This document shows, piece by piece, positions 1-64,000 of a DNA stretch of 64,000 bases. The stretch spans positions 113,943-177,942 of the forward strand of contig CAVSJS010000007.1 of NCBI GenBank assembly GCA_963728325.1. Reading direction: 5' to 3'. A program made the position numbers and the translations under genes. Numbering within the stretch: the stretch's first letter is position 1; every line of letters starts with the position of its first letter. Source of the stretch: an uncultured Actinomycetes bacterium. GTDB taxonomy: Bacteria; Actinomycetota; Thermoleophilia; Solirubrobacterales; 70-9. Below the pieces are notes generated by a model. The model searched no databases and was not told the DNA's origin. It saw only the letters and a program-made list of their open reading frames with translations.

Positions 1-1280
1 ACGTCGACCTCCGGGAGCGAACTGGCGAACTGCCTCGCGCTCGGCCGGGTTGTCATCGACGAACACCAGCGAATCGAGGCCGATGTCGAGCGCGCCGGCG
101 ACTGAGCGCAGCTGCTCGGGCTTGGGGCGCCAGTCGGCGACGAAGACGGCGATGTCGTCGAGACCGATCCGCATCTCGGGATGGCGCTCGAACACCTCTC
201 GTGCGTCGGCCTCGTTGTTCTTCGAGCAGACAGCGAGGATGATGCCTCGCCGCTTCAGCGCCAGGATCGACTCCTGGAACGCCTGGAACGCCTCTCCTTC
301 GGGGGTGCCGCCGAGGCTTGATGCCGCTCAGGCCATCCTCGCCGATGATGCCGCCCCAGAGCGTGTTGTCGAGGTCGAGCACGAGGCACTTCTTGCCCAG
401 CCCGAGCTGGGCGGCGATCACGGCTGCCGTGTGCCGTGCGAGCAGCGGCAGCGCGCCCGAGCGCGACCGCCTGCTTCGCCAGATGCCAGTAGCGGGCATC
501 GAACCAGCGTCGCTTGCCGACGAGCGCCGCCAGTCGCTCGCAGTCGACCATCGCCACGTGGTCGGGGGCGGAGGCCGCGAGCTGGGCGTTGACCGCCTGG
601 GAGGCGACATAACGAGATCCCGGCAGCGTCGAGCCCAGGTGCCCGAACGGCGCCTCCGGCGGGAGTGCGAAGAGGTGCTGGACGACCGTTGCATTGCGAC
701 CGGCTGCCGAGCGTGCGCCACAGCGACTGCCAGCGCTCGACCTCCGCGGCGACGTCGGCTTCGGGAGAGGTGCTGTAACCGGGCAGAGCGAGCTCGCCCT
801 CGTGCATCGCCAGCAGGACGAGGTCGGGTGAGAACTCGTACATCGCGCTCGCGGGATCGATGATCTCCTGCCGGTACTGGCCGTACGGGCTCTCGTAGAG
901 CTCGAGCGCGACTCCGAAGCGGAGCGAGGCGAGCCAGAGCAGGTCGCGAGCTGACTGGTCGTGTAGCTGCCGAGCAGCGCGAGTCGCGCCGTACGCCGGG
1001 GTGTCTCGCCCGCGTCCGCGGTCCGGCGTGCGATCGCGGCGGCGGCCTGCCAGGCGGTGAAGTCGCTCGCGGAGTCCGCAACCCGCAGCGCCCAGCACAG
1101 CGCCTGACGACGATCCCCGAGCTGCTCGTAGCAGCGGGCGAGCCTCAGGCAAAGGGAGAGCTCGGGTGTCTCGCCTGCGCCCTTCTCGTAGGCAACGACT
1201 GCCTCCTCGAGCCGACCGGCCCCAGCCAGCCTGTCCGCGCTATCGATGAACGATTCGGCCCGGTGCGTTCCCCCGCGCAC
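1..1280 (-). pseudogene. FkbH-like HAD-superfamily (IIIC) phosphatase-domain protein with a TPR-like N-terminus. The C-terminal end runs off the window. The reading frame changes at least 4 times as assembled.
   Basis: Pieces from three frames join into one protein. They are the TPR-like start (ORF 255..1280), LASLRFGVALELYESPYGQYRQEI (ORF 418..1152), KCLVLDLDNTLWGGIIGEDG = HAD motif I in FkbH context (ORF 53..1081), and RGIILAVCSKNNE...VFVDDNPAERE in an untracked frame at 1..330. Confidence 0.6.
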
Positions 1281-1396
1281 AACTCCCCTTGATGAAGCAG
1301 CTATGCGCAGCAGACTAGCTCACCCCGGGGTCAACAATGATCGGTAGGGCGTCGCTGCATGGGTATCAAGGCCCAAGTGGCGCCAAACCCTGCCTC

Positions 1397-1402
1397 TAGG
1401 AT
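1397..1402 (+). promoter_or_regulatory. -10-like hexamer TAGGAT, 9 nt upstream of ATG 1412 with no Shine-Dalgarno. Candidate leaderless or very short-leader promoter.
   Basis: CCCTGCCTCTAGGATGCGCTGACGATG resembles CCCTGCCTAGAATCGCTGCGATG upstream of the gene at 22840. Confidence 0.3.
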
Positions 1403-1411
1403 GCGCTGACG

Positions 1412-3395
1412 ATGGCGAGGCGAGTGCTCGCAGCAGGGGTCCCCCTCGTCCCGGGGGCACTGGTCGTCTACTTCGCCTTCAATGCCGGCGGCTTCTTCCC
1501 GAACACGCAGGCTCTCGTTGCGATCGGGCTCCTGTTCGGCCTTGCCGCTTGGGTCGCCTTCGCTGATCGGCCTTTCGCGGGCCTCAGCCCGGCGCTAGCG
1601 GTAGCCGCGGTGGCGTTTGCAGGCTACGCCGCCTGGACTCTCGCCTCGGGGCTTTGGTCGGAGTCCACGTCGAGAGCGCTGCTCGAGTTCAACCGAGTGC
1701 TTCTCTACCTGGTTGCGCTCTTGCTCTTCGGCCTCGCGGTTCGACGGACGGGACAGCTCCAAACGCTGGTCTGGGGTCTGGTTTCGGGGATCGTGGTCGT
1801 CTGCACGATCGGCCTGACAACGCGACTGCTCCCGGACGTTTGGCCCATAGGCCGTGACCTCGTCAACGACCGGATGAGCTATCCCGTTACCTACTGGAAC
1901 GCGCTCGGGCTGCTGGCCTCGCTGGGGATCGTCTTCTGCCTGCAGATGACCACCCGGGCCCGCGGATCGCGAATCACGAGGGTGTTGGGCGCCGCCGCGA
2001 TTCCGCTGCTGGCGACGACCGTCTACTTCACCTTCTCCCGCGGCGCGATTCTCGCCGGGGGGCTCGGGGTTGTGGCCTACCTGGTGGTCGCGAGGGCACG
2101 CGGGACCGTGAGTGGCCTGCTCGCAACCGTTCCGGCCGCGGCCATCGCCCTCGTCGTCGCCTATCAAGCCGACGTCCTCGCCACCGAGCACCCCGCCAGC
2201 GAAGTAGGTACCTCACAGGGCCATCACGTGGCCAAGGTCCTTGCCGCGTGCGTCGTCGGGTGCGGCGCTGGCTCGGCTTGTCCTGCTGTGGCTCGATAGG
2301 TGGCTCGCGAGCAAGCGGCGCATCCTGGACGCGAGGGCGGCGCTCCTGGCGGGCGCCGGAGCGCTCGTCGCTGGGGTGGTCGTCGCGTTGGCGCTGGGCG
2401 CCCCTGGCTGGGTATCGCTGCAGTACGACCGCTTCACCGGAGACGCGCCGCTGAATGAGGGCACCCAGGGCAGCGGCCAGACGGACTTCCGGCGGCGGCT
2501 GACCTCCGTCAGCAACAACGGGCGCATTGACCTTTGGGGCGTCGCCCTGGACGAGTACAAGCAAGCGAAGCTCGCGGGGCCGGGCGCCGGCACCTTCCAG
2601 CTTGCCTGGGAGCGGGAGCGCAGCTTCCCGGGACCCGTGATCGACGCGCATGGCCTCTACCCCGAGGCCCTCGGCGAGCTGGGCCTGGTCGGGCTGGCGC
2701 TCCTGGCCACGGCGCTCGTCGCGATCCTGGTCGGCCTTGCGCTGGGGGTCCGCGGCCGCACGCGGACCCTGTATGCGGCGCTGTTGGCCGCAGCGCTCAC
2801 CTGGGCGTTTGCCACGGGCATCGACTGGCACTGGGAGATGCCTGTGGTGACGCTGTGGCTGTTCGCGGCGGGGGGAGCCGCAATCGCCGCTCGAGCCGAG
2901 CGGCCGTCGAGGTTCGCGGCGCCCGCGATGCCGGTCCGCCTCGCCGTGGCGATTCCGCTCGTCCTGCTCGCCGCCCTCCCCTACCAGATCCTCAGCTCCC
3001 AAGCCTGGCTCGATCGGGCCAAGGCTGCCTTCTTCGACGGCGACTGCGCGGCCGTCATGGCCGACGCCCGCTCGTCGATCTCGGCGCTCGGCTCCCGCCC
3101 CGAGCCCTACGAGCTGCTCGGCTACTGCGCGATCAGGGAGGGCCGCCCGCGGCAGGCGATCGACGACATGAAGCAGGCGATCGACCGCGACCCCGAGAAC
3201 TGGAACTTCCACTACGGCTTGGGGTTAGCGCGGGGGGCGGCCGGGCTCGACCCGCGTCCAGAGTTCCGCCGGGCCAAGGATCTGAACCCGCTCGACATCC
3301 TCGCCCAAGACGCCGTGCGGCGCTTTCACACCGATCGGCCCGGCACGTGGAAGCGCCGCGCCAATCAGCTTGCGCGGCGCTTTACGAGCCTCTGA
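1412..3395 (+). pseudogene. O-antigen ligase/polymerase family (Wzy_C-type) polytopic membrane protein with a C-terminal TPR-like region. One frame break as assembled.
   Basis: Many hydrophobic spans, TVYFTFSRGAILAG loop motif and a TPR-like tail (AIDDMKQAIDRDPENWNFHYGLGLA). ORFs 1412..2299 and 2241..3395 join if one G is removed from CGGG at 2257..2260. Confidence 0.6.
3348..3395. repeat. 48-nt GC-rich hairpin element (REP-like), copy 1. It encodes the last 15 codons and the stop of the 1412..3395 ORF.
   Basis: AAGCGCCGCGC / GCGCGGCGCTT inverted arms followed by ACGAGCCTCT. 42 of 48 nt are identical to 12946..12993. Confidence 0.65.
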
Positions 3396-3416
3396 GGGAC
3401 TGGCCAGATCCTCGCC

Positions 3417-4382
3417 TTGCTGATGGGTGTTGGTCGGCTGACGCCGGCGCTGCGAGCGGCGGCGCTAGCCATGCGCGTCGACGTGGTGACGGCCGATGTC
3501 GTCGGGCGGCTTCGAGCCGCGGGCGTGCGCCCCATCCTGCTGAAGGGCCCCTCGATTGCTGCCTGGCTGTATGGAGACGAGTCCCGATCGCCCCTACAGG
3601 GACACCGACCTGCTGATTTCTCCCGAGGCGGTCCGCCCGCATCGAGTGCCCTTCGCGCGAGCCGGCTTTCGCGGAGCAGCCAGGCGTGAGCTCCCAGACC
3701 TGGTTTCGCAGGTCGGACCGAAGCATCGTGGACCTGCACGACACGCTGTTCGGGATCGAGGCCGCGAAGCAGGACGCGTGGCTCGGTCCTCTCGCAGGCA
3801 ACCGAGACCATGCGGATCGGCGGGCTTGAAGTGGAGACCCTGGGCCAACCGGCCAGGCTCGTCTACGTCGTCCTCCATGCAGCTCAACACGCGAGCCATC
3901 GCTTCGAGCAGCCACGGAAGGACCTGGCCCGCGCGCTGCACCTCGTCGCGCAGAGACTTGGCACCAGGCGGCCGGGCTCGCGGACCGTTTGCAGGCCAAG
4001 CCGACCTTCGCCGCAGGCCTCCGGCTGGACCGGGAGGGGCCCGGCTGGCGGACCGGATGGGCCTGCCGGCCGACCGCCCGCTGATGCTCTCGCTGCGCGA
4101 GCGGGACGCGGGCCCGTTCCTGGTCACCCTCGAGCGGCTGGCGACCGCGCCCGGGTCGGCGCCCGCCTCCGACTGCTTGCCGGGCGAGCTGCACCGCCAC
4201 CGGACTACATGCGCTGGCGGTATCCAGCGCTGGCGGCGCGAGGGCGGGCGGGCTTGGCGCTCGCCTACCTGTGGCGCCCGTTCTCGACCGCCCTGCGGCT
4301 GCCGGCCGCGATCGTCGCCTGGCGGCAGGCGCGACAGCGGGGCGCGATCGGTCGCGCTGAGCGGAACTCGCTGTTACCCTGA
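3417..4382 (+). pseudogene. Nucleotidyltransferase family protein (NTP_transf_5-like), split over three frames as assembled
   Basis: RPILLKGPSIAAWLYGDESR / PYRDTDLLISPE (two frames), IVDLHDTLFG, and LVYVVLHAAQHASHRFEQPRKDLARAL. This matches the LKG..Y....R...D.DLL ... DLH ... H..H pattern of that family. Pieces lie in ORFs 3417..3689, 3556..4593 and 3810..4382. Confidence 0.5.
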
Positions 4383-4431
4383 ATCCGGTGTCGCGACGGC
4401 CGTCACTCGTCGAGGCGGAACAGCAGCCAGC

Positions 4432-5093
4432 ATGGTGCACGGCAGGGGACTACCGGGGGGAAGCGAGGGCGCGTCGCCGTGCTCGCCTGCTGGTCGCCTT
4501 GGCGATCGCCGGATGCGGCGGGGACGACGAGAACGAGGCCTCGACGACGGCCCCCACGACGCCGCACGCCTCTACGGCCCCCGCGAAGCCTGATTCCAAG
4601 AAGTCGGCGACTCCAAGAAGTCGGACTCGAAGAAGGCCGGCTCCAACGCGTCGGACTCCAACACGTCCAGCTCCAAGAAGTCCGGCATCGCCGGAGAAAA
4701 CGACGACGACCGCCCCGCCGGACGGCACCCCGGTCGGCACGGTGCCGAGCGGATGCGGGTCCCGGGGCCGACGAACAGGCCGTGGTCCGCACGGTTAGCG
4801 CGTACCTAGTTCGATCGCGCGCGGCGACGGCGCCCAGGCATGCGCCCAGCTGACGCCCGAGGGGCAGCGCGCCGTGGAGCGGGAGGTGGCCAGGGCCGCC
4901 CCCGAGACGAAAGGGTCCCCGTGCGACGGCCTCGATCGTGCTGTATCAGAGCACCTACCGCCGCGCTGCCGGAGGCGTCCGGGTCACGGACGTGCGCGTG
5001 GCGGGCGACCGCGCGAAGGCGGTGGCGCTCGACAACGCGGCGAGCCTCGTCAAGCACGACCGTACCTGGCTGATCGCCAGATACGGGCTCTGA
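4432..5093 (+). pseudogene. Putative lipoprotein with a Ser/Lys-rich linker and a small C-terminal domain. Frame breaks as assembled.
   Basis: Lipobox LLVALAIAGCGG. It is reachable from ATG 4432 only if the G6 run at about 4453 is shortened. The C-terminal piece VLYQSTYRRAAGGVRVTDVRVAGDRAKAVALDNAASLVKHDRTWLIARYGL ends at TGA 5091..5093. Confidence 0.35.
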
Positions 5094-5101
5094 ATGCCGG
5101 A

Positions 5102-5269
5102 TCAGACCTGCGAGCCGTCGTTGAACAGCTCGTCGGTGGGAGCCTGTCCCTGCTGCGTCAGCTCGGCAAACGTGCCGAGCACGACGATGGTCGGGGCCTC
5201 GTACCCGCCTGACTCCCCCTGCGGCCCATTCGCCGGGCTGACCTGGCTCTCGCCGAAGTCGGATCTCAT
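5102..5269 (-). CDS. Lasso peptide precursor candidate (55 aa)
   Basis: MRSDFGESQVSPANGPQGESGGYEAPTIVVLGTFAELTQQGQAPTDELFNDGSQV. The stretch YEAPTIVVLGTFAELTQ fits the lasso leader motif YxxPxLx3Gx5Tx (I for L). GGGAG lies 6 nt upstream of the ATG. The ATG overlaps the cyclase stop (ATGA). Confidence 0.6.
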   Translation of the reverse strand: MRSDFGESQVSPANGPQGESGGYEAPTIVVLGTFAELTQQGQAPTDELFNDGSQV

Positions 5270-6997
5270 GTGTTCTCCCTCTGAACTCTTGAGCGCCCGC
5301 CCCGCGAGCGCTCGAACGCGTTGGCAAAGGCTACCAGTTGGCGGCCCCTGTGTACATCCCAATACGGAATCTCACCCTTCGGCGGCCAGCCAGGGGCGAG
5401 AACGGAGTCGAGCGCGCCCGGGATCTCGCCCGACCACGGCATGGGTTCCGCTCCCACGGGGTGGACCCGGGCGCCCCTTGTCGGGTCGCTCGAGGTTGAC
5501 CGCCGGCACGTCACCGGCGAGGGCGGCGCGCAGCAGCCGCTTGGTCCCCGGGCCGACCAGCTCCGAGGGATGGCACTCGAAAGCCCAACTCGAGCAGCTC
5601 TCTGGTCACGAAGGGAAAGCTCCGCCGCACGCCGAGCGAGCTCGTCACCTCCCAGTGCATGCCCAGGAACCCCTGACGCTCCAGGAACATCGCGAGGTAC
5701 GGCATCGGCCCGTCGTCGCGTGCGGCCGCGCGACGACGGTCGCGCAACCAGTCCTGATACTCGTCGCGAAGCTCCGGCCGGACGAGCGCCGGCAGCTCCG
5801 CGGGCCAGGGCACGGGCGGGCGCCGCAGGGCGCGGCTCAGCCGGTAGACGAACCAGCTACGGATGTCGGCCGGGCCCGTGGGAAGCGCCCGGCGCGCGCC
5901 CCAGAGCCCGCTGAGCGTCGTGTGGCGGGCCCAGTCGCGCAGGGTGAGCGTCGAGCCGACCGTGTGGTCGGCGAACTCGCCGCCGACCAGCACGGACACG
6001 GGCGATTCGCTGGTCACAGACGGCAGCAGGCAGAGGTAGGGCATGGGGACGTGGAAGGGGACACGCGGCTCGTCGAGCAGGGCGAGGCGGCGCTCACGGT
6101 CGACGGTCACCATCGTGCGGTGGCGAAACCCGACGGCCTCCGTCAGCGCGTCGACGTATCGGAGGTCCCGGGCTCGCGCCGCCTCGTCGTCGGAAAGCAC
6201 GGTCAGCGTGCTGACCTCGCGGCCCAGTGTGCCCGCGGCAAGCGCTCCCACCGCCGACGAGTCCACGCCGCCGCTCAGCGCGAGGAGGTTCTCGCCTGTC
6301 GGGTCGAGTTCGCGCTCCAGCGTCCCGAGGAGCGCCGAGCGCAACCGCTCGGCATGATCGGCGGCGGGTCGTGGCGCCGCGCCTTGGCGAGGATGCCACC
6401 AGCGGCCGAACGCGGCGCGTCTCTCCGCCTAGCCGCACGTACTCTCCGCGCCCCAGGAGCCGCACCCCGGCCACGAACGTGCGTCGGTCGGGCGCCGCGT
6501 CGTAGCCAGAGGTCAAGATCGCATTGACCAGCGGGTCGAGCCCGAGGTCCTCCGTGTGGAACCGCAGCAGGTGCGCGAGCGTCGTGGCCACCGTCCAGCG
6601 CTCGCCTTCGCCCGCGACGTAGAAGGGCACCAGGCCGCCGGCGGAGCGGACCACCGTCGCCTCGCCGCGCCGGCCGAAAGTGCACCAGGCCGAAGTCCCC
6701 GGGCAGCTCGTCGAGGCCCTCGGGCCGCTCGGCGACGAGTCGCGCGACCTCCTCCCAGCCGAGTCCGGATGCGGCGAGCTCGTCGCGTCCCTGCGCGAAG
6801 GCCAGGCCGGCGGCGCGAACGGGCTCGCCGTCCGGCGAGCTGCCGGGCAGGCGGCTGACCGCCACGAGCCGGCCCGGGGCGGGGCTCCAAGGAGGATCGA
6901 AGGCGCCGCTCGCCTCGATCCGCTCGCGAACGGCGAGCAGCTCCGCGGGGTCCGGGGTCGCGACGGCGAGCAGGTTGGCAAGGGGCCGGAGGCTCAC
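5266..6997 (-). pseudogene. Lasso peptide cyclase (asparagine synthetase-like, LasC type). At least 4 frame breaks as assembled.
   Basis: LLALSGGVDSSAVGALAAG PP-loop (ORF 5511..6344). N-terminal pieces are in ORFs 6275..6997 and 6094..6981. The C-terminus (KRLLRAALAGDVPAVNLERPDKG ... PWSGEIPGALDSVL) needs a T removed at 5580..5582 and a G removed at 5474..5477. GTG 6997 overlaps the kinase stop. Confidence 0.7.
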
Positions 6998-7968
6998 CGC
7001 GGTTGGCCGCCCTGAGGCTCGAGCGCGCCGGCCGCGGCCAGCGCATCGCGCAGGGCATCAGGGAGGCCGGGGTCTTGGAGGCGTCCCTGGGGCAGCTCCG
7101 CGCTGAAGGCGGGTACGACCTCGCGCGATCCACGCGCAGGCGACGAAGTGCGCGCGGACCGGGTCCAGGGCGCGCCAGCCGGTCACTCGCGGGCAGCGCA
7201 GGAGCGAGCTCCAGCGCCCGCCGCGCGGGCAGCCGGGCCACCGAGGGTCGGCGCGCCCCGCGCGGCCAGCTCGGGAAACACGATCGCGCCGAGCCGCGTC
7301 GATGTCGCCGGTCGCCGGACGGGCTTCTACCGCGACCCGGCCGTCCGCCGTCGTGCCTGTCGCTCCCCCAACGTGATCGGCGATCGCCGCGGCCTGCGGG
7401 CGCAGCCGCAGCTCGTGCGGGCCGTGGTGGATCAAGCGGCGCGCCCTCGCGATCCTCCACCCGCGCCGCGTCGTCGCCGACGATCGCTCCTCCCGCGGCG
7501 CAGAGCAGCGCCGCCGCCGTCGACTTCCCGGCCCCCGTCGGTCCCACGAAGGCGATGGCCGCACCATTCAGCTCTACCGCGCTGGCGTGAAGGACCGCGG
7601 CTCCACGAAGGCCAAGCACGATCGCCAAGAGGTTGCCGGCCAGGAGCACCGGGATCATCGCTTCCCCGCGCCCGGGCGCCGGTCGGGCGACGATCGTCAC
7701 CGCGGGCGAGGTCGACCTCGAACTCCCCCGTGGCGAAGAAGCGGACGGTCAGCGCATCGCCCCGCAGGGCGGCCGCGTAGCGCGCACCCGGTCCCTCCAG
7801 CGCCGCTACGAGCTCCCCGGGCGGAATCGACTGCTCAGGTCGCGTGGGGGCGTCGAGGTGGACTTCGAAGTCAACCGTCCCATCCGCGACGCTGGCTGCG
7901 CCGGGCACCGCAACGTCGCCGCGCAGCCGCAGGCCGTGCAGGAGCTGCGTGGGACCGCTCGCCATCAC
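6994..7968 (-). pseudogene. HPr kinase-like P-loop protein of the type found in kinase-containing lasso clusters. At least 2 frame breaks as assembled.
   Basis: LHASAVELNGAAIAFVGPTGAGKSTAAALLCAAG (ORF 6513..7700 frame) matches the HprK C-terminal domain P-loop context. N-terminal piece is in ORF 7432..7968 and the C-terminal piece in ORF 7058..7567. The stop overlaps the cyclase start (GTGA). Confidence 0.6.
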
Positions 7969-7998
7969 GGAAAGTTTGACGGCCCGAGAGGGAGCGTT

Positions 7999-8830
7999 CT
8001 AGTCGCAGTAGGCGAAGGCAGTCAGCTTGGGGTGGCCGATGACCGCAAAGGCGATCGCCTGCCAGCCGCGCTCGCCCGAGCGCCTCGATGCGTGGACGAT
8101 GCCGATGTCGTCCGTGTCGAGCTCGTCCACGGCCCGCGAGAACTCGGCCTGGAAGCCGCCGGAGCGCAGTTCCTCCGTTTGCTTGCACTGCGCAACCACC
8201 GACTGGTTGAACCGCACGGTCTGGCTTGTGGTGATGGCCTTACTCCTCAACTTCAATCCGGGTTCATGCGGGTCGCAGTAGACGAAGGCGGTGTACTGAC
8301 GAGGATCGGCGCCCGGGTTGTACGAAGGCCACCCTCCAGGTGCGTATGTCGGTGCGCCTCGAGGTCATCAGGTAGCTGTTCGCGTCCGGAGCGTCGAAGC
8401 CACCCGACACAGCCTCCTCCCCGAGCCCGCACTGCGCGCTGGCCCCGCGCGCACTGCCGCCTGGAACGGTGAACTGCGCCGACCTGGTTGTCAGCGCCGG
8501 GGTGGGCTGATCGCAGTAGACGTACGCCGTGGCCGTTCCGTCCCCGCCGGGGTTTCGGACTCGAAGACGCCAGCCGCGACTTCCCTCACGGGTCGAGTCG
8601 AGCGCCGCCATCGCTGGCCCCTGCTCCGTCAGGGGGGCGTAGAACCCGCCCGAGACAGCCGTCTGGCCGCACGTCGCGACCCGCTGGCGCGTCTCGCTCC
8701 CCGCCACATCGAAGCTGTTCGACTGCACGTTCAGCGCCGCAGCTGCCAGGCCGGCTGTCGCCAAGAGAGCGGCGCCGCTGGCCGCCACCAGGACTGCGGT
8801 CGCTCGCCGCCGGTTGGCTCCCAGGCGCAT
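7999..8830 (-). pseudogene. Secreted protein built from three ~85-aa Cys-framed modules, family unknown. One frame break as assembled.
   Basis: Signal-like RRRATAVLVAASGAALLATAGLAAAA. The pattern C...SGGF...GW...(Y/F)(V/A)YCD occurs three times. ORFs 8264..8830 and 7999..8256 join if one G is removed from CCCGGG at 8312..8317. Confidence 0.5.
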
Positions 8831-8841
8831 GGCAGGACGCC

Positions 8842-10249
8842 CTAGAACTCGCAGCTACCGTTGACCGTGTCCGCGCCGTCGGGGACGTTTGTGTCGGTGC
8901 CCCCGTTGGTGCAGTTGATCGTGTCGGCCCCGCCCTCGCCGTTGAGGAAGTCGCCGAAGGTGCTGTCGGTGAGGGTGTCGTTGCCGAGTCGTCCGAATAG
9001 CGACACGGCCTGGTCGGCGGCTGTCGCGTTGATCGTGTCGCCGCTGGAGTTCCCGATCACCCGCTCGATGTCGCCGTTGACGTTGTCGCCTGTGTTGCCG
9101 AAGCCGTCGTTGTCGTCCGCGACGTCATCGAGGTCGACGCTGATCCCTCCTCCTCCGGTGAAGGGGAACCCGTAGGTCACCGTGTCGAAGCCCGCGGCAC
9201 CCGTCGTCCCGTCACCATTGAAGATGTCGTTGCCCTCGCCGCCGCCCATGAAGTCGGCGCCGTTGCCGCCGGAACAGGTGTTGGGATCGCCGTTGAGAGT
9301 GTCGGTTCCGGTCGCTGTGCCGTTGGCGCTACTGGGATCGCCAGCGAAGGTGTTCGCGAAGCAACTCCCGGTGATCGTGTCAGCGAGTGGTGCTCCCGGT
9401 GACGGACTCGACCGTGTCCCGGACGTTGCTGTCGTCGGACCCCGTGTCTGCGCAGCTGTCGTCGTTGGCGACGTTGTCCATGGTGATGTTGATCGCCTGC
9501 GCCGTGCAGGTGTAGGTGTGGCCGGTGATGATGCCGAACACGACCCGGTCGATTCCCGAGCCGCCGTCGAGGTCGTCGTCATCGTTGCCGTTCGGTCCTC
9601 CGTCCAGCCGGTCGTTCCCGGCGTCGCCGTTGAGGTCGTCGTCATCAAGGTCACCGATCAGCGTGTCGTTGTCGTTACCGCCGTTGAGCGTGTCGTTCCC
9701 CTCACCGCCGCTGAGCGTGTCGGTCCCGTCGCCACCGTTGAGCGTGTCGTTGTTGTCGCCGCCGTTGATTGTGTCGGCGCCGGGCCCGCCGCTAAGGATG
9801 TCGTTCTTGCGCTCGCCGTCGATGGTGTCACCCTGGGAGCCGCCGGTGAGGGTGTCAACGCCATCACGCCCGGGAAACGTCACCGGAACCAGGGTGACGC
9901 CCGAGGCATTGCCGGTGTCGGCGGTGTTGCCCGTGCCGAGGTCGAGCACGATCGATGTCACTCCGGCATTGCTGCAAGTAAGGGTGTCGCCCGAGGGTGC
10001 GTTGCAGCCGCCGCCATTGGTCGGGTTGACGCTCGTATCCGTGAACACGAAGTTCCCGGCGGATTCGGTGACGGTGAGGGTGTTCGTCGTAGAGTCGCCC
10101 AGGAACGTGATGGTGCTCCCGGACTTGGTCACGGACCCGGCCGAAGCGACGGCGGGAACGGCGGCGAGAGCCGCGAGCGCCAGCGCGACGGTCAGCCCTG
10201 CGCGCCGATAGGCGCCTCCGTCACGACGACTCATGCTGCTCGACGACAT
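8842..10249 (-). pseudogene. Secreted calcium-binding, RTX-like (GGxGxD nonapeptide) repeat protein. One frame break as assembled.
   Basis: Signal LTVALALAALAAVPAVASA. Repeats run LTGGSQGDTIDG..LSGGPGADTINGGDNNDTLNGGDGTDTLSGGEGNDTL. ORFs 9380..10249 and 8842..9654 join if one base is removed from CCCGG at 9395..9399. Confidence 0.6.
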
Positions 10250-10545
10250 CTCGACCTCCGTAGCGCGATTCGCATCATCCTGGGCACTCCACCCCTTATA
10301 CGCCTAATGCCCCTATTACGAACGAGCCGCCCTGATCCCGACTAGTGATCTGGCCCTTGCGGGCGCCTCAGCGCCGGAAACCCGAGCGTAGCCCCTATCC
10401 GTCACCGAGCGTAACCCCTATCCGTCCCGGATGGATCGGCGACGACGCGGAGTTAGCCCAAAATCAGCAGCCGATTACCCGGAATCGGGTAGAAAGCTCA
10501 TGGCCGAATCGGCCACCACCCCGGAATCGGGGGAGACGAGGCGTC

Positions 10546-10812
10546 TTAGTCCTCCAGCAGGTCGTGGGTTGCCAGCTCGGAGAGGAAGGCGTCGACGTCT
10601 GATTCGGCGGTTTCGCGGCTGACTCCGCAATCCGCACACAGCCGCTCGACGAGCTCGTCGCGGCTCGCGCCCTCGACCAGCGCCGGCCACAGCGTGGCGC
10701 CGCTCGGGTTGATTGCCAGGTACAGCGAGCGGCGCAGGTCGAGGGCGACGATCTCGCCCTCCACGGTGCGCCACTCGAGCGCGTCGGCGCGGACTCGCAG
10801 ACGCTCAGCCAT
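10546..10812 (-). CDS. PqqD-family protein = lasso B1 (RiPP recognition element)
   Basis: 88 aa. EGEIVALDLRRSLYLAINPSGATLWPALVEGASRDELVERL...DVDAFLSELATHDLL is the typical PqqD/RRE pattern. It lies 11 nt after the B2 gene. Confidence 0.75.
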   Translation of the reverse strand: MAERLRVRADALEWRTVEGEIVALDLRRSLYLAINPSGATLWPALVEGASRDELVERLCADCGVSRETAESDVDAFLSELATHDLLED

Positions 10813-10823
10813 GCGCCGGGAGG

Positions 10824-11303
10824 CTACCGAGGACGCGCATGCCCGCCGTGCGAGCTTCCGTAGGAAGGCGCGGGCCGCCGAAGAAGCTCGTGGAACTGCC
10901 TGCGACCGGGCGGATCATCGTCGTCGAGGGCGTCGACCGCTTCGGCTCTCTCGCCCAGGCCGAGTCGGGAGGGATCGAGGCCGGCGTCCGTGTGCAGCGG
11001 GTCGCCCTCGAGCCACGCGTGCGCCCGGAACCCGGCCGGGTCGGTCACGCCAACGATCAGGTCACGCCTGCGTCCCTGCGCGGCCTCCCACGCCTGAAGC
11101 ACTATCGCCCTCACCAGGCAGCTCTCGCCGCGGCGGCGGAGCGCCGCGCGAACGCCTCGCTCGGCCTCCGGGGGCAGCGGAGGCGGTGGCGGCGGGGCAA
11201 GAGCCGCCTCGAGGCCCTCGGCGGCTAGCAGGCGTCGGGTGCGGCGCGCCGTCCGATGCGCCCACCAGGCCGCGCGCAGGTTGGCGGGATGCAGCCGTCG
11301 CAC
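10824..11303 (-). CDS. Lasso peptide biosynthesis B2 protein (transglutaminase-like Cys protease, leader peptidase)
   Basis: GESCLVRAIVLQAW (catalytic Cys context) and GVTDPAGFRAHAWLEGDP (His context). The size and adjacency to PqqD also fit. Confidence 0.7.
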   Translation of the reverse strand: MRRLHPANLRAAWWAHRTARRTRRLLAAEGLEAALAPPPPPPLPPEAERGVRAALRRRGESCLVRAIVLQAWEAAQGRRRDLIVGVTDPAGFRAHAWLEGDPLHTDAGLDPSRLGLGERAEAVDALDDDDPPGRRQFHELLRRPAPSYGSSHGGHARPR

Positions 11304-11325
11304 GCGTTCAAGCGTAGTGTGCGGG

Positions 11326-12135
11326 TCAGTACTGCGCGAGGGACCCGGTGCGGCGGGCGCGCCAGACGGACGCCCTGAACCCGAGCAAGGCGAGGGGCAG
11401 AAGGACCGCGACCGAGCCGAACAGGCCCGCGAGCTGCGCGGGCTCCACGTCGCCGCCCAAAAGCGCTGCCCGTACCACGTCCAGGGCCCAGGTGAACGGC
11501 ACCGCCTTGGCTACGGCCTCGAGCGGCTCTGGCATAACCTCGATCGGGAAGTAGACCCCGCCGAGCAGGGCCAGCGCCGTGAGCACGAGCCCGAGGAGCA
11601 CGGCGGTCCGCTTGAATATCACGGTCAGCGCGGCCACCGCCACGCCGAGCGACGCGAACAGCCCGACGCACCCGACCAGCGCTACCACCGCAACCAAGAG
11701 CGATCCCGCGCTGGCATGGATGTCCAGCCCGAAGATGACGATCGCGGCCGCCATCAACAACACTCCGTCGATGGTCGCGCGGGCGACGTCGTACACCGCG
11801 CTCGAGAGGATGATGGCCCCCGGGCTCGCCGGCGTCGCCATCAACGCCTCGAAGGTGCCGGTCGTCTGCTCCTCGCGCAGCTTGCGTGAGAACGAGGTCA
11901 GGCCGACCTGAACAATCCGGAGCAGGCTGAGCCCCACCGCCACGTATCCGAAATAGCCGCTGTCGAGGTCCTCGCGGGCCCCGAACTGCGCGCTATCGAT
12001 GACCCGGCTGAGGTAGTAGAACAGCGCCAGCGAGAGGATGGTCGCGACCAGCCGCAGCACGAACGTCGACCGGTAGGACAGGTCGATCCGCCAGTCCCGT
12101 CGCACGAACGCCGCCAGGACCCTGAGCATGCTCAT
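11326..12135 (-). CDS. ABC-2 type transporter permease
   Basis: 269 aa with six hydrophobic spans. The ATG overlaps the ATPase stop (ATGA at 12132..12135). Confidence 0.75.
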   Translation of the reverse strand: MSMLRVLAAFVRRDWRIDLSYRSTFVLRLVATILSLALFYYLSRVIDSAQFGAREDLDSGYFGYVAVGLSLLRIVQVGLTSFSRKLREEQTTGTFEALMATPASPGAIILSSAVYDVARATIDGVLLMAAAIVIFGLDIHASAGSLLVAVVALVGCVGLFASLGVAVAALTVIFKRTAVLLGLVLTALALLGGVYFPIEVMPEPLEAVAKAVPFTWALDVVRAALLGGDVEPAQLAGLFGSVAVLLPLALLGFRASVWRARRTGSLAQY

Positions 12136-12944
12136 TGCTCGACCGGGTCAGCGGCGCCGACCTGCCGCATCCGCACGGCCTTGAGAAACGCCGACTCAAG
12201 CCGCGCGGGCTCCATTCCCACTGCATTCTCGTCCAGCATCACCCGGCCGGCCGCGAGCACGACAACGCGATCGGAGACGGCCGCGGCCTCGTGGAGATCG
12301 TGCGTGGCGAGCAGGATGCCCGCTCGCCGCTCCCGAGTCAGGCGGACCGCCATCTCGCGAAACTCCACCGCAGCCAGGGGATCGAGGCTTCGCGTCGGCT
12401 CGTCGAGGAGCAGGAGCGGTGGACCGGCGAGCAGGGCCCGAGCCAACGATAGACGCGCGCGCATGCCGGACGAATAGCCCATAACCCGGCGTTCGGCCGC
12501 TTCCGCAAGACCGACCAGGTCGAGCAGCTCGGCTGAGTCACGGAGCGCCTCCGGCCGCCGCAGCCCGTGCAGCGCCGCGAAGAACGCGAGGTTCTCCTTG
12601 CCGCTCAGGCGCCAGTAGAGCGAATGCTCGTCGCCGATCATCACGCCGACCTGACGGCGGGCGGCGCCCGGGTTGGATACGACGTCGACTCCGCAGACGC
12701 TGGCGGACCCCTGATCGGGCAGGACCACCGTGCCGAGTACCCGAAGCAGGGTGCTCTTCCCGGCGCCGTTCGGGCCCAGCAGCGAGACGATCTCGCCCCG
12801 CTCGACGTCGAGAGAGAGCCCGTCGAGGGCGACCACGCTGCCGAAGCGTCTGACCAGGCCGCGGACCCGAATCCCCTCCACCGCCGGGAGGCTAACGCGC
12901 CGCCTGGCGGGAGCGCCGCGGTCGGCGAGCCTGCGGCCCTTCAC
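12132..12944 (-). CDS. ABC transporter ATP-binding protein
   Basis: Walker A LLGPNGAGKSTLL, signature-like YSSGMRARLSLARALL and Walker B LLLLDEPT. Confidence 0.85.
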   Translation of the reverse strand: MKGRRLADRGAPARRRVSLPAVEGIRVRGLVRRFGSVVALDGLSLDVERGEIVSLLGPNGAGKSTLLRVLGTVVLPDQGSASVCGVDVVSNPGAARRQVGVMIGDEHSLYWRLSGKENLAFFAALHGLRRPEALRDSAELLDLVGLAEAAERRVMGYSSGMRARLSLARALLAGPPLLLLDEPTRSLDPLAAVEFREMAVRLTRERRAGILLATHDLHEAAAVSDRVVVLAAGRVMLDENAVGMEPARLESAFLKAVRMRQVGAADPVEQ

Positions 12945-12945
12945 G

Positions 12946-12993
12946 TTGAAGCGCCGCGCCAGTCAGCTGGCGCGGCGCTTCACGAGCCTCTAG
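12946..12993. repeat. 48-nt GC-rich hairpin element (REP-like), copy 2. Intergenic, between the anti-sigma stop and the ABC ATPase start.
   Basis: AAGCGCCGCGCCAG-TCAG-CTGGCGCGGCGCTT is a perfect 14-bp stem, followed by CACGAGCCTCT. 42 of 48 nt match 3348..3395. Confidence 0.65.
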
Positions 12994-13000
12994 TCCGGGT

Positions 13001-13399
13001 CTACTTCGGCTTCGGCGGCTTGCACTCCCCTTCGCGCTCGTGCTGGTGGTTCTTGTCGCCGCAGCCCTTGCCGGGCTTGTACTGCTTATTCGCGGCGCTG
13101 CTCTTGCTGCTCGCCGCCTGGGGCGGCGAGGACGGCGGGCCCTTGCCGGCGATCGCGAACGCGCCGCCGAGGCCGACCGTGAGCGCCAGCACCGTGATGG
13201 CCGTGGAGAGCGCGCGGCGTGGCCTTGCGGCGCGTGAACCACGCTGCTCGCCTCGCATCGCCTGCGCGCGGGCGCGCTGCTTGATGCGATCGAGCTCGAG
13301 CGCATTCACCTCCGGGCGCTGGGCCCGCAGCCAATCGGCCACCTGCTCCAGATCCTCGGGATGCTGCTCGAACTCTCGCCGTTCCATGAAGTCCTCCAT
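13001..13399 (-). CDS. Putative single-pass membrane anti-sigma factor
   Basis: It sits directly downstream of the ECF sigma gene. The N-terminal region is acidic and soluble, there is one TM span (ALSTAITVLALTVGLGGAFAIAG), and the tail is short and Cys/Lys-rich. Confidence 0.45.
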   Translation of the reverse strand: MEDFMERREFEQHPEDLEQVADWLRAQRPEVNALELDRIKQRARAQAMRGEQRGSRAARPRRALSTAITVLALTVGLGGAFAIAGKGPPSSPPQAASSKSSAANKQYKPGKGCGDKNHQHEREGECKPPKPK

Positions 13400-13462
13400 C
13401 TCCGGTTACCCCTATATACGAACGAGGGCGCCGGTTTCTGACCGGCGGAAAATTTCCTTGGG

Positions 13463-14047
13463 TTATTCGTCCAGCTCGGCGCGGAGCTTGCGGAGGGCCC
13501 GGTAGACGCGACCCTCCATGGTGGTGAGCGAATTACCCGTCAGCTCGGCGATCTCCGGGACGGTCAGATCGGCCCCGAAGCGGAGCGCCACGGCTTCGCG
13601 CTCCTCGGCGCTCAGCACCCCCAGCACCTGGCCGACCATGTCGCGGTCCTCGACCTGCCCGAGATTCCGATCGGGTGCCTCGGTTCCGCGTTCGAACCGG
13701 ATCCGCTCGGTCGCACCCCGCTCGACCTTGCTGCGGCGGGCATGGTCGCGCAGCAGGTTGAGGGCGATCGAGTAGAGCCACGCCTTCTCGCTCCCGCGCC
13801 GGCGATCGAACGTGCGACGCTTGCGGAGCACGCGCTCGAAGGTGTCGGCCAGCAGGTCCTCGGCCAGGGCGCGATCGCCGGTTCGCAGGGCGAGGAAAGA
13901 GAGCAGGGCTGCGGCGTGCTCCTCGTAGAGGCGCTCGAAATCCTCGTCTCGCAGGGCGCGATCCCCGCGCAGCGCGCCCAGCAACCGGCCGCCGGCTCCC
14001 TGAGACGCCCCTCGCCCCATCGCAAGGCTTTCGGATTCCCTGCTCAC
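13463..14047 (-). CDS. ECF-type RNA polymerase sigma-70 family factor
   Basis: Region 2: DLLADTFERVLRKRRTFDRRRGSEKAWLYSIALNLLRDHARR. Region 4: LSAEEREAVALRFGADLTVPEIAELTGNSLTTMEGRVYRALRKLR. Confidence 0.85.
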   Translation of the reverse strand: MSRESESLAMGRGASQGAGGRLLGALRGDRALRDEDFERLYEEHAAALLSFLALRTGDRALAEDLLADTFERVLRKRRTFDRRRGSEKAWLYSIALNLLRDHARRSKVERGATERIRFERGTEAPDRNLGQVEDRDMVGQVLGVLSAEEREAVALRFGADLTVPEIAELTGNSLTTMEGRVYRALRKLRAELDE

Positions 14048-14099
14048 CCCTGGGGCAGGGTACTGCTTCGCCGCCCCCGCGGGCGCAACTACGGAACCG

Positions 14100-15446
14100 C
14101 TACCCGGCCGCCGCGATAAGGCCCTCGATCCGCGCCAGCTCGGCCTCGACGTCGGCGACGATGCCCTCGATGCCCTCGCGGGCCTTGGCGGAGCTCTTGT
14201 CGACGTTGGTCAGCGCCAGGCGCACGCCCTGGGCACGCTTCAGGGCGGAGTGAGCCGCCTCCGCCGCGTCCCGGACACCCGCCGCGTCGACCTCGAGCGA
14301 GCGGTCTCGCGCCGTCAGCACGCGCAGGCGCGCGTACCGATAGACGAGATCGAGGCCCAGCTCGTCCGGCAGCTCGGAGTCGACGGCGACGATCATCTTG
14401 TTGCCCTCGTACTCGACCAGCTGCTCACGCCTGGCCGGGATGCTCTCCTCACCTGCGACGACAAGCACGGCGAAGTCGGCGTCGCGCTCGGCCAGCGCCC
14501 CGTTCAGCTCCTCCCAGGCCCTGTTGCGGGAGAGCTGATCGTCCTTGTCCTCGAACACGATCCGCCCCAGCGGCTTGCCATCCCCGGCGCCGATCTCGAC
14601 CACCGTGTCGCCCTTCTTGGAGCCGCCCTCGCCGCGCTCGTCGCCCACGTGGTGCGCGCAATCGCCGCGTGCCTCCGCGATCCGCCCGATCGCCGCATGC
14701 ACGCGCTCCTCGAAGCTGCGGCCCTTGCGGGTCCCCGCGTCCTCTGCCTCGGTGATCGCCCGCTTGGCCTCGGTCTCGGCGGTGAGCTGCACGACGCTCG
14801 TCTCCACGCGCTGTAGCGCCTCGGCGACCGCCTGGACGCGCGCCTCCTGGCGGCGCGTGGACTCGGCGACGGCCTGCGAGATCGCCCGCTTGGCGTCCGC
14901 GAATGGGTTGGCCGCGTCGTCGGAGGCGAAATGCCTGACCAGCGACTGGAGGCGTTCCTCGACGAGCTTGGACACCTGCTCCTTGATCTGGTGCTGCACG
15001 GCGGTCGAGCGGTCGGCGCCGAAGTGGGCCGCGATCTGCTCGGCGAGCCCGTCCTCGAACTCGCCGAAGGCGCGGCCCAGCGAACCGCCCTCAGCCGAGA
15101 AGGCACGCTCGAACTGACGCTGAATCTCCTCGACGACGCCACGGGACTGCTCGATCAGCTGGCTCCGCGCCTCGCCCGAGGCGCGCTCGAACTCCGCCCG
15201 GACGTAGTCGACCTCCGCCCCGACGTCTTCGCGGTCCAGAACGCGGGCGCCGATCTCGATCGCGTCGGACACCGTGCGCGCCGGCTGCTGGCCCGCCTCG
15301 GCGCGTTCGCGGACGACCCGTGCGGCGCGCTCGTCGCTCACCGTGAGGCGCTCGATCACCAGCCGATCGTCGAGCGCACGCACGATGTCGTCGCCCCGAT
15401 CCGGTCCCTGGTCGAGCGGTAGCTGTGGCTTCTCAGATGCTTCCAT
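14100..15446 (-). CDS. Coiled-coil protein with a C-terminal PD-(D/E)xK-like domain (DUF2130-like)
   Basis: A long helical, acidic repeat region is followed by KGRSFEERVHAAI...GDTVVEIG...GRIVFEDKDDQLS...ADFAVLVV. Start taken at MEASEKPQ (ATG 15446). The ORF extends to 15581. Confidence 0.45.
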   Translation of the reverse strand: MEASEKPQLPLDQGPDRGDDIVRALDDRLVIERLTVSDERAARVVRERAEAGQQPARTVSDAIEIGARVLDREDVGAEVDYVRAEFERASGEARSQLIEQSRGVVEEIQRQFERAFSAEGGSLGRAFGEFEDGLAEQIAAHFGADRSTAVQHQIKEQVSKLVEERLQSLVRHFASDDAANPFADAKRAISQAVAESTRRQEARVQAVAEALQRVETSVVQLTAETEAKRAITEAEDAGTRKGRSFEERVHAAIGRIAEARGDCAHHVGDERGEGGSKKGDTVVEIGAGDGKPLGRIVFEDKDDQLSRNRAWEELNGALAERDADFAVLVVAGEESIPARREQLVEYEGNKMIVAVDSELPDELGLDLVYRYARLRVLTARDRSLEVDAAGVRDAAEAAHSALKRAQGVRLALTNVDKSSAKAREGIEGIVADVEAELARIEGLIAAAG

Positions 15447-15952
15447 GTGGACCCACGAAGGTAGTCGCGTCCCCGGACGGGAAGCTGACTGACACACCGC
15501 CGGCTCCTCCGCTTCGCGCCGGGGCGTTCGGATCAACGCGTTTGGAGTGCCTAGCGAAACTCGGTAGATCCGTCGTGGCACGGGGTTGTGGGAAGCCTGA
15601 CCTGCGTAGGATTAAAAAGCCCATGGGAAGATTGCGGTCGGGCACCTGGCGCCGGCTGGCCTACACCCCCCGTTTCGCCCGCCACTACTGGCATCGTCGT
15701 GGGCGTGGGGTCGGAATCGCTCTCTCCGGGGCTCGGCGGCGAATGCGGGACTACTCCGGTGACCCCCCCGCCCAACCCTTCCGCGCGCCGGAGGAGTTGA
15801 TTCGCGCGCGGGACGAGTTTCGCTAAGACCCTCCTAGCGAACCGCGACGGCGAGCTGTGGCGAAGGATCGTCTGTTGTCGACGACGGGAAGGAAGGGGCA
15901 GGACGGTCCGTTCGCGACTTCGTCGCTAGCGCCAGCGATAGGATCTCGCGCC

Positions 15953-17209
15953 ATGGCAGTAGACGTATCAGAGGTCTCGAAACTGGACGTCGAGCCGGGC
16001 GAGCTGCCCGAGACGATGGCCGCCTGGGTGATCAGGGCCGAGCGCGAGGGAGAGCCCAAGGACGCCTTCCAGCTCGAGGAGGTCGAGCTTCCGGAGCCGG
16101 GCGCCTTCGAGGTGATCGTCCGCGTGATGGCGGCCGGGGTCAACTTCAACAACGTCTGGGCGGCGCTCGGCAAGCCCGTCTCGGTGTTCAACTACGGCGA
16201 CCACCCCGAGTGGGGCCATCACATCGGCGGCTCGGACGCCTCCGGCATCGTCTGGAAGGTCGGCGAGGGCGTCACCAAGTGGAAGCCCGGGGACGAGGTG
16301 GTGATCCACTGCAACCAGGCCTCTTACGAGGACGTCGAGGTGCACGGTCTCGATCCGCTCGCCGCCCCCAGCCAGCAGATCTGGGGGTACGAGACCACCT
16401 GGGGCTCATTCGCCCAGTTCACCAAGGTGCAGGCTCAGCAGCTGCTGCCGAAGCCGGACAACCTCTCCTGGGTCGAGTCGTCCGCCTACGGCCTCACCTA
16501 CTTCACCGCCTACCGGATGCTGATCGACCGCTGCCGGCTCCAGGCGGGCCACAACGTCTTGATCTGGGGCGCCGCGGGCGGCCTCGGCGTGTTCGCCACC
16601 CAGCTCTGCGCGGCGTCGGGAGCGAACGCGGTCGGCGTCGTCTCCTCCGACCAGAAGGGTGAGCTGGTCAGGAAGCTCGGAGCCGTCGACTACATCAACC
16701 GCGGCGAGTTCGCCGGCATGATGCGAAAGGGGGGCGAGTCGCCCGAGGAGGAGAAGGAGCGCTTCAAGGCCTCGCGCGGGTTCGCCAAGCGGGTCAAGGA
16801 GATCCTCGGCGACGCCCCCGACATCGTCTTCGAGCACGTCGGCCAGGCGACCTTCCCCACATCGGTGCTGGTCGTGAAGCCGTTCGGCAAGGTGGTGATT
16901 TGCGGCGCGACCTCCGGCTACACCCTGGATTTCGATGTCCGCTACCTGTGGATGCGCCAAAAGGAGATCCTCGGCTCCCACTTCGCCAACGCTTATGAGT
17001 GCATGCGCGCCAACCAGCTGATGGCCGAGGGCAAGATCCGGCCGGTGCTCTGGCAGGCGATGGGCTTCGAGGGGGTTCCCGAGGCACACCAGCTCCTGCA
17101 CGAGAACAAGCACCTGGGCAAGATCTCGATCATGGTCGGCGCCACGGACGAGGACGAGGGCAAGCGCAGCGAGGGCCCGGGGGCGATCCGGGCCGAGGTC
17201 GGCACCTGA
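15953..17209 (+). CDS. ccr: Crotonyl-CoA carboxylase/reductase
   Basis: MDR-family with the Ccr-specific stretch VNFNNVWAALGKPVSVF...HHIGGSDASGIVWKVGEGV...IWGYETTWGSFAQFTKVQAQQLLPKP and GAAGGLG. An AGGA lies upstream of ATG 15953. Confidence 0.8.
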   Translation: MAVDVSEVSKLDVEPGELPETMAAWVIRAEREGEPKDAFQLEEVELPEPGAFEVIVRVMAAGVNFNNVWAALGKPVSVFNYGDHPEWGHHIGGSDASGIVWKVGEGVTKWKPGDEVVIHCNQASYEDVEVHGLDPLAAPSQQIWGYETTWGSFAQFTKVQAQQLLPKPDNLSWVESSAYGLTYFTAYRMLIDRCRLQAGHNVLIWGAAGGLGVFATQLCAASGANAVGVVSSDQKGELVRKLGAVDYINRGEFAGMMRKGGESPEEEKERFKASRGFAKRVKEILGDAPDIVFEHVGQATFPTSVLVVKPFGKVVICGATSGYTLDFDVRYLWMRQKEILGSHFANAYECMRANQLMAEGKIRPVLWQAMGFEGVPEAHQLLHENKHLGKISIMVGATDEDEGKRSEGPGAIRAEVGT

Positions 17210-17218
17210 GCGCTCCGG

Positions 17219-17536
17219 GTGGCCGACCTCAACTACATCGACTGGCACATCCATCCCTTCCGGGCCGAGCGCTGGCTGGAGATCTGGAGGCCCGCCCTCG
17301 ACCGCGCGCTGGCCTTCGGCGCCAGGTCGTGCTACCTGACGCGGGACGTCGACGACCCGCTCCACTTTCGCCAGGTCACGGTCTGGGACGACCACTCCGA
17401 CTTCGAGCGCTACTGGTACTCGGACGAGATCGCCGCCCTTCGCGAGGCCGCGCTCAACTACTTCAATAAGCCGGTGCTGCCGAGCTGGCACACCGTTGCC
17501 GTCGACGCCTCGGGCGTCGAGGCCGGCTCAAAATAG
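17219..17536 (+). CDS. Small hypothetical protein (105 aa) immediately downstream of ccr
   Basis: Clean ORF with a protein-like composition (WHIHPFRAERWLEIWRPALDRA...FERYWYSDEI). No family recognised. Confidence 0.45.
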   Translation: MADLNYIDWHIHPFRAERWLEIWRPALDRALAFGARSCYLTRDVDDPLHFRQVTVWDDHSDFERYWYSDEIAALREAALNYFNKPVLPSWHTVAVDASGVEAGSK

Positions 17537-17571
17537 GGCGTTCTCCGTCTCCGCGAAGCTCCCGGTGGGGC

Positions 17572-17862
17572 TTAGTGCTGTTCGAGGGGGGCCATCGTGA
17601 GCCCGGCGTCCTGGAGCTGTTGCCAGTAGTGCTCGGCCAGCTCCTTCGTCCCCCTCCAGACGATCGCCCGGCCGCTGGAGTGGATCCGGTCTGCGAACCG
17701 GTAGCCCTCGTCGACCGTGACCCCGGGGATCACCCGGGCCAGCGTCTTGGCGACGTGGTCGAAGGTGTTTTGATCGTCGTTGAGGACGATCACCAGCCAG
17801 TTGCCGCCGAGGCCCGACCCGGGGTCTCCGGTGCGGGGGCGCTCGAGCGTCTCAGTACTCAC
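17572..17862 (-). CDS. clpS: ATP-dependent Clp protease adaptor ClpS
   Basis: WLVIVLNDDQNTFDHVAKTLARVIPGVTVDEGYRFADRIHSSGRAIVW is the ClpS core pattern. Confidence 0.85.
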   Translation of the reverse strand: MSTETLERPRTGDPGSGLGGNWLVIVLNDDQNTFDHVAKTLARVIPGVTVDEGYRFADRIHSSGRAIVWRGTKELAEHYWQQLQDAGLTMAPLEQH

Positions 17863-17865
17863 GCA

Positions 17866-18582
17866 CTAAGGGTTCGGGACCAAGAGCTTGAGGTTGTCGA
17901 AGGTCGCGACGACCTGCTTATTGGAGCGCGTCTTGTTCCCGACCAAGACCTCCAGCTTGCGCCCGGAGACCTGGCCCGCGTTCGAGTCGGTCACCTTGGC
18001 GAGCTGTGTCCCGTTCACCCTCGCCGTGACCTTGTTGCCACCCGCCTTCAGGCGCACGACGTTCGGCTTGCCAACGCCCTTGATCGCCTGGCTTCGGCCC
18101 TTGGCGGGGAATCCTCCTCCGCCCCCCGACGGAGCGCGGTGGAGCTCGAACTTGTGCCCCTTGGGGAAGATGCGTAGCTCATAGCCCACGCCCTTGCCCG
18201 AGCGCACGGCGACCGCCACATAGGAGCTCCCCCGAATCCCCTTCGGCGTTGCCTTGAGCAGCTTCTCCTTCACCCTGAAGTCGTGGTCCGGGCCGGCGGT
18301 GTCCCCCTCGACCGGGGGCCGGTAGCCGCAGGCGCCCGATCCCCGGTTCCGCTGCGCGCGCACGCTCTTGGCCTTCTGCCTCCACCTCTTGGCGCAGTGC
18401 TTGCCGCTCGAGTGGCGAAGCTCTTTTGCCTCGGTCTCGCTCGAAAAGTTGTTCTTGTAGACGGTCACCCCGGCAAGCGCGGCGGCAGCCGCGAGGCCGA
18501 GTGCGAGGGCCGCCGCGAGCAACGCGACGGCCGGTCTTGTGCGCCGGCGAGGGCCCATTCGAGGTCCGTGCAGGGTAGCCAA
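17866..18582 (-). CDS. Secreted hypothetical protein
   Basis: Signal-like RRRTRPAVALLAAALALGLAAAAALA followed by a Lys/Gly-rich beta-type body. No family recognised. Confidence 0.45.
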   Translation of the reverse strand: MATLHGPRMGPRRRTRPAVALLAAALALGLAAAAALAGVTVYKNNFSSETEAKELRHSSGKHCAKRWRQKAKSVRAQRNRGSGACGYRPPVEGDTAGPDHDFRVKEKLLKATPKGIRGSSYVAVAVRSGKGVGYELRIFPKGHKFELHRAPSGGGGGFPAKGRSQAIKGVGKPNVVRLKAGGNKVTARVNGTQLAKVTDSNAGQVSGRKLEVLVGNKTRSNKQVVATFDNLKLLVPNP

Positions 18583-18597
18583 GTGGTCCGAACGCAG

Positions 18598-19422
18598 CTA
18601 TGTGCGCTTTCTCCAGTAGCGCTCCAGCCCCAGCCACAACTGCTCGGCCGGGGCCGCCTGGCGCAGCCGCTCGGCCACCCCGGCGTCGGTTTTGGCTTCG
18701 ATCTCGGCCTCCAACTCGGCGAGGAATCGCTCGCGATCGCCGGGGCGGGCCCGCTCGGCGTTGGCGCGCAGCCGCTCCCGCAGGCGATCGAGCTGCCGGT
18801 CGACGTCATCGACGCGGCCGAAGTGAGTCAGGCACAGTCGTTGCGGAAGCCACTCGGCGACCGTGTTCAACGAGCGCTCCCACGCCTCCAGGTCGATGTC
18901 CGGCGGTGGCGTGGGCGGGACCGTAAACTCCAGTGGAGGGATGCGCACGCCGGCGATGTCGCCGACGTAGGCGTCGCCGGTGGATTCATGGAAGTAGGCG
19001 ACGTGGTGGCCCGCGTGGCCCGGGGTGTGTGCGACCCGAAATCCCTCGATCCGCTCTCCCCCGCTCAGGGCGACAACGTTCTCGGCCGGTACCGCCACCA
19101 CCTCGCCCCAGAGGCGGTCCATCTCGTCGCCGTAGAGGCGGGCGGCGCTCTGGAGCAGCCTCGAAGGCTCCACAAGGTGCGGTGCCCCGACCTCGTGCAC
19201 ATAGACCCGCAGCTTCGGGAACCGATCGACGAGCGAGCCCGAGGCGCCCGCGTGGTCGAGGTGCACGTGCGTCAATAACAGCGCCCGCGGCTCGCTCTCC
19301 AGGCCCTCGAGCAGGGCCTCCAGGCACGACGAGGGGCCCGGATCGACGATCAGGCCGTCGAGCTCGTAGGCGCCGATCACGCGGTCGCGCCCCAGGTGCA
19401 TGCAGTCGATCAGCTTCGCCAT
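18598..19422 (-). CDS. MBL-fold metallo-hydrolase
   Basis: LLLTHVHLDHAGASG (HxHxDH motif), and later HTPGHAGHH. Confidence 0.8.
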   Translation of the reverse strand: MAKLIDCMHLGRDRVIGAYELDGLIVDPGPSSCLEALLEGLESEPRALLLTHVHLDHAGASGSLVDRFPKLRVYVHEVGAPHLVEPSRLLQSAARLYGDEMDRLWGEVVAVPAENVVALSGGERIEGFRVAHTPGHAGHHVAYFHESTGDAYVGDIAGVRIPPLEFTVPPTPPPDIDLEAWERSLNTVAEWLPQRLCLTHFGRVDDVDRQLDRLRERLRANAERARPGDRERFLAELEAEIEAKTDAGVAERLRQAAPAEQLWLGLERYWRKRT

Positions 19423-19449
19423 ATCGTCGAGCTACCCCCTGTCCGAACG

Positions 19450-19455
19450 TAGAAT
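19450..19455 (+). promoter_or_regulatory. -10 hexamer TAGAAT, 6 nt upstream of ATG 19462 with no SD. Candidate leaderless promoter of the acyl-CoA mutase gene.
   Basis: GTAGAATCTGACCATG. Confidence 0.4.
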
Positions 19456-19461
19456 CTGACC

Positions 19462-21462
19462 ATGACCGATCACCGCCTTCCGGAGCCCGACCGGCCCTGG
19501 ATGATGCGCACCTACGCTGGGCACTCCGACGCCCGGCGCTCCAACGAGCTCTACCGGCGAAATCTGGCCAAGGGCCAGACCGGCCTCTCGGTCGCCTTCG
19601 ATCTCCCCACCCAGACGGGGTATGACCCCGATCACCCGCTGGCCCGCGGCGAGGTCGGCAAGGTCGGCGTCTCGATCGTCCACAAGGGCGACATGCACAC
19701 GCTGCTCGACAGCATTCCGCTCGACGAGATGAACACCTCGATGACGATCAATGCCACAGCTGCCTGGCTGCTCGCGCTCTACGTCACGGTCGCCGAGGAG
19801 AACGGGATCGAGCGCGGCAAGCTCACGGGCACGACCCAGAACGACATCATCAAGGAGTACCTCTCGCGCGGCACCTACGCCTTCCCGCCCGAGCCCTCGA
19901 TGCGGCTGATCGCCGACACGGTGGCGTTCACCGTCAACGAGGCGCCGAGCTGGAACCCGATCAACGTCTGTAGCTACCACCTCCAGGAGGCGGGAGCGAC
20001 GCCCGTGCAGGAGGTCGCGTACGCGCTGTCGACCGCGATCGCGGTGCTCGACGAGACGAAGCGCCGCGGCCAGGTCTCGGAGAGCGACTTCCCGCGCGTC
20101 TTCGGCCGAATCTCGTTCTTCGTCAACGCCGGGGTGAGGTTCGTCGAGGAGCACGCGAAGCTGCGTGCCATGGGACGCCTGTGGGAGGAGATCGGCCGTC
20201 AGCGCTACGACGTCAGCGAGCCGAAGTACCTGCGGATGCGCTACGGGGTCCAGGTCAACTCGCTCGGCCTCACCGAGTCTCAGCCCGAGAACAACGTGCC
20301 GCGGATAGTGCTCGAGGCGCTCGCTGTCACATTGGGCCGCGACACGCGGGCCCGTGCGATCCAGCTCCCGGCCTGGAACGAGGCGCTCGGCCTGCCGCGG
20401 CCGTGGGACCAGCAGTGGAGCCTGCGGATCCAGCAGATCCTCGCCAACGAGACCGACCTGCTCGACTATCCCGACATCTTCGAGGGCTCGCGGGTGATGG
20501 ACGGCCTGGTCGAAGAGCTGGCCGACGGCGCGCGGGAGGAAATGGCGACCGTGGAGGAGCACGGCGGCGCCGTCGAGGCGGTGTCGTATATGAAGGCGCG
20601 GCTGGTCGAATCGCACCGCGAGCGCGTGGCCAAGATCGAGCGGGGCGAGATCAAGGTGGTGGGCCAGAACTGCTTCACCGAGACCGAGGACTCGCCCCTG
20701 ACGGCCGGCGCGGACGGCGGCATCCTGACGCCGGACCCCGAGGTCGAGCGCGAGCGCACGGAGGCCCTCGAGCGCTGGAAGGCCGAGCGTGATCAGGCCG
20801 GTGTGGACCGGGCCCTGGCGCGGCTGGCGGCCGCGGCCGGCGACGAGTCGGCGAACATCATGCCGGCGACGATCGAGGCGGCGAAGGCGGGCGCCACCAC
20901 TGGCGAGTGGGCGGGCGTCCTGCGTGACGTGTTCGGCGACTACCGCGCCCCGACCGGGGTCGCCGCCGCTGCCGAGAGCGGCGACGGCGAGCTGCTCGCG
21001 GCGGCCCGCGCTCGCATCGACGAGCTGGCGGAGCTGCTCGGCCATCGGCCGCGAATCCTCGTCGGCAAGCCTGGCCTCGACGGGCACTCCAACGGCGCCG
21101 AGCAGATCGCCGTGCGCGCCCGCGACGTCGGCATGGAGGTGATCTACCAGGGGATCCGCCTGACGCCCGAGCAGATCGCCGCCTCGGCGCGCGACGAGGA
21201 CGTCGACGTGGTCGGCCTCTCGATCCTGTCCGGCTCCCACCTCCAGCTGATCCCCGAGACCGTGCGGTTGCTGAGTGAGCAGGGGCTCGACGTCCCGGTC
21301 GTGGTCGGCGGCATCATCCCTGCCGCCGACGCCGAGGCACTGGTCAAGGCAGGTGTCGCCCGCGTCTACACGCCGAGGGACTTCGACCTCAACCGGATCA
21401 TGAGCGAGATCGCGGAGCTGGTGAGCGAGCGGGCTGAGACGACAACGGCCCAGCCCGCTTGA
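19462..21462 (+). CDS. Fused B12-dependent acyl-CoA mutase (catalytic plus cobalamin-binding domains). Ethylmalonyl-CoA mutase (Ecm/MeaA)-like by context.
   Basis: RTYAGHSDARRSNELYRRNLAKGQTGLSVAFDLPTQTGYD and TSMTINATAAW give the mutase core. The C-terminal LVGKPGLDGHSNGAEQIAVRARDVGMEVIYQG is the DxHxxG B12 domain. ccr lies 2 kb away. Confidence 0.7.
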   Translation: MTDHRLPEPDRPWMMRTYAGHSDARRSNELYRRNLAKGQTGLSVAFDLPTQTGYDPDHPLARGEVGKVGVSIVHKGDMHTLLDSIPLDEMNTSMTINATAAWLLALYVTVAEENGIERGKLTGTTQNDIIKEYLSRGTYAFPPEPSMRLIADTVAFTVNEAPSWNPINVCSYHLQEAGATPVQEVAYALSTAIAVLDETKRRGQVSESDFPRVFGRISFFVNAGVRFVEEHAKLRAMGRLWEEIGRQRYDVSEPKYLRMRYGVQVNSLGLTESQPENNVPRIVLEALAVTLGRDTRARAIQLPAWNEALGLPRPWDQQWSLRIQQILANETDLLDYPDIFEGSRVMDGLVEELADGAREEMATVEEHGGAVEAVSYMKARLVESHRERVAKIERGEIKVVGQNCFTETEDSPLTAGADGGILTPDPEVERERTEALERWKAERDQAGVDRALARLAAAAGDESANIMPATIEAAKAGATTGEWAGVLRDVFGDYRAPTGVAAAAESGDGELLAAARARIDELAELLGHRPRILVGKPGLDGHSNGAEQIAVRARDVGMEVIYQGIRLTPEQIAASARDEDVDVVGLSILSGSHLQLIPETVRLLSEQGLDVPVVVGGIIPAADAEALVKAGVARVYTPRDFDLNRIMSEIAELVSERAETTTAQPA

Positions 21463-21468
21463 CCACGG

Positions 21469-22803
21469 ATGCCTGACGCGCCACGAACCCGGTACGCACT
21501 GAGCGGGGACGCGCACATCGCATACCAGGTGTTCGGCGAGGGCGATCTCGACCTGGTCTTCGTCCCGGGCTTCGTCTCGAACATCGAGCACTACTGGGAG
21601 ATGCCGCAAGTTCCAGACCTGCTCGAGCGCCTCGGTTCCTTCGCCCGAGTCGTGATCTTCGACAAGCGGGGTACCGGGCTCTCCGACCCCGTCTCCGGTC
21701 CGCCGCCGCTGGAGCAGCGGATGGACGACATGCAGGCGGTCATGGACGCCGCGGGCGTGGAGCGGGCGGCGCTCTACGGGATCTCCGAGGGTGGCCCCGC
21801 GAGCGTGCTGTTCGCCGCCACCTACCCGGACCGCACCTCGGCGCTCGTCCTCTATGGATCGACACCGCGCTTCCGCACCGACTCCGACATCTCCTGGGGA
21901 GCGACCGACGAGCAGATCGAGGCTGTGCTCGCCCAGACCTCGGCCAGGTGGGGCGACGGCGCCCTTCTGGATCTCTTCGCACCCGCTGCCGCCGGCGATC
22001 CCGGGATGTACGAGGTCTGGGGCAGGTTCCAGCGGGCCAGCGCCAGCCCGGCGATGGCCAGGGGCGTGATGGCGGCCCTATTCGAGATCGACGTTCGCGA
22101 CATCCTGCCGTCGATCCGGGTGCCGACCCTGATCCTGCACCGTACGGGCGACCTGGTCGCTCCCGTCGAGGGCGCGCGACTGATGGCCGAGAGCATTCCG
22201 GATGCCCGATTGATCGAGTTCGAGGGCAGCGACCATGTCCCGTTCACCGGCGATTTCGAGCCGATCCTGGACGAGATGGAGGAGTTCCTGACCGGCACGC
22301 GCCAGGCCCGGCCGCTCGATCGCGTCCTGGCGACCGTGATGTTCACCGACCTCGTCGACTCGACGCGGCGTGCTGCCGATGCAGGCGACCGGCGCTGGCG
22401 GGAGCTGATCGAGCGCCACGACGAGGTCAGCCGACGCCAGCTCGACCGCTTCCGCGGCCGCGAGGTCAAGACCCTGGGAGACGGCTTCCTGGCCACCTTC
22501 GACGGGCCCGCGCGGGCGATTGAGTGCGCCTGCGCGATTCGAGATGGCGTCGGGCCCCTGGGCCTGGAGGTGCGCGCCGGCCTGCACACCGGGGAATGCG
22601 AGCTCTACCGCGATGATGTCCGCGGGATGGCTGTGAACATCGGCGCCCGGGTCGGAGCGCTTGCCGGCGCCAACGAAGTGCTGGTCTCCAGCACGGTGAA
22701 GGACCTCGTCGTCGGCGCGGACCTCCAGTTCGCCGAGCGCGGCGAGCACGAGCTCAAGGGCGTCCCGGGACGATGGCGCCTGTTCGCGGCGACTCCGGCT
22801 TAG
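21469..22803 (+). CDS. Alpha/beta-hydrolase fused to a class III adenylate/guanylate cyclase domain
   Basis: N-terminus: FDKRGTGLSD...GISEGG. C-terminus: VMFTDLVDSTRRA...KTLGDGFLATFDGPARAIECA...RAGLHTGECE...GMAVNIGARV. Confidence 0.8.
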   Translation: MPDAPRTRYALSGDAHIAYQVFGEGDLDLVFVPGFVSNIEHYWEMPQVPDLLERLGSFARVVIFDKRGTGLSDPVSGPPPLEQRMDDMQAVMDAAGVERAALYGISEGGPASVLFAATYPDRTSALVLYGSTPRFRTDSDISWGATDEQIEAVLAQTSARWGDGALLDLFAPAAAGDPGMYEVWGRFQRASASPAMARGVMAALFEIDVRDILPSIRVPTLILHRTGDLVAPVEGARLMAESIPDARLIEFEGSDHVPFTGDFEPILDEMEEFLTGTRQARPLDRVLATVMFTDLVDSTRRAADAGDRRWRELIERHDEVSRRQLDRFRGREVKTLGDGFLATFDGPARAIECACAIRDGVGPLGLEVRAGLHTGECELYRDDVRGMAVNIGARVGALAGANEVLVSSTVKDLVVGADLQFAERGEHELKGVPGRWRLFAATPA

Positions 22804-22826
22804 GCCAGCCGCAATCCGCCCCTGCC

Positions 22827-22832
22827 TAGAAT
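22827..22832 (+). promoter_or_regulatory. -10 hexamer TAGAAT, 7 nt upstream of ATG 22840 with no SD. Candidate leaderless promoter.
   Basis: CCTGCCTAGAATCGCTGCGATG. Confidence 0.4.
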
Positions 22833-22839
22833 CGCTGCG

Positions 22840-23334
22840 ATGGTCAGCGAGCGGACCCTCAGGCTTGTCTCCGCCGCAATCGCCGTAGCCGGAATCGGCG
22901 TGGCCATCTACATCACGATCTCCGACGCCGGCGGCGGCGCACCCGCCTGCCTGGTGGGCGGTAGCGGCTGCCAGACGGTCGCCGACAGCCATTACTCCCA
23001 CCTGCTCGGGGTCAACGTTGCGGTCTTCGGGATCATCGGGTACGCGTCGCTGCTGACGAGCGCCCTGGTACGCGGGGACGCGGGGCGCTTCGCTGGTCTT
23101 CTGCTGGCGCTGATCGGCTTCGGCTTCAGCGCCTACCTGACCTACCTGGAGCTGTTCGTGATCGACGCTATCTGCCAGTGGTGCGTGGTCAGCGCTGGAC
23201 TGATGGCCGTGCTGCTGATCGTCAACGCAGCCCGGGCCATCGCCTACGCCGGCGCGGAGCTCGCGGCCGGGGAGGGTTCGGGTGTCAACCAGGATGGCCA
23301 CGGCGCTGAGGTGCAACAAAGGTTGGCGCGCTAG
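22840..23334 (+). CDS. Vitamin K epoxide reductase (VKOR) family membrane protein
   Basis: Four or more TM spans, a loop Cys pair (CLVGGSGC) and the CQWC redox motif within a TM span. Confidence 0.75.
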   Translation: MVSERTLRLVSAAIAVAGIGVAIYITISDAGGGAPACLVGGSGCQTVADSHYSHLLGVNVAVFGIIGYASLLTSALVRGDAGRFAGLLLALIGFGFSAYLTYLELFVIDAICQWCVVSAGLMAVLLIVNAARAIAYAGAELAAGEGSGVNQDGHGAEVQQRLAR

Positions 23335-23346
23335 ATTCACTCGCGC

Positions 23347-24111
23347 ATGGCCAGCCGCGAGGAAAAGCGACAGCTTGCCCGGTCAGAACGCCAGCGCCGC
23401 GAGGCCGAGGAGCAGGCGCGAGAGCGCCGCCAGCGCCTCACTCGCCTCGGCACCGGCGCGGTGTTCGCGGCCGTCGTCGTGGTCGCGGTGGCGATCGTGA
23501 TCAGCCAGTCGGGGAACGACTCGGGCGGCGATACGAAGCTGGAGGGCGTCTCCTCGGTCCAGAGCGAGCTTCGGGGGCTCGACCAGCGTGGACTGACCCT
23601 TGGCGACCCGGGTGCAAAGGTGACCGTGGTGGAGTTCGGGGACCTCCAATGCCCCGTCTGCAAGACCTATTCGGAGCAAGTGATCCCCCAGCTGATCGAG
23701 GGGCCGGTGCGAAGCGGGGAGGCAAAGCTCGAGTTCCGCAATTGGACGATCATCGGGCCGGACTCGCAGGAGGCGGCCAAGGCCGCCCTGGCGGCCAGCG
23801 AACAGGACCGTTACTGGAGCTTCATCACGCTCTTCTATGGCAATCAGGGCGCAGAGAACTCGGGCTACGTGACCGACTCCTTTCTCGAGGCGGTGGCCGA
23901 GGGCGCCGGGGTCCAGGACATCGAGAAGTGGAACCAGGATCGCCAGAGTTCGCGCTGGGACGCCCAGCTAGCGCAGACCGCCACCGAGGCCGGGCGTGCG
24001 GGGTTCTCGGGCACGCCGGCCTTCCTGGTCGAGGGGCCGAATGGGAGCAGGGCACTGCCCAGCCCGGGTTCGGCCGCGCCGATCGAGGCGGCTATCCGTG
24101 AGGTGAGCTAG
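23347..24111 (+). CDS. DsbA-family thiol:disulfide oxidoreductase, membrane anchored
   Basis: N-terminal TM span followed by VVEFGDLQCPVCKTY (CxxC thioredoxin fold). It is adjacent to VKOR. TAGATT lies 9 nt upstream of the ATG. Confidence 0.8.
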   Translation: MASREEKRQLARSERQRREAEEQARERRQRLTRLGTGAVFAAVVVVAVAIVISQSGNDSGGDTKLEGVSSVQSELRGLDQRGLTLGDPGAKVTVVEFGDLQCPVCKTYSEQVIPQLIEGPVRSGEAKLEFRNWTIIGPDSQEAAKAALAASEQDRYWSFITLFYGNQGAENSGYVTDSFLEAVAEGAGVQDIEKWNQDRQSSRWDAQLAQTATEAGRAGFSGTPAFLVEGPNGSRALPSPGSAAPIEAAIREVS

Positions 24112-24171
24112 TGGGCAGCTCGGAAACGTTGGTGCATCGCTGCCGGATGGCCCCCTAGACCGAAGCGATCG

Positions 24172-24732
24172 GTGGGCGGCCAGCCGATCGAGTTTCCGGT
24201 CGAGGGCCTGAGCGACGGGGTGGTGCGCCTCCGCCTTATGGCGGAGGCCGACCTGCCGGCCATCGTCGCTGCGTGCCAGGACCCCGAGATCCCACGCTGG
24301 ACGAGGGTCCCGGAGACCTACGGCGAGTCGGAGGCGCGAACCTGGTTCGAGCAGGAGGCCGAGCGGCGCGCCCGGGGGGAACAGCTCGGGCTGGTGATCG
24401 TCGATCCCGGCAGCGGGCGCCTGGAGGGCTCGGTCGGCATCGTGCGCTTCGACTCGCAGGAGGGGCGTTGCGAGCTTGGCTACTGGACGGCGCGGGACAG
24501 CCGCGAACGCGGCCTCGCGACGCGGGCCGTCCGGTTGCTCAGCAGCTGGGCGTTCGAGCACCTGCCGATCGACCGGATCGAGATCCACGCCGAACCGGAG
24601 AACGCCGCCTCCCGCCGGGTCGCCGAGCGGGCGGGGTTCAGCTTCGAAGGGGTGCTTCGCTCGTACCTGGTGAACAAGGGAGTGCGGCGCGACGCCGCCT
24701 CGTACTCCCTGCTCCGCGGCGAGCTACGCTGA
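24172..24732 (+). CDS. GNAT family N-acetyltransferase (RimJ/RimL-like)
   Basis: ELGYWTARDSRERGLATRAVRLLSSWAFEHLPIDRIEIHAEPENAASRRVAERAGFSFEG. Confidence 0.8.
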   Translation: MGGQPIEFPVEGLSDGVVRLRLMAEADLPAIVAACQDPEIPRWTRVPETYGESEARTWFEQEAERRARGEQLGLVIVDPGSGRLEGSVGIVRFDSQEGRCELGYWTARDSRERGLATRAVRLLSSWAFEHLPIDRIEIHAEPENAASRRVAERAGFSFEGVLRSYLVNKGVRRDAASYSLLRGELR

Positions 24733-24737
24733 ATGAG

Positions 24738-25307
24738 ATGAACGACGGCTTTTCCGGGGACCAGAGCGCCTGGTTGCGCTGCTACCGCTGCTGGTCGCAG
24801 CGGCTCGAGGCCCAGGTCCACTACGACGCCATCCTCAAGGTCGATCCCGAGAGCGGCGAGGCCGCCGACCGAGTCGAGGAGATCCAGGAAGCCGTGGTCC
24901 AGTGCCTCGACTGCATGCACGACCAGCCCCACCTGACGGTCGAGGACGGGCGGGTCGTCCCGGTCGAGGACCGCTGGGAGCGGATGGTTGCCGGCAGGCC
25001 GTTCGTCGCCTCATGCACGGTGACCGTGGACCAGGACCAGGTCGAGACCTGCTCCGGCCCCGAGGCCGCCGACAGCCTCACCTACGGCTCGCTGGGCGAC
25101 TCGGGCACGCGGGAGTTCTTCACCCACGTCCGCTTCCACAAGCACGACTCCGAACGGATCGTGGTTCACCTGCTGGTCGAGCTCTACGCGCGCACCGAGG
25201 AGGAGGCCATCGACGTGCTCGAGGGTGCCGCCCGGGGGACGCTGGAGATCACCTCGCTCGCCGAGGAGTCACGCCCCCCCGCCCACGCCGCCGACGAGGC
25301 ACACTAG
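24738..25307 (+). CDS. Hypothetical protein (189 aa), Cys-pair containing
   Basis: Protein-like composition with CYRC...CLDC pairs (possible zinc ribbon). It is the in-frame ATG within ORF 24273..25307, just after the GNAT stop. Confidence 0.45.
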   Translation: MNDGFSGDQSAWLRCYRCWSQRLEAQVHYDAILKVDPESGEAADRVEEIQEAVVQCLDCMHDQPHLTVEDGRVVPVEDRWERMVAGRPFVASCTVTVDQDQVETCSGPEAADSLTYGSLGDSGTREFFTHVRFHKHDSERIVVHLLVELYARTEEEAIDVLEGAARGTLEITSLAEESRPPAHAADEAH

Positions 25308-25671
25308 TCCCGCCCCCAATACCTCGCCAGCCTGCGGTGGCGGTGGGCGAACAGCCGGGCGACGATCGCACCCGCCAGCCGGGCGGAGCCGGGAACGACG
25401 GCCAGCGGGCGGCGGAGTCGAAAGGCGAGCCGGTCGGTGATCTCGCAGCCGTCACCGGCCGGGGCCCCAGCCCGAAGAGCAGGATCCAGCTCCGCCCAAG
25501 CGGCTCGCCGAGCGGGACCTCGTCGATCGTCTTGCCCCGCATCGAGGGGGGCATCGTCATGCGCATCAGCGGCCGGAGCTCGTCGTTGATGCCCTCGGGC
25601 GTCACCGCCCGCGCCCAGACGGCCTCCGCGGCGGCGGAGAGGGTCGAGGCATGGACGACGATCTGCGGCAC
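25304..25671 (-). pseudogene. Remnant of a small SRPBCC-like protein (internal deletion plus frame change)
   Basis: VHASTLSAAAEAVWARAVTPEGINDELRPLMRMTMPP...LGRSWILLFGLG continues in another frame as GDGCEITDRLAFRLRRPL...LFAHRHRRLARYWG. The expected middle is absent. The stop overlaps the convergent gene stop (CTAG). The family call is from memory only. Confidence 0.3.
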
Positions 25672-25707
25672 GCGTGCGATCGAGCGACGATATAAGTCCC
25701 CCCCAAC

Positions 25708-26685
25708 ATGCCGGGCATCGGTGCCTTCATCTCCGCCGGTAAGTCGCTCGACTCGACGCTCGGCCGAGTGCGGCGGGCCGACGGGCTCGGCTTCGATGCG
25801 GTCTACACGACGCAGATCGCGGGCCGCGACGCGCTCAGCCTGCTGACGGCCTACGCGTCGGTCAGCGAGCGGATCCGGCTCGGCACCGGCGTGGTGCCGA
25901 TCTTCGCGCGCACGCCGGTGGCGATGGCACAGGCGGCGGCGACCATCGACGAGTTCTCGGGCGGGCGAATGGTCCTGGGGTTGGGCGTCTCCCACCAGGT
26001 TACGGTCGAGAATTGGTACGACGCCACGATCGAAAAGCCGGTGGCCCAGATGCGCGAGTACGTGGGCATCGTGCGCGCGATTCTGCGCGGCGAGGCCCCG
26101 CCCCAGGGCGAGTTCTTCAACACCAACTTCCAGTTCATGGGCTATGAGCCTCGACCGGAACTGCCGATCTATGTCGCCGCTCTCTCTCCCAACATGCTCC
26201 GCCTCGCCGGCGAGCTCGCGGACGGGGTGATGCTGTGGCTCTGCAACCCCGGCTACATCCGCGAGGTGGTCGTCCCCGAGGTGACCGAAGGTCGCCAGCG
26301 GGCCGGCAAGGCGCTCGACGGCTTCGACGTGGTGGCCGCCGTGCCGGTGGCGCTCACCGACGAGCCGGACGCTGCCCGCGCCACCATGCGCCAGGACCTG
26401 ATCCCGTATGCCTCCCTCCCCTTCTACCGCGCGATGCTGGAGCGCTCGGGCTTTGGTGACGAGATCGCGGCATTCGACGAGGGGATGCAGGCCGGCGACC
26501 CGGACCGCGCCAAGGCCGGGCTGTCGGACCAGATGCTCGGCGCGCTCGCCGGCATCGGGTCGGCCGAGGAGGTCAGGGCCGCGGTGCAGCGCTACCTGGA
26601 GGCAGGCGCGATCTCCCCGTGCGTGGGGGGCGTGCCAAGGACCGACTTCGACGGAGCGCTCGAGGCGGTCGCCGAGCTGATCTAG
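25708..26685 (+). CDS. LLM-class (luciferase-like) F420-dependent oxidoreductase
   Basis: GFDAVYTTQIAGRDALSLLTAYASVSERIRLGTGVVPIFARTP...MVLGLGVSHQ is the typical LLM pattern. Confidence 0.8.
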   Translation: MPGIGAFISAGKSLDSTLGRVRRADGLGFDAVYTTQIAGRDALSLLTAYASVSERIRLGTGVVPIFARTPVAMAQAAATIDEFSGGRMVLGLGVSHQVTVENWYDATIEKPVAQMREYVGIVRAILRGEAPPQGEFFNTNFQFMGYEPRPELPIYVAALSPNMLRLAGELADGVMLWLCNPGYIREVVVPEVTEGRQRAGKALDGFDVVAAVPVALTDEPDAARATMRQDLIPYASLPFYRAMLERSGFGDEIAAFDEGMQAGDPDRAKAGLSDQMLGALAGIGSAEEVRAAVQRYLEAGAISPCVGGVPRTDFDGALEAVAELI

Positions 26686-26709
26686 CACCGCGGCCCAGCG
26701 GCATCCCGG

Positions 26710-27291
26710 CTAGCGAACCGCGTCGACGATCGCCGCGTCGAGGCCCACCAGCTCCTCGAGGCGCGCGACCCGCTCGCGCTTCAGCTCGGGAACCATCGCG
26801 GCGTACTCGTAGACCCGCTCCGTGCGCGCGTAGAGGAAGCGAGGGATGAGCTGGAATCGGTCGCTGCCCTCGATGCCGGGCACTTCCGCCGCCACCCGGT
26901 AGCCGAAGTCGGGATCCAGCTCCCACTCGACACTGCCGGCGAGGATCGCGTTGAGGATCGCCGCCGCCTGATCCTCCTCAATCCCGATCGAGCCCTCCGG
27001 GTCGGTGCCGCTGACGTGACCCGCCTTGAGCAGGTACGGATCGACGTAGCTCGCCTGCAGCCGTTCCAGGAAGCGGTTGGCATGGGCGGCGCGTGTGACG
27101 ACCGGCCCCAGGTCGCCCAGGGTCAGGTGGGCGACGGCCTGCGCCGGTTCGAGCGCGGCGACGGCCGGCAGGACACCGTCGTCGGGCGCCAACACCGCGA
27201 CGAAGCGAGCGCCGGCGAGCTTCGCGGCTTCGGCTTCGGCAAGCGAGGCGACCGGCAGGCCGCCGCGGTCACGGACTAGTTCATCCCACAT
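26710..27291 (-). CDS. Stand-alone protein resembling only the C-terminal region of ATP-dependent PEP carboxykinase
   Basis: LAPDDGVLPAVAALEPAQAVAHLTL and EEDQAAAILNAILAGSVEWELDPDFGYRVAAEVPGIEG..LIPRFLY parallel the PckA segments LTADAFGVLPPVSRLT..YHFL and TRAIIDAILNGSL...FNLAIPTELPGVD..ILDPRNTY. No P-loop half lies upstream. Confidence 0.4.
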   Translation of the reverse strand: MWDELVRDRGGLPVASLAEAEAAKLAGARFVAVLAPDDGVLPAVAALEPAQAVAHLTLGDLGPVVTRAAHANRFLERLQASYVDPYLLKAGHVSGTDPEGSIGIEEDQAAAILNAILAGSVEWELDPDFGYRVAAEVPGIEGSDRFQLIPRFLYARTERVYEYAAMVPELKRERVARLEELVGLDAAIVDAVR

Positions 27292-27327
27292 CGGCGATTT
27301 GGGCAGTCCAGGGGCCAGCAGCCCGGC

Positions 27328-27885
27328 CTACTCGGCAGGGCCCTCCGCCGCAGAGGCGCCGCCCTCGATCGCCTCGGGGCTTCGCGGCACCAAGACCGTG
27401 CGCTTGAACTCGGCGACGAGGGTCCCATCCTGCTTGTAGATCCGGGTATGGACCTTGACGATGCCCCGATCGGGCTTCGACTCCGAGGCTCGTACGTCGA
27501 GGACCTCTGACTCGGCGAACAGGGTGTCGCCGTGGAACACCGGTGCCGGGTGGCTCAGCTCCTCCGTCGCCAGGTTGGCGATCGCCTTGCCGGAGACGTC
27601 GCTCACCGACATCCCAAACGCCAGCGAGTAGACGAGAGGGCCTGCGACGACATTTCGCCCCTGCTGGGACTGGGATGCATAGAGGTCGTTGAGGTGCAGG
27701 GGATGGTGGTTCATGGTCAAGAGGCAGAACATGTGATCGTCGCCCTCGGTGACCGTCTTGGCCGGCCAGTGCTTGTAGACGGCGCCGACCTCGAACTCCT
27801 CCAGATAGCGCCCGTAGCGGTGGGCGCCCGACGCCTCGCGGGCGCCCTGGTCGGTAATCAGCTCGTGGGTCTGGGTATCGCTCAT
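27328..27885 (-). CDS. MaoC-family (R)-specific enoyl-CoA hydratase/dehydratase. Mesaconyl- or methylglutaconyl-CoA hydratase-like by context.
   Basis: YLEEFEVGAVYKHWPAKTVTEGDDHMFCLLTMNHHPLHLN hot-dog fold motif. There is a strong SD (GGAG) before ATG 27885. Confidence 0.8.
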   Translation of the reverse strand: MSDTQTHELITDQGAREASGAHRYGRYLEEFEVGAVYKHWPAKTVTEGDDHMFCLLTMNHHPLHLNDLYASQSQQGRNVVAGPLVYSLAFGMSVSDVSGKAIANLATEELSHPAPVFHGDTLFAESEVLDVRASESKPDRGIVKVHTRIYKQDGTLVAEFKRTVLVPRSPEAIEGGASAAEGPAE

Positions 27886-27920
27886 GACTCCTCTCTCCCC
27901 GATCCTAGTCGGGCGGTTCG

Positions 27921-28283
27921 CTAGTGCGCCTTCTTCAACCTCGTGCGCTCCATGTGCCGCCCGATCACGGTGCCGATCAGCTTCCGGATCTCGGGGTCGC
28001 CCGCGACCCTGATCTGGCCGCTCTCGTAGGCGTCGCGCCATTGCCGAAGCTTCCCCTTCTCGACGAGCTGGTTGAAGTGCGACCGTGAGAGGACCACCTC
28101 CACGCGGGCGTCCTCGGGCTCGCCCTTGGTCACCTCGGGGCCCGGCAGGCGGACCCGGAACACCTGGACGTCGCCGCGGCCCCGCAGCTCGAGCCGCACG
28201 ACGAGCTTCAACGGACCGAGCGCCGGAACCTCGCGCTCGAGGTTCCGGACGGCAACGGCTATCAGCTCGGCAGGACGCGCCAT
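27921..28283 (-). CDS. SCP2 sterol-carrier-like domain protein
   Basis: LKLVVRLELRGRGDVQVFRVRL...SRSHFNQLVEKGKLRQWRDAYESGQIRVAGDPEIRKLIG. Start taken at MARPAEL. Confidence 0.45.
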   Translation of the reverse strand: MARPAELIAVAVRNLEREVPALGPLKLVVRLELRGRGDVQVFRVRLPGPEVTKGEPEDARVEVVLSRSHFNQLVEKGKLRQWRDAYESGQIRVAGDPEIRKLIGTVIGRHMERTRLKKAH

Positions 28284-28329
28284 CGTGAACCCCGCCGGGG
28301 CGCAGGTGAAGCCGAGCACGCCGCGGACA

Positions 28330-29529
28330 TCAAATCTTGTTGCGCTCCAAGAGCTTCTTCCCGATCACCATCTTCTGGATCTCGGAGGTCCCCTCCCCGA
28401 TCACCAGCAGCGGTGCGTCGCGGTACAGGCGCTCGATCTCGTACTCCTTCGAGTAGCCGTAGCCGCCGTGGATTCGCAGGCACTCCTCGGCGTTCTGACT
28501 CGCGGCCTCCGACGCGAACAGCTTCGCCATCCCGGCCTCGAGGTCGGAGCGCTCCCCGGCGTCCTTGAGGCGCGCCGCCTTCATGGTCAGCAGCCTCGCC
28601 GCCTCCACCCGGGTGCCCATCTCGGCGAGCTTGAAGGTGATCGCCTGATGCTGGGCGATCGGCTTGCCGAACGTCTTGCGCTCCTGGCTGTAGCGAAGCG
28701 CGAGCTCGAGCGCCCGCTGGGCCACGCCGACCCCCCGCGCGGCCACGTTGACGCGGCCGACCTCGAGCCCGTCCATCATCTGGACGAACCCCTGCCCCAG
28801 CCCGTCGGGTCCGCCGAGAATTCGCTCCTCCGGAACCTTGAAGCCATCGAAGACGAGCTCGGTGGACTCGACGCCCTTGTAGCCCATCTTCTTGATCTTG
28901 GGCGGGATCGTCAGCCCCGGCATCTTCTCCGCACCCGGCTCCTTCTCGCAGATGAAGCAGGTCATGCCCTTGTATCGCGGGTCGGCCTTGGGGTCGGTCT
29001 TGACGAGCACGAAGACGAGGCTGGAGAGCAGGCCGTTGGTGACCCACATCTTCTGCCCGCTGAGCTCCCAGCTGCCGTCGTCGGCCTTCTTCGCCACCGA
29101 CTTGATCCCCTGCACATCGGAGCCGACCTCGGGCTCCGAGAGCGAGTAGGCCGCGCGGACCTCGCCGGTCGCCATCTTCGGCAGGAAATGGTCCTTCTGC
29201 TCGTCGGTGCCGAACTTCATCAGCAGGTAGGAGCCCATGAAGTGGGTGTTGACAACGCCCGAGATCGAGATCCACCCCCGCGACAGCTCCTCGACGATCA
29301 TCGCGTAGGTGGTCAGGTCGAGGCCCATGCCGCCGTACTCCTCGGGGATCGTGACCCCGAACAGGCCGAGCTCCTTCATCTGCTCGACGATCGGCCCCGG
29401 GAACTTGTCCTCGTGGTCGTATTCCTCGGCCACAGGGAGGATCTCGTTGTCGGCGAACTGGCGCACCATTTCGGTGATCGCCTTCTGCTCGTCGGTCTTC
29501 TCCGTGTGGGTGTCGGTGGCTACGGCCAT
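28330..29529 (-). CDS. Acyl-CoA dehydrogenase
   Basis: 399 aa. TEMVRQFADNEILPVAEEYDHEDKFP, YSLSEPEVGSDV, and C-terminal LRIHGGYGYSKEYEIERLYRDAPLLVIGEGTSEIQ. Confidence 0.85.
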   Translation of the reverse strand: MAVATDTHTEKTDEQKAITEMVRQFADNEILPVAEEYDHEDKFPGPIVEQMKELGLFGVTIPEEYGGMGLDLTTYAMIVEELSRGWISISGVVNTHFMGSYLLMKFGTDEQKDHFLPKMATGEVRAAYSLSEPEVGSDVQGIKSVAKKADDGSWELSGQKMWVTNGLLSSLVFVLVKTDPKADPRYKGMTCFICEKEPGAEKMPGLTIPPKIKKMGYKGVESTELVFDGFKVPEERILGGPDGLGQGFVQMMDGLEVGRVNVAARGVGVAQRALELALRYSQERKTFGKPIAQHQAITFKLAEMGTRVEAARLLTMKAARLKDAGERSDLEAGMAKLFASEAASQNAEECLRIHGGYGYSKEYEIERLYRDAPLLVIGEGTSEIQKMVIGKKLLERNKI

Positions 29530-29575
29530 GGCTGCTCGCGTCCGAAATGCGGGCGGCCAAGGATAATCGGAGCCC

Positions 29576-30022
29576 GTGTCCGCCGAAGTCATGCGCATCG
29601 TGGAGCAGATCCAGGAGGTCCTCGTCGTCGATGACATCGTCGCGGTGCTGGACGACGATGAGAAGGACCAGGGCATCCGGCAAACGCTCGCCGAGCTGGC
29701 CGAGCCGGACTTCGAGGTGGTGATGGTGGGGCCCGACTATCTCCCCCAGGCTGCAGAGCGAGCCGGGCCCGACGGGTTCCGGGACGCCTGGCTCGATTGG
29801 ACGAGTCCGTTCGAGAGCTTCCGAATCGACCTCGAGCGCGTCATCGACGCCGGCGACCGCGTGGTCAGCATCGTCCGCCAGGTCGGCACGACGAAGACGG
29901 GCCGCGTGGAGATCGAGGCGTCGGCGGCGGCCGTCTGGACGATCCGCGACGGCAAGCTCACCCGGGTCGAGTTCCACCTTGACCAGGAGACGGCGCTTCG
30001 GGCCGCCGGGCTCGATTCCTAG
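29576..30022 (+). CDS. NTF2/SnoaL-like protein, an unlinked and diverged relative of the 53.9-60.4 kb array
   Basis: [59 protein letters not shown] has the same body pattern as the array. It lacks the MSQENVE head and has only a loose version of the tail. Confidence 0.6.
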   Translation: MSAEVMRIVEQIQEVLVVDDIVAVLDDDEKDQGIRQTLAELAEPDFEVVMVGPDYLPQAAERAGPDGFRDAWLDWTSPFESFRIDLERVIDAGDRVVSIVRQVGTTKTGRVEIEASAAAVWTIRDGKLTRVEFHLDQETALRAAGLDS

Positions 30023-30471
30023 AGCTCGTAGACGTAGCTGTAGGCGCGACCGCTCGGCCCTTCGCGCTCGTAGAAGCGGTGCGCGTCGGTGCGGGACAGC
30101 GCGCTGGCGAGCTCCAAGTGGGTTGCGCCGCGCTCGCGGGCCCAATCCCGCGCGGCAGCAAGCAGCCTCGATCCAACGCCGCGTGAGCGGTGCCCAGGAT
30201 GAACGGCGAGATCCTCCACCCAGGCCCGATACCCGAAGCGAACGGAGAGCAGGTCCTGGTAGGCGGTACAGATACCGACCAGCTCACCGTGATTGTCCTC
30301 GGCAAGGAGAACCGCCGCATCGTGGGAGTCGATCGCCTGGCGGAGCGCAGCGGCGGCAGGTTTCGGATCCCACTGTGGCGGCCGGGTGCCCGGTGGCGCG
30401 AAGAGCCACTCGTACATCGGCAGGAGGCGCTCCTCCTCGCCTGGCCGTGCGGCGCGGATCTCGATCTCCAC
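30019..30471 (-). CDS. GNAT family N-acetyltransferase
   Basis: [59 protein letters not shown] start at 30471. Confidence 0.7.
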
Positions 30472-30529
30472 GCCGGGGAGGCTAGCGTCCGCTCCGCGCG
30501 CCCAGCTAGGCTTGATCCAGGAGTCAGCC

Positions 30530-31579
30530 GTGAGAAACCCGCGCCAATTCGGACATTCCCTCGCCATCGGCGCCCCCCAGCCGCCGATCGAGATTCCGGT
30601 CAAGCCCTCGCGGATGATCCACTTCTTCGACCCCTCGAACGAGAAGATGGCCGCCAAGGTGCCGGAGATGGCCGGGCAGACGGACATCCTGCTCGGCAAC
30701 CTCGAGGACGCGATCGCGGCAGACCGCAAGGAGGCGGCTCGCGAAGGCCTGATCGAGGTCGCGCGGGCGACCGACTTCGGCGACACGGCGCTTTGGACTC
30801 GCGTCAACTCGCTCGAGAGCCCCTGGGTGCTCGACGACCTTCTGCGGCTGGTGACGGAGATCGGCGACAAGCTCGAGGTGATCATGGTCCCCAAGGTCGA
30901 GGGGCCGTGGGACATCCACTACGTGGATCGCCTGCTCGCCCAGCTCGAGGCGAAGGTGGGGCTGAAGCGCTCGATCCTCGTCCACGCGATCCTCGAAACC
31001 TCGCTCGGCGTCGTCAACCTCGAGCAGATCGCCACCGCCAGCCCGCGGATGCAGGGGATGAGCTTCGGGCCGGCAGACCTGGCCGCCTTCCGGCGCATGA
31101 AGACCACCCGCGTCGGCGGCGGCCATCCTGCCTACCAGGTGATCGAGGACCCGAACCCCGACGACCCCGACGCCCCGCGGAAGACCGCCCAGCAGGACCC
31201 CTGGCACTACTCGATCGCCCGCATGGTCGATGCCTGCACCTCGGCCGGCATCCTGCCGTTCTACGGGCCCTACGGCGACATCAGGGACACCGCGGGCTGC
31301 GAAACCCAGTTCCGCGCCGCCTTCCTGCTCGGCTGCGTCGGCGCATGGTCGCTACATCCCGCCCAGATCGAGATCGCCAAGAGGGTCTTCAGCCCCCCCG
31401 CGGACGAGGTCAGGTTCGCCAAGAAGGTGCTGGAGGCGATCCCGGATGGCCGAGGCGTCCACATGATCGACGGCAAGATGCAGGACGACGCAACCTGGAA
31501 GCAGTGCAAGGTGATGGTCACCCTGGCCGAGATGCTGGCGCGCAAGGACCCGGAACTTGCGGAGGCGTACGACCTTTAA
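30530..31579 (+). CDS. mcl: L-malyl-CoA/beta-methylmalyl-CoA lyase (HpcH/CitE family)
   Basis: Collinear with my recollection of Rhodobacter Mcl1: [68 protein letters not shown] and [19 protein letters not shown]. An AGGAG lies 6 nt before GTG 30530. Confidence 0.8.
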
Positions 31580-31600
31580 GCGGTCCGCGGCCCCCTGGGC

Positions 31601-33435
<1,835 letters not shown>

Positions 33436-33603
33436 CTCCTCTATCTGGTTTCCGGAACGGCAAACGCCCGGAAGCGATCCGGACGTGGCGCCATTGTTTC
33501 GCACCCCGCCGGATGGCGGCGTCAGCCGCAGTCGAGGCCGACTCAGCTCATCCTCGTGTCCGCTCGCAGTCGGCTCCACGGCAAGCTAGATTTCCCGCTC
33601 CTC

Positions 33604-34812
33604 ATGCGCTTCTACGAGTACGAGTCGCGGAAGATCGTCGAGCGAGCCGCGATCCCGGTCACCAGGTACGGCTTCTGCAAGACGCCCCAGGAGGCTCGCG
33701 TGGCCGCCGAGCAGATCGGTGGCCCGGTCGTGGTCAAGTCCCAGGTCCTGACCGGAGGGCGGATGAAGGCCGGCGGGGTCAGGTTCGCGGACAGCCCCGA
33801 GGTGGCAGAGGCGGACGCGGCGGAGATCCTGGAGCTGGAGATAAACGGGCAGATGCCGCGTGGCGTGCTCGTCGACCCGAAGGCGGAGGTCGCCCAGGAG
33901 TACTACGCGGGCGTCGTCTGGGACGGGACGCGGAAGCAGCCGATGATGCTGTTCAGCGACATGGGCGGGATCGACATCGAGGAGGTCGCCGAGCGCCACC
34001 CCGAACACGTCGGGCGCGGCCACCTCTCCAACCTTTTGGAGATCTCCGACTTCCAGGCCAAGCAGGTGATCGCGCAGACCGGCGTCACCGGTTCAGAGCT
34101 CAATCGCGCGACGCCGATCCTCGCCCGGCTGGCTCGGGTGATGCGCGACTTCGACATGACCCTCGCCGAGATCAATCCCCTGGCCCGCCTCGACGACGGC
34201 AGCTTCGTGGCCCTCGACGCCCACATGGAGATGGAGGACGAGGCCAAGCCGCGCCAGAGGCCGTTGCTCTCCGAGCTGGGAATCGGCGACGAGGAGGCCC
34301 GCGAGCCGTATGAGCCCAGCGAGTTCGAGCGCACCGTGAAGGCGATCGATTCCGCCGACCACCGGGGCGTGATCCAGGGCAAGGATCACGGCTTCCACGG
34401 CAACCTGGGACTGGTGATCGGCGCCGGCGGCGGCTCGCTGACCCTGACCGACGCGGTTCGCAGCCAGGGAGGACAGCCCGCCAACTACACAGAGATCGGC
34501 GGCAACCCCTCGGTGGCGAAGGCCTGTGGCCTGGCGAAGGAGGTGCTGCGCAAGGAGGGCGTCGAAAAGATCGCGGTGATGATGTCGATCGTCTCCAACA
34601 CTCGGGTCGACATCGTCGCGCGAGGCGTGATCAAGGCCTGCCTCGAGATGGACAAGGACCCCGGCGAGACGATCGCGATCTTCCGCATCCCGGGCGCCTG
34701 GGAGGAGGAGGGGTTCAAGATCCTGGAGCGCTACGGCGTCGAGTACTGCGATCGCAGCATCTCGATGTGGGAAGCGGCGGGCCGAGCCGTGGCCAGAATC
34801 CAGGCGCCATGA
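33604..34812 (+). CDS. Succinyl-CoA synthetase beta-subunit-like ATP-grasp ligase subunit. Malate/succinate-CoA ligase family, specificity unknown.
   Basis: MRFYEYESRKIVERAAIPV...VVVKSQVLTGGRMKAGGVRFA...TLAEINPLARL...NLGLVIGAGGGSLTLTD...ANYTEIGGNP. Confidence 0.7.
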   Translation: MRFYEYESRKIVERAAIPVTRYGFCKTPQEARVAAEQIGGPVVVKSQVLTGGRMKAGGVRFADSPEVAEADAAEILELEINGQMPRGVLVDPKAEVAQEYYAGVVWDGTRKQPMMLFSDMGGIDIEEVAERHPEHVGRGHLSNLLEISDFQAKQVIAQTGVTGSELNRATPILARLARVMRDFDMTLAEINPLARLDDGSFVALDAHMEMEDEAKPRQRPLLSELGIGDEEAREPYEPSEFERTVKAIDSADHRGVIQGKDHGFHGNLGLVIGAGGGSLTLTDAVRSQGGQPANYTEIGGNPSVAKACGLAKEVLRKEGVEKIAVMMSIVSNTRVDIVARGVIKACLEMDKDPGETIAIFRIPGAWEEEGFKILERYGVEYCDRSISMWEAAGRAVARIQAP

Positions 34813-35726
34813 GCATCCTCCTCGACGAGAGCTTCACCTTCATCGTTCAGGGCATCACCGGCCGTGAGGCCGTCAACCTGACCCGGGAGTGCCTCGACTA
34901 CGGATCCAAGGTCGTCGGCGGCGTGACCCCGGGGCGCAAGGGGCGCGAAGTCCATGGCGTGCCCGTCCACGACACCGTCCAGCAGGTCGTCGACGCGGTC
35001 GGGTTCGTCCCGAACGGCTCGGTGGTGACCGTCCCCCCCGCCTTCACCAAGGACGCCGTGTTCGAGGCGCTCGAGGCCGAGGTCGAGCTGATCGTGATCG
35101 TCACCGAGCGGATCCCGCGCCGTGACGTGGCGGAGATGGTCGAGCTGGCGGGGATGCGCGGCGCCCGGATCATCGGCCCCAACTGCCTCGGCGTGATCGT
35201 TCCCGAGGTCTGCAAGATGGGCGGCATCGGCGGGCCCGCCAAGGACGCCGCCAAGGCCTACAGACCCGGATCGGTGGGCGTCATGTCGCGAAGCGGCGGC
35301 ATGACCACGGAGATCTCCTCGACGCTGACCGCCGCGGGACTCGGCCAGTCCACCGCGATCTCGATCGGCGGCGACGCGATCATCGGCTCCGCCTACGCCG
35401 AGCTGATGCCCCTGTTCGAGGCCGACGCACGCACCGAGGCGATCGTCATCTACACCGAGCCCGGCGGGCGGATGGAAGCGCAGCTATCCGAGTGGGTGAC
35501 CGAGAACGAGTCAAGGCTCCCGATCGTCGCCTTCATGGCCGGCCGGTTCATGGACTCCGAGGAGATGAAGGGGATGAGCTTCGGCCACGCGGGCACAATC
35601 GTCGAGGGCGCCGAGGACACAGCGACCGAGAAGATCGCCCGCCTCGAGGGTGCCGGGATCCCGGTCGTCGAGCGGATCGACGAGATCCCCGACCGGGTCA
35701 AGGAGATGCTCGGAGTGGCCGCATGA
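34809..35726 (+). CDS. Succinyl-CoA synthetase alpha-subunit-like CoA-ligase subunit
   Basis: FIVQGITGREA, GGVTPGRKG, RIIGPNCLG, VGVMSRSGGMTTE and the phosphohistidine loop MSFGHAGTIV. The ATG overlaps the beta-subunit stop (ATGA). Confidence 0.8.
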   Translation: MSILLDESFTFIVQGITGREAVNLTRECLDYGSKVVGGVTPGRKGREVHGVPVHDTVQQVVDAVGFVPNGSVVTVPPAFTKDAVFEALEAEVELIVIVTERIPRRDVAEMVELAGMRGARIIGPNCLGVIVPEVCKMGGIGGPAKDAAKAYRPGSVGVMSRSGGMTTEISSTLTAAGLGQSTAISIGGDAIIGSAYAELMPLFEADARTEAIVIYTEPGGRMEAQLSEWVTENESRLPIVAFMAGRFMDSEEMKGMSFGHAGTIVEGAEDTATEKIARLEGAGIPVVERIDEIPDRVKEMLGVAA

Positions 35727-35995
35727 CAGGGCCACGAGCATCCGCCAGCGAGCAGCTGGTCGGCATCTTCATCGAGGTCGAAGTCGACGATGCCGTCGCC
35801 ACGGACCGCGCCCTGGCGGCGAAACTCGAGGAGGTCTGCCCGGTCGACATCTTCAAGGCGGGCGATTCAGGCCTCGAGATCGTCGACGAGAACCTCGATG
35901 AGTGCGTGCTCTGCGAGCTCTGCCTCGATGCCGCCCCGGACGGGTCGGTCGTGGTCAAGAAGCTCTACGACGGCACCGAGCTGAGGCGGGGCTAG
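35723..35995 (+). CDS. Small ferredoxin-like protein (90 aa), translationally coupled to the ligase alpha subunit
   Basis: ATGA overlap at 35723..35726. The Cys pattern CPVDIF ... CVLCELC looks like a degenerate 4Fe-4S ferredoxin. Confidence 0.4.
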   Translation: MTGPRASASEQLVGIFIEVEVDDAVATDRALAAKLEEVCPVDIFKAGDSGLEIVDENLDECVLCELCLDAAPDGSVVVKKLYDGTELRRG

Positions 35996-36005
35996 GCGGC
36001 TCTTC

Positions 36006-36725
36006 TCACCAGGGGATCGGCTCGCGGTTGCGGAAGAAGCCGCCGGTGGGGCCGTCGTCGGGCAGGGTTGCGAGCCACACCGCCGTGTCGGCGCCCTCCT
36101 CCACCGAGCGCGATGCCGCCGCCCCTCCCATGTCGGTTCGGACCCAGCCAGGGCAGATCGAGTTCGCGAGGATGCCGCTGCCGGCCTCCTCCTGGGACAG
36201 GATCCGTGTGAGCGCGTTGAGCGCCGTCTTCGAGATCCGGTAGCCGGGGTAGCCGCCGTTCATGTCGGAGAGCTGACCCGCGCCGCTCGACACGTTGACG
36301 ATCCGGCCGTGCTCGCTGCGGCGCAGGAGGGGCAGCACCGCCTGGGCGAGGCGCCAGGCGCCGAACAGGTTCGTCTCCATCGTCCTGTGGGCGTCGTCGA
36401 GCGGCGCCTGCGAGACGTTGGTCGCGACCTCGCCCGCCACGCCCGCGTTGTTGACAAGCGCGTCGAGGCGTCCGGGTTCGGCCTCGATCCGCTCGCGGAG
36501 GCGCTCCACGCTGTCCGGGTCGGCGACATCGAGCTGCTCCGCTTGGAGCGACAGGCGTCCGCCGTCCGAGAGCTCCTCGGCGGTGCGCTCGGCGGCGACG
36601 GGGTCGCGCGCGGTGACGATCACCTGATGCCCGAGCTCCGCGAGCTGCCGCGCGATCTCGCGCCCGATACCCCGATTCGAGCCGCTGACGAGCGCCACGC
36701 GCCGCTGCCCTTCCATGAACGCCAC
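36006..36725 (-). CDS. SDR-family oxidoreductase
   Basis: VALVSGSNRGIGREIARQLAELGHQVIVTARD, NNAG, and YRISKTALNAL (YxxxK). Confidence 0.85.
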   Translation of the reverse strand: MAFMEGQRRVALVSGSNRGIGREIARQLAELGHQVIVTARDPVAAERTAEELSDGGRLSLQAEQLDVADPDSVERLRERIEAEPGRLDALVNNAGVAGEVATNVSQAPLDDAHRTMETNLFGAWRLAQAVLPLLRRSEHGRIVNVSSGAGQLSDMNGGYPGYRISKTALNALTRILSQEEAGSGILANSICPGWVRTDMGGAAASRSVEEGADTAVWLATLPDDGPTGGFFRNREPIPW

Positions 36726-36736
36726 ACTACCCGCCC

Positions 36737-38194
36737 GTGAACTTCATCGAGGACGTGTTGGAGCGGTTCCCTGCGTCAAAGCCCGCCCTGGTGGCGATCT
36801 CGCGCCATGGGGAGCGGCGAGTCTGGGCGTTCGGTGAGCTGATCGCGCGCAGCGCGGGGCTGTCCGGCGCGTTCGCTGCCCGCGGGGTGGGTCGCGGCGA
36901 CGTGGTGATGACCCTGGCCGGCAACCGGATCGAGTGGGTGCTCGCGATGCTGGCCTGCTGGCGGGTGGGAGCGATCGCCCTGCCCTGCAACACGCAACTG
37001 CGCCGCCACGATCTCGAGCTGCGGGTGCAGGCTGCGAACGTCGCGCTCTGCGTCGGCGAGGAAGGGTTGCTGGGCGAGCTTCCGGACGGCGTGGCGGCGA
37101 TGGCGATGTCCGACGTGGCCCTGGTGATGGACGAAGAGCTTCCTCAGGAGCCACCCGTGGAGCCGGCCGAACTGGACCCCGACGACGGCGCCCTGATCGT
37201 CTTCACGTCGGGGTCGACCGGCGAGCCGCGCGGGGCCCTGCACGCCCAGCGCTACCTGACGGGCCAGCGGGCCCAGGCCGAGCACTGGCTCGGGGCGCGA
37301 GAGGGCGAGCTCGTCTGGTGCACGACGGCGCCCGGCTGGTCGAAGTCGGCGCGCAACGTCTTCGTCGCCCCCTGGCTCTGCGGGGCCGCGGCGATGATCC
37401 ACGACGCCCGCTTCGATCCGGCCGAGCGCCTGGAGCTGATCGAGCGCGAGCGGGTAAACGTCCTCTGCCAGGCGCCGACCGAGTACCGCATGCTCGCCAC
37501 GCGCGCCCGGCTGCGGGCCCTTCCAGCCCTCCGCCGCATGGTGTCGGCCGGCGAGCCCCTCAACCCCGAGGTGATCGAGGTCTTCCGAGGGGCGCTCGGC
37601 CTCGACATCTGCGACGGCTACGGCCAGACCGAAACCGGGCAGGTGACCGGGAACCTGGTCGGCGAGGTGGTCCGCGACGGCTCGATGGGCAGGCCCCTGC
37701 CGGGGCTCCAGGTTCGAATCGCCGATGGCGAGCTACAGGTCCGGGCGTCCAGCTGCCCGACCTTCTTCTGTCGCTACCTCGACATGGAGCCGTTCGGCGG
37801 CGAGTGGTGGCCCACCGGCGACTTGGTCAGCGAGGACGACGAGCGCTACCTCTGGTACGAGGGGCGCCGCGACGACCTGATCCTCTCCGCCGGATATCGC
37901 ATCGGCCCGTTCGAGGTCGAGTCTGCGCTGCTCTCTCACCCCGCGGTGGCCGAGGCAGCCGCGGTCTCTGCCCCGGACGCCGAGCGAGGCGCCGTGGTAC
38001 GTGCGATCGTCGTCCTTGGCGACGCGGAGCCGAGCGATGAGCTCGTGCGCGAGCTTCAGGATCACTGCAAGCGGGTGGCCGCTCCGTACAAGTTCCCCCG
38101 CATCGTCGAGTTCGCCGACCAGTTGCCCAAGACCACCAGCGGGAAGATCAAGCGGGCGGAGCTGCGGGCCGCCGGCCCCGCCGCGAGCCGCTAG
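36737..38194 (+). CDS. AMP-dependent acyl-CoA synthetase/ligase
   Basis: IVFTSGSTGEPRG, DGYGQTETG, WWPTGDLV..DDERYLWYEGRRDDLI and TTSGKIKR. Confidence 0.85.
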   Translation: MNFIEDVLERFPASKPALVAISRHGERRVWAFGELIARSAGLSGAFAARGVGRGDVVMTLAGNRIEWVLAMLACWRVGAIALPCNTQLRRHDLELRVQAANVALCVGEEGLLGELPDGVAAMAMSDVALVMDEELPQEPPVEPAELDPDDGALIVFTSGSTGEPRGALHAQRYLTGQRAQAEHWLGAREGELVWCTTAPGWSKSARNVFVAPWLCGAAAMIHDARFDPAERLELIERERVNVLCQAPTEYRMLATRARLRALPALRRMVSAGEPLNPEVIEVFRGALGLDICDGYGQTETGQVTGNLVGEVVRDGSMGRPLPGLQVRIADGELQVRASSCPTFFCRYLDMEPFGGEWWPTGDLVSEDDERYLWYEGRRDDLILSAGYRIGPFEVESALLSHPAVAEAAAVSAPDAERGAVVRAIVVLGDAEPSDELVRELQDHCKRVAAPYKFPRIVEFADQLPKTTSGKIKRAELRAAGPAASR

Positions 38195-38197
38195 CCG

Positions 38198-39355
38198 GTG
38201 CGACGCTCCCCCCTGGCCGCGTTCGCGGGCATCTTCGTCGTCACGCTGCTCTCGCTGACCGCGGTTGGCGCCGTGCTGCCCGTGATCCCGCGCTACGTCC
38301 GCGGGCCGCTGGACTCCGGCAACATCGCGGTCGGGGTGGCGGTCGGTGCGTTCGCCATCACTGCCCTGGCGAGCCGGCCGCTGGCCGGACATGTCGCCGA
38401 CCTCCACGGTCGTCGGCCGGTCGTCGTGGTGGGAGCTCTGCTCGCCAGCGCGGCTGGGCTCCTGTACCTGGTGCCGGCGGGGCTTGCGGGCCTGATCGGC
38501 TCGCGGCTCGTGCTCGGCGCCGGCGAGGGGATGGTGTTCACGGCCGGCGCTACATGGGTGGTCGACCTGGCCCCGCCCGACCGGCGCGGACGCGTGATCG
38601 GGCTCTACGGCCTCGCGGTGTGGAGCGGCCTCAGCCTCGGTCCCCCGATCGGCGACGCGTTGCTGCGCGCCTCGAGCTACGAGGCGGTTTGGGCGTTTGC
38701 CGCCATCTGCCCCTTCCTGGGGGCTCTGGTCGCGCTGCGGATCCCGGATCAGCATCGGCCGTCTTCCGAGCCCCAGGAGCGGCCGTTGCTCGCGCTTGAG
38801 TCGGTGCGCCCGGGAATCGGGATCTCGCTCGCCAGCGTCGGCTTTGCGGCGATGGCCTCGTTCATCGTCCTCCACCTCGAGGCGGAGGGCTCCGGGCATG
38901 GGACCGTCGTGTTCACGGCCTTCGCAGCCACCGTCGTGCTGACGCGCCTGATCGGCGGCGACCTGCCGGATCGGATCGGGCCGCTCCGATGCGCGGCCGG
39001 CGCGGCGGCGCTCGAAGCGGTGGCGCTGGCGCTGATCGCGCTGGCCCATGGCCTTCCGCTGGCGCTTGCGGGAGCGATCGGGATGGGCATGGCCTTCGCC
39101 CTGCTCTACCCCTCCCTCTCGCTGGTGGCGATCAACAGCGTCTCCGAGTCTCGCCGTGGCTCGGCGCTCGGAACCTTCACCGCCTTCTTCGACATCGGCA
39201 TCGGCCTCGGCGCGGTGCTCACCGGTCTAGCCGCCGCGCTGGGCGGCTACCCCGCCGCCTTCTGGCTCGGCTCGGCATGCGCGGCAGGGACCGGATTCGT
39301 GGTCACCCGGGCGCTGGGTCGCGAAAGGGCGTCGCCTGGGGTCGCCGCGCCCTGA
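38198..39355 (+). CDS. MFS transporter
   Basis: About 12 hydrophobic spans with the loop motif GHVADLHGRRPVV. Confidence 0.75.
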   Translation: MRRSPLAAFAGIFVVTLLSLTAVGAVLPVIPRYVRGPLDSGNIAVGVAVGAFAITALASRPLAGHVADLHGRRPVVVVGALLASAAGLLYLVPAGLAGLIGSRLVLGAGEGMVFTAGATWVVDLAPPDRRGRVIGLYGLAVWSGLSLGPPIGDALLRASSYEAVWAFAAICPFLGALVALRIPDQHRPSSEPQERPLLALESVRPGIGISLASVGFAAMASFIVLHLEAEGSGHGTVVFTAFAATVVLTRLIGGDLPDRIGPLRCAAGAAALEAVALALIALAHGLPLALAGAIGMGMAFALLYPSLSLVAINSVSESRRGSALGTFTAFFDIGIGLGAVLTGLAAALGGYPAAFWLGSACAAGTGFVVTRALGRERASPGVAAP

Positions 39356-39375
39356 CCGCCAGGCCGGGCATCACC

Positions 39376-40418
39376 TCACGCCTCGAAGAGGCTGGTTTGT
39401 CCCGATCGCCGTGGTCCTGCGGCGCCGCGTCCCGCGCCCGCGGCGTCGGGCTCGGGAGCCTCGTCCCGCCTCCCGCGCGCGCCGCTCGGGCCCGGTCCGC
39501 GTCGGGCCATGCGAGAGAGCCGCTCCCGCTCCGGGCGACGCAGATATGCGCCGCGGGCATACAGCTCCTCGTAGCGCGGGACAAGATCGGGTCGGTACTG
39601 GCGCAGCCAGTCGAACCAGATATCGCGCAGCTCGCCGCGCAGGTGCAGCCCGACGCCGCCGATCGTCCGAGCGCCCGCCTCACCCGCCAACTCGAGGATC
39701 TCCTCCACCTGCTCCGGCGCGTCGTTGATGCCAGGCATCAGGGGAGCGATCAGGACGCCGGTCGGGATCCCGGCCCGGTTCAGCTCGCCCGCCGCCTCCA
39801 GCCGCTTTCGCGGGTGGGGAGTGTGGGGCTCGGTCTCGCGCCAGGCCTTCTCGTCGAGGGTCGGCACGGAGAGGTTGGCGGCGAAGTCGGTCACCTCCAC
39901 CAGCTGCTTCATCAGCTCGATGTCACGCAAGAGCAGCGGCGACTTGGTCAGTACCGAGCAGGGATTCGCGAAGTCCCGCATCGCCTCCCAGATCCCCTCC
40001 ATGAGCCGATAGCGCCCCTCGACCCACTGATAGGGATCGGTGTTGGTCCCCAGCGCCACGTGGTCGCCCCGCCACGAGGGGCGCGCCAGCTCGGCGCGCA
40101 CGACCTCGGGCAGGTTCGCCTTGACGACGATCTCGCGCTCGAAGTCCTCGCGGGCGTTGAAGTCGAGGTACGTGTGCGTGGGACGGGCGAAGCAGTAGGT
40201 AAGGAGCACGCGTGGGTGCAGCCGCGGTATGGGTTGATCGTGAAGCGGAACGGCATCCGTGAGCGCTTCGGCACCTCGTTGATGCCGGAATGCGCGTTGA
40301 CCTCGTAGAAGCGAATGCCAAGCGCCTCCGGCGCATCGAAGGTGCGAACCGCTGAATCACCCAAACCGGGCAGCCGCCCTTGCGTGCTGCCTCCTCTCTC
40401 CAGGTTCTGCCAACGCAC
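39376..40418 (-). pseudogene. Rv2578c-family radical SAM protein, interrupted inside the CX3CX2C cluster motif
   Basis: FYEVNAHSGINEVPKRSRMPFRFTINPYRGCTHAC (ORF 39948..40538) is followed by YCFARPTHTYL...ALGTNTDPYQ...SVLTKSPLLLRD (ORF 39376..40209). The two frames are separated by 8 nt (TCCTTACC) where 3 nt are expected. Confidence 0.65.
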
Positions 40419-40431
40419 GAACACATGTTCG
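40418..40431 (-). promoter_or_regulatory. LexA (SOS/Cheo-type) box CGAACATGTGTTCG, abutting the GTG start of the radical SAM gene
   Basis: Perfect palindrome. The 12-nt core GAACACATGTTC is identical to the box upstream of lexA at 61852..61863. Confidence 0.6.
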
Positions 40432-40552
40432 CATATGGCCGGGACGTCAAGCCCCAACGAACGCGCTAGGCTCGCCTGGCCGGACAGTTCGACGGCGCGC
40501 CGAGCGTCGAAGACGCGGCATCGCAAGCCTCCGTCCAACCAAAGCAGGGAGC

Positions 40553-41959
40553 ATGGGAGAGCGAAGCGACGCGAGGAGGGGCTCGCGCAGGTCCTTTAAG
40601 CGTCTGGCGCGCCGGGAGGCGGTCGCCCTCTCGCTCGCCGGTTTGGTGCTGCTCCTGGCGACCGCGGGCGCGCTCGCCGTGACCGGCGACCTCACCCAGT
40701 CCGCAGGGAGCGCCGGCTGCGTCAGCGAGACGGGGGCGGGGCCCTGCGCCGACGGGCATGGGCTGAACCACCCGTTCTCGGTGGCGGTCAGCCCCGACGG
40801 GAAGAGCGTCTACGTCGCCTCGTACACCGGGTCCACCGTGATGCGCCTGGTGCGCAACACGACCACGGGGGCGATCACCCAGCCTGCCGGGAGCGCCGGC
40901 TGCGTCAGCGAGGACGGGTCGGGGCCGTGCGCCGACGGCCATGGGCTCGCCCTCCCGACCGGGGTGACGGTCAGCGCCGACGGGAAGAGCGTCTACGTCG
41001 GCTCCATCCTCAGCGACGCCGTGGCCCGCTTCAACCGCAACACGACCACCGGGGCGATCAGCCAGCCCGCCGGGAGCGCCGGCTGCATCAGCGAGACGGG
41101 GGCGGGGCCGTGCGCCGACGGCCACGGGCTCGAGGGCGCGCACTCGGTGGCGGTCAGCCCGGACGGTAAGAGCGTCTACGTCGGCTCGTTCGCCAGCGAC
41201 GCCGTGGTGCGCCTCAACCGCAACACGACCACGGGAGCGATCGGCCAGCCCGCCGGCAGCGCCGGCTGCGTCAGCGAGGACGGGGCGGGGCCGTGCGCCG
41301 ATGGCCATGCGCTCGAGGTCGTGACCGGGGTGGTGGTCAGCCCCGACGGAAAGAGCGTCTACGCCACCTCCGCCAGCAGCGACGCCGTGGTGCGCCTTGT
41401 CCGCGACACGACCACCGGGGCGATCAGCCAGCCCGCCGGCACCGCCGGCTGCATCAGCGGGACGGGGGCGGGGCCCTGCGTCGACGGCTTCGCGCTCGAC
41501 ACGCCGGAGTCCATGGCGATCAGCGCCGACGGGAAGAACGTCTACGTCGCCTCCTTCTCCAGGGACGCCGTGGTCCGCCTTATCCGCGACACGACCACCG
41601 GGGCGATCACCCAGCCCGCCGGGAGCGCCGGCTGCATCGGCGAGACGGGGTCGCCCTGCGCCGACGGCCGTGGGCTCAACGGCGTCTTCTCCGTGGCGAT
41701 CAGCCCCGACGGAAAGAGCGTCTACGTCGCCTCCTTCTACAGCGACACCGTGGCGCGCCTTGTCCGCGACACGACCACCGGGGCGATCACCCAGCCCCCC
41801 GAGAGCGCCGGCTGCATCAGCCAGACGGGGGCGGGGCCCTGCACCGACGGCCATGGGCTCGACGGCTCGCAATCGGTGGCGGTGAGCGCCAACGGGCAGA
41901 GCATCTACGTCGCCTCCGCCGACAGCGACGCCGTGGCGCGCCTCAACCGGGCGCCCTGA
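40553..41959 (+). CDS. Secreted seven-bladed beta-propeller repeat protein (lactonase/YncE-like repeats)
   Basis: TM/signal AVALSLAGLVLLLATAGALA, then seven ~60-aa repeats of the form AGSAGC(V/I)SE(T/D)GAGPCADGHGL...SVAVSPDGKSVYV.S..SD.V.R..R.TTTGAI. Confidence 0.7.
   Translation: MGERSDARRGSRRSFKRLARREAVALSLAGLVLLLATAGALAVTGDLTQSAGSAGCVSETGAGPCADGHGLNHPFSVAVSPDGKSVYVASYTGSTVMRLVRNTTTGAITQPAGSAGCVSEDGSGPCADGHGLALPTGVTVSADGKSVYVGSILSDAVARFNRNTTTGAISQPAGSAGCISETGAGPCADGHGLEGAHSVAVSPDGKSVYVGSFASDAVVRLNRNTTTGAIGQPAGSAGCVSEDGAGPCADGHALEVVTGVVVSPDGKSVYATSASSDAVVRLVRDTTTGAISQPAGTAGCISGTGAGPCVDGFALDTPESMAISADGKNVYVASFSRDAVVRLIRDTTTGAITQPAGSAGCIGETGSPCADGRGLNGVFSVAISPDGKSVYVASFYSDTVARLVRDTTTGAITQPPESAGCISQTGAGPCTDGHGLDGSQSVAVSANGQSIYVASADSDAVARLNRAP
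40691..41956 (+). repeat. Seven tandem ~180-bp coding repeats (the propeller blades)
   Basis: Strings such as cccgacgggaagagcgtctacgtc and caacacgaccaccggggcgatca recur at about 180-bp spacing. Confidence 0.7.
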
Positions 41960-41997
41960 GGCGACCTAGGCTTGCGCTGAACCGGGACCCGTCACGA

Positions 41998-43032
41998 TCA
42001 GGAGCCGTCCTCGCTCAGCTCGGCCGGCACCAGCTCCAGGCTCAGCTCGTCGCCGGAGCGCCAGACCGAGGCCCGGACCGGACGGTCGATCAGCTCCGCG
42101 GTCATCATCTGCTGTAGGTCCGCGGCGCTGGCGACGGCGCTGCCGTCCAGCTCCAGGATCAGGTCGCCAACCCGAAGCCCGCCGCGATCGGCGGGGCTGT
42201 CCGGCACGACCTCCACCACCTCGACGCCGGTGCGATCGCCCCAGCGTCCTCGAGCCCGGGGCGGAAGCGGGCGCGGGCCGCCGGCGACGCCGAGGAAGCC
42301 GCGCCGAACCCGGCCCTCCGTCATCAGGGCGCCGATGATCTTGCGGGTGGTGGCGTTGATCGGCACCGCCAGGCCCAGCCCGATTCCGGCGATCGCCGTG
42401 TTGATGCCCACCACGTGACCCCGTCCGTCGGCGAGCGCGCCTCCCGAGTTTCCCGGGTTGAGGGCGGCGTCGGTCTGGATCACGTTCTCGATGATTCGCG
42501 CCGGGCGACGAGCCGCCGGCGCGGGCAGCGCCCGCCCGAGCGCCGACACGACACCGGCTGTGACCGAGCCCTCGAGCCCGTGCGGGTTGCCGATCGCCAC
42601 CACCAGTTGGCCTACCCGAAGCTGATCGGCGTCGCCGAGCTCGGCAGGGGCGAGCCCGCCGTCCTCGGCCCGCACGATCGCCAGGTCGGAGAGTGGGTCG
42701 CGTCCGACGACCGAGAAGCGAAGCTCGCGTCCGTCGGTGAACGCCGCGCGGCCGCCGCTCGCCGGCGCGGCGACGACGTGCGCCGAGGTGAGGATGAAGC
42801 CGTCGTGCGTCAGTGCCAGGCCGCTGCCGGCGCCGACCGGCATCCCGCCTCGGCGCGTGCGCCGCTGGACGCGCAGGCTGGCGACCGCCGGCGCGAGGCT
42901 CTCCGCGACCCCGACCACGGCACGCGAGTAGGCGTCGAGCGCGTCGGCGTCCCCGTTCGGACGCCGCTTGGCCGGAGGCTCCACCGGGGTCCTCGAAGCG
43001 GCCGGCGTCCGTGCTTGGTCCACGCCCGCCAT
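41998..43032 (-). CDS. S1C (HtrA/DegP-like) trypsin-like serine protease with a PDZ domain
   Basis: LTSAHVV, IQTDAALNPGNSGGALAD, and a C-terminal PDZ-like VVPDSPADRGGLRVGDLILELDG. Confidence 0.8.
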   Translation of the reverse strand: MAGVDQARTPAASRTPVEPPAKRRPNGDADALDAYSRAVVGVAESLAPAVASLRVQRRTRRGGMPVGAGSGLALTHDGFILTSAHVVAAPASGGRAAFTDGRELRFSVVGRDPLSDLAIVRAEDGGLAPAELGDADQLRVGQLVVAIGNPHGLEGSVTAGVVSALGRALPAPAARRPARIIENVIQTDAALNPGNSGGALADGRGHVVGINTAIAGIGLGLAVPINATTRKIIGALMTEGRVRRGFLGVAGGPRPLPPRARGRWGDRTGVEVVEVVPDSPADRGGLRVGDLILELDGSAVASAADLQQMMTAELIDRPVRASVWRSGDELSLELVPAELSEDGS

Positions 43033-43934
43033 CAGGCGGGAACCCCGGCCAGCTCGACCTCGAGCTGGCGCTCCTCGGTGCCGCGAACCACCGTCACCGC
43101 TACCTCGCCGTTCGGTGCCGCGGCGTCCAAAACTCGGTGCAGGGCATCGATCCCGTCGACCTGCTCGCCGCCGGCGGCGACGATCAGGTCGCCGCGTGCG
43201 ATCCCGGCGTGAGCCGCCGGGCTTTCCTCCTCGACGCCGCGCACCAGCAGGCCTTCTCGCTCCGGCAGGCCGACGGCCTGCCGCATCCGGCGCGATACGT
43301 GTGCCGGCGCCACCGCAACACCGAGGAAGGGCCGCGCGGGCTCGTCGCCGCGCGCCAGCCGCTCGACCGCCTCGCGGAGCCCCGATGCCGGACCGAGCGC
43401 CACGATCAGCCCGCCCTCGAGGCGCAGAGCGTTGACACCGAGCAGGCGGCCGTCGGTGTCGAGCAGAGGCCCTCCGGCGGAGCCGCGCGGCAGCGTCGCC
43501 GTGTGCTCGATAGCGCCCGAAACCCGCCTGCCACGCGGGCCCCGGAAGCCGCGGTCCGCCGCGGCCACGAAGCCAAGGCTCGCACGCAGGCCCCGTCCAC
43601 CGGGATTGGCCAGGGCCACCACGGCGGTGCCGATCCCGACCTCGGCGTCCGCAGGCGCCCAGGAAAGCGGTTCGATCTCGCCGGTATCGACGTCCAACAG
43701 CGCCAGGCCCAGGTCGCGGTGGACGCCGACCAGCTCCGCGGTTTCGCTCCGTTGCTCGGCGAAGCTCACGCTGACTCCCTCGGAGCGCACGTGATGGGCG
43801 GCGGTCAGCACGCGGTTGGGGGCGATCACGGCGCCCGACCCGAACCGCCAGCCGCGCCCGATCCCGACCACGGCGGTGCCCTGCTTGCGCGCGAGCTCGG
43901 CGATCTCCGACTGGATCTCGTTGATCACGCTCAA
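43032..43934 (-). CDS. Second trypsin-like serine protease with a PDZ domain
   Basis: LTAAHHV, TATLPRGSAGGPLLD, and PDZ-like EEESPAAHAGIARGDLIVAAGG. TTG start with an AGGAGG 8 nt upstream. Confidence 0.75.
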   Translation of the reverse strand: MSVINEIQSEIAELARKQGTAVVGIGRGWRFGSGAVIAPNRVLTAAHHVRSEGVSVSFAEQRSETAELVGVHRDLGLALLDVDTGEIEPLSWAPADAEVGIGTAVVALANPGGRGLRASLGFVAAADRGFRGPRGRRVSGAIEHTATLPRGSAGGPLLDTDGRLLGVNALRLEGGLIVALGPASGLREAVERLARGDEPARPFLGVAVAPAHVSRRMRQAVGLPEREGLLVRGVEEESPAAHAGIARGDLIVAAGGEQVDGIDALHRVLDAAAPNGEVAVTVVRGTEERQLEVELAGVPA

Positions 43935-43999
43935 GATATAAACCTCCTAGTTACTTGCAACTTGCTAGTGACCTACACGAACAGCGTATCATCCGGTCC

Positions 44000-44500
44000 A
44001 TGCCTGCAAGGGGCGAAACCGACCCTCCGGCCGCCGGCGAGATCGGGGGCGAGATGGCGAGCGAGGCCGAGCGGTCCGACGCCGACTCACTTGCCTCCCC
44101 GGCCCTGGACGAGGCGCTGGCCATGGTCGGCGATCGCTGGACGCTCTTGATCATCGCCGCCCTGCTCGCCGGCGCCAAGCGGTTCGGGGAGCTGCAGCGA
44201 GAGCTCGGCGGGATCGCTCCCAATGTCCTCTCCAGCCGCCTGCGCCAGCTCACCGAGCGGCGCCTGGTGCTCGCCGTGCCGTACTCGCGGCGACCCGAGC
44301 GCTTCGTCTACGAGCTCACCGAGGCGGGTCGCGGGCTGGCCGCGCCGCTGCGGTTGCTCACCCAGTGGGGGGCGCGTCAGACGGGCGGCGCCACCGCCGT
44401 CCACGCCGCCTGCGGCAACCCGCTCGAGGCGGTGTGGTACTGCCCCACCTGCCAGGAGCCGGTCGCCGACGACGAGGCCGGCGAGCTCGACTACGCCTGA
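44000..44500 (+). CDS. HxlR-family winged-helix transcriptional regulator
   Basis: MVGDRWTLLIIAALLAGAKRFGELQRELGGIAPNVLSSRLRQLTERRLV...YELTEAGRGL. TATCAT lies 7 nt upstream of ATG 44000 (leaderless-like). Confidence 0.75.
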   Translation: MPARGETDPPAAGEIGGEMASEAERSDADSLASPALDEALAMVGDRWTLLIIAALLAGAKRFGELQRELGGIAPNVLSSRLRQLTERRLVLAVPYSRRPERFVYELTEAGRGLAAPLRLLTQWGARQTGGATAVHAACGNPLEAVWYCPTCQEPVADDEAGELDYA

Positions 44501-45432
44501 GTGGAGAGCCCGGCTCGCGGGTTGGTGATCGGCCGCACCTTGGCTTCGATCTGGTCCCGCATGTGCTCGATGAACGGCGGCAGCGAGAGCTTCTCGCCGA
44601 GGCTCTCGAGCGGCTCGTCAACGGTGAAGCCGGGGCCCAGGGTGGCGATCTCGAACAGGACGCCGCTAGGCTCGCGGAAGTAGACGGAGCGGAAGTAGAA
44701 GCGGTCGATCACCGGCGTCGGCCTCATCCCGGCCTCGACGGCCCGATCCCGCCAGGCCTCGTGCTCCTCGACGGACGACGCCCAGGCGACGTGATGGACC
44801 GTGCCGGCTCCCTGCAAGCCGGTCTCGGCCGGCGGCTCGTCGTAGGCGTAGATCGAGCCGCGCCTCTCCCCCCTCGCCTCCCAGAGAACGCCACCTTCCC
44901 CCTGGCCGCGCGAGGAGAACTCCAGCTCCTCGGCGAGCAACTTGGCGCTTCGCTCGGGGTCGGAGGCGTAGGCGCGGACGCCGTCGAAGCCCTGTAGCGC
45001 GAGCTCCGCCGGGATCTCGGGATGCTCGGCGGCCAGCGGCTCGTCGTCGACCTCCGGGACCAGCAGCTCGTGCTCGAGGCCCTCGGGATCGGCGAACCGA
45101 AGGCGACCGTCCGCGCGGTGCGTCTGCACCTCGCGTTCGCCCAGCCGCCCGGCCCAGAAGTCGAGGGCGTCGGCCGACCCGACCCGCCATACGATCCTGT
45201 GCACCATCCCGTCACCTGCCCGGCCGACCGGGATGTCCGGGTACTCGAAGAAGGTCAGGTCGGAGCCCGGATCGCCTTTCTCGTCGGCGTAGAAGAGGTG
45301 GTAGACGGTCGGGTTGTCCTGGTTGACCGTTTTCTTGACCAGCCGGAGGCCGAGCACCCCCGCGTAGAAGTCGACGTTGCGCTGCGCATCCGCGGTGATC
45401 GCCGTCACGTGGTGAATTCCCTCGAGTCTCAT
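44491..45432 (-). CDS. VOC-superfamily ring-cleaving dioxygenase (MhqO-like)
   Basis: IHHVTAITADAQRNVDFYAGVLGLRLVKKTVNQDNPTVYHLFYAD and a second VOC module GTVHHVAW...YFRSVYFREPSGVLFEIAT. Confidence 0.8.
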   Translation of the reverse strand: MRLEGIHHVTAITADAQRNVDFYAGVLGLRLVKKTVNQDNPTVYHLFYADEKGDPGSDLTFFEYPDIPVGRAGDGMVHRIVWRVGSADALDFWAGRLGEREVQTHRADGRLRFADPEGLEHELLVPEVDDEPLAAEHPEIPAELALQGFDGVRAYASDPERSAKLLAEELEFSSRGQGEGGVLWEARGERRGSIYAYDEPPAETGLQGAGTVHHVAWASSVEEHEAWRDRAVEAGMRPTPVIDRFYFRSVYFREPSGVLFEIATLGPGFTVDEPLESLGEKLSLPPFIEHMRDQIEAKVRPITNPRAGLSTQA

Positions 45433-45551
45433 CTGCCTGACGATAGCGACACTCCGGTGCGGCGAAAGGCCGGCGCCGAGCTTGTACGGAGTCCGCCGCC
45501 CGCGGTCGCTACTCTCGCCACTCCACCCCAAGGCCGAACCAGGGAGAGGGC

Positions 45552-46943
45552 ATGACCGTCGAGACCACCGCCACCGGCGCCTCCGCGATCGACCAGGCGC
45601 GGATCGCCGCGCTGACCAAGCGCGAGATGGCGAAGCTGGAGCAGCGCACCCCCGCCTCCAGGCAGCGCTACGAGCGCGCCGTCAAGGTGATGCCGAAGGG
45701 CGTCCCCTCCTCGTTCCAGGAGAACGATCCCTGGCCGGTGTACGTCGAACGCGGCGCCGGAACCCGCGTCTGGGACGTCGACGGGAACGAGTACATCGAC
45801 TTCCACAATGGCTTCGGCGTCATGTGCATCGGCCACGCCAACCCGACCGTGGGCGCGGCGGTCAAGGCGCGGGTCGACCTCGGCACCCACTTCGCCGCGC
45901 CCACCGACGGCTCGATCGTGGTGGCCGAGGAGCTCACCCGCCGCTTCGGCCTTCCGCAGTGGCGGTTCACCAACTCCGGCACCGAGTCGACGATGGCCGC
46001 GGTCCATCTGGCTCGCGGCGCCACCGGTCGCGACGTGATCCTCAAGATCGAGGGCTCCTACCACGGCCACCACGACGCGGTGATGGTCTCGGTCTACCCG
46101 TCACTGGAGGAGCTCGGGGAACGCGACCACCCCCGGTCGGTCCCATACGGCGCCGGCTACCCGCGGGCGCTCACCGAGCTGACCCAGGTCGTGCCCTTCA
46201 ACGACGCCAAGGCGCTCGAGTCCGCCCTCGAGAGGCTGGAAGGCCAGGTCGCGGGGCTGATCATGGAGCCGGCGATGATGAACATCAACATCATCCCCCC
46301 CGCCGCCGGCTATCTGGAGCGGGTCCGCGAGCTCACCGCCGAGCACGATGCGAAGCTGATCTTCGACGAGGTGAAGACGGGCGCCACGATCTCCTGGGGT
46401 GGCGCCACGAAGCGCTTCGGCGTCAACCCGGACATCGTGACCCTGGCCAAGGCGATCTGCGGCGGCTACCCCGGCGGAGCAATCGGGATGACCGATGAGA
46501 TCGCAGAGCTGGTGGCCACCGGCCAGGTCCATCAGTACGGCACCTTCAATGGCAACCCGCTGGTGATGGCCGCATCCGTGGCCACCCTGACTGAGGTGCT
46601 CACGGAGGACGCCTATCCGAAGCTCGAGGCCACCAACGAGAAGCTGAAGGCGGGCTGCCAGGAGATCATCGATCGTTATGGCCTCCCCGCCTATACCGAG
46701 GGAATGGGCGCCAAGGGTTGCGTGATCTTCGCGGCGGAGCCGCTGCGCGACTACCGCGACTACCTGACCAAGGTCGACGCCGACCTAGCGACCCTCGCCT
46801 GGCTCTACCACATGAACCACGGCATCTTCATGACCCCCGGCGTCGAGGAGGAGTGGACGCTCTCGCTCGCCCACTCCGACCAGGACCTGGAGCGCTACGT
46901 GAGCGCCTTCGAGACCTTCGCCCGAGACGTCACTGCCGGCTAG
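45552..46943 (+). CDS. Class III pyridoxal-phosphate aminotransferase (GSA-aminomutase-like)
   Basis: DVDGNEYIDFHNGFGVMCIGHANP, NSGTESTMAAVHLARG, LIFDEVKTG and TLAKAICGG. Confidence 0.85.
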   Translation: MTVETTATGASAIDQARIAALTKREMAKLEQRTPASRQRYERAVKVMPKGVPSSFQENDPWPVYVERGAGTRVWDVDGNEYIDFHNGFGVMCIGHANPTVGAAVKARVDLGTHFAAPTDGSIVVAEELTRRFGLPQWRFTNSGTESTMAAVHLARGATGRDVILKIEGSYHGHHDAVMVSVYPSLEELGERDHPRSVPYGAGYPRALTELTQVVPFNDAKALESALERLEGQVAGLIMEPAMMNINIIPPAAGYLERVRELTAEHDAKLIFDEVKTGATISWGGATKRFGVNPDIVTLAKAICGGYPGGAIGMTDEIAELVATGQVHQYGTFNGNPLVMAASVATLTEVLTEDAYPKLEATNEKLKAGCQEIIDRYGLPAYTEGMGAKGCVIFAAEPLRDYRDYLTKVDADLATLAWLYHMNHGIFMTPGVEEEWTLSLAHSDQDLERYVSAFETFARDVTAG

Positions 46944-46951
46944 CCGCGGCC

Positions 46952-47329
46952 TCAGCCCAGGGCGGCGCGGGCGCTGTCGATGTCGTCGGTGGCGATCACG
47001 AGCTTGACGCCGAAGGTCGTGTAGGCGAGCTCGATGTTGACGTTCGCCTCCGCAAGCGAGCGGGCAAGCTCACCGAGCGTGCCCGGTCGATCCTCGATGT
47101 CGACCACCAGCACGTCGCGCTCGTCGGCGACCCCCATGCCCGTTTCCTCCAGCGCCCGCCTGGCCGCGGCCGCCCCGTCGTCGTCGACGAGGATGTGGAT
47201 GATTCCCCTTCCCTCGCCGGTGAACGCGCACATCCCCTGGAGGTTGACCCCGGCCTCGCCCGTGGCCTGGCCCAGCCGCGCCAGCTCGCCCGGCCGGTCC
47301 TGGAGAACCACTGTCAGGTCCTTCGGCAT
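46952..47329 (-). CDS. ACT-domain protein (tandem ACT)
   Basis: 125 aa. VVLQDRPGELARLGQATGEAGVNL and DIEDRPGTLGELARSLAEANVNI. Confidence 0.75.
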   Translation of the reverse strand: MPKDLTVVLQDRPGELARLGQATGEAGVNLQGMCAFTGEGRGIIHILVDDDGAAAARRALEETGMGVADERDVLVVDIEDRPGTLGELARSLAEANVNIELAYTTFGVKLVIATDDIDSARAALG

Positions 47330-47434
47330 CTGCCCTCCACTCCGTCGCGGGGTATATCAGCAGTGCCGCACGGCCGTTGGCGGCAAAGCAACCACGGCGG
47401 CTGAACCCGTCGGCAGCGGGGTAGCCTGAGAGAG

Positions 47435-49462
<2,028 letters not shown>

Positions 49463-49530
49463 AGGGCGCCCGGGGCGTGGCGCGGCCCCGCGGGGTTGAT
49501 GCGGTCGGTTCCCACCAAGGAGGACGATCG

Positions 49531-49743
49531 ATGACTCATGACTTCAAGCGAGGCGACCGGGTGGAGTGGAACTTTCGCGGCACGAAGGTGGTGGGCACAG
49601 TGCGAAGGAGGCTCACCTCCCGCACGGTCATCAACGACCGCGTGGTCGCCGCGTCGAAGGACGACCCCCGCTATCTGCTCAGAAGCGAGAGGACCGGAAC
49701 GGAGACCACACGCAGGGGGAGGACGCTTCGGCACGTCGAGTGA
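49531..49743 (+). CDS. DUF2945 (hypervirulence-associated Tudor-like) small protein
   Basis: FKRGDRVEWNFRGTKVVGTVRRRLTSRTVINDRVVAASKDDPRYLLRSERTG. An AAGGAGGA lies upstream of the ATG. Confidence 0.65.
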   Translation: MTHDFKRGDRVEWNFRGTKVVGTVRRRLTSRTVINDRVVAASKDDPRYLLRSERTGTETTRRGRTLRHVE

Positions 49744-49774
49744 ATGATTGGGTACACATACGGTCCTCGACTAA

Positions 49775-51139
49775 CTAGAGCACCGGCAGGAACTTGTCGA
49801 TCTCCCAGGGGGTGACCTGGACCCGGTACTCGTCCCACTCCTGGCGCTTGATCTCGACGAAGCGCTTGAACGTGTGCTCGCCGAGGATTCGCAAGACGAG
49901 CTCCGAGTGGGCGGCGATCTCGACCGCCTCCCCCAGCGTCTCGGGTAGCTCCTCGATACCGCGCTTCTCGCGCTCCTCCGGGGTCAGGTGGTAGAGGTTC
50001 TGCTCCATCGGCTCGGGGAGCTCGTAGCCGTGCTCGATCCCCTCGAGGCCTGCGTGCAGCATCGCCGCGAAGCACAGGTACGGGTTGCAGGCCGGATCGG
50101 GGCAGCGCAGCTCGGCCCGCGTCGCCTGCTCCTTGCCGGGGTGGTAGAGAGGCACGCGGATCAGCGCCGAGCGGTTGCGCCGTGACCAGGCCAGGTAGGT
50201 CGGAGCCTCATACCCGGGGACCAGCCGCTTGTAGGAGTTCACCCATTGGGCGAACAGCGGCGAGATCTCCCGGGCGTGCTTGAGCTGTCCTGCGATGAAC
50301 GCCTTCGCGGTCGGCGAGAGGTAGTACTGGTCGTCGGCGTCGAAGAAGGCGTTCCTGCCCTCCCGGACGAGCGATTGGTGGACGTGCATGCCAGATCCGT
50401 TTTCGCCGAACAACGGCTTCGGCATGAAGGTGGCGTGCCAGCCGTACTTCATCGCGTACTCCTTGACCGTGATGCGGTACGTCATGCAGTCGTCCGACAT
50501 CGAGAGCGCATCCTTGTAGCGCATGTCGACCTCGTGCTGGGAGGGGCCCACCTCGTGGTGCGCATACTCGACGTGGATGCCAAGCTGCTCCAGCGCCAGG
50601 ATCGTCTCACGCCGCACGTCGGAGCCGGCGTCGAGAGTCGTAAGGTCGAAGTAGCCACCCTCGTCGAGGACCTCCGGCGGGTCATCCCCGGGCTTTGCGG
50701 AGCGGAAGTAGAAATACTCGAGCTCGGGGCCGATGTTGTAGGTGTCGAAGCCCATCTCCTCGGCGCGCTTCAGCGCCCGCCGCAGGATCCACCGTGGATC
50801 GCCCTCATAGGGCTCGCCGCCCGGCACCTTGATGTCGCAGAACATCCGCCCTGTCGCCTTCTCCGCCGGGCGCCAGGGAAGGATCGCGAAGGTGGCCGGG
50901 TCGGGCTGGGCGATCATGTCCGACTCCTCGATCGGATTGAAGCCCGTGATCGAGGATCCGTCGAAGCCCATGCCGCCCTCGAACGCGTCGTCGAGCTCCT
51001 CGGAATTGATCGAGAAGCTCTTCAGCTGGCCGAGCACGTCGGTGAACCAGAGCCTGATGAAGCGGACATCGCGATCCTTGACGACCTTCATCACGTCGTC
51101 GGGCGTCTCCGCTCGCGCGGCGGCGGGATTGTCGGCCAT
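49775..51139 (-). CDS. glnA: Glutamine synthetase, type I
   Basis: VRFIRLWFTDVLGQLKSFSI, FDGSSITGF, PELEYFYF, HHEVGPSQHEVD, MPKPLFGENGSGMHVHQSL and RSALIRVP. An AGGAGGA lies upstream of ATG 51139. Confidence 0.9.
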   Translation of the reverse strand: MADNPAAARAETPDDVMKVVKDRDVRFIRLWFTDVLGQLKSFSINSEELDDAFEGGMGFDGSSITGFNPIEESDMIAQPDPATFAILPWRPAEKATGRMFCDIKVPGGEPYEGDPRWILRRALKRAEEMGFDTYNIGPELEYFYFRSAKPGDDPPEVLDEGGYFDLTTLDAGSDVRRETILALEQLGIHVEYAHHEVGPSQHEVDMRYKDALSMSDDCMTYRITVKEYAMKYGWHATFMPKPLFGENGSGMHVHQSLVREGRNAFFDADDQYYLSPTAKAFIAGQLKHAREISPLFAQWVNSYKRLVPGYEAPTYLAWSRRNRSALIRVPLYHPGKEQATRAELRCPDPACNPYLCFAAMLHAGLEGIEHGYELPEPMEQNLYHLTPEEREKRGIEELPETLGEAVEIAAHSELVLRILGEHTFKRFVEIKRQEWDEYRVQVTPWEIDKFLPVL

Positions 51140-51322
51140 CTGGTCCTCCTGTCGGGTTTGGTCAGGGACCGGTGGCCCCGCCCGCCGGTGCCGGCGGATC
51201 CACCGCGAGCGCGGAACCATATCGTCGGCGCCACCAGGTTGAACCGGACTCCAGCCCGCGAACGTACTCACGGTCAAACCGTGCCTGCGCTCTGCTTGCG
51301 CGGCGGCCCGTTCTTCGGTATA

Positions 51323-51339
51323 ACTTACGTAACGTAAGT
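51323..51339. promoter_or_regulatory. Perfect 8-1-8 palindrome ACTTACGTAACGTAAGT in the AT-rich divergent region between glnA and the CMD-family gene. Candidate operator.
   Basis: Read directly from the sequence. It is followed by TAAAGGTAAAGTAAAGGA. It lies about 185 nt from the glnA ATG and about 80 nt from ATG 51420. Confidence 0.4.
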
Positions 51340-51419
51340 AATAGGCTAAAGGTAAAGTAAAGGACGATTCAAGAGCACCTAAACGCCGCCAGGCGGGTGC
51401 GGGTCCATAGGGCCTCCCG

Positions 51420-51986
51420 ATGACCGTGAAGACAGACATCAGCCGCTTTCAAATCCACGACGAGCTCACCGCGCCCGACGCAAGCGCCAGGCTGCTCCAG
51501 GGCATGGCCAGCGCCGGTGGCTCGGTGTCGAAGTTCGTCGGCGTCCTCGCCGGCTCCCCGGCCACGCTTCGGGCCTTCGCCCGGATGCGCCACGAGCTTC
51601 GCGGCGGCGTGCTGCCGCCCTCGACGCGCGAGCGCATCGCTCTCGCGGTCGCCGAGAACCGGGCCGACCCGTACTCGATCGCGCAGCACGCGAGGACCGC
51701 CCGCGCCGCTGGGCTCGGACTCGACGAGATCTCTCGGGCCCGAAGCTGGAGCTCCGCCGATCCCCGCGAGGCGGCCCTGCTGGCCTTCCTGAAGGGGCTG
51801 TTCGAGGCCGATGGGCCCCCTGCCCACCACCTGCTCGAAGAGGCCCGCGAGGTCGATTGGAGCGACGAGCAGATCCTCGAGGCGGTCGCCCACGTGGCGC
51901 TGAGCGAGTTTCAGAGCCTGATGGCCAACGCCGCCGCACTGCCGCAGGACCAGTCCGACCCGTCGGTCCTGCCGGCCGCCGCGTAA
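51420..51986 (+). CDS. Carboxymuconolactone decarboxylase (AhpD-like) family protein
   Basis: VGVLAGSPATLRAFARMRHELRGGVLPPSTRERIALAVAENRADPYSIAQH... shows the two-helix CMD pattern. Confidence 0.7.
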   Translation: MTVKTDISRFQIHDELTAPDASARLLQGMASAGGSVSKFVGVLAGSPATLRAFARMRHELRGGVLPPSTRERIALAVAENRADPYSIAQHARTARAAGLGLDEISRARSWSSADPREAALLAFLKGLFEADGPPAHHLLEEAREVDWSDEQILEAVAHVALSEFQSLMANAAALPQDQSDPSVLPAAA

Positions 51987-52068
51987 CCACGGGGCGCAGG
52001 CGGTCGCGGGCGCTCCCGGGGGAGTCGCCCACGACCGCTGTCACGCCGCCGCCCCGGCCAGGGGAGGG

Positions 52069-52788
52069 CTATTTGATCGGGGCGGCGCGGATCGTGTCCG
52101 TGGTAGTCAGGTGAAGCTTTCGGGCCGTCCTCTGGGTCAGGTCCCAGCGAACGCCACTTGCGTACGGGCCGCGATCGATCACCCGGGCCCTGACGTAGCG
52201 GCTGCGATATTTGAGTGTCACCTTGGTCCCGCAGGGAAGGTTGCGATGGGCGACGCCGATCGTCTTGCGCCGCAGCGTCTGGCCGCAGGCGGTGCTCCCG
52301 CCGAAGAAGCCGGGCCCGTACCAGGTGGCGACGCTCTTCGGCATCGTGCGGACGACCTTCTTGCGCGTCTTGCTGCCCACGACGCCGTCGCTGTGCAGGC
52401 TGTGGCGGCGCTGGAAGCGCCGCACCGAGCGGGCGGTCGGATTCTCGAAGTCCTTGCCCAGCGGCACGCCGTAGGACTTCGCTTTCAGGATCCAGTGGAG
52501 CGTCTTGACGTCGCCTCCGCAATCCCCGAGGTCGAGCGCCCGGGAGCCGAACCGCATCGCCGGGCACTCGCTGGAACCCCCGCCGCGCGCGGATCCCGTG
52601 CCGCCGGAGCCGGCCCGGGCGCTGGTCGCGGCCGCGACCATGGCGATCACGGCCATCGCGACCGCCCAGAAGGCGATCCGGTCGGGGCGGCGCAGCGGCC
52701 GGTCTCTGACCGGCCGGCCCGCTCCCGGCGCCGGTTGCCGCCTGCGGTATTCGATTTCCACCCGCGAACGGGAGGCGCCTTCGTACAT
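52069..52788 (-). CDS. RlpA-like double-psi beta-barrel cell-wall protein with a peptidoglycan-binding domain
   Basis: TM anchor. PG_binding-like GGDVKTLHWILKAKSYGV...RSVRRFQRRHSLHSDGVVG. DPBB: ATWYGPGFFGGSTACGQTL...VAHRNLPCGTKVTLKYRSRYVRARVIDRGPY. Confidence 0.7.
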   Translation of the reverse strand: MYEGASRSRVEIEYRRRQPAPGAGRPVRDRPLRRPDRIAFWAVAMAVIAMVAAATSARAGSGGTGSARGGGSSECPAMRFGSRALDLGDCGGDVKTLHWILKAKSYGVPLGKDFENPTARSVRRFQRRHSLHSDGVVGSKTRKKVVRTMPKSVATWYGPGFFGGSTACGQTLRRKTIGVAHRNLPCGTKVTLKYRSRYVRARVIDRGPYASGVRWDLTQRTARKLHLTTTDTIRAAPIK

Positions 52789-52940
52789 CTGCTCTTTCGG
52801 TCGCTTACGGGGTTAGCTGACGGGCTCGCGCCGAAAGAAGGCGCTACGCGGCAGTCGCCTGCGATTCGCCCCAGAGAAAACTGGGTCCCCCGATCCCCGC
52901 GGCTATGTGGCGGGGATTCAGCCGGAAGCTCGCGGCATCC
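52789..52940 (-). promoter_or_regulatory. ydaO/yuaA-type (c-di-AMP) riboswitch in the 5' leader of the RlpA-like gene
   Basis: The minus-strand RNA contains CUGAAUCC, GGGGGACCCA, GGGGCGAAUC and CCCGUCAGCUAACCCCGUAAGCGACCGAAAGAG immediately before the ATG. These match the conserved ydaO segments as I remember them. The class is known upstream of actinobacterial cell-wall hydrolase genes. Confidence 0.7.
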
Positions 52941-53014
52941 TAACAGAGGGTGAGACGGAAGTTTGCGTTTGATGAGCATCCGCTAACGCGAATCCGCACA
53001 TATGCTCCCGGCAG

Positions 53015-53839
53015 GTGGGCACGGCACTGGTCACAGGAGCGGGGCGGGGCCTGGGCCTGGAGATCGCGCGAGCGCTCGCGGCCCGCGGCCTGACCGTCCA
53101 CCTGACCGACGTCGATCCCGAGGGCGCCGAGGCGGGAGCGCGGGAGCTCGGCCCGCCGGCGTTCGCGTCCGTGCTCGACGTGCGGGACGCGGAGGCCTGC
53201 GGCGCGGCGGCGGCGCTGTCGGTCGAGCGCGGCGGCTCGCTCGACGTCTGGGTGAACAACGCGGGCATCCTGGTCACCGGCCATGTCTGGGAGCACGACC
53301 CCGAGACCCGCCGGGCGGTGTTCGAGGTCAACACGCTGGGGACCATCAATGGCACCCTGGCCGCGCTCGAGCTGATGCGCGCCGCAGGCCATGGCCACGT
53401 CGTCAACGTCGTCTCGCTCGCCGGCCTCGGCGCGCCCCCCGGCGAGGCTCTCTACTCAGCCACCAAGCACGGGGCGATCGCCTTCAGCCTGGGGACCCTG
53501 GCCGACCTGCGCCGCGCCGGCTTCAAGGAGATCCACGTCTCGGCCGTGTGCCCGGACGGAATCTGGACGCCGATGATCTCCGACAGGCTCGACGACCCCG
53601 ACGCCGCCCCCTCCTTCTCCGGACGGCTATTGGGAGCGGCGGAGGTGGCGCCCAAGGTCGCGGGCCTGCTCGACCACCCGAAGCCGGTGCTCGCGATCCC
53701 TCGCTGGCGCGGCGCCGTCGTGCGCTTCCTCGACGCCTTTCCACGCCTGGCGACGGGCCTGATGCCCCTCTTCATGGCCGACGCCCGCCGCCGCCAGCGG
53801 CGCTGGAAGAGGCGGATCGAGGCGGGGAAGCTGCCGTAG
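53015..53839 (+). CDS. SDR-family oxidoreductase
   Basis: ALVTGAGRGLGLEIARALAARG, NNAG, and YSATKHGAIAF (YxxxK). Confidence 0.85.
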   Translation: MGTALVTGAGRGLGLEIARALAARGLTVHLTDVDPEGAEAGARELGPPAFASVLDVRDAEACGAAAALSVERGGSLDVWVNNAGILVTGHVWEHDPETRRAVFEVNTLGTINGTLAALELMRAAGHGHVVNVVSLAGLGAPPGEALYSATKHGAIAFSLGTLADLRRAGFKEIHVSAVCPDGIWTPMISDRLDDPDAAPSFSGRLLGAAEVAPKVAGLLDHPKPVLAIPRWRGAVVRFLDAFPRLATGLMPLFMADARRRQRRWKRRIEAGKLP

Positions 53840-53850
53840 CGCGCGCAATA

Positions 53851-53878
53851 GGGAGAGGCCCCTCGCGGGGCCTCTCCC
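53851..53878. terminator. 12-bp GC hairpin between the convergent SDR gene and the NTF2-like array
   Basis: GGGAGAGGCCCC-TCGC-GGGGCCTCTCCC, followed by TTGTT on the plus strand. Confidence 0.6.
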
Positions 53879-53898
53879 TTGTTCTCCTGCGACATCGC

Positions 53899-54297
53899 CT
53901 ACTCCCGGAGGAGGCCCGCGGCTTCGAAGGCCTCGCGTCGTTGGTAGAACCACTGAAATCGGACGATGGCTCCGCCGCTGACGGTCCAAAGGTGGAATTC
54001 GGGTCGCTCCGCTTCCATTCCGCTTCCTCGGCCATGACCGCGAAAGGTGACCGCCACGAGCACCTTGTCGTGCGCGTCAATGAAGTCCTCCGGAGTATGC
54101 GTGGGCTCGTCCCACGCCATCGCTGTTGCCGCGAAGGCGTCCCTGACCCCTTTGTGGCCACTACGGAGGCCGGGCTCGATTGCATCGCTCGGACTGATCC
54201 ACTCGATGGCCGGGTCCAGCAACCGCAGCAGTGCGTCCAGGTCGGTGTCGAACACCTCGTACGCCCGACGCACCACTTCGACGCCTTCCCGCGACAT
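53899..54297 (-). CDS. NTF2/SnoaL-like array cistron 14 (last full one)
   Basis: MSREGVEVVRRAYEVF...FIDAHDKVLVAVTFRGHGRGSGM...AFEAAGLLRE. Its stop is followed by GCG and a head-only stub ATGTCGCAGGAGAAC that runs into the terminator. Confidence 0.75.
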   Translation of the reverse strand: MSREGVEVVRRAYEVFDTDLDALLRLLDPAIEWISPSDAIEPGLRSGHKGVRDAFAATAMAWDEPTHTPEDFIDAHDKVLVAVTFRGHGRGSGMEAERPEFHLWTVSGGAIVRFQWFYQRREAFEAAGLLRE

Positions 54298-54300
54298 CGC

Positions 54301-54702
54301 CTACTCCCGCAGCCCGGCGGCTTCGAGGGCTTCGGCCTTGCTACGGCAACGACGCCACCAGTTGGTCTTCTTGTCGTGCCACTCGGTGACCACCCAGGAC
54401 TTCTGCTCGGTGGGGGCGTCGCTCCCCATGCCTTGGCCACTGAGCCGCACCCGCGCGACCGTCACGTCTCCAAGGTCTCGTACATCGTCGAGCTCCGATC
54501 TGAAATCGGGGAAGACGCCGAACAGGTTCTCCCACCAGCTTCGGACACCGTCGTGGCCGCGGTAGGAGCCGCCCCCCTTCACCTCCAGGGTGCGCGGGAT
54601 GAACTCGATGTCGGGGTCGGAGAGCGCGAGTACGGAATCGATGTCGCGCCGGTTGATGGCAGCAGTTAATCGGTAAACCAGCTCCGCGTTCTCCTGCGAC
54701 AT
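54301..54702 (-). CDS. NTF2/SnoaL-like array cistron 13
   Basis: MSQENAELVYRL...YRGHDGVRSWWENLFGVFPDF...AEALEAAGLRE. It is preceded by a leader copy (54703..54751). Confidence 0.75.
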   Translation of the reverse strand: MSQENAELVYRLTAAINRRDIDSVLALSDPDIEFIPRTLEVKGGGSYRGHDGVRSWWENLFGVFPDFRSELDDVRDLGDVTVARVRLSGQGMGSDAPTEQKSWVVTEWHDKKTNWWRRCRSKAEALEAAGLRE

Positions 54703-54751
54703 CGCCCGCGCAGTATCTCGCTCTGGTCCGTGGGTAGCGCCACGGCTCCCA
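54703..54751 (-). promoter_or_regulatory. Array leader element, copy 1 (partial)
   Basis: Minus strand: GGGAGCCGTGGCGCTACCCACGGACCAGAGCGAGATACTGCGCGGGCG, followed by the ATG. Confidence 0.45.
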
Positions 54752-54771
54752 GACGTAGAGCTTCATTTAGA

Positions 54772-55155
54772 TCATGTTGCTACGCCGGCCGCCCGCAGGG
54801 CCGTCTCGGGGTCCTGGAACATCTCCACGCGCGCGATCTTGCCCTCACGGAGCGTGTAGACCCAGCCCGCCCGCTCCTCGACTTCGACACCGCTCTCCTT
54901 CGCCTTACCGACTTGGTGGTAGAGCAGAACAACTCTGTCGCCTGAGGCGACGAGCTGGTCCACCTCGAAGCGGTACTCGCTCCACATCTCCTCCCACCTC
55001 TTCGCTTCCGCGACCACCCCGGCGGGCCCGTGGAACCGCTCGAGCGATGTGGCCACTTCGACGTCGTTTGCAAATGCCGGCAGCGCGGCTTCGTAGTCGC
55101 CGCGGAGGTAGTTCTCAAGCATCTCGCGGACGACGGCGACGTTCTCCTGCGACAT
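54772..55155 (-). CDS. NTF2/SnoaL-like array cistron 12 (variant tail)
   Basis: MSQENVAVVREML...GDRVVLLYHQVGKAKESGVEVE...TLREGKIARVEMFQDPETALRAAGVAT. It ends in TGA rather than TAG. Confidence 0.75.
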   Translation of the reverse strand: MSQENVAVVREMLENYLRGDYEAALPAFANDVEVATSLERFHGPAGVVAEAKRWEEMWSEYRFEVDQLVASGDRVVLLYHQVGKAKESGVEVEERAGWVYTLREGKIARVEMFQDPETALRAAGVAT

Positions 55156-55158
55156 CGC

Positions 55159-55563
55159 CTACTCCTGAAGCCCGGCGGCTTCGAGGGCTTCGGCACGGTC
55201 GGAGTAGTTGTCGAGTCGCGTGACCCAACCGTCGCGGACCGTGGCGACCTGAGCCATCGCCAACTCCATCGGAACGCGACTGCCTCGACCCTTCCCTCGG
55301 TGGCAGAACAGGCTGACCACGCGGCCGTCCGGCGCGGCGAGAACGTCTTCGACGGTGATCTCATAGTCGTCCCACACCTCGAGCCACTCTTCCAAGAAGC
55401 GCTGAACCCCCTCGATGCAGTGATAGTCGGACTCGGGCCAGTCCCGAAAGTGGCTCGTATCCCAGACGATCTCAGGATCCCAGTTGCGAAAGAGGCCGGG
55501 CAGATCATCACGAAGCCACGCGTCCCAGCCTTGGCGGATGATCTCCACGTTCTCCCGCGACAT
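55159..55563 (-). CDS. NTF2/SnoaL-like array cistron 11
   Basis: MSRENVEIIRQGWDAW...GRVVSLFCHRGKGRGS...AEALEAAGLQE. Start taken at ATG 55563. The ORF extends upstream through the leader. Confidence 0.75.
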   Translation of the reverse strand: MSRENVEIIRQGWDAWLRDDLPGLFRNWDPEIVWDTSHFRDWPESDYHCIEGVQRFLEEWLEVWDDYEITVEDVLAAPDGRVVSLFCHRGKGRGSRVPMELAMAQVATVRDGWVTRLDNYSDRAEALEAAGLQE

Positions 55564-55620
55564 CGCTCGCGCAGTATCTCGCCCTGGCCTGCGGGCCGCC
55601 AGGGCCACGGCTTCCATGAG
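55564..55620 (-). promoter_or_regulatory. Array leader element, copy 2
   Basis: Minus strand: CTCATGGAAGCCGTGGCCCTGGCGGCCCGCAGGCCAGGGCGAGATACTGCGCGAGCG, followed by the ATG. Confidence 0.45.
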
Positions 55621-55793
55621 TCGGGCGGGTTCCCGTCAATCAGCCTGCCGAGGCTGGAGGTACCGGTCGCCGCCTGACCGCCCCTGCACAAAAGGGGCCG
55701 CATCCGACGCGTTCGCGGAGGACGCTCAGGTGCTGCCACCCTTGCTCATGGAGATCTCCAGCGGCTAGAAGCGTCTAGCGAAACTCGACACGG

Positions 55794-56201
55794 CTACTCC
55801 CGCAGCCCGGCGGCTTCGAAAGCTCTCGCTTTGTCAAGAAAGCTGCGGATGCGAACGGTCTTCCCGTCCCGGAGCGTCATGATGAAGCACCAGTTGAGGA
55901 ACTGCGTCTCCCGGTCCGTCGCCCCGAGCGGGTGTCCGAGGGCCGTGATGACGGCCAGTACGTCGTCACCTCCGAGGTCGATGAGTTCGTGGATGTCGAC
56001 GCGAAACGCGCCGATCGCTCGGATAAAGCCTTGAAGATAGGTTCGGACCGCCTCTTGACCGGAATACTCACCCGGCTCCGGAACGAGCGGGTCGGTATGC
56101 CAGACGATCCCCGGATCCCAGAACCGCTCCATCCCCGACAGACCCTCGGTGTTGAAGGCCTCGAAGCCTCTGCGGACGATCTCCACCTTCTCCTCCGACA
56201 T
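55794..56201 (-). CDS. NTF2/SnoaL-like array cistron 10 (monocistronic unit)
   Basis: MSEEKVEIVRRGFEAFN...LIDLGGDDVLAVITALGHPLG...TLRDGKTVRIRSFLDKARAFEAAGLRE. Confidence 0.75.
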   Translation of the reverse strand: MSEEKVEIVRRGFEAFNTEGLSGMERFWDPGIVWHTDPLVPEPGEYSGQEAVRTYLQGFIRAIGAFRVDIHELIDLGGDDVLAVITALGHPLGATDRETQFLNWCFIMTLRDGKTVRIRSFLDKARAFEAAGLRE

Positions 56202-56258
56202 CGCCCGCGCAGCATCTCGCTCTGGCCTGCGGGCCGCCAGCGCCACGGCTTCCAGGAG
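56202..56258 (-). promoter_or_regulatory. Array leader element, copy 3
   Basis: Minus strand: CTCCTGGAAGCCGTGGCGCTGGCGGCCCGCAGGCCAGAGCGAGATGCTGCGCGGGCG, followed by the ATG. Confidence 0.45.
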
Positions 56259-56344
56259 TTGGGCGGGTTTCCCTTTAGGGCTGGCTGCCGTCCTTGCTCG
56301 TGGGACTACCAGCCCCTAGAAGCGTCTAGCGAGACTCACCACGG

Positions 56345-56740
56345 CTACTCCCGCAGGCCGGCGGCTTTGAGGCCCTCGGCTCGGTCGAAGTACTCCTCCA
56401 CCCGCACGACCTTGCCGTCGCGAAAGGTCCAAATCTGCGCCTGCTCCATCTCCACCGGAGCGCCAGAGGTGATCCCCTTGCCCGAGAACCGAATCCAGGC
56501 GAAGACCTTGTCGCCCGCGTCGATCAGCTCCTCCGCGCGAAGTTCGATGCCATCGAACATTCCCGACCACTGGGCGAAGTAGCCGCCTATCGCCTCCAGT
56601 CCCCGATGGGTCGCGGCGTCCGGGTCCTCGCGGGCCGCCATCCACTCAGCGTCGGAGTCGTAGATCTCAGGCAGGACCTCGCCGGTCCGGCTGAATTGCT
56701 CCTGTTGGCGGCGGACCGCCTCGACGTTCTCCTGCGACAT
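56345..56740 (-). CDS. NTF2/SnoaL-like array cistron 9
   Basis: MSQENVEAVRRQQEQF...LIDAGDKVFAWIRFSGKGITSGAP...TFRDGKVVRVEEYFDRAEGLKAAGLRE. Confidence 0.75.
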   Translation of the reverse strand: MSQENVEAVRRQQEQFSRTGEVLPEIYDSDAEWMAAREDPDAATHRGLEAIGGYFAQWSGMFDGIELRAEELIDAGDKVFAWIRFSGKGITSGAPVEMEQAQIWTFRDGKVVRVEEYFDRAEGLKAAGLRE

Positions 56741-56743
56741 CGC

Positions 56744-57148
56744 CTACTCCGAAAGCCCAGCCGCTTCGAGGGCCTGGGCGCGATTGAGGAAGATCTCGGA
56801 GCGAATGATCTTCCCGTTGCGCATGGTGATCACGTCGTAGCGGTCGAACTCCACCGGCACTCCGCTTCCTGCGCCGGTGGCCGCGACGTGGGTGTTGACG
56901 AGAAGCCGGTCGGGACTCTCGAGTTCGGTGATACCCCGGATGTTGATGTCGAAGGTCTCGGCCACCTCCAGGGCGCCCTTCATGCTGGCGAGGGCAGCCT
57001 CTCGGCCCTTGCCCTGGCCCTCGTCCGGCCACTCGGGCGGGAGGCGAAACTCGACCTCGGGATCAAACCCCTCAAGCCAGCGTGCGAGGTCGCCGCGTGC
57101 GAGCGCGTCGATCTGCTCTCGCAGTCTGTCGACGTTCTCCTGCGACAT
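56744..57148 (-). CDS. NTF2/SnoaL-like array cistron 8
   Basis: MSQENVDRLREQIDAL...TMRNGKIIRSEIFLNRAQALEAAGLSE. Confidence 0.75.
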   Translation of the reverse strand: MSQENVDRLREQIDALARGDLARWLEGFDPEVEFRLPPEWPDEGQGKGREAALASMKGALEVAETFDINIRGITELESPDRLLVNTHVAATGAGSGVPVEFDRYDVITMRNGKIIRSEIFLNRAQALEAAGLSE

Positions 57149-57151
57149 CGG

Positions 57152-57496
57152 CTACTCCGAAAGCCCGGCGGCTTTCATGGCGTCGGCCCTCTCCCAGTAG
57201 CTCCGCTCACGCGAGAACACGAGAACCTCATCGCCCCCTGCGTCGATGAATTCCTCCGGCTTCATTCGGTAGTCCTCGATCGCCTCGAGCAATGTGGTGA
57301 TGCAGTCGCGTACCCCCTCGTGTCCGAAACGAGATTCCGCGAGGTCGGGGAACTCGCGCGGACCGCGCCAGTCAATCGCGGGATCGAGCCACTCGAAGAT
57401 AGCCTCAAAGTCCCCTCTCTCAAAGTCGCCGCTGGCGAAGCCTTCCACCAAGGCTGCGTAGTGGCGCCGGACCAACTCCACGTTCTCCTGCGACAT
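57152..57496 (-). CDS. NTF2/SnoaL-like array cistron 7 (short, 114 aa; apparent in-frame loss of the last beta strands)
   Basis: MSQENVELVRRHYAAL...FIDAGGDEVLVFSRERSYWERADAMKAAGLSE. The RGxGxxSG...RDGK segment seen in its neighbours is missing. Confidence 0.65.
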   Translation of the reverse strand: MSQENVELVRRHYAALVEGFASGDFERGDFEAIFEWLDPAIDWRGPREFPDLAESRFGHEGVRDCITTLLEAIEDYRMKPEEFIDAGGDEVLVFSRERSYWERADAMKAAGLSE

Positions 57497-57499
57497 CGC

Positions 57500-57901
57500 C
57501 TACTCCTGAAGTCCGGCTGCTTCGAGGGCCTGCTCAGGAGACGCGTACACCTGGGCACGCTGAATCTGGTTGCCCTGGACGGTGTAGACGATGCCGTAAT
57601 CCATCTCCACCCACGATTCGCTGTCGCGAAGAAGCCCTCGCTGGTGAAGGACCGCCAGGACCTCATCTCGCTCGGTGTCGATGATGTCCTCGACCTCTAT
57701 CTGCCACTCCGCGTAGGGCTCGATCCACCTGCGAAAGAAGCCCATGAACTCTTCGAGGCCATGGAACTCGCCCCGGTCGACCCAGCCCTCGAATGTCGAC
57801 ATGTCCCATACGAAGTCCGGGGAAGTCTGCGCGATGATCCGGGACAGGGCGGGAGTGTCCGAGAGGATGCGGCGGACCGCCTCGACGTTCTCCTGCGACA
57901 T
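57500..57901 (-). CDS. NTF2/SnoaL-like array cistron 6
   Basis: MSQENVEAVRRILSDT...IIDTERDEVLAVLHQRG...PEQALEAAGLQE. Confidence 0.75.
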   Translation of the reverse strand: MSQENVEAVRRILSDTPALSRIIAQTSPDFVWDMSTFEGWVDRGEFHGLEEFMGFFRRWIEPYAEWQIEVEDIIDTERDEVLAVLHQRGLLRDSESWVEMDYGIVYTVQGNQIQRAQVYASPEQALEAAGLQE

Positions 57902-57904
57902 CGC

Positions 57905-58333
57905 CTACTCCTTGAGCCCAGCGTCCACGAGTGCGCGTTCGGGTTGAGTGAGGTATTCCTGGCCTCGTACGAGCCTGTCCCCGCGAAAACCAAAGCGGTG
58001 CGCGTATGGAGCATGGACCTCGACTCCTGCCTCGCGACCACGCGCATAGATGTGGCCGACGGCGACCACCTCGTCCCCTGCATCGTGCAGCTCCCTTGGC
58101 TCCCAGCGGAACTCCTGCCAGGGCTCAGCGTGGCGTTCGAAGAAGTCGCGGATCGCGGCCTCCCCGCGAAGTCCATGCGGGTCGATGTCGTTTTCGTCGG
58201 GCTGCCACTCCGCATCGGGATCGAGGATGGCGAAGAAGGCGTTCACGGCTCGCCCGAAGCTCTCAGAATCGGCCCGGTCGAACCGGACTTCCGCGTAGAG
58301 CTTGCGCACGACCTCCACGTTCTCCTGCGACAT
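57905..58333 (-). CDS. NTF2/SnoaL-like array cistron 5
   Basis: MSQENVEVVRKLYAEV...LHDAGDEVVAVGHIYARGREAGVEV...PERALVDAGLKE. Confidence 0.75.
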   Translation of the reverse strand: MSQENVEVVRKLYAEVRFDRADSESFGRAVNAFFAILDPDAEWQPDENDIDPHGLRGEAAIRDFFERHAEPWQEFRWEPRELHDAGDEVVAVGHIYARGREAGVEVHAPYAHRFGFRGDRLVRGQEYLTQPERALVDAGLKE

Positions 58334-58336
58334 CGC

Positions 58337-59140
58337 CTACTCCTTGAGTCCGGCGGCTTCGAGGGCCTCGGTCCTGCTTCTGTAAGTGCGCCAATGGACA
58401 CATTTCCTGTCCCGCACCTCAGCGACTTGCCAGACCGTCTCCTCAACAAGCACGCCGCTACCAGCGCCCTGGCCGCGAATCCGGACGGTGGCAATGGTCA
58501 AGTCTCCGCTGCTGCGTACCTCGATCGGCTCCACACTGAAGTCGTCGAAGATGGCCAGGAGGTTCTCCCACCAGTTCCGGACACCGTCGTGGCCGTGATA
58601 GGTGCCTCCTTCAATGCCGAGCGTCCGCGGTATTGCCTCCACATCGGGGGCCATGAACGTGAGGAAAGCATCGAGGTCGCGACGGTTGAAGGCGTCATAA
58701 CTGCGCCGCACAAGCTCCACGTTCTCCTCCGACATCGGCCACTCGGACCGCCCGGCGGCTTCGAGGGCTTCGGCCTCGCTCTGAAAGGCGTGCCACCAAA
58801 CGATCCGCTTGTCGCGGACGCGAAAGAGCCCCCAGTAGGTGCGCTCAAACGCCGCTCCGCTCGCAGCGCCGTGTCCACGAAGGCACCCGCGCACGAAGAT
58901 CAGCTCCCCCAGATCCCGAATCTCGTGCAGCTCAACCTTGAAGTCGGGCAGGGTCTCAAATGCCTCGTCCCACCAACGACGTACATCCTCATGGCCGCGG
59001 TAGGGCCCGAGGCCCTCGATCGCCCGCTCGTACGGCGTGAACTCCTCGTCAGGGTCGTGGAGTGCCAGGTAGGCATCCAGGTCTCGCTGGTTGAAGGTTT
59101 CATGCCCTGCCCGCACGATCTCCACGTTCTCCTGCGACAT
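58337..59140 (-). CDS. NTF2/SnoaL-like array cistron 4: two domains fused by loss of the inter-cistronic stop
   Basis: MSQENVEIVRAGHETF...AEALEAAGRSE-W-P-MSEENVELVRRSYDAF...TEALEAAGLKE. At 58739..58741 the junction reads TGG where the other junctions read TAG. Confidence 0.75.
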   Translation of the reverse strand: MSQENVEIVRAGHETFNQRDLDAYLALHDPDEEFTPYERAIEGLGPYRGHEDVRRWWDEAFETLPDFKVELHEIRDLGELIFVRGCLRGHGAASGAAFERTYWGLFRVRDKRIVWWHAFQSEAEALEAAGRSEWPMSEENVELVRRSYDAFNRRDLDAFLTFMAPDVEAIPRTLGIEGGTYHGHDGVRNWWENLLAIFDDFSVEPIEVRSSGDLTIATVRIRGQGAGSGVLVEETVWQVAEVRDRKCVHWRTYRSRTEALEAAGLKE

Positions 59141-59143
59141 CGG

Positions 59144-59545
59144 CTACTCGCTCACCCCGGCGGCTTCGAGGGCCTCGTCACGACTGGCGAAGAAGTCTTG
59201 CCGGATGATCTTGCCGTCGCGCAGGGTCATGACCTGCGTCGTCTGCTCAGAGATTGGTACCCCGCTGGCGCGACCTTTTGCCCGGTGGTTAGTCACCACC
59301 AAGACACGATCGCCCCAGTCGCGGGACTCCTCGACCTCCATCCGGTAGTCCGGATCGAATCGGCTGAACCAGTCCGTGAGCCAATTGATGGCTCCCTTCT
59401 TTCCCGAGACAGTCTCGGCTCCGGCGAGACGGCGCGACTCACCATGAAAGACGAGTGTCACGTCTTCCGCAAGCGCGCCAATCGCCTCAGCAAGGTCGGT
59501 GGCCTCGAAATACCTGACGGCGATCTCCACGTTCTCCTGCGACAT
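59144..59545 (-). CDS. NTF2/SnoaL-like array cistron 3
   Basis: MSQENVEIAVRYFEAT...WGDRVLVVTNHRAKGRASGVP...TLRDGKIIRQDFFASRDEALEAAGVSE. Confidence 0.75.
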   Translation of the reverse strand: MSQENVEIAVRYFEATDLAEAIGALAEDVTLVFHGESRRLAGAETVSGKKGAINWLTDWFSRFDPDYRMEVEESRDWGDRVLVVTNHRAKGRASGVPISEQTTQVMTLRDGKIIRQDFFASRDEALEAAGVSE

Positions 59546-59548
59546 CGG

Positions 59549-59950
59549 CTACTCCGAGACTCCGGCGGCTTCGAGGGCCTCGTCGTACTCCCAGAAGTAC
59601 CGCGCGCGGACGATCCTTCCGCCTCGCAAGAGGAATACGGCTGCCATCGGCGTGTCGAAGGACATTCCGGTGTCCCTGCCCCGAGTTACGTAGCGAATCC
59701 GGGCCAGCACCTGGTCGTCGCCGACGGGACGAATCTCGTCCACCTCGACACGAGCCTCCTCCCAGGAGTCGCGCAAGCGCTCAGCCTGCCGCCTCCACGC
59801 CTCGATCCCCTGCGGCTCCTCTCCCTCGGGCCACCCTTTCGGCGGCGTCACGACGACCTCAGGGTCCCAATGCTCGGCCCATCGATGCCAGTCTCCCTTC
59901 GAGAAGAGCTCGTTCACGCGGCGCACGACCTCCACGTTCTCCTGCGACAT
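59549..59950 (-). CDS. NTF2/SnoaL-like array cistron 2
   Basis: MSQENVEVVRRVNELF...VGDDQVLARIRYVTRGRDTGM...LLRGGRIVRARYFWEYDEALEAAGVSE. Confidence 0.75.
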   Translation of the reverse strand: MSQENVEVVRRVNELFSKGDWHRWAEHWDPEVVVTPPKGWPEGEEPQGIEAWRRQAERLRDSWEEARVEVDEIRPVGDDQVLARIRYVTRGRDTGMSFDTPMAAVFLLRGGRIVRARYFWEYDEALEAAGVSE

Positions 59951-59953
59951 CGC

Positions 59954-60355
59954 CTACTCCCGCAGCCCGGCGGCTTCGAGGGCCCGCTGTTTCTCCCAGA
60001 ACGCCTCCCAGCGAATGATCTTGCCATCGCGTAGCGTGAACACTGCCGCGGCTAGGGCCTCAACCTCGATGCCGTCTCGTCCGGTGAAGTGCTCGACGCT
60101 GACGAGCAGGACCTTGTCGGTACCCACCGCACGAATTTCCTTTGGATCGGTCCGGTGCTTCTCCCAAGCCTCGTTGAACGAATTGAACTGCTTCCGGACT
60201 TCCTCGCGACCGCGAGCCACGCGCGGAGAGGGTGACTCCGGTGGATCATGGAACTCGATGTCGTCCGCGAAGAACCTCCGGGCGGCAGCTTCTGGGCCTT
60301 CCGTGTTGAAGACTTCGGCGGCCTTCCTGATGACCTCGATGTTCTCCTCCGACAC
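59954..60355 (-). CDS. NTF2/SnoaL-like array cistron 1
   Basis: (V)SEENIEVIRKAAEVFN...VGTDKVLLVSVEHFTGRDGIEVE...TLRDGKIIRWEAFWEKQRALEAAGLRE. GTG 60355 was chosen because the longer ORF (to 60547) would overlap the leader, the terminator and rnpB. Confidence 0.7.
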   Translation of the reverse strand: MSEENIEVIRKAAEVFNTEGPEAAARRFFADDIEFHDPPESPSPRVARGREEVRKQFNSFNEAWEKHRTDPKEIRAVGTDKVLLVSVEHFTGRDGIEVEALAAAVFTLRDGKIIRWEAFWEKQRALEAAGLRE

Positions 60356-60412
60356 GGCCCGCGCAGTATGTCGCCCCGGCGTGGGGGCCGCGAGCGCCAC
60401 GGCTCCCAGGAG
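60356..60412 (-). promoter_or_regulatory. Array leader element, copy 4 (heads the nine-cistron unit)
   Basis: Minus strand: CTCCTGGGAGCCGTGGCGCTCGCGGCCCCCACGCCGGGGCGACATACTGCGCGGGCC, followed by the GTG. Confidence 0.45.
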
Positions 60413-60480
60413 GCGTGGCACTGCCGAAGGACCCCCGTCGAGCGCAAACGTGACGAGTCCTTGGCGAAGGGTCCTATAGG

Positions 60481-60504
60481 AAAACCCCGCCGGAGCGGGG
60501 CTTT
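60481..60504 (-). terminator. Rho-independent terminator after rnpB
   Basis: Minus strand: AAAG-CCCCGC-TCCG-GCGGGG-TTTT. Confidence 0.65.
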
Positions 60505-60507
60505 CCC

Positions 60508-60882
60508 TTAGCAGGCCTGTAAGCCGGATTCTGTCGTGTGCAGCCATCTGTCTTGCCGGGGACTGGGTCCCCGGAGAGCCCCGTTCGCCGGGGCCCTGCG
60601 GCCTACCTGGACCTCGCCGGGCCGGGTCATCGGTCCTGCTCGGCCTTGCACCGGACGGGGTTTACCCTGACGCGCCGCGTCACCGTGGCGCCGGTGCGCT
60701 CTTACCGCACCATTTCACCTTTGCCTGTGCGCGGCTCACGTGAGGCCGCGCCATCGGCAGTGTCGTTTCTGTGGCACTTTCCCGCGGGTTTCCCCGGGTC
60801 GGCGTTACCGACCGTCCTTGCCCTGTGGTGTCCGGACTTTCCTCGAGGAGCGTCACCCCCCGTGACTGCATGGCCTACAGGA
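60508..60882 (-). ncRNA. rnpB: RNase P RNA, bacterial type A
   Basis: The minus strand contains GAGGAAAGTCCGGAC (P4 5' strand, 60830..60844), GGTAACGCC, AAGGTGAAATGGTGCGGTAAGAGCGCACC, and ACAGAATCCGGCTTACAGGCC (P4 3' strand, about 60515..60535). GTAGGCC (60872..60878) can pair with GGCCTGC (60511..60517) as P1. The ends are approximate. Confidence 0.85.
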
Positions 60883-60964
60883 TCAAGTGTAGGCCCTCAG
60901 CACGTGGGGGTTTCTCCATCCGATATGGGTGAGTCTGCGCGGCCCCGCGGGTCCGCGCCCACTG

Positions 60965-61189
60965 TCAGGAGAGCTCCGAGCCGCAGGCGCGGCAGCCGCC
61001 GTCGGCTGAGGGTGACATCGAGCCGCCGCAGACGGGGCAGACCGCCCGGCCCTCGGCCGCGAGGTCCTCCCAGACGCGCAGCACGACATCCTCGAGCGTC
61101 GCGCCACCGGGCTCGAACAGCCTCGACCCACCGGGGCCCGACTGCCGCTGCTCGACGACGGCTTGCTCCCGGGTCGCGAGCGCAGCCAC
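60965..61189 (-). CDS. Small zinc-ribbon protein (74 aa) co-transcribed with lexA
   Basis: The GTG start lies 1 nt after the lexA stop. The C-terminal CPVCGG...CRACGS motif is a Cys4 pattern. No family recognised. Confidence 0.45.
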   Translation of the reverse strand: MAALATREQAVVEQRQSGPGGSRLFEPGGATLEDVVLRVWEDLAAEGRAVCPVCGGSMSPSADGGCRACGSELS

Positions 61190-61190
61190 C

Positions 61191-61793
61191 TCAAACCCTC
61201 CTGTAGACGCCGATCACCCGGCCGAGGACCTGGGCGTCACGGGTGCGGATCGGCTTGTAGGCCTTGTTCGCCGGTTGCAGCCGGACCCGGTCCTTCTCGC
61301 GGTAGAAGCGCTTCACGGTCGCCTCGTCCTCGATCAGCGCCACCACGATCTCGCCGTTGTCGGCGTCGTCGGCCTGACTGACCACGACGTAGTCGCCCTC
61401 GAGGATGCCGGCGTCCCGCATCGAGTCGCCTTTCACCTGGAGGATGTAGTCGCCCTCCTCACCGTCGATCGCCGAGGGAACCTGCACGTATTCCTCGATG
61501 TTCTCCTCGGCCAGGATCGGCTCGCCTGCAGCCACCTGACCGACCAGCGGCAGCCCCGGCCCGCGAATCACGCGCTTCGCCCGGTCGACCAGCAGCTCGA
61601 TCGCCCGAGGCTTGGTGGGGTCGCGGCGCAGCAACCCCACCTTCTCCAGGTTGGCGAGGTGGGCGTGCACGGTCGAGGACGAATGCAGTCCGACGGCCTT
61701 GCCGATCTCGCGCACGGTGGGCGGATAGCCGTACCTGGCGGCGTAGCGGCGGATGAAGTCGAAGATCTCCTTCTGGCGCTTGGTCAGATCCAC
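61191..61793 (-). CDS. lexA: LexA repressor
   Basis: LTKRQKEIFDFIRRYAARYGYPPTVREIGKAVGLHSSSTVHAHLANLEKVGLL (wHTH), then VAAGEP...GDSM...GDYVVV...VALIEDEATVKR (S24 peptidase Ser/Lys). Confidence 0.9.
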   Translation of the reverse strand: MDLTKRQKEIFDFIRRYAARYGYPPTVREIGKAVGLHSSSTVHAHLANLEKVGLLRRDPTKPRAIELLVDRAKRVIRGPGLPLVGQVAAGEPILAEENIEEYVQVPSAIDGEEGDYILQVKGDSMRDAGILEGDYVVVSQADDADNGEIVVALIEDEATVKRFYREKDRVRLQPANKAYKPIRTRDAQVLGRVIGVYRRV

Positions 61794-61850
61794 GCTCTAT
61801 CGCTCCTGGGACCGCATGTCCTGGTCGCCCACCCTAACCGGCTTGCCACG

Positions 61851-61864
61851 GGAACACATGTTCG
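61851..61864 (-). promoter_or_regulatory. LexA (SOS) box upstream of lexA, adjacent to a TAGTAT -10-like hexamer
   Basis: GGAACACATGTTCG on the plus strand. The 12-nt core GAACACATGTTC is a perfect palindrome matching the Gram-positive CGAACnnnnGTTCG consensus. TAGTAT (minus strand, 61866..61871) lies directly upstream. Confidence 0.7.
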
Positions 61865-61932
61865 TATACTAGCTCGGCCTCGCGGACGGACGCAAGTCGG
61901 CCAGGACGGCCTCTAGAATCGAGCCCGCACCC

Positions 61933-62018
<86 letters not shown>

Positions 62019-62021
62019 CTG

Positions 62022-62053
62022 CGAAGCCCCTGCTATGGCGGGGGCTTCGTCTT
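62022..62053 (+). terminator. Hairpin terminator after tRNA-Leu
   Basis: CGAAGCCCC-loop-GGGGCTTCG, followed by TCTT. Confidence 0.55.
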
Positions 62054-62121
62054 GGGGGAGGGAGCAGCCGAGACGATCTCCGTGCAGGTCGTGGTCCCAA
62101 TACGGTCCCATTTCCCGGCCG

Positions 62122-62170
62122 CCACGGGGGTCGCGATGACCCACCCGATCGTCCGCGGCAGCTTCCCGAC
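62122..62170. repeat. Direct repeat A flanking the chimeric cassette
   Basis: CCACGGGGGTCGCGATGACCCACCCGATCGTCCGCGGCAGCTTCCCGAC aligns at about 80 percent identity with 62934..62985. Confidence 0.6.
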
Positions 62171-62297
62171 CGGGAGCGAGGACGAGATCGCCTCCTCGTG
62201 GCGGATGTCGAGCTACTCCAGCGCATGCGACATACGCGTCGCTGCCGTCGCTGGCTGACGGTCGATCACCCTCACACGGCGCGGCTTGATCCCGGCC

Positions 62298-62864
62298 CTA
62301 CTCCCGCAGCCCGGCGGCTTCGAGGGCCTTGATGCCGACAGGGGTCATCGCATCAATCTCACAGTTGCGAACCACGTCATCAACATCGCAGGTATCGCGT
62401 CCCCGGCCGCCGTCGATGATGTCGCGGCCTGGCCCGCCGAGAAGAAGATCCCAGCCCCGGCCGCCTTTAAGCCTGTCCCGCCCACCGCCACCAATGGCCG
62501 TGTCGCGACCAGCCTTGCCTTTGATCAAATCTTGGCCTTTGCCGCCAGCGAGCAAACCAAAGCGTGGGCGGCCCAGCCCATCCCAGCCCGGTCCCGCCAC
62601 GATCCGGTCGCCTCCTGGCCCCCCACGGATGAAGTCTGCGCCGCCGCGACCATAAAGCTTGTCGGCCCCCGCGCGACCCTCGATGTTGTCGTCGCCCGAG
62701 GTTCCCTTGATCGAGTCTGGCTTCGCGGTTCCGGTGAAGTCGTCCGCGAGCGCAAACGCAGTCGCTCCGCCGACCAGCACCATCGTCAACACGAGCAGCC
62801 GAGTGGTTGCGGTCGTCAGCGAGGACATCGGTTTGGCGTCGGTCTCCACGTTCTCCTGCGACAT
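62298..62864 (-). CDS. Chimeric ORF: the array head (MSQENVE) and array tail (ALEAAGLRE) enclose a signal-peptide-bearing RTX-like GGxGxD repeat protein
   Basis: MSQENVETDAKP-MSSLTTATTRLLVLTMVLVGGATAFA-...GRAGADKLYGRGGADFIRGGPGGDRIVAG...GGGGRDRLKGGRGWDLLLGGPGRDIIDGGRGRDTCDVDDVVRNCE-IDAMTPVGIKALEAAGLRE. An array leader fragment lies upstream. Confidence 0.7.
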   Translation of the reverse strand: MSQENVETDAKPMSSLTTATTRLLVLTMVLVGGATAFALADDFTGTAKPDSIKGTSGDDNIEGRAGADKLYGRGGADFIRGGPGGDRIVAGPGWDGLGRPRFGLLAGGKGQDLIKGKAGRDTAIGGGGRDRLKGGRGWDLLLGGPGRDIIDGGRGRDTCDVDDVVRNCEIDAMTPVGIKALEAAGLRE

Positions 62865-62885
62865 CGCCCGCGCAGTATCTCGCGA
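62865..62885 (-). promoter_or_regulatory. Array leader element, copy 5 (proximal 21 nt only)
   Basis: Minus strand: TCGCGAGATACTGCGCGGGCG, followed by ATGTCGCAGGAGAACGTGGAG. Confidence 0.4.
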
Positions 62886-62933
62886 CGGTCAGTCGATGGT
62901 CTACCCCCTAATGGTCTTTGTTTGGGCGCGATT

Positions 62934-62985
62934 CCAGTGGGGGTAGCGACGTGACCCAGCCGATCATCCGCGGCAGCTACCGGAC
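62934..62985. repeat. Direct repeat B flanking the chimeric cassette
   Basis: CCAGTGGGGGTAGCGACGTGACCCAGCCGATCATCCGCGGCAGCTACCGGAC. Confidence 0.6.
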
Positions 62986-63316
62986 GCCGACCGAGCTACT
63001 GCTATCGAATCCGGTTGTGCGGCGGCAGCTGCTACGTATCAGTGGCGTCGGCGCTTGGCGGATCCGGAACGGCTCGCGCTGGAGCCGATCTACGATCTGT
63101 AGTCATGGCCCTGAAGGTTGTAGACAAGAAGGCTTCCGAGCACCCGGCATACGGGAAGACCCAGATGACCCCGGTGCCGTCGCTGCCCAGGAGCCCCAAG
63201 AAGCCGAAGCATCCCAAGCGCTAAGGATCGCCTCGATATGGCGTCGCACCACCCCCCGCGCTCCCCTGCGATGTCTCCTACCCCGCGGCGATCGACGGAG
63301 TCTCGCGGTCGCCTGG

Positions 63317-64000
63317 CTACGGCTCGCAGTTGACGACGAAGCCGGTTCCAGGCCCCTGATCGCAACTGTCGGTGTCGTCGCCGCCGTTGAGGTAGTCATT
63401 GCCCTCCTCGCCGAAGAGGTCATCGTTGTCCAGACCGCCGGAGAGTTGGTCGTTCCCGCGTCCGCCGAAAAGATCGTCATTGCCGTGCTTGCCGTCTATG
63501 ACGTCAGCTCCCTCGTCGCCAGAGAGCCTGTCGCGGGAGTCGCCTCCATTGATGGTGTCCGCTCCCAGGCCGCCCGAGACGTAGTCGATACGTGGGTCGC
63601 CCCCACCGCCGGGCCTGTCTCCCCAGAGCTTGTCACTGCCGCCACCGCCCCGCAGCCAGTCACGGCCGTCGCCGCCGATCACCCGGTCGGCGCCCTCGCC
63701 GCCGAAGAGCCTTTCGTCCCACCAGTTTTGCTGGCCCAGGAGCACGTCTGCACCCCGCCCGCCCTTGATGTAGTCGGCGCGGGTCCCGCCGTGGATCTCG
63801 TCGGCACCGCGCCCGCCACAGATGATGTCGCGCGCGTCGCGGCCCCGGATGACGTCTTTGCCACCGCGCGCGACGATGACGTCGGGTTGGTTAGTCCCCC
63901 GAATCCGGTCCTGGCCGGGTGTGCCCACGATCGTCGCCCGCTCACCGGAGCAGGTGGCGCGTCTGGCCGCCGCCGGACTGACGCCCGATGCTGCGAGCAA
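63317..64000 (-). CDS. RTX-like calcium-binding repeat protein; the N-terminus lies outside the window
   Basis: GGRGADEIHGGTRADYIKGGRGADVLLG...GGEGADRVIGGDGRDWLRGGGGSDKL...GGLGADTINGGDSRDRLSGDEGADVIDG...GGDDTDSCDQGPGTGFVVNCEP, then stop. Confidence 0.65.
   Translation of the reverse strand: MLAASGVSPAAARRATCSGERATIVGTPGQDRIRGTNQPDVIVARGGKDVIRGRDARDIICGGRGADEIHGGTRADYIKGGRGADVLLGQQNWWDERLFGGEGADRVIGGDGRDWLRGGGGSDKLWGDRPGGGGDPRIDYVSGGLGADTINGGDSRDRLSGDEGADVIDGKHGNDDLFGGRGNDQLSGGLDNDDLFGEEGNDYLNGGDDTDSCDQGPGTGFVVNCEP

Follow-up and report, generated by a model that had tools for sequence, protein, structure and literature searches.

Why do neighbouring genes that are only loosely alignable in their bodies share nearly identical ends? 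The locus that raises this question lies in a 64-kb stretch of DNA (the window, which means the whole stretch analysed). On its minus strand, 14 cistrons of 114-267 aa follow one another head-to-tail from 60355 to 53899. The ORF listing, the sequence and the Pfam matches agree on 15 SnoaL_2 domains in these cistrons, and a profile search placed all 14 above the curated SnoaL_2 cut-off, which supports the NTF2-fold assignment of an earlier, sequence-only reading. Pairwise protein identity between array members is 21-55% (46-55% among d04a, d04b and d13), and the near-identical DNA common to the genes is their first ~24 and last ~30 bases.

Three explanations had been offered: tandem duplication with concerted evolution, selection for translational coupling, and a cassette system whose ends act as recombination handles. 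We lean, with somewhat better than even confidence, towards single-gene cassettes whose coding termini would be both expression signals and recombination handles, and an array accreted from independent units.

Composition of the array

The cassettes, leaders, stub and terminal hairpin described here, and the chimera, are on the minus strand. The array begins after rnpB (60502-60881), with a hairpin just before c01, as had been noted. c01 (59954..60355) starts with GTG and its head is degenerate (GTGTCGGAGGAGAACAT); a degenerate copy of a promoter-like leader (GACATACTGCGCGGGCC, 60356..60372) abuts its start. c02 (59549..59950) shows the canonical junction, head and tail and is followed by c03 (59144..59545). 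Because the units abut in a "stop-3nt-start" junction, the whole run stays in one reading frame. In c04 (58337..59140) two cassettes, each a SnoaL_2 domain, are joined in frame by a change of the old stop from TAG to TGG (58739-58741), with CCG ATG TCG GAG after it. c05 (57905..58333, 142 aa) carries an insertion behind helix 1, and its tail is the variant ALVDAGLKE. c06 (57500..57901) is next, and then c07 (57152..57496, 114 aa), which is probably a decayed cassette; an internal deletion has taken ~25 sheet residues but left head and tail intact. c08 (56744..57148) and c09 (56345..56740) follow, and c09 ends the first run with a 143-nt spacer behind it.

Three of the remaining cistrons have the leader in front, directly abutting the ATG: c10 (55794..56201; GAGATGCTGCGCGGGCG, 56202..56218), c11 (55159..55563; GAGATACTGCGCGAGCG, 55564..55580) and c13 (54301..54702; GAGATACTGCGCGGGCG, 54703..54719). 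c12 (54772..55155) stops at TGA, and its tail has degenerated to ALRAAGVAT. The final complete cassette is c14 (53899..54297). As described before, a 15-nt head-only stub (ATGTCGCAGGAGAAC, 53881..53895) lies after the last junction and runs into a 12-bp G+C hairpin (GGGAGAGGCCCC GCGA GGGGCCTCTCCC, 53851..53878), which separates the array from a convergent SDR gene. From its sequence this hairpin is probably a terminator; it has no T run and did not appear in a T-run terminator scan. Neighbours of the array in the window include rnpB, LexA, SDR, glutamine synthetase and similar genes.

Outside the array, the chimera at 62298..62864 has both conserved ends, as had been reported. Its head (MSQENVET) precedes an RTX-repeat protein that brings a Met and a signal peptide of its own, and its tail (ALEAAGLRE) ends in TAG. 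An exact copy of the leader (62865..62881) abuts its ATG. The chimera is a cassette "slot" with a foreign gene inside.

At least 120 stretches of Solirubrobacterales/Thermoleophilia MAGs carry the same head, tail and 17-nt leader. The comparison set comprised at least 127 loci in 8-kb MAG blocks, many from long-read assemblies with frameshifts, and was chosen by an exact 18-nt match to the head, which biases the sampling. In soil Solirubrobacterales the one-gene units are also found singly, in differing places and species. Among the matches listed, ~85% of the slots hold one protein family, and others carry PD40, DAG kinase, GNAT or VOC genes. Judged by these sequences, the cassette family is a hyper-diverse, order-wide group of small NTF2-fold (SnoaL_2) proteins.

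Nucleotide conservation and putative expression signals at the ends

The head ATGTCGCAGGAGAACGT has 10 exact copies, and 16 copies were found with up to 3 mismatches where 0.14 were expected. At the same tolerance, 14 copies of the tail GCCCTCGAAGCCGCCGG lie in the array and one in the chimera. Nine junctions read GAGTAG(G/C)CGATGTCGCAGGAGAACGT, eight of them with a preceding G, exactly the counts given by the sequence-only reading. The conserved unit thus spans GCG-ATG-TCG-CAG-GAG-AAC-GT.. to ..GCC-CTC-GAA-GCC-GCC-GGG-CTG-NNN-GAG-TAG.

This conservation exceeds what the proteins require. Where paralogues share the same residue, they use the same codon in 86% of cases in the head and 68% in the tail, compared with 45% in the body. 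The codons of the ends are also non-preferred ones (TCG, GAA and GGG, with AAA in Lys variants). TCG encodes Ser2 in 15/15 (38% for the other genes of the window), GAA the tail Glu in 11/11 (8% elsewhere in the window), and TAG is the stop in 13/14 (46% elsewhere in the window). The same choices hold in other genomes, which were found by a search seeded with the head and not the tail: among the matches listed, at least 115/120 tails have GAA, 119/140 GGG and 135/140 TAG, and none has TGA. The caveat that protein-level constraint contributes was upheld for one end. The sequence of the distant PDB relative 3fgy also starts helix 1 with QENV, so head conservation is in some part protein-level. 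The C-terminal tail was aligned in no PDB relative.

Could gene conversion among tandem duplicates have produced such ends? In that scenario intragenomic conversion keeps the ends of duplicated paralogues alike while their bodies diverge. Some traces of it exist. The variable 10 nt of the tail are weakly homogenised within genomes (2.28 versus 2.53 mismatches, reached by 1/500 permutations, among the matches listed), one locus (L001) has 11/15 identical tails, and d04a, d04b and d13 resemble one another as given above. However, under conversion alone each genome should drift towards a private variant, and head and 17-nt tail core are identical across at least 80 species-level MAGs, with the core conserved between genomes as well as within them among the matches listed. 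Adjacent cassettes are also no closer than those of different genomes. Among the matches listed, 0/131 adjacent pairs reached 50% identity and the distribution matched that of different-locus pairs, so the arrays are not diverged tandem duplications. Near-identical cassettes in unrelated contexts of different species, described below, speak against it too. We consider this scenario very unlikely, and duplication with concerted evolution was rejected as the main cause.

The second proposal concerns expression. The leader (GAGATACTGCGCGGGCG in its c13 form) replaces the junction before c01, c10, c11, c13 and the chimera. It is 17 nt long, contains a -10-like GATACT and a G+C-rich discriminator, and ends right at the ATG; in at least 120 copies, conservation is confined to -19 to -1. 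GCG precedes the ATG in both the leader and the junction class. GATACT resembles the TATACT predicted before tRNA-Leu. These features suggest that the leader is a near-leaderless promoter, so that run starts would be transcribed into near-leaderless mRNA. Inside runs, the last codons of the preceding gene place GGAG 6 nt ahead of the following ATG, so interior cistrons may be translated through termination-reinitiation coupling.

Such signals might be the only reason for the conserved ends, with cassette-sized homology left to fast turnover of an accessory family. Consistently, GGAG is kept in 89% of internal but only 72% of terminal tails (p=0.001), and 119/163 junctions have exactly 3 nt between stop and ATG, both among the matches listed. 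Junction RNA is no more structured than shuffled sequence (z -1.5 to +1.9), the leader hexamer has its tRNA-Leu likeness, and among the matches listed the leader also stands before non-family genes. Coupled operons with an embedded Shine-Dalgarno (SD) likewise place GGAG 6 nt ahead of the ATG, keep stop and start a short fixed distance apart and retain GGAG better where a cistron follows. But such operons need no invariant spacer, fixed stop, 17-nt upstream core or invariant first five codons, whereas the cassettes keep all of these order-wide and also in terminal tails. Among the matches listed, tails without a next cistron keep TAG, GAA, GGG and the 17-mer just as well, and positions -33 to -11 match no known signal. 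The coupling proposal therefore held for GGAG but not for the rest of the tail. An expression function at the RNA or DNA level could account wholly for the order-wide identity of synonymous sites, without selection for exchange. As a complete account, pure expression constraint appears unlikely to us; it leaves unexplained why inter-species homology ends exactly in head and tail, and why the ends of near-identical cassettes have diverged more than their bodies.

Homology of single cassettes between genomes

These two observations come from the comparison of genomes. Among the matches listed, all 46 inter-genome pairs with at least 70% amino acid identity (70-97%) share one homology block of 312-488 nt. 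It covers one cassette, stops in the head and the tail, and does not extend into the flanks (up to 700 nt available per side). In the six closest pairs among the matches listed, the cassette block is the sole homology in 8 kb, and neighbours were conserved in 0/89 comparisons among the matches listed. c02 and its counterpart in L123 share 92.6% DNA identity across 488 nt, and their neighbours on either side are unrelated; among the matches listed, orthologous cassettes of c02 (59-94% identity) sit in other contexts. One cassette was found after a tail junction in L039 and after a promoter module in L088. Between different GTDB species among the matches listed, body dS is 0.05-0.15 (0.05-0.08 for L014/L104, L014/L017 and window/L123) and the median dN/dS is 0.29. 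In the six closest pairs among the matches listed, 19/198 tail sites differ compared with 92/2061 body sites (p=0.003), at scattered positions, which points to recombination within the ends.

On this sequence evidence, the cassettes move between contexts, and in their behaviour the one-gene units resemble a mobile cassette of a kind not described before. The third proposal, ends as recombination handles, fits best of the three. In the reading we favour, independent one-gene cassettes would accrete into arrays, carrying in their termini the putative near-leaderless promoter and the SD-TAG-GCG-ATG coupler. The 25-57 nt of near-identical boundary DNA would be the site of swap, gain and loss, most likely through homologous recombination or gene conversion in which any two cassettes or slots could take part, DNA from other species among them. 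On that view, the units with intact handles would keep spreading, and this in itself would preserve the handle nucleotides. At 17-40 nt of exact match, or ~57 nt over a whole junction, the handles offer little length for RecA-type exchange, and handle-to-handle exchange alone is insufficient for single cassettes without an obvious resident slot (e.g. L126).

Comparison with known cassette systems and protein fold

A dedicated, unlinked site-specific recombinase acting on the junction or the unit ends could insert and excise single cassettes, as in integrons. The units have precise limits (GCG-ATG to GAG-TAG) with an exact 3-nt junction. Like integron arrays, including sedentary chromosomal integrons and CALINs, they are small, co-oriented and of one gene each, mostly lack a promoter of their own and are driven from the start of the array, occur singly too, have a repeat at each boundary and a remnant after the last unit, and differ wholly in content between related genomes. 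tRNA genes and rnpB often adjoin, with tRNA genes enriched near cassettes (36 tRNAs per 0.98 Mb, of which 13 lie no more than 500 nt from one), and 4/127 loci have a 234-aa tyrosine recombinase, both among the matches listed. In contrast to integrons, the array has no attC, linked integrase or attI; only 3 nt separate the ORFs, and junctions showed no attC-like inverted repeat, hairpin or folding on either strand. Its boundary repeat is part of the coding termini, where it specifies the conserved peptides at the N- and C-terminal ends, and most slots hold a single family. In line with the sequence-only reading, no recombinase or toxin gene was found among the ORFs scanned in the window, a scan that reached ~14 kb towards lower coordinates and as far as the window end in the other direction. 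Where the recurrent recombinase occurs, it is not adjacent to the cassettes, and 1-5 kb separate the two. Terminal tails in other genomes, among the matches listed, are followed by similar stubs broken at differing points of the head, and these stubs and the end differences indicate variable rather than fixed crossover points. An integron-like system appears unlikely, though the recurrent recombinase and the tRNA enrichment give a dedicated enzyme some probability.

A silent store for antigenic or phase variation, or a set of immunity proteins against polymorphic toxins, would also place conserved ends around variable cores. NTF2-fold immunity families exist, and secreted RTX-like proteins are encoded nearby. 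pilE/pilS, vlsE/vls, VSG conversion, "minimal mobile elements" and capsule-locus switching all have variable cores between short conserved recombination substrates, as do the cassettes, in which the history of the ends is decoupled from that of the core. However, every cassette here is a complete, separately translatable gene with a start, an SD or promoter and a stop, and the array has no single expression site set against a silent store. Its flanks are ~25-57 nt and inside the gene, and what is seen is exchange between species rather than variation programmed within one clone. No Imm-NTF2 family of Pfam matched at E<=0.01, the scanned neighbours include no toxin, Rhs, WXG or secretion genes, and the cassette proteins have no signal peptide. 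We regard both variants as highly improbable. Of the earlier reading, the conserved ends and the cassette behaviour stood, but its analogies to antigenic variation and immunity did not.

The AF2 model of c02 has a pLDDT of 93.5; in it, helix 1 begins with the head, and the tail forms a short C-terminal helix. In sequence and predicted fold, the proteins resemble the SnoaL_2/NTF2-like superfamily (KSI-like proteins, limonene epoxide hydrolase (LEH), SnoaL cyclases, and the structural-genomics proteins 3fgy, 3ec9 and 3ebt), and Foldseek gave TM 0.7-0.8 to LEH, KSI, SnoaL-like proteins and Bal32a. 3fgy shares the "QENV..V" start of helix 1, but the alignments to PDB relatives do not take in the C-terminal ALEAAGLxE helix. 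The family also differs in having no conserved catalytic residue among its proteins. Only S1, E3, A128 and G129 are invariant in the family alignment, and no curated NCBIfam model fits. With low confidence, the cassette proteins are most plausibly a repertoire of varied pockets that bind or transform small molecules. Bal32a (PDB 1tuh; TM 0.80 to c02) is cited as NTF2-like integron-cassette cargo through reference 52 in PMC3548836, a likeness that counts towards the integron comparison.

Architecture of the array and the fold of its proteins

The fourteen head-to-tail ORFs of the minus strand (c01 to c14, 60355 to 53899), recognized in the sequence-only reading, were borne out by the ORF listing and the sequence. 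The NTF2-like identity of their bodies was borne out as well, since all of the 14 cistrons exceeded the curated gathering score of Pfam SnoaL_2 (PF12680, E-values between 4e-33 and 2.5e-6). For c07, which is truncated and carries an internal deletion, the match was borderline (28.5 bits versus a cut-off of 27). The protein identity between the array domains was merely 21-55%. The conserved 5' coding end (head, ATGTCGCAGGAGAACGT) had 10 exact copies in the window, and 16 copies with up to 3 mismatches versus 0.14 expected by chance. The conserved 3' end (tail, GCCCTCGAAGCCGCCGG) was found in the 14 array genes and in an RTX gene that carries both ends (the chimera, 62298-62864). The string reported to be shared by nine junctions, that is tail, TAG, 3 nt and next head, was recovered as GAGTAG(G/C)CGATGTCGCAGGAGAACGT, preceded by G in 8 of the 9. 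The earlier observation is thus confirmed and stronger than first described.

A 17-nt promoter-like leader, GAGATACTGCGCGGGCG, abuts the ATG of c01, c10, c11, c13 and the chimera instead of a junction, so the array probably contains about four transcription units. Because all of the spacers are 3 nt, c02-c09 share one reading frame. The 267-aa c04 has two SnoaL_2 domains and represents two cassettes joined through a TAG to TGG change at 58739-58741, and in c12 the tail is degenerate and the stop is TGA. The last element of the array is a head stub of 15 nt, beyond which lies a 12-bp G+C hairpin. This run (10 plus 4) was the longest in the sample of loci.

The array is flanked by rnpB (60502-60881) on one side and a convergent SDR gene on the other. 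The neighbours on the rnpB side include LexA, tRNA-Leu, RTX proteins and a 74-aa Zn-ribbon-like ORF between rnpB and lexA (60965-61189, minus strand; CxxC...CxxC, no Pfam match). On the SDR side are glutamine synthetase, an Rpf-like cell-wall protein gene with DPBB_1 and PG_binding_1 domains (52069-52788, minus strand) and others; a c-di-AMP (ydaO-type) riboswitch unrelated to the array (52787-52933, minus strand) lies directly upstream of the Rpf-like gene. No Rfam family was found within the array. The array region (54001-60000) has a lower G+C content (64-65% versus 67-75% elsewhere) and GC3 (0.76-0.86 versus 0.85-0.93), and its GC skew is strongly negative on the plus strand.

The AlphaFold2 model of c02 was an NTF2 cone with three helices on a curved sheet (pLDDT 93.5, pTM 0.87), in which helix 1 begins with the head, and the tail folds into a short C-terminal helix with three disordered residues behind it. 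Foldseek gave TM scores of 0.7-0.8 to limonene epoxide hydrolase (LEH), ketosteroid isomerase (KSI), SnoaL-like proteins and Bal32a. The nearest structures were LEH, SnoaL-like cyclases, KSI, uncharacterised structural-genomics proteins and Bal32a, the last being cited as the product of a soil integron cassette (Robinson et al. 2005, ref. 52 in PMC3548836). The PDB relatives also included the DIG digoxigenin binders. Characterised members of this fold rely on Tyr/Asp/Asp (KSI), Asp-Arg-Asp (LEH) or Asp (SnoaL) for catalysis. In the alignment of the 14 cassettes, none of these catalytic residues was conserved and the body had no invariant polar position; only the columns S1, E3, A128 and G129 were invariant. 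No NCBIfam model matched at its cut-off. The absence of an invariant polar body residue and of a fitting NCBIfam model tentatively suggested that the cassettes encode not one enzyme but a repertoire of differing pockets. The idea of an immunity array found no support, as Pfam at E<=0.01 gave only SnoaL_2, SnoaL, DUF4440, SnoaL_3, SnoaL_5 and LEH, and no toxin domain was detected in the flanking genes scanned.

Nucleotide-level constraint and putative expression signals at the cassette ends

The conservation of the ends exceeds what protein constraint requires. When paralogues were compared at identical residues, the same codon was shared at 86% in the head, 68% in the tail and 45% in the body. 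The fixed end codons were non-preferred ones, using 37 other genes of the window as background. Ser2 was TCG in 15/15 array cases (38% elsewhere in the window), the tail Glu was GAA in 11/11 (8%), the tail Gly was GGG in 9/15 (23%), and the stop was TAG in 13/14 (46%). The tail variants with Lys in place of Glu use AAA, which makes up 2% of Lys codons elsewhere.

The same codons were kept in the related loci, which are stretches of about 8 kb fetched from other genomes by an exact 18-nt head match. Their tails had GCC in 123/140, CTC in 131/136, GAA in 115/120 Glu (plus 12 AAA and 5 CAA), the second GCC in 135/140, GGG in 119/140 and a TAG stop in 135/140, with no TGA. These tail counts are unbiased because tails played no part in the search seed, while the head statistics are biased by the exact head pattern; among heads unlike the seed, TCG was still present in 50/56. 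The 17-nt tail core differed by 1.71 mismatches between genomes versus 1.62 within them. The variable 10 nt of the tail showed 2.28 mismatches within a genome versus 2.53 between genomes, a difference reached by 1 of 500 permutations. Since the core is kept equally between and within genomes and only the variable 10 nt are slightly homogenised, intragenomic concerted evolution is real but minor, and the constraint is order-wide.

Two other sources of constraint were considered. A LexA (SOS) box in the head or tail was rejected by eye, with a single half-site resembling TCGAAC. An antisense ORF of 1142 aa (56606-60034, plus strand) covers c02-c09, and LHVLLRHRLLPQPGGFEG, which is each junction read in antisense, recurs in it. 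This ORF was rejected as the source of the synonymous constraint, because an in-frame array yields it as the codon-aligned reverse frame; it has no coding GC3 signature, and such a cause is impossible for single cassettes. We judged this ORF to be a compositional artefact of the high G+C content and the single reading frame.

The leader shows conservation over 120 copies solely at positions -19 to -1 (GCGaGATACTGcGcGGGCG). Its GATACT at -15..-10 predicts a transcription start about 7 nt downstream, near -3, which would give a near-leaderless mRNA opening with GCG-AUG. The GCG before ATG is common to the leader and the junction spacer. The distance from stop to ATG was exactly 3 nt in 119/163 junctions of the related loci, and TAG, 3 nt and ATG occurred in 9 window junctions. 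GGAG is located at -10..-7 inside the upstream ORF, so a Shine-Dalgarno sequence lies within the upstream gene and only a few nt separate stop and start, as in a coupled operon. The proposal that translational coupling accounts for the conserved ends held in part. GGAG was better kept in internal tails than in terminal tails (89% versus 72%, p=0.001), but TAG, GAA, GGG and the 17-mer were equally conserved in both. Because only GGAG tracks a downstream cistron, coupling would explain four bases and not the rest. Judging from the sequence, the same terminal bases may serve both as promoter with leaderless start and as coupler.

Two side observations concern the leader. In the related locus L001 (9517-9580 and 16644-16710), it sits between stop and start as another junction type (GAGTAG-G-GAGATACTGCGCGGGCG-ATG), which suggested that the promoter module itself is a compact insertable unit. 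In the window, about 55 nt upstream of the leader are a genome-specific repeat, CTGGAAGCCGTGGCGCTGGCGGCCCGCAGGCCAG (60373-60425, 56219-56270, 55581-55632 and 54720-54765, minus strand). It reads LEAVALAARRP in frame and looks like a degenerate tail, so the leader-type boundary may derive from the junction.

Cassettes in other genomes

No record of the exact c02 protein was found in public assemblies. Its relatives in metagenomes ranged from 94% down to 50% identity, which suggested that the array paralogues are old, separate lineages. When one genome per GTDB species was scanned with the 18-nt head, at least 120 stretches carried it, and about 300 SnoaL_2 bodies were detected in them. Nearly all belonged to Solirubrobacterales, Thermoleophilaceae or Solirubrobacteraceae MAGs; a few matches were chance hits within unrelated genes of other phyla. 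One MAG carrying the label Acidimicrobiales (L047, position 950) had a frameshifted NTF2 start with an exact head, as might arise from transfer or from mis-binning. Carriage by phages or plasmids was rejected, since the head pattern was absent from viral contigs and the best plasmid match for c02 was 33%, in Sinorhizobium. No orthologous rnpB-array-SDR locus was present among the fetched loci.

Tandem duplication with later divergence, which had been offered as one explanation, does not account for the array. Adjacent cassettes were no more alike than cassettes from different genomes: none of 131 adjacent pairs reached 50% identity, about one third of cassette pairs were detectable at all, and their median identity was 31%. 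Our results showed that arrays consist of unrelated cassettes.

Our results also showed cassette-sized homology between species. c02 in the window and its counterpart in contig L123 had 92.6% DNA identity over 488 nt with both neighbours different, and the alignment fades out precisely within the upstream gene's tail and the downstream gene's head. A total of 46 inter-genome pairs reached 70% protein identity or more, and in every one the homologous block measured 312-488 nt, with up to 700 nt of flank available on each side. For the six closest pairs (93-97% DNA identity, different species-level MAGs), this block was the sole homology in two 8-kb loci. Neighbours were conserved in 0/89 comparisons, two of which use the duplicate contig L124, and the gene maps of two close c02 relatives from one sample (P0003 and P0005) again had different neighbours. 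The same cassette stood behind a tail junction in one genome and behind a leader in the other (L039 versus L088); the homology begins at GCG-ATG or at the GATACT of the leader and stops at GAG-TAG. The body dS was as low as 0.05-0.15 between genomes of different GTDB species, which as species representatives differ by more than 5% overall. Thus, cassettes have probably been exchanged between species. The median dN/dS was 0.29, as would be expected for functional, fairly fast-evolving genes.

The place between head and tail can also hold other genes. Among 346 detected heads, 340 had enough downstream sequence, and 59 of these had no NTF2 body behind them. The 59 comprised chance matches in unrelated genes, truncated or decayed cassettes and about ten real fusions, in which a leader or junction plus head is joined to an unrelated gene. 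The fused genes encode the window RTX protein (with tail too), PD40 (L002), diacylglycerol kinase (L019), GNAT (L077), VOC (L011) and others. The leader alone was also found before genes for a cupin, a membrane protein and secreted RTX-like proteins. Together with an MSQ/MPQ start, the leader recurred on small secreted RTX-repeat proteins (window 62298-62864 and 63317-64000, minus strand; L002 4091-4765; L037 7700), the first of them between full head and tail. At L002 9694-9957, an 87-aa non-NTF2 ORF is followed by a tail remnant plus junction.

Proposed recombination at the ends and comparison with known systems

In the six closest pairs, divergence of the tails was double that of the bodies (19/198 versus 92/2061 sites, p=0.003), and the differences were scattered across head and tail. 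The distant pairs were reversed, with 13-18% divergence at the ends and 22% in the bodies. This contrast indicates that the history of the ends is decoupled from that of the body, a signature of exchange within the ends. The termini would then be handles for recombination, for which homologous exchange is the simplest route.

A dedicated recombination enzyme serving the cassettes is a possible alternative. A 234-aa tyrosine recombinase recurs in 4/127 loci, and tRNA genes are about three-fold enriched near cassettes against an assumed density. On the other hand, no recombinase was found in the scanned part of the window (some 14 kb in one direction, and as far as the window end in the other). 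Terminal tails often precede head stubs cut variably (GCG, GCGA, GCGATGTCGC or the full head), which argues against a fixed crossover site. The recombinase homologues (Pfam Phage_integrase, 56-69% identity, four species) lie 1-5 kb from cassettes, at L125 1531-2235, L105 5332-6018, L038 1110-1799 and L041 3763-4380.

The attC site, which follows each integron ORF, is an imperfect inverted repeat of 55-140 nt that folds single-stranded. As in integrons, the array content varies cassette-wise between genomes, with no conserved neighbours and cassette-sized blocks. In contrast to integrons, the array has no attC: the intergenic distance is 3 nt, and the folds of the junction as RNA or DNA on either strand did not exceed shuffles (z from -1.5 to +1.9), so an attC-like reading was rejected. 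No adjacent IntI with attI and Pc was found among the scanned neighbours. Antigenic variation by silent cassettes uses one expression locus and donors that are promoterless, start-less or truncated. The resemblance to such a system once suggested for the array did not hold, since all of the 14 cistrons have a start, a Shine-Dalgarno sequence or leader, and a stop, and four units are led by leaders.

We put forward, with more doubt than confidence, that these elements are a new type of gene cassette, in which coding termini acting as handles are combined with a portable promoter and leaderless start and with a Shine-Dalgarno-stop-start coupler. Such plug-and-play slots would let hundreds of NTF2 pockets, and occasionally other genes, circulate between uncultured soil Solirubrobacterales species. 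An attC or a linked integrase would be unneeded, with plain homologous recombination on 25-57 nt or an undiscovered enzyme doing the work. We found no description of such a cassette system in the searchable literature, which is incomplete. If correct, it would be a second, mechanistically different answer to the integron problem of stockpiling and exchanging small genes, in an abundant, barely cultured soil lineage. Synonymous sites that stay fixed across a bacterial order also make it a clean natural example, in which one could directly test whether selection acts on expression signals or favours recombinational spread. The cassette pool amounts to a large natural library built on a single adaptable scaffold for ligand binding, one that designed binders have already exploited, and it may encode a set of proteins for sensing or detoxifying chemicals. 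From soil DNA, the whole repertoire could be recovered by 'cassette PCR' on the invariant head and tail.

Stable-RNA genes often adjoined cassettes, as rnpB and tRNA-Leu (61933-62019) do in the window, and this was seen in 31/125 related loci. In 0.98 Mb of cassette loci there were 36 tRNA genes, of which 13 lay no more than 500 nt from a cassette; the three-fold figure takes an assumed value as the typical genome density. A dispersed double-hairpin repeat (CGCTTTGGACGAGAAGCGG plus CCGCTTTGCATGGAAAGCGG), which belongs to no Rfam family, gave 197 matches in 40/125 related loci, for example in L026 (minus strand), L043 (6334-6420), L048 (415-480) and L009. Copies frequently occupy the stretch from a terminal TAG to the following leader, and the repeat could act as a terminator or an operator or represent a REP-like element.

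Follow-up and report, generated by a model that had tools for sequence, protein, structure and literature searches.

In orphan toxin/immunity arrays (CdiA-CT/CdiI, Rhs), short conserved borders let homologous recombination swap the interiors of units and leave stubs. In Borrelia vls and Neisseria pilS, diverged silent cassettes keep identical short direct repeats and are exchanged by recombination there. Rickettsia palindromic elements and Neisseria Correia elements are short DNA elements that are translated within unrelated proteins or supply promoters. The locus described here bears comparison with these systems. It lies in a window of 64,000 nucleotides (the whole stretch of DNA that was analysed) and contains a chimeric open reading frame (ORF) at 62298..62864 on the minus strand, 188 amino acids long and present as first described, in which the two ends of an NTF2 gene enclose an RTX-like gene. 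The ORF is a genuine mosaic, part of an NTF2 cassette array that is decaying beside tRNA-Leu. In the explanation that we prefer, and to which we give about an even chance, recombination at the conserved ends exchanged an NTF2 body for the RTX gene, which is now expressed through the promoter and start module of NTF2. The literature searched does not describe NTF2 arrays whose ends are conserved at nucleotide level, nor such frames with foreign genes in them.

The host lineage is Solirubrobacterales, and the LexA of the closest genome is 93% identical; this genome has neither the NTF2 array nor the chimera. Along the minus strand, a second RTX-like gene (RTX-2) is followed by ~450 nt that are poorly assignable, the chimera, tRNA-Leu (on the plus strand), LexA, RNase P RNA and 15 NTF2/SnoaL_2 units. 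The surroundings of the chimera comprise the following features.

63317..64000, minus strand, cut by the window end: second RTX-like gene (RTX-2), ending ..VVNCEP, with a HemolysinCabind match at 2.3e-33
63256..63289, minus strand: decayed junction of a tail end and a head, 27-61 nt past the RTX-2 stop, 27/35 against GCTGCGGGAGTAGGCGATGTCGCAGGAGAACGTGG
62939..62995, no strand assigned: ~57-nt direct repeat on either side of the chimeric cassette, upstream copy, ~82% identical to 62126-62180
62126..62180, no strand assigned: downstream copy of the ~57-nt direct repeat, on the other flank of the chimeric cassette
61933..62019, plus strand: tRNA-Leu(GAG), found by ARAGORN and Rfam; synteny with relatives stops here (blastn)
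60502..60881: RNase P RNA
53899..60352, minus strand: NTF2 (SnoaL_2) array of 15 units, mostly joined as GAGTAG-gcg-ATG

The array (6.5 kb) sits between the RNase P RNA and a conserved SDR gene. Its slot is variable: 80 related genomes have no array there and carry other genes instead. Four array units, starting at 60352, 56201, 55563 and 54702, bear a leader. Deletion derivatives of NTF2 units also exist, at locus L133 and in the array (unit 57152..57496). Directly beside tRNA-Leu, locus L023 carries two intact leader-head-NTF2-tail units, L012 has one NTF2 unit and L015 has one in the opposite orientation. The occurrence of NTF2 cassettes beside tRNA-Leu in several relatives indicates that an intact cassette there is a common state of the lineage. 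The first-pass annotation, made from the sequence alone, had proposed a search of related genomes for an intact NTF2 cassette at this position and for the intact RTX-like gene: the cassette exists, in the three loci just named, but no intact close RTX gene was found in related genomes.

The ~57-nt repeat is absent from the remaining window and from 80 LexA loci; its interpretation as a tail relic was rejected, tail alignment scores being at background, and blastx of the repeats against NTF2 bodies gave nothing informative. Small plus-strand ORFs at 62136, 62951 and 63105 have no Pfam match. A promoter/terminator consensus scan of 61900-63400 yielded no promoter and one weak terminator-like site, inside the chimeric ORF; the sigma-70 scan is negative at the leader because the leader has no -35 element.

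Read in its own direction, the chimeric gene consists of seven parts.

62865..62883, minus strand: leader core GCGAGATACTGCGCGGGCG, 19 nt, identical to the leader in array and metagenome copies
62844..62864, minus strand: head ATGTCGCAGGAGAACGTGGAG (MSQENVE), which opens the chimeric ORF, with 0 mismatches and the same in six array units
62829..62843, minus strand: linker TDAKP, five codons from the head to the RTX Met, without similarity to NTF2 units
62751..62828, minus strand: Met13 and Sec-type signal peptide MSSLTTATTRLLVLTMVLVGGATAFA, a native-looking start with a typical n-h-c structure
62358..62747, minus strand: RTX-like body with GGxGxD repeats, the last motif (DTC..NCE) at 62358-62396
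62328..62357, minus strand: linker IDAMTPVGIK, 10 codons from the NCE motif to the tail, without a match to NTF2 3' ends
62298..62327, minus strand: tail GCCCTCGAAGCCGCCGGGCTGCGGGAGTAG (ALEAAGLRE and TAG), 30/30 nt on the same strand

The gene thus opens as NTF2 cassette frames do, with the leader GCGAGATACT-N9 followed by ATGTCGCAGGAGAACGTGGAG, and closes with their tail. The claims that the exact array head, preceded by the proximal leader, opens the ORF and that the exact array tail ends it both hold at nucleotide level. The 40-mer GCGAGATACTGCGCGGGCG+ATGTCGCAGGAGAACGTGGAG matches 62844-62883 at 40/40 nt with 0 mismatches and recurs with 1-3 mismatches in three array copies, for a chance expectation of 0.00 (100 dinucleotide shuffles). 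The 19 nt before the ATG are exactly the proximal leader of three internal array units; they include a -10-like GATACT at 62874-62879, nine nt 5' of the ATG, and similarity to the array leaders fades ~25-29 nt 5' of the ATG. The tail 30-mer recurs exactly in the array at 59954-59983 and 54301-54330 (seven copies at three mismatches or fewer, chance expectation 0.00), at 30/30 nt in L003 and L023, and in at least 120 soil contigs matched in an exact-tail scan of metagenome contigs. Similarity of the chimera to NTF2 genes breaks right after the head GAG(A) and resumes exactly at the tail GCC CTC.

Nothing of an NTF2 body lies between these ends, as had been stated from the letters. An HMM of the NTF2 bodies in the window gives E>1 in all frames of the chimera, a full-length NTF2 HMM aligns only at positions 1-8 and 123-132, and there is no Pfam match to a SnoaL (PF12680) domain, the alpha+beta cone of about 110 residues typical of the family, which leaves the protein outside the NTF2-like group. 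The only Pfam domain is HemolysinCabind (PF00353; E=2.7e-30, six stretches), and the tandem GGxGxDxUx nonapeptides that define the RTX repeat family are present. Both joints are in frame, and the short linkers are free of stops, with a chance of roughly 0.1 at high G+C; in-frame reading of the chimera is therefore by itself unremarkable.

The Met at 62828 and the signal peptide, noticed inside the ORF on first reading, align with the N-termini of the RTX protein at locus L148 and of database RTX homologues, and Met13 is without a well-spaced Shine-Dalgarno sequence, the nearest GGAG being 15 nt 5'. The body is 35-41% identical to RTX-2 and to the RTX proteins of L148 and L124. Three RTX lineages, mutually just 35-41% identical, are thus found associated with the tail, and RTX-2 is 54% identical to the L124 protein, its orthologue. 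RTX homologues usually end 0-12 residues past a Cys..CysGlu motif; RTX-2 ends in ..VVNCEP at 63317, as described on first reading. The window has a further RTX-like gene, ending ..NGSCEF at 8842, likewise as described. Could the head and tail simply be native RTX-family termini? This candidate explanation is ruled out: neither MSQENVE nor ALEAAGLxE is a terminus in the RTX homologues (0/101). The proposal that the RTX gene lost its own stop and gained 19 residues is borne out in part. The last nine residues demonstrably derive from the tail, but the 10-residue linker before them is not traceable to it, and the loss of the stop is deduced from sister cassettes that keep theirs rather than seen directly. 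Database searches found no close homologue of the RTX gene, so that the breakpoints are unmappable against an intact donor, and no record matching the exact chimeric protein taken from either start.

With ~150 mature residues and a C-terminal Cys..CysGlu motif, the RTX protein is small. T1SS toxins lack an N-terminal signal peptide, are exported by an uncleaved signal at the C-terminus and have ABC/MFP export genes linked to them. The RTX protein does not have these features: an N-terminal n-h-c signal peptide begins at Met13, and behind the Cys..CysGlu motif the C-terminus carries the NTF2 tail. The neighbours of the gene are tRNA, LexA, small ORFs and another RTX gene, with no adjacent T1SS genes in the part of the window examined. 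Because a Sec signal is present and a C-terminal signal absent, the chimera is not a type I-secreted RTX toxin.

The cassette ends are both protein motifs and DNA modules. Among the best 120 database relatives of a single array unit (49-94% identity), most start with MSQENVE and end with ALEAAGL[SR]E; since both terminal peptides are shared among these relatives, the peptides are an NTF2 family trait. Codon usage was analysed at 142 ends of NTF2 genes in the loci retrieved, none of them an exact match by which those loci had been found. The tail Glu codon is GAA in 96/101 cases (gene-body background 22%, p=2e-56) and the tail Leu codon CTC in 114/117 (background 37%, p=4e-45); the three tail Ala positions are GCC at 82-88% (background 35%), and the stop codon is TAG in 133/142. 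The head Ser codon is TCG in 150/157 NTF2 heads (background 29%, p=9e-71). Unlike these ends, the conserved Gly and Arg inside the NTF2 body have mixed codons. In addition, some exact tails are not translated at all but follow the stop codon of an unrelated gene. The first-pass conclusion that the ends behave as modules at the DNA level is upheld by the GAA and TCG counts and by these untranslated tails.

The leader GCGAGATACTGCGCGGGCG is a discrete 19-nt element, with nothing conserved 5' of it in 68 copies, and it often directly abuts the previous stop (TAG immediately followed by CGAGATACT). HMM-defined NTF2 genes begin in two main ways: 100 start 3 nt past the previous stop, 49 show GATACT-N9-ATG and seven are of other types, so that GATACT-N9-ATG is found in 49/56 of the genes that do not start 3 nt behind an upstream stop. 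The tail GGAG is positioned for a next start codon 3 nt after TAG, a coupling seen for 100/157 heads; GGAG is missing from the 9 nt between GATACT and ATG. A -10 element with a very short 5' untranslated region would account for the arrangement, although the distance of 9 nt between GATACT and ATG exceeds what is usual for strictly leaderless starts.

Several explanations of the nucleotide conservation were tried and rejected. RNA structure as its cause found no support, since 40 short junctions have a mean z-score of -0.14, and RNAalifold gave no consensus pairs in 114 junctions. Antisense coding looked suggestive in view of a 1142-aa antisense ORF over 8.5 array units, but is ruled out by antisense stops in 35% of 251 NTF2 ORFs (0.53 per unit). 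A covarying hairpin CUGCG..CGCAG at the start codon was dropped on inspection, the tail positions concerned being the variable ones. No inverted repeats or dyad symmetry are reported in tail, head or leader. The synonymous-site constraint on the tail nevertheless implies some further function of that sequence.

One such function would be regulatory: the ends may be cis-acting RNA or DNA sites through which a regulator, a small RNA or ribosome reinitiation controls the NTF2 genes, with recruited genes kept for co-regulation and the modules maintained by selection rather than left as recombination scars. The extreme synonymous constraint across genomes, including the rare GAA and the near-universal TAG, speaks for this idea, as do the tail GGAG that serves the next start (the 100/157 coupled heads) and the full modules kept even by foreign genes that have their own start and stop. 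It is nonetheless unlikely. Orphan tails were picked by exact match, and their conservation is thus not independent evidence; many of them, that of the chimera included, have no following cistron, and the decayed tail behind RTX-2 argues against strong constraint after detachment. No conserved RNA structure or candidate regulator was identified for the ends.

The modules recur around other foreign genes. A complete frame was defined as the stretch from a head or leader to the next tail and was counted in the window and all loci (n=195). An NTF2 body is present in 182/195 frames and missing from 13/195; two of these 13 are one deleted and one degenerate NTF2, so that ~11/195 frames hold foreign genes. 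Among the matches listed in the exact-tail scan, 134 tail copies were counted, of which 105 terminate an ORF with an NTF2 body and ~20 are orphan tails, without an NTF2 body upstream in any frame, copies at contig ends and one frameshifted NTF2 being left out of the orphan count. In L148, the leader and four head codons precede an RTX-like secreted protein that has start and stop codons of its own; an exact untranslated tail starts one codon past the RTX stop. The L124 RTX gene also keeps its own stop, with an exact tail beginning 18 nt later. At the matching place in the window stands the decayed junction after RTX-2, whose score is attained in 0.1% of shuffles and in 0/584 genomic windows. 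In L179, a cation-efflux (CDF) protein is joined in frame to MSQENV. Further frames contain a cupin (L197), a VOC-like protein (L138), a 94-residue protein that is ABM-like by eye, without a Pfam match (L194), two small secreted proteins (L187) and proteins without family assignment (L157, L188, L169). Three LexA loci add to the list: L003 encodes a 538-residue secreted hydrolase-like protein ending ..LDRAEALEAAGLRE, with 32/32 nt of the tail; L002 has a GNAT gene on leader+ATGTC, with an NTF2 head 3 nt past its stop; and L012 has the leader and four head codons ahead of an unrelated gene that has a ribosome-binding site of its own. The suggestion that the RTX gene was captured between a head and a tail accords with this recurrence in the L148, L124, CDF, cupin, GNAT and hydrolase frames.

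Such recurrence bears on the trivial explanation that the repeated 30-40-nt modules made the assembler join unrelated contigs. The modules are indeed repeated in the genome and have a length near typical assembly k-mers. A false join, however, needs the repeat in both partners, and hence the RTX body truly adjoins head and tail; the outer flanks alone could be wrong. As the same architecture is present in independent assemblies (L148, L124, L179, L003), an assembly artefact is very improbable.

Foreign cargo has features of its own. It stands behind a leader in 11/13 frames versus 49/149 NTF2 units (p=3.7e-4), which is consistent with a need of the cargo for the leader as promoter for its expression. 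Tail and foreign ORF share one reading frame in 9/12 cases (p=0.004), in a small sample partly ascertained by exact tails, and the stop of foreign cargo often lies just one or two codons ahead of ALE. Foreign cassettes retain between 5 and 39 nt of the head.

The chimera could also be an inert relic, an array in decay having joined an RTX gene to leftover NTF2 ends by chance deletions and rearrangements, with a neutral or non-functional product and no modular logic. The surroundings look degraded: the junction after RTX-2 has decayed, the small ORFs are unassignable, and NTF2 traces between the chimera and RTX-2 are marginal (E=0.056). Deletion derivatives (L133, unit 57152..57496) and the not small chance of two in-frame joints (roughly 0.1) are likewise compatible with decay. 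Yet the breakpoints lie at the inner edges of the modules, here and in ~10 other independent foreign cassettes, and are not random; the RTX ORF is undamaged and retains signal peptide, repeats and Cys motif; and foreign cargo is enriched behind leaders. Modules that are identical at 40/40 and 30/30 nt are young or maintained, which also argues against a relic. Taken together, an inert relic appears quite unlikely, a shade more so than a regulatory site.

The sharp and reproducible boundaries raise the further question of dedicated mobilisation. A unit from CGAGATACT.. to ..GGGAGTAG may be moved by a trans-acting site-specific recombinase, as in integrons, with NTF2 as the commonest cargo. Units abut as TAG and CGAGATACT in many contigs, the DNA 5' of stand-alone leaders is unrelated, identical frames hold diverse cargo, and nucleotide conservation spans genomes. 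The slots are variable as well, with the RNase P array absent in 80 relatives and cassettes in several orientations by tRNA-Leu. Against this stands the lack of a recombinase: in 139 neighbour ORFs, no recombinase family reaches two matches, a count that covers the commoner families and may miss single occurrences, and the window region and the L001 slots scanned showed none either. Tail, head and leader are devoid of dyad symmetry and of an attC-like fold, the leader pattern is missing from a viral contig collection, the same cassette in two contexts was not demonstrated, and head remnants of 5 to 39 nt argue against a single fixed crossover point. A viral or mobile origin was rejected on two of these grounds, the viral contigs without the leader and the count in the 139 neighbour ORFs. 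Dedicated mobilisation is thus a doubtful explanation, if a less unlikely one than a regulatory role. It is tempting, and equally speculative, to propose a hitherto undescribed cassette system in soil Solirubrobacterales, in which units running from CGAGATACT..ATGTCGCAG to ..GCCGCCGGGCTGCGGGAGTAG are stacked and exchanged between slots via their boundary sequences. In such a system, the default cargo would be NTF2, with RTX proteins, transporters and enzymes as alternatives, and the chimera would be a cargo swap with both joints in frame.

The explanation that we prefer, in which the conserved ends recombined and an NTF2 body was replaced, relies on two modules. The 5' module consists of the 19-nt leader with GATACT and the first seven codons, and the 3' module of the last nine codons and TAG, including the GGAG that serves the next cistron. 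The modules, their sharp edges, their nucleotide constraint and their recurrence around foreign genes are observed; the promoter and start role of leader and head, as well as recombination at the modules, are deduced from them. These modules appear to be the sole stretches staying identical between diverged units; recombination would therefore begin and end there, and whole interiors would be exchangeable. A Sec-secreted RTX-like gene would have taken the place of the NTF2 body in an old array beside tRNA-Leu and would be transcribed from the NTF2 leader. Translation probably starts at the head ATG of a near-leaderless message. The product would then begin MSQENVETDAKP, with 12 extra residues ahead of the signal peptide, and its C-terminal extension would close with nine tail residues. 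Given the joint chance of ~0.1 and sister cassettes with separate starts and stops, the fusion is probably incidental and not selected.

That cassette neighbourhoods consist of ordinary chromosomal genes speaks for recombination at the modules, as do the recombinase survey of the 139 neighbour ORFs and the decayed junction behind RTX-2, with the exact tail behind its L124 orthologue. RecA-type recombination is inefficient on 20-40 nt of identity, which counts against this preferred explanation, and the initial capture of all can only have been an illegitimate event. Homology-driven exchange also leaves the synonymous conservation of the tail across genomes unaccounted for. The negative sigma-70 scan at the leader and the lack of a close RTX homologue weigh against it too, and the in-frame bias of the tail (9/12) is not predicted by a relic model acting purely at the DNA level.

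Should the frames prove truly modular, they would reveal how multigene arrays are assembled and reshaped in a high-G+C lineage of soil actinobacteria, and how unrelated genes, secreted ones included, can come under shared expression although no mobile-element machinery is recognisable. Synonymous sites that hardly vary (rare GAA in ~95% of tails across many genomes, fixed TCG and TAG) point to a function at the nucleic-acid level, and foreign genes recurring in identical frames suggest reusable gene slots. There are also practical consequences. The modules add in-frame N- and C-terminal extensions to unrelated proteins and cause mis-called starts in annotation, and as repeats they can break short-read assemblies.

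Among known systems, integron cassettes and CALINs resemble the NTF2 arrays in their head-to-tail small single-gene units with a short conserved junction sequence, in the unrelated cargo accepted by one frame and in the preference of new cargo for a promoter-bearing element. Other features differ. No integrase was found near NTF2 frames (139 neighbour ORFs, window region and L001 slots), and the junctions have no attC-like imperfect palindrome or hairpin. The conserved pieces lie inside coding sequence (first seven and last nine codons), ~94% of the cargo belongs to one family (182/195), and 49/157 NTF2 units have their own leader in place of a single Pc promoter, whereas integron cassettes are mostly promoterless and functionally unrelated. 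With type I-secreted RTX proteins, the chimera shares GGxGxD nonapeptide calcium-binding repeats, but it is small, and its signal is N-terminal and of the Sec type, where T1SS proteins have a C-terminal one. Rickettsia and Correia elements offer a possible parallel in that NTF2 ends are translated as part of unrelated proteins; in contrast to them, the modules are non-palindromic, are the native ends of a protein family and form a matched 5'/3' pair around a gene. Like vls and pilS cassettes, NTF2 units seem to keep identical borders while their interiors diverge, but each has a start and a stop and is presumably expressed, without a single expression site, and foreign families are present in the frames. 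By analogy, CdiA-CT/CdiI and Rhs arrays may be comparable as tandem units bordered by short conserved stretches. They differ from NTF2 arrays, which have no toxin gene or large conserved upstream gene, have 20-40 nt conserved at both ends and contain NTF2 with occasional secreted or metabolic cargo. Collectively, the arrangement is rated as homology-bounded cassette exchange, with borders that lie within the coding sequence of a protein family.

The chimeric cassette at 62298-62864 on the minus strand, an RTX body between an NTF2 head (first seven codons) and tail (last nine codons plus TAG), lies between two copies of a direct repeat of ~57 nt (~82% identity).

62126-62180: direct repeat, one copy
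62939-62995: direct repeat, other copy

Each copy consists, on the plus strand, of a GGGGG ribosome-binding-like site and some 15 initial codons from a small ORF, the two products being MTHPIVRGSF.. (40 aa) and VTQPIIRGSY.. (50 aa). Neither the small ORFs nor the repeat have a match in Pfam, and no further copy occurs in the remaining window or in 80 related loci. Nor is the repeat tail-like. It could be a duplication tied to the arrival of the chimeric cassette.

Another RTX-like gene is split.

8842-10249, minus strand: large RTX-like gene, as two overlapping ORFs (9380-10249 and 8842-9654)

The split is a frameshift, either real or due to a sequencing error. The C-terminus reads ..VNGSCEF. 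At the set scan thresholds, no match to the NTF2 head, tail or leader (19 nt before the ATG) is found in the window except in the array and the chimera, and therefore none beside this gene.

Units of the NTF2 array itself are fused or shortened. At 58337-59140 (minus strand), two neighbouring units are joined in a single 267-aa ORF (..AAGRSEW PMSEENVE..) because the junction stop TAG is replaced by TGG; this is a natural two-domain fusion through loss of one stop codon. The 114-aa unit at 57152-57496 (minus strand) misses ~30 internal residues, in the central beta-strands, despite which head and tail are both intact. A 203-nt head-to-tail deletion derivative in soil contig L133 is more extreme.

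Sequences behind tails at operon ends have a conserved start. The observations on such sequences come from the window and from soil contigs L170 and L179.

55564-55793, minus strand: post-tail spacer at operon end/leader
56202-56344, minus strand: post-tail spacer at operon end/leader

The common beginning of these spacers is CCGTGGnGAGnTTCGCTAGACGCTTCTAG, and the window leaders have a further ~55 nt in common (..TGGAAGCCGTGGCGCTGGCGGCCCGCAGGCCAGAGCGAGATACT..). Hairpins recur behind tails in other contigs (CCGCTTTGGACGAGAAGCGG, GCTTTGCATGGAAAGC and CTCTGCTTnGCGCGAAAAGCAGAG). These conserved sequences and hairpins could act as terminators or represent small repeat elements.

Two RNA elements border the array, and a long ORF runs antisense to it.

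60502-60881, minus strand: RNase P RNA, class A (199 bits), directly upstream of the array
52787-52933, minus strand: c-di-AMP riboswitch (77 bits), just past the opposite end, upstream of ORF 52069-52788
56606-60034, plus strand: antisense ORF of 1142 aa, spanning 8.5 NTF2 units

The antisense ORF repeats the motif ..HVLLRHRLLPQPGGFEG.. at every NTF2 junction. High G+C content and in-phase junctions are taken to have produced this open frame as a by-product, without a coding role, because antisense stops are present in 35% of NTF2 units elsewhere.

In other records, the 160-aa metagenome protein P0111, a relative of one array unit, combines ~100 N-terminal residues of an NTF2 unit, including the head, with a short-chain dehydrogenase C-terminus (..LTGQTLPVEGGATIA), and so forms a further mosaic with the NTF2 family as partner. 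The related-genome locus L003 holds an intact tRNA-Leu and a second, partial tRNA-Leu-like copy (L003 8545-8630 and 9780-9865), the partial copy lying ~80 nt beyond a tail-bearing hydrolase-like gene. This arrangement looks like the footprint of an insertion at a tRNA.
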